IMG/VR virus record: IMGVR_UViG_2660237933_000006
Coordinates: 1-10,788 of that record
Origin: a virus
Taxonomy: Duplodnaviria > Heunggongvirae > Uroviricota > Caudoviricetes
Length of the DNA stretch: 10,788 nucleotides
Direction: 5' to 3' (one strand)
Under the pieces are notes generated by a model. The model ran no database searches, was not told where the DNA came from, and saw nothing but the letters and a program-made list of their open reading frames with translations. Both the position numbers and the translations under genes were made by a program. Of the stretch, positions 1-10,788 are shown piece after piece (the first letter of the stretch is position 1; every line of letters begins with the position of its first letter).

Positions 1-933
1 ATGGACAACGACAAAATTGATCAACACAGCGACGAAATTGAAGTTGAGAGCGAAGAAAAAGAGCGCGGCAAAAAAATAGAAATAGATGAAGACCGACTCC
101 CCTCCCGGGCGATGGCAATTCATGAGCATATCCGCCAGGATGGTGAAAAAGAGCTGGAACGCGACGCAATGGCGCTACTGTGGTCAGCCATTGCGGCGGG
201 TCTGTCGATGGGCGCTTCGTTACTGGCAAAAGGGATATTTCAAGTCGAACTGGAAGGTGTGCCGGGCAGCTTCTTGCTGGAGAATCTCGGTTATACCTTT
301 GGTTTTATTATCGTCATTATGGCCCGCCAGCAATTATTTACCGAAAATACCGTGACTGCGGTACTACCCGTCATGCAAAAACCGACAATGAGCAACGTCG
401 GCTTACTTATACGGTTATGGGGCGTCGTGCTGCTGGGTAATATTCTCGGGACAGGTATTGCGGCGTGGGCATTTGAATATATGCCTATCTTCAATGAAGA
501 AACTCGCGATGCATTTGTCAAAATCGGCATGGATGTGATGAAGAACACCCCCAGCGAGATGTTTGCCAACGCGATCATTTCCGGCTGGCTGATCGCCACT
601 ATGGTTTGGATGTTTCCTGCAGCGGGTGCGGCAAAGATTGTGGTGATTATATTGATGACCTGGCTTATTGCCCTGGGTGACACCACCCATATCGTGGTCG
701 GTTCTGTTGAAATCCTCTATCTGGTGTTTAACGGTACGCTGCACTGGAGCGATTTCATCTGGCCCTTCGCACTACCTACTTTAGCGGGGAACATCTGCGG
801 CGGCACCTTTATCTTCGCGTTAATGAGTCATGCACAGATTCGTAACGACATGAGCAATAAGCGTAAAGCAGAAGCACGCCAAAAAGCAGAACGTGCGGAA
901 AACATTAAGAAAAATTATAAAAACCCGGCATAA
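1..933 (+). CDS. yfdC: Inner-membrane protein of the formate/nitrite transporter (FNT) family, YfdC-like
   Basis: 310-aa ORF beginning at base 1 with ATG. Translation is hydrophobic with multiple predicted membrane helices and a charged N-terminus. It matches my recollection of E. coli YfdC, the gene immediately upstream of argW in K-12. Alternative-frame ORFs inside it are spurious. Confidence 0.8.
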   Translation: MDNDKIDQHSDEIEVESEEKERGKKIEIDEDRLPSRAMAIHEHIRQDGEKELERDAMALLWSAIAAGLSMGASLLAKGIFQVELEGVPGSFLLENLGYTFGFIIVIMARQQLFTENTVTAVLPVMQKPTMSNVGLLIRLWGVVLLGNILGTGIAAWAFEYMPIFNEETRDAFVKIGMDVMKNTPSEMFANAIISGWLIATMVWMFPAAGAAKIVVIILMTWLIALGDTTHIVVGSVEILYLVFNGTLHWSDFIWPFALPTLAGNICGGTFIFALMSHAQIRNDMSNKRKAEARQKAERAENIKKNYKNPA

Positions 934-968
934 ATGGCGAGGGTTTAAGCAATCGAGCGGCAGCGTAC

Positions 969-997
969 TTACCCCGCACTCCATTAGCGGGTATACT
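969..997 (+). promoter_or_regulatory. Candidate sigma70 promoter for argW: -35 TTACCC (969-974), 17-bp spacer, -10 TATACT (992-997), GC-rich discriminator
   Basis: Read directly from sequence. The -10 sits about 11 bp upstream of the mature tRNA 5' end, and the discriminator CATGCCGC is GC-rich as in stringently controlled stable-RNA promoters. The -35 is a weak match. Not experimentally anchored. Confidence 0.35.
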
Positions 998-1008
998 CAT
1001 GCCGCATT

Positions 1009-1083
1009 GTCCTCTTAGTTAAATGGATATAACGAGCCCCTCCTAAGGGCTAATTGCAGGTTCGATTCCTGCAGGGGACACCA
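1009..1083 (+). tRNA. argW: tRNA-Arg, anticodon CCU
   Basis: 75-nt sequence GTCCTCTTAGTT...GCAGGGGACACCA folded by hand into a cloverleaf. Acceptor stem 7 bp (one G-U), D-stem GTTA/TAAC, anticodon stem AGCCC/GGGCT with loop CTCCTAA (anticodon CCT), T-stem GCAGG/CCTGC with loop TTCGATT, discriminator A, encoded CCA. Matches argW, a known prophage integration target. Confidence 0.95.
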
Positions 1084-1178
1084 TTTATCAGTTCGCTCCC
1101 ATCCGTACCAGTCCGCAAAATCCCCTGAATATCAAGCCTTCCGTAGATTCACAGTTCGTAATGGTTCGCGTCAGATCG

Positions 1179-1208
1179 TTGACAGCCGCACTCCATGACG
1201 GGTAAAAA
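1179..1208 (+). promoter_or_regulatory. Candidate integrase promoter: perfect -35 TTGACA (1179-1184), 18-bp spacer, weak -10 TAAAAA (1203-1208)
   Basis: Read from sequence; a consensus -35 hexamer is present but the -10 is a 4/6 match. It overlaps the inverted repeat GGGTAAAAA (1200-1208) described in the findings. Speculative. Confidence 0.25.
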
Positions 1209-1244
1209 GTGGATAAAATAATTTTACCCACCGGATTTTTACCC

Positions 1245-2402
1245 ATGCTCACCGTTAAGCAGATTGAAGCAGCAAAGCCGAAAGAAAAACCATACCGCCT
1301 ACTCGATGGTAATGGCCTGTACCTTTATGTCCCTGTGTCAGGGAAAAAGGTATGGCAGCTTCGCTACAAGATTGACGGTAAGGAGAAAATCCTGACCGTA
1401 GGAAAATATCCGCTAATGACTTTGCAGGAGGCAAGAGATAAAGCATGGACCGCGAGGAAAGACATCTCGGTTGGCATCGATCCGGTAAAAGCGAAAAAGG
1501 CTTCGTCTAACAACAATTCCTTTAGTGCGATTTACAAGGAATGGTACGAGCACAAGAAGCAAGTCTGGTCAGTAGGCTATGCAACTGAACTTGCAAAAAT
1601 GTTTGATGACGACATTTTACCCATCATCGGCGGCCTTGAAATTCAGGATATTGAGCCGATGCAACTGTTGGAAGTAATCCGCAGATTTGAAGATCGCGGC
1701 GCAATGGAGCGAGCCAACAAAGCACGCAGAAGATGCGGCGAGGTTTTCCGTTACGCTATTGTCACCGGAAGGGCTAAATATAACCCGGCACCTGACCTTG
1801 CTGACGCCATGAAGGGATACCGCAAGAAGAACTTCCCGTTTCTTCCTGCAGACCAGATCCCGGAATTCAACAAAGCACTGGCAACATTTTCAGGAAGTAT
1901 CGTATCGCTCATTGCGACCAAAGTTTTACGCTACACAGCCCTCAGAACAAAAGAGCTTCGTTCCATGCTATGGAAGAACGTCGATTTTGAAAACAGGATT
2001 ATCACCATCGACGCCAATGTGATGAAGGGACGCAAAATTCATGTTGTTCCTATGTCAGACCAGGTGGTTGAGCTTCTCACTACGCTAAGCTCCATCACTA
2101 AACCAGTCTCAGAGTTTGTTTTTGCCGGGCGCAACGATAAGAAGAAGCCAATCTGCGAGAACGCGGTATTGCTTGTGATCAAACAAATCGGCTATGAAGG
2201 TCTGGAAAGCGGTCACGGATTCAGGCATGAATTCAGCACGATTATGAACGAGCACGAATGGCCTGCCGACGCCATTGAAGTGCAACTGGCACATGCCAAC
2301 GGCGGATCTGTGCGTGGAATTTACAATCATGCTCAGTATCTCGATAAGCGCAGAGAAATGATGCAATGGTGGGCGGACTGGCTTGATGAAAAGGTAGAGT
2401 GA
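1245..2402 (+). CDS. intS: Prophage tyrosine integrase, P4/CPS-53 (IntS) type
   Basis: Translation MLTVKQIEAAKPKEKPYRLLDGNGLYLYVP... ending ...MMQWWADWLDEKVE matches my recollection of E. coli K-12 IntS (385 aa) almost residue for residue. The C-terminal catalytic region carries R...HxxR...Y-type residues (GHGFRHEF, RGIYNHAQY). The ORF track starts 12 codons upstream at GTG 1209; I chose ATG 1245 by homology although it lacks an obvious Shine-Dalgarno. Confidence 0.9.
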   Translation: MLTVKQIEAAKPKEKPYRLLDGNGLYLYVPVSGKKVWQLRYKIDGKEKILTVGKYPLMTLQEARDKAWTARKDISVGIDPVKAKKASSNNNSFSAIYKEWYEHKKQVWSVGYATELAKMFDDDILPIIGGLEIQDIEPMQLLEVIRRFEDRGAMERANKARRRCGEVFRYAIVTGRAKYNPAPDLADAMKGYRKKNFPFLPADQIPEFNKALATFSGSIVSLIATKVLRYTALRTKELRSMLWKNVDFENRIITIDANVMKGRKIHVVPMSDQVVELLTTLSSITKPVSEFVFAGRNDKKKPICENAVLLVIKQIGYEGLESGHGFRHEFSTIMNEHEWPADAIEVQLAHANGGSVRGIYNHAQYLDKRREMMQWWADWLDEKVE

Positions 2403-2496
2403 GCGGCCTTAAACTATCGAATAGCACAAAGCCTTGCAATACAGTGCAAAGCCTTGTGTGTCTCAGTTTTGTCCTGTGTGCCAGATATTGAATGGC

Positions 2497-3090
2497 CTAC
2501 GCCTCCGGCAGTTCAGGCCAGATGATATCCGGCGCGGTGCTGGTATCTGTTACCGTCACCGCGTCAATGTAATCCAGCACGGCGTTAAGTCGGGTTGTTT
2601 CTGCCTGCGTCAGTTTCCGTCCGGCCTGCAATTTCAGTTGAATCAGACTAATGGAAGCCATTGCAGTATCAATCAGTGACTGACGTTGTGCTTCTGCCGC
2701 GTCTACTGCGGCGCTATGCTGTGCCTCGGTATCCGTCACCCATTTCTCACCATCCCATTTATCGTATGGCGTTAACGGTGAAAGCGTGACATAACCGTCT
2801 TTGATGGCACCGATATAATACACTGTAACAGCTGCGCCATTTTCTGTTGAGTAAACAGTCTCATTGCGATGGTCTTCTTCATGGCTCCATCCCTTACCCG
2901 TAAATACTGCCACTTTCCCCGGAATGTTTTCGCCCGGGTCAATACCAGTGGAACAGGCGGGCATACTTACGCCAGTATTAATATATTCATCAGACCAGCC
3001 CGTATACTCAGATGTTTCAGCATCATAATAAAAACAACGCATATCGCCCGGCACTGTAGCCAGCCCATTTTCATCAAAAACAGGTTTCAT
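2497..3090 (-). CDS. tfa: Tail fiber assembly protein (Tfa; chaperone for the side tail fiber)
   Basis: 197-aa ORF. The C-terminal half has the Tfa motifs I recall from lambda Tfa and T4 gp38-like chaperones (WxGxxWVxDTEA, DTSTAPDIxWPE). Its ATG overlaps the stf stop (TAATG on the minus strand), implying translational coupling. Confidence 0.85.
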   Translation of the reverse strand: MKPVFDENGLATVPGDMRCFYYDAETSEYTGWSDEYINTGVSMPACSTGIDPGENIPGKVAVFTGKGWSHEEDHRNETVYSTENGAAVTVYYIGAIKDGYVTLSPLTPYDKWDGEKWVTDTEAQHSAAVDAAEAQRQSLIDTAMASISLIQLKLQAGRKLTQAETTRLNAVLDYIDAVTVTDTSTAPDIIWPELPEA

Positions 3091-5519
3091 TATTTAGCCC
3101 TCACCAGAAAGTTAAATGCAATATTTCGCGGTCTGACAGCAACAAAATTCACACCATCACCCACAGAGTTACCGGTGAAATTAAATCGTGAAAATCCTGG
3201 CTGATTTCCGGCGATGCCATCATGAAAGTTAATTGCGTGTCCCGCACCTAAGCCTACATTCCCGGCAAAATGAGAAAAGTTTGTAGCTTCCTGCCAGCTT
3301 AATAATTCGCGACCACCATCTGCACCTCGCCCGTCATCCCAGATACGAATGAAATCACCGCGGGCTTCAGGTAATACCAGCGAAGGAAACACTTTCGCCA
3401 GCACAGGGTAATCAGAGGCAGAAAATTTCGCCCCGTTGAACTTCAAAAACACCATACTGGACCAGCTGTCGATTACAGTATTTGGCATTGCAGCGGACGG
3501 CCAGAAGAACGGAACGCCAATAGCTGGAGCACCTTCTCCCAAACCAAGGTAATCAAGAACTCCCTGAGTGCTGGTTTTGCCAAGAATGGCACGTCCAACA
3601 CTTGTCAATGCAGTTAACGCGGCACGATCAACACCTGTGAAATAAGGGAGTTTATCTGCTGCTGTAGCTAGTGCCGCTAGAGCAGTGAGCGTAGCGTCTG
3701 CCGCTTGCTTTCCATTAGCCAAATCATATGCAGCCTTGACAGCTTTCGGTGTGGCGGCCAGCACTTCGGACGTGCTATTGGTAGCACTACTGAGCTGAAC
3801 TATCCCCTTTTTCGTCGTGCTCGCATCCTCAAGCGCCACGGCGGATGCAATATCCTCTGCCCGTTTTGCCGCTGTCTCAGCGCGCGTTGCTGCAGATTCC
3901 GCCGTACTTTTGCTCTGAGCTGCTGCCGTCGCACTGCCAGCTGCCTCTGTCGCCTTCGTGGATGCCGTCGTGGCGCTACCCTTCGCTGCTGACGCCTGTC
4001 TGGTCGCCTCATCTTTTGAAGCAGACGCCGATGAGGCCGATGACGCCGCCGAACTGGCGGACGATGCGGCAGCCGTTTTTGAGGATTCTGCACGGGTTTC
4101 CGACGCTTTCGCGTTCGTTTCGGATGTCTTCGCTGCGGAAGCAGACCTCGCTGCTGCGCTGGCCTGTTCAGTGGCTTCGCCAGCCTTCGTTGTGGCTGTT
4201 GAAGCGGATGATGCGGCGCTTTCTGCCGATTTTCCGGCAGCGGTGGCACTGGCTGAGGCCTGCCCGGCACTTGTTGACGCAGCACTGGCAGACGACGCAG
4301 CCGCTGTTTTTGAACCTGCCGCAGCTGAGGCGCTCTGTCCCGCTGCTGTTTCAGAAGACCTGGCGTTCGTCTCGGACGTCTTTGCCGCCTTCGCGGAATT
4401 TCCTGCCGCCGTTGCCGAGGAAGCGGCACTACTGGCGCTTGATGATGCGTTCGTTTCTGATGATTTCGCTGCCTCTTTTGAGGCCGCCGCATCCCGGGCT
4501 GAGGTGGCAGCTTCTGACGCCTTTGTGGTCGCGGCGGATGCAGAAGTGGCTGCAGATTTTTGTGACGCTGCCGCATTCGTTTCTGACGTTTTCGCGGCAC
4601 TGGCAGATGATGCAGCCGCTGTTTTTGAGCCTGCCGCAGCTGAGGCACTCTGTCCCGCTGCTGTTTCAGAAGACCTGGCGTTCGTCTCGGACGTCTTTGC
4701 CGCCTTCGCGGAATTTCCTGCCGCCGTTGCCGAGGAAGCGGCACTACTGGCGCTTGATGATGCGTTCGTTTCTGATGATTTCGCTGCCTCTTTTGAGGCC
4801 GCCGCATCCCGGGCTGAGGTGGCAGCTTCTGACGCCTTTGTGGTCGCGGCGGATGCAGAAGTGGCTGCAGATTTTTGTGACGCTGCCGCATTCGTTTCTG
4901 ACGTTTTCGCGGCACTGGCACTGGTAGCTGCCGCGCTTTTTGAGGACTCTGCAGCGGCAGCACTTTTTGATGCTTCAGTGGCCTTTGTTGATGCCGTTCC
5001 TGCGCTGGAAGTCGCTGACTGAGCCGACGACGCGGCCTGTCCGGCTGACGTGCTGGCTGCGCGTGCTGAGCCTGCAGCATCAGTCGCATGGGTTGCCGCC
5101 TCACGGGCTGATGTGCTGGCATCACTGGCTGACTTCTTCGCGGCTGCCGTGTTCTGTGCCACCACGGACGCGTTACGCGCCACCTCTTCCACCATCAGCT
5201 CAAAACGGCGCAGTGCCTCCGGACGGGCATCATCCTCCGTCATGGCACCGAGAAAATCATTCAGCGTACCGGGTCGGGAATCTTCATACACGGTAATGGT
5301 CCCGGCATGTGATGGCGGGAATCCCTCCACCAACAGACTGACGCTGTACTGACCATACTCGACGTCCATTGTGTAACGCCCGGCTTCATCCGGGTTTTCT
5401 GAGGCCACTGTGTTCACCACCACCGTGGTGCTGTTGCGCCTGGCCTTTAGCTGAATGGTGCAGTTTTGTATCGGCTTACCTGCGCCATCTTTCAGTACAC
5501 CTGAAATCTTTACTGCCAT
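3090..5519 (-). CDS. stf: Side tail fiber protein (Stf), lambda orf401/orf314 homolog, intact single ORF
   Basis: N-terminus MAVKISGVLKDGAGKPIQNCTIQLKARRNSTTVVVNT... is lambda-Stf-like. A long Ala/Ser/Thr/Lys-rich shaft with SETNA-type repeats is followed by the conserved KLPYF boundary motif and a distal domain ending NIAFNFLVRAK. Start set at ATG 5517-5519 (SD-like GGGG 6-9 nt upstream); the ORF track's GTG at 5523-5525 is an alternative. Confidence 0.85.
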   Translation of the reverse strand: MAVKISGVLKDGAGKPIQNCTIQLKARRNSTTVVVNTVASENPDEAGRYTMDVEYGQYSVSLLVEGFPPSHAGTITVYEDSRPGTLNDFLGAMTEDDARPEALRRFELMVEEVARNASVVAQNTAAAKKSASDASTSAREAATHATDAAGSARAASTSAGQAASSAQSATSSAGTASTKATEASKSAAAAESSKSAAATSASAAKTSETNAAASQKSAATSASAATTKASEAATSARDAAASKEAAKSSETNASSSASSAASSATAAGNSAKAAKTSETNARSSETAAGQSASAAAGSKTAAASSASAAKTSETNAAASQKSAATSASAATTKASEAATSARDAAASKEAAKSSETNASSSASSAASSATAAGNSAKAAKTSETNARSSETAAGQSASAAAGSKTAAASSASAASTSAGQASASATAAGKSAESAASSASTATTKAGEATEQASAAARSASAAKTSETNAKASETRAESSKTAAASSASSAASSASSASASKDEATRQASAAKGSATTASTKATEAAGSATAAAQSKSTAESAATRAETAAKRAEDIASAVALEDASTTKKGIVQLSSATNSTSEVLAATPKAVKAAYDLANGKQAADATLTALAALATAADKLPYFTGVDRAALTALTSVGRAILGKTSTQGVLDYLGLGEGAPAIGVPFFWPSAAMPNTVIDSWSSMVFLKFNGAKFSASDYPVLAKVFPSLVLPEARGDFIRIWDDGRGADGGRELLSWQEATNFSHFAGNVGLGAGHAINFHDGIAGNQPGFSRFNFTGNSVGDGVNFVAVRPRNIAFNFLVRAK
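4291..4920. repeat. Tandem direct repeat, 2 x 315 bp (copy 1 4291-4605, copy 2 4606-4920), inside stf
   Basis: Aligned by hand. Across the 309 bp from 4297/4612 onward the copies differ at 2 positions (gaaCctgcc vs gaGcctgcc; gaggcGctc vs gaggcActc), and the first 6 bp differ at 2 more (gacgac vs gatgat). The period is an exact multiple of 3 and the two encoded 105-aa units are identical. Confidence 0.9.
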
Positions 5520-5530
5520 ATTCACCCCAC

Positions 5531-5556
5531 AAAAAAGCCCGCCTGAACCGGCGGGC
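5531..5556 (-). terminator. Rho-independent terminator downstream of lom
   Basis: On the minus strand: GCCCGCC-GGTTCA-GGCGGGC stem-loop (7-bp GC-rich stem) followed by TTTTTT, lying between the lom stop (5584) and the stf start (5519). Confidence 0.6.
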
Positions 5557-5583
5557 TGTCATAACACTGTGTTACCTGGCTAA

Positions 5584-6183
5584 TCAGAATTTATAACCGA
5601 CACCCACGATGAAACCGTCAGTGCGCCAGTCACCACTGCCGGAGCCTTCATAAGCAATATCAATGGCCACGGATTCGGTCGGGTTAAACTGCACGCCAGC
5701 CCCCCACGCCAGAGACGTGTTGCTGTGGCGACCGTCATCACTTCCGGTCAGCACATCGTGCGTTTTCCCCTTGTTGTCAGTTACGCGGAGATAATCTCCG
5801 GAGAAAGTCGACACACGGCTGTAAGACACACCCGCCATCGCATACGCGCTGAACCATTCATTCACGCGCACAGACGGCCCCGCCATCACGCTGAACCAGC
5901 GGTTACGCACGGAATCTTCATGCCAGCGGGTATCGCTGTAACGGGTCAGCTGGCGATTCTTGTCTCCTGCATAGCTGAATGACGTCACCATCCCCAGTGT
6001 GTCCGTAAACTCATAACGGTATTTCACGTTAATCCCGTTCAGATTATCGCTGCCGGGAGCGTTCGTACGGGCATGAAGATACCCTGCGCTCAGTGTGGCC
6101 TGCTGCTCAGACGCCCATGCAGGCGCACCGGATACGGCCAGACAGATGGCTGCGGACAAAATGGCTGCACAAACTTTACGCAT
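5584..6183 (-). CDS. lom: Outer-membrane beta-barrel protein of the Lom/Ail/PagC family (phage moron)
   Basis: 199 aa with an N-terminal signal peptide (MRKVCAAILSAAICLAVSGAPAWA|SEQ). The C-terminus ...AYEGSGSGDWRTDGFIVGVGYKF matches lambda Lom as I recall it and ends in an aromatic residue typical of OM barrels. SD GAGAGG upstream of the ATG. Position between J and stf is as in lambda. Confidence 0.9.
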   Translation of the reverse strand: MRKVCAAILSAAICLAVSGAPAWASEQQATLSAGYLHARTNAPGSDNLNGINVKYRYEFTDTLGMVTSFSYAGDKNRQLTRYSDTRWHEDSVRNRWFSVMAGPSVRVNEWFSAYAMAGVSYSRVSTFSGDYLRVTDNKGKTHDVLTGSDDGRHSNTSLAWGAGVQFNPTESVAIDIAYEGSGSGDWRTDGFIVGVGYKF

Positions 6184-6207
6184 AATTACCTCTCGCTTTT
6201 CTGCAAT

Positions 6208-6231
6208 AAAAAAGGCGCCATTTCTGGCGCC
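6208..6231 (-). terminator. Hairpin plus T-tract between J and lom (intrinsic terminator or lom 5'-UTR structure)
   Basis: On the minus strand: GGCGCCA-GAAA-TGGCGCC (7-bp stem) followed by TTTTTTATT, then the lom SD and ATG 24 nt later. Confidence 0.6.
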
Positions 6232-6250
6232 CGTATATGGGTTATAAAAT

Positions 6251-9200
6251 TCAGCTGATACTGATGCCTGCGGTGGATTTTTTCATCACCACAACCAGCA
6301 GATCGCTGATACTGGTTGTTGGTGTCCAGTTATTCGCTCCTGATGAAGATACGGTGAATGTCAGTGTCAGCGTCCCCTGTCCGGCAGGCATATCTATAAC
6401 TGAGGAAAATACGCCCTGAGCATCCGTCGTGGACTGATTAAAAATCTCCTGACCATTGCGGGTCACTCTTAACCGGCAGGTTGAATACCAGTATGACTGT
6501 TGGTTATTACTGTTGAAATTCTCATGCTTACCACCGCGGAATAACACTGGCGGTATCATGACCTGCCGGTCAAATTTCTGATCATCACTGATTCTTACCG
6601 TGATGGTGCCACTGGCATAACTGTTCGTGCGGGGGAAAGACTTGCTGACCGTTTTGACAATATCGCCTTCAATCTGATTGGCTGACAGTTTCCCCTTAAT
6701 CTGACAGTTTTCATTAATCGTGACATTGTTGAGCGTCCCTGAATTTGCATTCACATTACCGCTGATATCCGCATTTTTAGCGGTCAGCTTTCCGTCCGGT
6801 GTCAGGGAAAATACCGGAGGATTACCGCCGCTGGTAATGGTGGGAGCCGTCAGGCGTTTCAGGAACACGTCGTTCATGAATATCTGATCGCCCTGCCCAA
6901 CAAACATCGGCTTTGTGTTGCCATTCGCAGGATTAATCATCGCAATCCTGTCTGCCGCCAGCAGCACCTGACTCTGCATGCCGTCAGGGGTGTTCTCAAT
7001 ACCGGCACCAATACCCGCGATATAAAGGCGTCCGTCCTGCATCTGCTGCAGCTTCACAGCCCACATGCTGTTCAGGTTATTATTTGTATCAACCTGAACT
7101 TTCTGTATCTGCTGGATCGCTGCACTCTGGTCTTCCAGTTTCTTATTGACGGTCTGTGTGATTTCATTGCTGACATCCGTAATGGATGTCCTGATTTCAG
7201 CCAGGTCAGGCGCAAGCTGACCGTTATCAATCTGCGTCCACAGCTCCTGAGCCAGATGGGTTTTCCCTATCTCGCCTTTGAAAAAATCCAGATAGCCGGA
7301 TGCATCATCACTCGGCTGACCAACAGCCTCCACGAATGCCGATTTGCCAACGGTGTTCACACTGCGAACGTAAAAATAATAATCATGGCCCGGTTTGATA
7401 TTGATACTGGCGGCTATCCAGTACAGCGCCGTACCAAGATAGCGGGCTGTGGTTTCAACCTGCCTGATATCGGTAATCCGCTTTTCCGAGAACCAGAACT
7501 CAAACTGTACCGTCGGATCATAAACCGCAAGATGCGGCGTGGCGGTTATCTGAAAATACCCCGGCGTCAGCTCAATCCGCGACGGCGCTGCCGGGGCGGC
7601 AATCCGGAACGATACCGACGCCGGATCGCCCTGCTGTCCCCACGCATTTACCGCCCGGACTGTCAGCGTGTACCGCCCCAGCGCCAGTTGCGTGAAGCGG
7701 TATGTGGTTTCTGTCGTCCGGGCCGTGCTGACCAGCCGCTCACTGCCGTCGTCCGCTGCCACGGTCAGGCGAAGCATAAAGCTCACGCCCTTCACCACCT
7801 TCGGTGTGTCCCATCGCGCCAGCACCTGATATTCCCCGCTGTCTGCAGTGACTTCTGCGGTCAGGTGCTGCACCGCTGGCGGCGTGACACCATTCACCGT
7901 GCCACTCTGTTCGCCGTCAAAGTGCGCCCCGTTATCCACGATGGCCTCTTTTTCCGGCACATGCTGCACGGCGGTGATGGCATACGTGCCGTCGTCGTTC
8001 TCACGGATACTCACGCAGCGGAACAGGCGCTGGCGCAGCGTCGGCAGCTTAAGCCCCCACACGCTGTATTCAGCAACACCCTCAGGAACACGGCTCACTT
8101 TTACCTTCACGCCGTCGGTGACGGACTGAACCTCCACGCTGACCGGATTGCCACTTCCGTCAACCAGGCTTATCAGCGTGGTACCGGAGGATGGCAGCGT
8201 GATTTCACGGTCGAGCGTCAGCGTCCGGGTCTGGCTGTTCACCGCCAGCACACGACCACCGGTGCTGATACCGGCATAGTCATCATCGCAGATTTCAATA
8301 ACATCGCCCGGTACATGGCGAAGCCCTTCTGCGCCGACGCTGAAATCCACGGTCTGCGTCTCCAGCAGCTCCGTTTTAATCAGCCACAGCCCGGCGCGGT
8401 GTGCCTGCCCCCGGCTGGTACAGCCAAAGGCATCCATCTTCGTAACATTACGACCGTAACGGGCAATGGCCTGCGTATCTTCAACAAGCTCTGTCGCCGT
8501 CTCCCAGCCGTTGTTCGGGTCAATCCAGTTCACCTCAACGGCATTATGGCGGTCCTTCAGGGCGCTGAAGCTGTAGCGGAACGGCGCGCCATCATCCGGC
8601 ATCACCACATTACTGCGGTTATAGGTCCACACCTTATCTGATGGTCGGTCCTGCACGAACGTCAGCGTCTGCCCGTTCCATACCGGCATACAGCGCATCG
8701 CCGAGCAGAAATCACTGAGCACATCCCACGCCTTACGCTGCGTGGTCAGGTAGGCATTACAGGTGATGCGCGGCTCCGTGCCGCCAAAACCGTCCGGCAC
8801 TGACTGGTCGCAGTACTGGCCGATGACATACAGCGCCCATTTATCCACATCCGCCGCACCAAGACGTTTCCCCATGCCGTAGCGCGGGTGGGTCAGCATA
8901 TCCCACAGACACCAGGCCATGTTGTTGCTGTATGCTGGTTTTAACGTTCCGTCCCAGATACCGCTGTATTGTCGCGTCTGCGGGTTATAGTTCGACGGCA
9001 CCTGCAGAATGCGCCCGCGAAGATGATAATTACGACTCACCTGCTGGCTGCCGAACTGCTCCGAGTCCACCTGTACGCCGACCAGTGCCGTGTTCGGGTA
9101 GCACTGTTTCACATCGATGATTTCGGTGTATGACGACCAGAGCGTTTTGTTCTGCAGCTGGTCTGTGGTGCTGTCCGGCGTCATCCTGCGCATCCGGATA

Positions 9201-9733
9201 TTAAACGGGCGCGGCGGCAGGTTATCCACCACCACCGAGGCCAGATACTGCGAGGTGGTTTTGCCCTTAATGGTGATGTCTTTTTCCGTCACCCAGCCAC
9301 CATTACGCTGTATCTGAACCAGCAGGCGAACTTCCGACGGATTCCGGTCCCCCTTTGAGGTGGTTTCCACCAGTGCCTGCACACCGAAGGTAAAGCGCAG
9401 TCGGTCGATGTTTGCCGACGTGATGGTGCGGGTGATCGGCGTGTCATATTTCACTTCCGTACCCAGCACCGTCTCGGAGCCGGAGGATTCAAACCCCTCC
9501 GGCGGAGTCTGCTCCTGCTCACCTGCCCGGAACACCACCGTGACACCGGAGATGTTGGTATTCCCCTCAGTGTCCAGCACCGGCGTACTGTTCAGCAGCA
9601 CGCTTTTTAAGCCATCCACCGGACCTTCAATCGGGCCTTCACTAATGGCATCAATCACACTCAGCAACTGCGTTGATTTCAGGTTGTCCTTCGCTTCACG
9701 CGGGGTATGCCCCTTACTGCTGCCTTTACCCAT
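6251..9733 (-). CDS. J: Tail tip / host-specificity protein J (central tail fiber)
   Basis: 1160-aa ORF. N-terminus [42 protein letters not shown]... matches lambda J as I recall it, with long similar stretches through the fibronectin-like central region. Size and position (between I and lom) match lambda J, recalled as 1132 aa. Confidence 0.93.
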
Positions 9734-9740
9734 TCCTCAC

Positions 9741-9776
9741 GCTCCATAAACGACAAAACCGCCCGCAGGCGGTTTC
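9741..9776 (-). terminator. Terminator-like stem-loop in the I-J intergenic spacer
   Basis: On the minus strand: AAACCGCC-TGCG-GGCGGTTT (8-bp stem, plus-strand coordinates 9756-9775) followed by the T-rich TGTCGTTTAT, then SD and the J ATG. Function uncertain. Confidence 0.3.
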
Positions 9777-9793
9777 ACATAAAACATTTTGCA

Positions 9794-10435
9794 TCAGCGA
9801 CCAATCACCACAACCTGACCACCGTCCCCTTCGTCTGCCGTGCTGATCTCCTGAGAAACCACCCGCGACCCCACACGCATTTCACCGTACAGAACAGGCA
9901 GGACATTGCCCTGGGCAACCATGTTATCCAGTGAGGAGAAATAGGTGTTCTGTTTGCCGTTATCCGTTGTCTGTGTACGTGGAGTTTTGGGTTTAGGGGC
10001 CAGCATCTGTGCGACACCACCAAGCGTCATCGCTGCCCCCATAGAAAAGAGAATGTTACTGAAAGCGATACTGATTCCTGGCATCCAGATTGCCGTAGCA
10101 ATCAGCGCCGCCCCCAGCACTGCCTGAAAAACACCACCACTTTTGGCACCCGCCAGACGCGGTACGATGTGGATCACGGCACCATTTGCCAGCGGCTCAT
10201 TAAGACGGGCAGATAATTCGTTTTCGCCTGCATCACGCCCGGCAATCCGTACCTGATACCAGCCGTCGCTCAGTTTCTGACGAAACGCCGGGAGCTGTGT
10301 GGCCAGTGCGCGGATGGCTTCAGCCCCCGTTTTCACACGAAGGTCGATGCGGCGGCCAAATCGTTGCAAATCCCCGTAAAGGCAGATGCGCGCCATGCCC
10401 GGTGACGCCAGAGGGAGTGTGTGCGTCGCTGCCAT
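9794..10435 (-). CDS. I: Tail assembly protein I
   Basis: 213 aa. N-terminus MAATHTLPLASPGMARICLYGDLQRFGRRIDLRVKTGAEAIRALATQLPAFRQKLSDGWYQVRIAGRD and C-terminus ...NVLPVLYGEMRVGSRVVSQEISTADEGDGGQVVVIGR match lambda I from memory. The first 103 nt overlap the 3' end of K in another frame. Confidence 0.9.
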   Translation of the reverse strand: MAATHTLPLASPGMARICLYGDLQRFGRRIDLRVKTGAEAIRALATQLPAFRQKLSDGWYQVRIAGRDAGENELSARLNEPLANGAVIHIVPRLAGAKSGGVFQAVLGAALIATAIWMPGISIAFSNILFSMGAAMTLGGVAQMLAPKPKTPRTQTTDNGKQNTYFSSLDNMVAQGNVLPVLYGEMRVGSRVVSQEISTADEGDGGQVVVIGR

Positions 10436-10788
10436 TTGTCGGTATACCTCTCTCGTTTGCTCAGTTGTTCAGGAATATGGTGCAGCAGCTCGCCGTCGCC
10501 GCAGTAAATTGCGGCGTGATTCGGCACCGATGAACCAAAACAGCACAGCAGCACATCGCCCGGCTGTGCCGCTGACAACGGCACCTGATACAGCCCCGTC
10601 GCCTCCAGATTATCCAGATAGAGATTCTGGCCGTTACGCCACCAGTCATCCTCACGATGAAAGTCCGGCATCTCAATCCCCGCCAGATGATAAGCATCCC
10701 GGAACAGTGTGTAACAGTCCGTCACACCGTGCTCAAAGCGCCGCCCGGTGAGATGCGGCACACAGCGGAACTTATGAATCGCCCCCCG
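10333..10788 (-). CDS. K: Tail assembly protein K, C-terminal NlpC/P60-like part; 5' end lies beyond the window
   Basis: The reading frame is open from the window edge (hand translation of 10762-10788 gives RGAIHKFRC with no stop); the ORF-track start at 10761 is an internal GTG. The translation carries the Cys (VTDCYTLF) and His (HHAAIYCGDG) motifs of NlpC/P60 peptidase domains, as in lambda K. Position upstream of and overlapping I matches lambda. Confidence 0.85.
   Translation of the reverse strand, partial: RGAIHKFRCVPHLTGRRFEHGVTDCYTLFRDAYHLAGIEMPDFHREDDWWRNGQNLYLDNLEATGLYQVPLSAAQPGDVLLCCFGSSVPNHAAIYCGDGELLHHIPEQLSKRERYTDKWQRRTHSLWRHRAWRASAFTGICNDLAAASTFV

Follow-up and report, generated by a model that had tools for sequence, protein, structure and literature searches.

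The cargo-free intS-tfa spacer of an argW prophage is probably a mosaic joint between a boundary hairpin and a tail-fibre cassette relic

The 94-bp spacer that separates the convergent intS and tfa genes of an argW prophage appears to be a composite of the end of the intS module and a relic of a second tail-fibre assembly gene, tfa', rather than a pristine intergenic region or a special element. We consider it likely (probability roughly 0.78) that the spacer is a mosaic joint, in which the end of a KplE1-type integration module with its hairpin meets the tfa' relic, and that this arrangement was derived by deletion or recombination. We regard the cargo-free state as derived because of the tfa' relic itself, a graded series of longer remnants in related phages and prophages, and a solitary crossover-like site in the side tail fibre gene. 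Among temperate coliphages, a mosaic junction of this kind is ordinary, and the locus represents a new combination of known modules.

The window, by which we mean the whole 10,788-nucleotide stretch of DNA that was analysed, comes from assembly GCA_000785795.1, where it occupies the final 10.8 kb of draft contig JRQA01000050.1, a contig that breaks off within K. It contains the following features, listed with coordinates, strand and supporting evidence.

1-933, + strand: yfdC, flanking host gene (ORF table; Pfam Form_Nir_trans)
1009-1083, + strand: argW, tRNA-Arg(CCU), integration target (ARAGORN; Rfam tRNA, 63.4 bits)
1069-1083, + strand: att core CTGCAGGGGACACCA, attL crossover region (single copy; start of the HK633 homology)
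1084-1244, + strand: attL arm and inferred intS promoter region (phage-derived DNA common to HK633 and K-12)
1245-2402, + strand: intS, intact 385-aa P4-family tyrosine integrase (Pfam Arm-DNA-bind_3, Phage_int_M, Phage_integrase)
2403-2422, + strand: intS-linked 3' untranslated stretch (common to K-12 and other argW loci)
2423-2473, unstranded: 51-bp hairpin element, apparent module boundary (loci diverge right after GTTTTGTC)
2472-2525, + strand: putative tfa' (YfdK-type) relic, last 17 codons (translation compared with full tfa' and YfdK)
2497-3090, - strand: tfa, tail-fibre assembly protein, 197 aa (ORF; Pfam Caudo_TAP_N, Caudo_TAP)
3090-5525, - strand: stf, side tail fibre, 811 aa (ORF; matches to lambdoid prophages and phages)
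3533-3552, + strand: solitary Pin-type crossover-like site in stf (17/20 against the inverted repeats of loci L006 and L004)
5584-6183, - strand: lom, Ail/Lom outer-membrane protein (ORF; Pfam Ail_Lom)
6251-9733, - strand: J, tail-tip host-specificity protein (ORF; Pfam GpJ domains)
9794-10435, - strand: I, tail assembly protein (ORF; Pfam Lambda_tail_I)
10333-10788, - strand: K (NlpC/P60), cut by the contig end (Pfam NLPC_P60)

The lambda-type tail order K-I-J-lom-stf-tfa is present with matching Pfam domains, and the tail module gave 94 to 96% nucleotide matches to lambdoid phages and prophages. As in lambda, lom is a moron within the tail module, and it lies outside the slot between int and tfa. 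A contig end within K is typical for repeated lambdoid prophage DNA in short-read assemblies.

The integration module has the published KplE1 layout

The yfdC-argW-attL-intS-hairpin arrangement of CPS-53/KplE1 is the same as that of the window, with 98.0% identity over 2,473 nt (window positions 1-2473 against K-12 yfdC-argW-intS). A previous reading of this DNA from its letters alone (the sequence-only reading) had recognized an IntS-type integrase at argW, and this assignment holds: the protein is identical to K-12 IntS at 383 of 385 residues, and argW (1009-1083) contains the att core. The core forms the 3' end of the tRNA gene, and the corresponding base is where CPS-53 begins in the K-12 record. 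At the DNA level intS is about 97% identical to its K-12 counterpart, yet the differences are nearly all synonymous, which implies that the integrase gene has presumably been kept under purifying selection. Position 1069 is also exactly where homology to phage HK633 sets in, and window positions 1069-2473 correspond to positions 3770-5176 of the HK633 locus (L019) with 96.1% identity.

In the window, argW (+) precedes intS (+) in the same orientation, and the integrase gene is transcribed away from attL. The core at 1069-1083 is upstream of intS, and it had thus been correctly noted that att is placed on the far side of int, unlike in lambda. This position is, however, not a peculiarity of the locus; the att/int layout is already known as the published KplE1/HK620/Sf6 paradigm and is present in the isolated phage HK633. 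In this type of module the tRNA gene lies ahead of int and is read in the same direction, attL and the intS promoter overlap, and the KplE1-type layout is the most frequent tRNA-integrase configuration (PMC2951348). The location of attL upstream of intS follows from the position of attP, which in a KplE1-type module lies between the excisionase gene torI and intS.

HK633 (Hendrixvirinae, Saikungvirus) carries torI, the attP core CTGCAGGGGACACCA, intS and the 51-bp hairpin in order, and its IntS is identical to that of the window at 379 of 385 residues. As in the window, intS converges on a tail-fibre gene over a cargo-free spacer, here of 171 bp, which shows that a viable lambdoid phage can have intS converging on a tail fibre across a short spacer without cargo. 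HK633 differs in that its fibre gene is a phi80-like stf with no accompanying tfa, in its HK022-like tail tip, where the window has lambda J/lom, and in its spacer, which goes on with TGAGTGTTCTACTG... in place of the tfa' relic. We also observed that the att core in the HK633 record (NC_019719) is at 3770, between torI and intS, and that the GenBank attP feature is at 5199-5279, downstream of intS, having been annotated by similarity to the K-12 ykgJ-yagV intergenic region. We flag this attP annotation as probably misplaced.

The spacer between intS and tfa appears composite

The intS gene ends with a TGA stop codon at 2400-2402 (+), and the stop codon of tfa lies on the complementary strand at 2497-2499 (TAG). 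A gene-free convergent spacer of 94 bp (2403-2496) had been described here, in agreement with both the ORF table and the sequence. In all six frames the spacer holds only reading frames too short for a gene, and the listed ORFs that touch it (2434-2679, + strand; 2242-2439, - strand) only run into tfa or intS. A moron or cargo gene between the integrase and the tail-fibre genes is absent, 94 bp being too small for one. A convergent gap of this length is by itself statistically unremarkable; the nonrandom part is its content, which matches other sequences.

Positions 2403-2473 make up the intS-module part of the spacer, and positions 2472-2496 belong to the relic part, which runs on to 2525. 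Homology on the left, which extends to K-12, an O157 prophage and four argW loci, stops with GTTTTGTC at 2473, and homology on the right begins at 2472 in the aligned loci L001, L004, L006 and L008 and in phages HK97 and HK106. From GTTTTGTC, at least four unrelated sequences continue in different genomes among the aligned loci, as follows.

K-12: gtr leader
L005-L008, HK106 and HK633: TAAGCGTTCTACTG...
L004: P4-like island sequence
Window: tfa' relic

Alignment of the locus with K-12 and other argW prophages, which had been proposed together with the sequence-only reading, placed the entry point of cargo right after 2473. The gtrABS genes named for this slot in K-12 by the sequence-only reading are present in the record. 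In K-12, intS is followed by yfdG/yfdH/yfdI (gtrABS), yodE and then tfaS/yfdK/yfdL; in many relatives the slot is occupied by gtr genes, an acyltransferase or nleG7/nleD/nleH effectors; and in the lambda record tfa and int are separated by ea47, ea31, ea59 and attP, spanning 5.25 kb. CPS-53/KplE1 thus differs from the window in the insertion of gtrABS and yodE right after the hairpin. It shares an overlapping convergent gene pair, tfaS/yfdK, that is homologous to the tfa gene and the relic of the window, but in CPS-53/KplE1 the tfaS-type gene is the truncated partner, the orientation is opposite, and the tail genes are largely deleted.

The right part of the spacer matches the end of a Pin-type cassette

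Translation of 2472-2525 (+) gave SCVPDIEWPTPPAVQAR followed by a stop codon, which reads as the C terminus of a YfdK-type tfa' (...PDIEWPTPPAVQAR, stop). Full-length tfa' of L004 and L006 and K-12 YfdK share the last 14 residues of the relic and its stop codon without a difference, and the relic overlaps the 3' end of tfa by 29 nt (2497-2525), as in intact convergent pairs. In the argW prophage of E. coli CRECJHTL34, the 1,523 bp between both breakpoints contain pinE, a gp53-like Sv' gene and a complete tfa'; this is an invertible tail-fibre cassette of the standard Pin/Gin type and has a pair of 20-nt inverted repeats. By its match to such cassettes, we read the tfa' stretch of the window as the relic of a Pin-invertible tail-fibre cassette. 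Related elements form a graded series at the same site.

CRECJHTL34: full pinE-Sv'-tfa' cassette
K-12: gtrABS-yodE-tfaS', with 303 nt of the other partner, tfaS
EcE.CRE.COL: pin fragment and a 123-nt tfa' remnant
HK97 and HK106: relic of ~80 nt
Window, PC6 and FXCREC004: 54-nt relic only
Strain 52F4: acyltransferase at the same breakpoint

HK97 and HK106 are lambdoid siphoviruses without b-region genes, in which int-attP-sib, a few hundred bp, the tfa' relic and tfa follow each other. The 3' half of their tfa is 94 to 95% identical to that of the window, but they have a lambda-type int with attP downstream of it, and their relic is longer.

Intact Pin/Gin/Cin segments (the e14 P region, Mu G and P1 C) comprise a constant part of stf, a crossover site, Sv-tfa and a convergent overlapping tfa', and the CRECJHTL34 argW prophage and the O157 thrW-side prophage served as intact Pin-type comparison loci. 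Measured against these systems, the window retains a crossover-like site, Sv-tfa and the 3' end of tfa' but lacks the invertase, Sv' and the second crossover site, and the switch is dead. The crossover-like site in stf, CTTCTCCCAAACCAAGGTAA (3533-3552), is located at the LGLGE motif and has 3 mismatches in 20 positions, with 0 such sites expected by chance. No partner arm for it was found in the window, whereas relatives carry the 20-nt inverted pair. Likewise, a serine invertase ORF is absent between intS and tfa and elsewhere in the window, although L004 and L006 have one, and of the alternative Sv'/tfa' genes the window has nothing beyond the terminal 17 codons of tfa'.

The joint recurs at several integration sites

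We counted the following junctions and genes among 5,426 complete E. coli genomes.

Exact hairpin/tfa'-relic joint: 52 genomes
Full-length intS: 1,856 genomes
K-12-type hairpin/gtr joint: 405 genomes
'TAAGCG' continuation: 289 genomes

The count of 52 was obtained with word-11 blastn; megablast with a 75-bp query undercounted the joint, at 33 genomes. At argW, the joint occurs with myovirus-type tails (PC6, FXCREC004). It is also present in prophages at dusA, yecD, dacD and torT, where the tails are Mu-like, of another myovirus type or lambda-like and where homology to the window starts at 2423. From 2423 to 2778 extends a shared block consisting of the hairpin, the tfa' relic and the 3' half of tfa.

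The tfa gene is itself mosaic, with breakpoints near 2778 and 3131 where matches end; 2472-2778 is common to many relatives, which then diverge near one or the other of these positions. This pattern fits recombination inside tfa that may have linked different fibre modules.

Origin of the cargo-free state

We propose that the left part of the spacer is the tail end of a KplE1-type attP-intS module that finishes with the common lambdoid boundary hairpin, and that the right part is the last 17 codons of the convergent second tfa' in a Pin-type cassette (Sv-tfa / tfa'-Sv'-pin). A deletion or illegitimate recombination event would have removed pin, Sv' and most of tfa'; in the fullest relative these make up about 1.5 kb. 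Two nucleotides, TC, overlap at the joint, and microhomology this short is weak evidence. Loss of the switch would have locked the tail fibre in one orientation. The block of hairpin, tfa' relic and tfa would then have spread by homologous recombination among prophages with various tails and sites, and in the window it would join the intS module to the lambda-like K-I-J-lom-stf-tfa module.

The sequence-only reading had left two origins side by side, an uninterrupted ancestral arrangement and a deletion joint. The truncated tfa' and the graded series favour a deletion or recombination joint, and the ancestral half of that proposal was not supported. Under it, intS would always have abutted tfa, and the gtr, pin and effector cassettes would be later insertions. 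Isolated phages without cargo do exist, namely HK633 with its 171-bp spacer and HK97 (int-attP-sib, ~230 bp, tfa), and cargo cassettes are clearly mobile. Nevertheless, the right end of the spacer is truncated tfa' coding sequence in the standard overlapping convergent geometry, relics of 54, ~80, 123 and 303 nt and of full length exist, and a solitary crossover-like site has been left in stf. That an inserted cassette should by chance have completed a 54-nt gene end already in place is implausible, and we consider an ancestral arrangement very unlikely.

An equally small chance attaches to an assembly artefact, in which argW-intS would have been falsely joined to the lambda-like tail of another prophage through the ~356-bp repeat at 2423-2778. 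The assembly is a draft, its contig ends inside K in repeated prophage DNA, and the hairpin variant in the window matches tfa-linked copies at non-argW sites with 100% identity. Furthermore, the full combination of argW-intS with this lambda-like stf-lom-J was found in 0 of the 5,426 complete E. coli genomes, its joints being attested separately. Against an artefact, the joint at 2473 is present in the 52 complete genomes, argW loci included, an intS-linked hairpin only 1 nt different from that of the window exists (L007), and lambda-like tails with the same block occur in complete genomes (strain E8). Repeats normally break short-read contigs instead of fusing them, and the composition of the spacer would stay as read even if the contig were chimeric.

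A widespread hairpin marks the border of the integration module

The left part of the joint ends with a hairpin that has a 14-bp stem (2425-2438/2445-2458), the loop ATACAG and a tail of ...CAGTTTTGTC, with TGTCTCAGTTTTGTC after the stem-loop. We located this element at 7,747 places in 4,508 of the 5,426 complete E. coli genomes, and it was never annotated there. Its locations were as follows.

argW: after intS
O157 dacD/sbcB and ybhB sites: after int remnants, followed by nleG7 or nleD/nleH
DLP12-type regions (L015, 4001-4047): between envY and ompT, diverged copies
Lambda-site prophages: adjoining the attR/sib region

At the ybhB site of O157:H7 (L017, 3900-4051), the hairpin follows the 3' remnant of an IntS-like int and lies upstream of nleD/nleH1.

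Phage lambda contains a homologue at 27,473-27,510 (35 of 38 positions identical) in the same orientation relative to int, about 35 nt past the tI/sib hairpin and on the b-region side. This segment of lambda is a second hairpin, with a perfect stem in late-sense RNA, and to our knowledge no function has been assigned to it. Positions 27,545-27,578 of lambda we take to be tI/sib, on the basis of a 10-bp stem followed by T6 and the sib annotation of HK97; in the HK97 record, a 'sib retroregulation site' is annotated on sequence homologous to these positions. In the lambda-site prophage L016, sib/tI is followed by the hairpin and then by the continuation shared with argW loci. Lambda resembles the window in its K-I-J-lom-stf-tfa order, in an int that converges on tfa and in having the hairpin homologue on the tail side of int. 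It differs in that int is separated from the hairpin by attP and sib/tI, Int is lambda-type and not P4/IntS-type, and attB is at gal-bio and not in a tRNA gene. The order is accordingly hairpin-sib-attP-int-xis in lambda and hairpin-intS-attP-torI in the type represented by the window and HK633. Judged from these alignments, the hairpin stands where the integration module borders on the b-region, cargo or tail-fibre side, whatever the type of integrase.

HK97 (~3790-3800) lacks the boundary hairpin, and the T-run of its tI/sib, TTTTTTGTC, is fused straight to GTAAAATCGG... The heptamer TTTTGTC forms the end of both tI and the hairpin element. This suggests that HK97 may have lost the hairpin by a deletion between short repeats, TTTTGTC being common to both.

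The predicted stem is stronger in the tail sense (-19.4 kcal/mol) than in the int sense (-11.7 kcal/mol) because two C.A mismatches become G.U pairs, and the minus-strand fold of the region has a z score of -3.5. A comparison of 12 variants, one of them from lambda, showed fewer mismatches in the tail-sense stem for 8, equal numbers for 3 and more for 1, which is a trend only; G.U pairs occur on the tail-sense RNA in 8 of the 12, with lambda among them. On the plus strand, a T-run begins 7 nt past the stem and is absent in lambda, and the minus strand is without a U-run. A pattern scan of the spacer returned no promoter or terminator, but the same scan also misses lambda tI, whose loop is beyond its limit, and is therefore uninformative. 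Rfam at the gathering threshold found only the tRNA in the whole window, and a permissive Rfam search of 2350-2560 gave matches at chance level only (E >= 1).

Two candidate identities were rejected. The element matches neither the consensus of REP/BIME-type repeats nor that of IHF or arm-type Int sites, and in this module the arm sites are found upstream of intS (PMC2951348).

In RNA, the hairpin probably serves as a terminator, an insulator or a 3'-end stabilizer between the convergent intS and late tail transcripts. With moderate confidence, we place this role more on the tail-sense transcripts coming toward int, and with similar confidence we suggest that such an RNA barrier would shield intS, which is autoregulated (PMC2951348). 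Being short, conserved and repeated, the hairpin probably also serves as a recombination linker for the gain and loss of cargo cassettes. The specific combination, in which a conserved strand-specific RNA element ends, processes or stabilizes late or cargo transcripts and possibly doubles as a linker for module swaps, is one that we put forward tentatively.

A function at the DNA level, as a protein-binding or recombinase site and not an RNA terminator or stabilizer, seems unlikely to us. The element does contain two near-palindromic CAAAGCYTTG motifs 20 bp apart, one per arm, and the arms are direct repeats spaced by two helical turns; several different sequences begin at one and the same base after it; and a canonical U-tract is absent. 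However, the asymmetry between G.U and C.A favours one RNA strand, which a DNA site would not produce, and the hairpin has no associated candidate for a binding protein or recombinase. Sharp boundaries at functional units are, moreover, expected from illegitimate recombination combined with selection.

In line with a role of the hairpin as a linker, the dacD-side prophage of strain E8 carries gtrA-gtrB-glucosyltransferase and an IS5-family element between two direct copies of the hairpin (L013, regions 2373-2505 and 6986-7039); the first copy comes after an int remnant, the second ahead of the tfa' relic. Recombination between hairpin copies placed as in E8 could yield the arrangement of the window, with loss or gain of cargo. 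The stretch at 2403-2422 has no counterpart beside the tfa-linked hairpin copies at other sites, and the presence in the window of a tfa-linked-type hairpin next to this intS-linked stretch is consistent with a crossover at the hairpin. If the hairpin acts as a linker, it would serve to swap integration modules (lambda Int-attP-sib against attP-IntS) and moron cassettes (gtr, nle effectors, ompT/envY), and it would constitute a defined left border of the lambdoid cargo slot.

Implications

The locus carries little weight for biology at large. It does illustrate that a moron slot that looks "empty" need not be ancestral but can have arisen by decay of a tail-fibre inversion switch, and this bears on the reconstruction of prophage host range because the fibre would be locked in one orientation. 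In addition, a very common unannotated hairpin marks cargo beside int, at O157 effector loci, K-12 CPS-53 and DLP12, and it could aid the automated delimitation of cargo regions.

Finally, we observed a 315-bp in-frame tandem duplication in stf (4278-4920; 2.0 copies, 98% identical). The duplicated block encodes a 105-aa Ala/Ser/Thr-rich part of the fibre shaft.

Follow-up and report, generated by a model that had tools for sequence, protein, structure and literature searches.

The side tail fibre gene and its described relatives

The side tail fibre protein of bacteriophage lambda, Stf, has been described as a proximal rod of coiled coil that leads through a hinge to a distal, receptor-binding part (PMC12617516). 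In Ur-lambda Stf (gpStf), whose N-terminal collar domain is solved as PDB 9e7m/9mgh, the proximal coiled-coil domain comprises residues 102–393 and is trimeric, and the presence of the coiled coil is supported by a cryo-EM and AF3-based model of the lambda protein (PMC12617516). Other relatives are the common Stf/StfR proteins of E. coli prophages, such as WP_000279160.1 (UMNK88) and the StfR protein of the K-12 Rac prophage, which carry the annotation 'prophage tail fiber N-terminal domain-containing protein'. The window analyzed here, a single stretch of 10,788 nucleotides, belongs to a lambda-like prophage located at argW in an E. coli chromosome, and contains the following genes and rod-coding segment.

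2497–3090, minus strand: tfa, tail fibre assembly chaperone gene, directly downstream of stf; Pfam PF02413 (Caudo_TAP), E 1.6e-27
3090–5519, minus strand: stf, side tail fibre gene, 809 amino acids from the ATG at 5519, with an in-frame GTG at 5525 and the stop codon at 3090–3092
3819–5183, minus strand: proximal coiled-coil rod of Stf, 65 uninterrupted heptads of the form A-x-x-S-A-x-x, amino acids 113–567

Judged by its sequence, the gene at 3090–5519 is a lambda-type side tail fibre gene, stf. This identity had been proposed in a preliminary description of the same DNA, and it is upheld by the N-terminal domain of the protein (Pfam PF08400, amino acids 1–134, E 1.4e-71), by the place of the gene after J and lom, and by the adjoining tfa. 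Both stf and tfa are intact. The minus-strand gene order of J, lom, stf and tfa is that expected for a lambda-type Stf and is shared with Ur-lambda; Pfam domains PF13550, PF24421, PF12421 and others were found in J, and the Ail/Lom domain is PF06316. The N-terminal collar domain is likewise common to both fibres, with residues 1–94 matching that of Ur-lambda Stf (9e7m chain Ta, E 1.6e-50) in a phmmer search of the PDB. Further along the protein, residues 546–609 give a match to tail fibre protein S of phage Mu (5yvq), and the distal tip is akin to the P2-like and mEp043/mEp213 fibre tips. The receptor of lambda Stf is OmpC, and the tip encoded in the window is of a different type. For the stf-tfa module as a whole, no relative covering 80% of it was found in the complete E. 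coli genomes.

The rod of this Stf corresponds to the proximal coiled-coil domain of Ur-lambda Stf (PMC12617516). Tabulation of the heptads placed A or V at position 1 in 65/65, S at position 4 in 51/65 and A at position 5 in 43/65, and the array runs without stutters, including across the duplication junction considered below. This strict heptad structure had gone unseen in the preliminary description. The rod is followed by the hinge motif KGIVQLSSATNSTSE at amino acid 571, as in lambda, where an Ala/Ser heptad rod also precedes the hinge motif, GIVQLSSATNSTSE. The lambda protein differs, however, in that its rod has 35 heptads and its span from ELMVEEV to the hinge motif is 255 amino acids, as compared with 65 heptads and 465 amino acids in the window, and in that its distal receptor-binding part is entirely unlike the one found here. 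The E. coli prophage Stf/StfR proteins resemble the window's Stf over ~ 500 N-terminal amino acids, with rod DNA that is 94–98% identical, but they have a 50-heptad rod and other C-terminal domains, as expected for mosaic proteins.

The 315-bp units and their junction

Within the rod-coding sequence, two 315-bp units are arranged head-to-tail with no filler between them. The units and their boundaries are as follows.

4596–4910, minus strand: copy A (UA), 315-bp unit, heptad-phased, 15 heptads, amino acids 204–308
4281–4595, minus strand: copy B (UB), 315-bp unit, heptad-phased, 15 heptads, amino acids 309–413
4281–4332, minus strand: copy B, 3′ end, with haplotype C-T-G-G-T; the corresponding bases in copy A (4596–4647) are T-C-A-A-C
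4912–4920, minus strand: upstream 9-nt direct repeat (X/UA boundary), exact TGCCAGTGC
4597–4605, minus strand: duplication junction (UA/UB), 9-nt exact microhomology TGCCAGTGC, plus strand gcactggca
4282–4290, minus strand: downstream 9-nt direct repeat (UB/Y boundary), exact TGCCAGTGC

Tandem Repeats Finder reported the interval 4278–4920 with a period of 315, 2.0 copies, 98% matches, 0% indels and a score of 1251, and a base-by-base comparison at a lag of 315 agreed, giving 273 identical bases in a row between 4333–4605 and 4648–4920. Translation of the minus-strand ORF 3090–5519/5525 showed that the same 105-residue peptide is encoded twice. The two near-identical in-frame units recognized in the preliminary description are thus borne out. 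In the phase used there, four mismatches are seen (4293/4608, 4296/4611, 4314/4629 and 4332/4647), and a fifth (4281/4596) appears when the phase of the 315-bp unit is set by codons and heptads. In this latter phase, copy B equals copy A over unit nucleotides 1–263 and differs at nucleotides 264, 282, 300, 303 and 315, all differences being confined to the final 52 nt of the unit. Each of the five (5/5) is a synonymous third-codon change, as had been claimed for the stf frame, and the two 105-residue translations are identical. The duplication is in frame, lies within the rod and adds exactly 15 heptads in register, so the lengthening of the shaft by 105 residues also stands.

A three-way alignment of the X/UA, UA/UB and UB/Y boundaries indicated that the crossover must fall inside the 9-nt TGCCAGTGC, the sequence at the duplication junction being ...GCTGCATCATCTGCCAGTGCCGCGAAAACG.... 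The 9-mer occurs at the three unit boundaries and nowhere else in stf, and the X/UA and UB/Y boundaries are 75% identical over a 36-nt stretch around it. The preliminary description had placed the junction in the motif cactggca, with diverged copies at about 4283 and 4913; the motif was confirmed, albeit as the 9-nt gcactggca, while the two other copies proved to be exact rather than diverged. Among the single-copy relatives, the 9-mer is present at both sites, 315 nt apart, in 13 of the 78 loci with a 360-residue rod, and a substrate for recombination therefore exists in relatives.

The unit size of 15 heptads is explained by the chance positions of the 9-nt repeat. An ancient 105-residue super-repeat was considered as the cause of this size and rejected. 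Autocorrelation was computed on the DNA of a single-copy relative, in which 25/25 of the best lags were multiples of 21 nt, and the value at lag 315 (0.435) was no higher than at other such multiples. The rods of distant relatives, which have many different heptad counts, also speak against a super-repeat.

Copy number in relatives and the origin of the duplication

Every relative with a readable copy number, whether from E. coli, phages, plasmids, protein clusters, or IMG/VR and GTDB loci, was found to carry one unit. Of the 4,193 E. coli records with a match, the top 40 and 59 others sampled at even intervals had a single copy. So did the 40 phage records listed out of 46 that matched (lambda included), 25 plasmid records sampled evenly from the 185 that matched, the best 120 protein clusters, and 87 fetched IMG/VR and GTDB loci. 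Lambda Stf has the same 105-residue unit once, at ~ 86% DNA identity, and also lacks a different 15-heptad block that follows just after the unit in the window. The E. coli prophage Stf/StfR proteins have one unit, in contrast to the two in the window's Stf; in UMNK88 and E24377A Stf, this unit is identical in amino acid sequence. Copy A is identical at 314/315 positions to the single unit of one IMG/VR locus (L068). The preliminary description had allowed that homologs might uniformly carry two units, and the homologs with a readable copy number instead have one, indicating that the duplication is derived and recent.

The junction itself gave no one-piece, high-identity match in 5,426 complete E. 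coli genomes. An 80-bp junction query did return one-piece matches there at 83–86% identity, and these were the ordinary upstream unit boundary, which resembles the junction. The exact junction was absent from scans of GTDB and IMG/VR, and a degenerate junction pattern produced five matches in metagenomes, all of them to unrelated fibre proteins with AKTSETN-type heptads. The exact Stf protein, in its ATG-start form, was absent from a collection of 15 billion sequences. The duplication is apparently private, being found in no other genome searched. A lone allele together with the absence of the exact protein would be compatible with an error as well as with a real but rare event.

The age of the two copies was considered against the variation among single-copy alleles. 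Distinct single-copy alleles of the unit differ at a median of 22/315 nt, whereas copy A and copy B differ at 5, none of which lies in the first 263 nt, a segment that contains 83 polymorphic sites among the single-copy alleles. Such similarity is well beyond what chance would produce. At each of the five positions where the copies differ, the variation is common among 78 single-copy alleles, haplotype A is present in 12 single-copy alleles, and the clustering of the differences at one end of the unit has a probability of ~ 1e-4 under a uniform spread. As standing polymorphisms, these sites make import by recombination a more probable source of the differences than accumulation under selection. 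In the preliminary description, the synonymous differences were taken to fit either a very recent duplication or selection on the protein; the former is supported, and the latter is not needed to account for them. No close single-copy parent of this stf was found, the sampled loci having at least 26 mismatches in the 621 nt upstream and the nearest alleles being ~ 4% different in the upstream flank, and the event can therefore not be precisely dated or polarized. A search for a lineage switch at the copy-B end showed the region to be a fine mosaic.

The most probable explanation, to which we assign a probability of about 0.75, is a genuine, recent and apparently private tandem duplication in the proximal trimeric coiled-coil rod of a lambda-type Stf. 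The long run of 21-nt heptad codons that codes for the rod contains scattered short direct repeats in register, and misaligned pairing at the pair of 9-nt TGCCAGTGC sites 315 nt apart would fuse the last bases of one unit to the first bases of the following one. Replication slippage could produce such pairing, as could an unequal exchange of sister molecules or an exchange involving two stf alleles, each from a different lambdoid prophage in the same cell. Reading frame and heptad register are both kept in the product, which gains 15 heptads (105 residues) to reach 65. We infer that the duplication arose by recombination mediated by the microhomology, possibly between two stf alleles. A later mosaic patch would be indistinguishable here from the two-allele origin.

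It could be that the second unit was created by mis-assembly from one true unit, for example through a chimeric path between near-identical stf paralogs located in several prophages in the same genome. An E. coli genome may indeed contain several near-identical stf copies, with up to 7 places matching this region and as many as 16 matching the gene, the ends of the two copies belong to different population haplotypes, a pattern also expected if two paralogs had been fused into a chimera, and the searches of other genomes, phages, plasmids, metagenomes and the large protein collection recovered neither the junction nor the exact ATG-start protein. However, the junction overlaps single-copy sequence by an exact match of only 9 nt, a length far exceeded by the k-mers and overlaps used by assemblers, and reads spanning the junction should therefore exist. 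Expansion would also be unusual, since tandem repeats are usually collapsed by assemblers rather than expanded. The outcome, moreover, is a clean ORF that is in frame and in register, with two copies as the minimum path that uses both of the observed unit ends, and we regard an artefact as unlikely. Collapse itself might have led to an under-count, in which at least three real units were reduced to the minimal two. The 273-bp identical core is longer than typical short-read k-mers, and extra internal copies of the A type would thus be invisible to a graph assembler, but positive evidence for them is absent, more than one copy was seen in no relative, and an under-count is judged very unlikely.

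Also very unlikely is an older duplication in which selection on the protein, or gene conversion between the copies, maintained their identity. Such a history would accommodate differences that are all synonymous and translations that are identical over 105 residues. Selection on the protein, though, would not preserve synonymous sites, and the identity over 263 nt includes every one of them, against the 83 sites that vary there among single-copy alleles. An older duplication is also at odds with its being carried by no relative examined, and with differences that are clustered at one end (~ 1e-4) and coincide with standing polymorphisms.

Rod length and predicted structure

Fibrous coiled-coil proteins change length through in-register duplication or deletion of repeats. 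The Stf duplication resembles such cases in that whole heptads are involved, that short direct repeats occur in repetitive coding DNA, and that the register is kept; the analogy with Stf is a mechanistic one only, and no homology is implied. Rods of 35, 50 and 65 heptads occur in close relatives and rods of 5 to 51 in distant ones, no relative sampled having an uninterrupted array longer than 65 heptads. These heptad counts support, at the level of the family, the earlier suggestion that the region is prone to unequal recombination and fibre-length variation. The 65-heptad form adds a new length allele to a protein already known, in whose family rod length varies widely by whole heptads, and the change is of an ordinary kind there.

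A broader interpretation would be that the length of the Stf arm is tunable and selected, in whole-heptad blocks and by way of short repeats, with the 65-heptad allele representing an adaptive extension. We consider this unlikely. Were it correct, the longer arm might span a thicker layer of O-antigen or capsule to contact a receptor in the outer membrane, or might instead compensate for an unusually short P2-like distal tip, and the steps of 15 heptads (35, 50, 65) would reflect a structural constraint and not a coincidence. Otherwise, the duplication is an ordinary private structural variant of a well-known and highly mosaic phage gene, and the understanding of Stf is unchanged. The natural pair of alleles, with one and with two units, raises the question of how the reach of the side fibre relates to adsorption rate and host range, and this reach is relevant to the engineering of lambda-type fibres.

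The strict heptad array of the rod explains why the duplication preserves the register and should be tolerated structurally, and it allows very short repeats to alter the length of the Stf rod without loss of register. With a rise of ~ 0.15 nm per residue, the proximal arm would become ~ 15–16 nm longer, and the extension would leave the N-terminal collar domain, the hinge and the receptor-binding tip undisturbed. The fibre as a whole should be lengthened by this amount, and a 65-heptad fibre would be expected still to assemble. In an AF2 monomer model of low confidence (mean pLDDT 47), helices were predicted at residues 99–251, 269–388, 405–488 and 502–566, separated by three breaks, and the model was helical across the duplication junction, at the same low confidence. 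Breaks at which the helices fold back, as in this model, are typical of monomer predictions for fibres.

The 315-bp repeat and its setting

The window carries the following features, including the two copies of the 315-bp unit in codon and heptad phase.

1-933, plus strand: yfdC
1009-1083: tRNA-Arg(CCT)
1209-2402, plus strand: intS, a P4-type integrase gene
2497-3090, minus strand: tfa
3090-5519, minus strand: stf, the side tail fibre gene, which carries the duplication
4910..4596: copy A of the unit, Stf residues 204-308
4595..4281: copy B of the unit, Stf residues 309-413
5584-6183, minus strand: lom
6251-9733, minus strand: J
9794-10435, minus strand: I

This layout, together with a chromosomal flank 99.3% identical to E. 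coli, identified the window as one end of a lambda-like prophage that is integrated at argW in an E. coli chromosome. The plus-strand intS gene, beside argW, converges on the minus-strand tfa across a gap of only 94 bp (2403-2496), and thus the tail-fibre end of this prophage adjoins the integrase, whereas the lambda prophage map has int at one end and tfa at the other. Two shorter tandem repeats were also reported by Tandem Repeats Finder: a 19-bp unit (2.3 copies, 6682-6725) in the C-terminal part of J, and the 9-bp unit GACGCCGAT (2.8 copies, 4024-4048) in the stf rod.

The near-perfect, in-frame duplication claimed for stf in the preliminary description was confirmed by Tandem Repeats Finder (4278-4920, period 315, 2.0 copies, 98% matches, no indels) and by comparing the window with itself at a lag of 315, which gave 273 identical bases in a row. 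In the phase originally chosen there are four mismatches (4293/4608, 4296/4611, 4314/4629 and 4332/4647); a fifth, 4596/4281, falls inside the unit once codon and heptad phasing is used. All five differences occupy third-codon positions and the 105-residue translations are identical, so the claim of purely synonymous change also held. Read in gene orientation, all five lie within the final 52 nt of the unit, an end-clustering with a chance of ~ 1e-4 under uniform spread. The duplication is real in the sequence; its first description was correct and the interpretation offered with it largely so.

The second unit may, with low probability, be an assembly artefact. Three points speak against this: the new junction has no more than 9 exact bases in common with single-copy sequence, assembly software more often collapses a tandem repeat than expands it, and a path using both of the unit ends that are observed needs at least two copies. 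Since the 273-bp core is identical, there could even be more than two copies.

Homologs had been proposed as the measure of the usual state, and one unit was found, without exception, in all relatives with a readable copy number. Across 5,426 complete E. coli genomes, a 1001-bp query spanning the repeat matched 4,193 records; the best 40 and a further 59 evenly sampled records were single copy, the signature being a two-piece match whose span falls 315 bp short of the query. A second query, 80 bp over the junction, gave no one-piece, high-identity match in the same 5,426 genomes, and its one-piece matches at 83-86% identity, considered as possible duplications, were the ordinary upstream boundary of the unit. 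A single copy was likewise present in the 40 phages listed of 46 matching records, lambda included, in 25 plasmids evenly sampled from 185 matching records, and, at identities of at least 90%, in each of the 120 best protein clusters. Rod length, measured from the ELMVEEV motif to the hinge motif, took only two values in 87 loci from IMG/VR and GTDB, 255 residues in 9 (lambda) and 360 in 78; in the window it is 465. The exact junction patterns were absent from GTDB species representatives and IMG/VR, and the exact Stf protein from a collection of 15 billion sequences. Five metagenome matches to a degenerate junction pattern proved to be unrelated fibre proteins.

Junction, substrate and age

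When the three boundaries (upstream flank and copy A, copy A and copy B, copy B and downstream flank) were aligned, the crossover must be confined to an exact 9-mer at 4597-4605, TGCCAGTGC (gcactggca on the plus strand). Within the stf gene the 9-mer is present only at the three unit boundaries, once at each, and lies inside a 36-nt stretch with 75% identity between the two parental boundaries, which encode SK[S/T]AAA[T/S]SASA. In the 78 loci with a 360-residue rod it was counted at both sites, 315 nt apart, in 13, at the downstream site only in 39, at the upstream site only in 4 and at neither in 21, with a shifted variant of the pair in one. The 13 loci show that the population contains the substrate for this exact duplication. 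One of these relatives has 11 in-register exact repeats of at least 9 nt, spaced 6 to 33 heptads apart, by which further whole-heptad duplications and deletions would be equally feasible.

Between distinct single-copy alleles of the unit, the median difference is 22/315 nt. Over unit nt 1-263 these alleles have 83 polymorphic sites, yet copies A and B are identical throughout, so the duplication is recent when set against the divergence of the alleles. The five sites that do differ are all common polymorphisms among single-copy alleles (site 264, C in 47 and T in 31; site 300, G in 47 and A in 30), and imported variation is therefore the more likely source, over new mutation. The copy A haplotype, T-C-A-A-C, is shared with 12 single-copy alleles, and over its full length copy A matches one fetched locus, L068, at 314/315 nt; the copy B haplotype, C-T-G-G-T, was found in one allele. 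Recent duplication and selection on the protein had both been put forward: the identity over nt 1-263 favours the former, and the synonymous pattern is explained without the latter.

In the most economical history, two slightly different stf alleles would have undergone one unequal exchange. A single E. coli genome can contain as many as 7 matches to the repeat region and as many as 16 to the stf gene. A duplication between sister strands, later overlaid by a mosaic patch, may equally have produced this pattern, every sampled locus being too distant from the window to tell the two histories apart.

The heptad rod and fibre length

Stf begins with the N-terminal domain PF08400 (Pfam), and its first 94 residues match the collar domain structure of Ur-lambda Stf (PDB 9e7m). 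The Ur-lambda side fibre is a trimer with a collar domain (residues 1-91), a linker (92-101), a proximal coiled coil (102-393) and a hinge (394-422) followed by the distal part (PMC12617516). Written in sevens, residues 113 to 567 of the window Stf form 65 consecutive A-x-x-S-A-x-x heptads, with Ala or Val at position 1 in 65/65, Ser at position 4 in 51/65 and Ala at position 5 in 43/65; tabulation revealed no stutter in these 65 heptads, the duplication junction included. The unit is exactly 15 heptads. At the DNA level, the rod of one single-copy relative is periodic at 21 nt (25/25 best autocorrelation lags were multiples of 21). An AF2 monomer, helical over 99-566 with three fold-back breaks, lends weak support to a helical rod, and was given little weight because its confidence is low (pLDDT 47).

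A coiled coil rises ~ 0.15 nm per residue, so 15 extra heptads are predicted to extend the proximal arm by about 15-16 nm. On this basis the arm would measure roughly 43 nm for lambda, 59 nm for the common rod of 50 heptads and 74 nm for the window. The duplication leaves collar, hinge and tip untouched and keeps the heptad register, and stf and tfa are both intact, which should allow the longer fibre to assemble.

Lambda lacks a different 15-heptad block, directly after the unit, while the window doubles the unit itself; the window and its close relatives therefore fall into classes of 35, 50 and 65 heptads (255, 360 and 465 residues between motifs). The two 15-heptad steps look like a coincidence tied to short-repeat positions, although a constraint may set them. 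Both events share the endpoint heptad AASSASA (window 3819-5183 against loci L001 and L086 (lambda)), which may be coincidence or a local hotspot.

In a wider set of representatives clustered at 50% identity and sharing the N-terminal domain, rods between the two motifs measured 107, 136, 248, 255 and 360 residues, all congruent to 3 modulo 7 except 107, and strict uninterrupted heptad runs ranged from 5 to 51. Whole-heptad length variation is thus a general property of the Stf family, and the expectation that this region is given to fibre-length variation was borne out family-wide. The 65 heptads of the window are the longest array among the rods examined, and its Stf is a known protein in a new length allele, which arose by an ordinary mechanism. 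The 107-residue class (2 modulo 7; representatives P0138, P0141 and P0174) points either to a skip of one residue or to another boundary. One plasmid hit (H289, NZ_CP020118.1, 44894-45444) has a match span 21 nt below other single-copy phage-plasmid records, which, by alignment span alone, fits a one-heptad deletion.

Distal tip and related sequences

The distal tip (3093-3812, residues 570-809) had no close DNA match in the 5,426 complete E. coli genomes. Over its last ~ 160 residues it shares 88-95% identity with the tips of tail fibres from phage 500465-2 (33 kb), which we take to be P2-like, and from the lambdoid phages mEp043 and mEp213. The distal part is unusually short, at ~ 240 residues against ~ 380 in lambda and ~ 570 in UMNK88.

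Fibre-like metagenome proteins at loci L161-L165 have quite different N-termini (e.g. ISDVQSVASHIDQLPGYLETFRGYLADSE...) and the same AKTSETN/AKASETx Ala-Ser heptads, so this coiled-coil style is common to fibres beyond those with PF08400.

Lambda-type stf was also present on short GTDB contigs (L086-L100, L102, L103, L105, L107, L109 and L112), many labelled ~ 1x coverage and 9 carrying a complete lambda-length rod. The assemblies are named as unrelated taxa, for example Leeuwenhoekiella, Pseudomonas, Desulfosporosinus, Shewanella, Oceanobacillus, Kitasatospora and Bradyrhizobium, and these contigs look like lambda DNA contamination.
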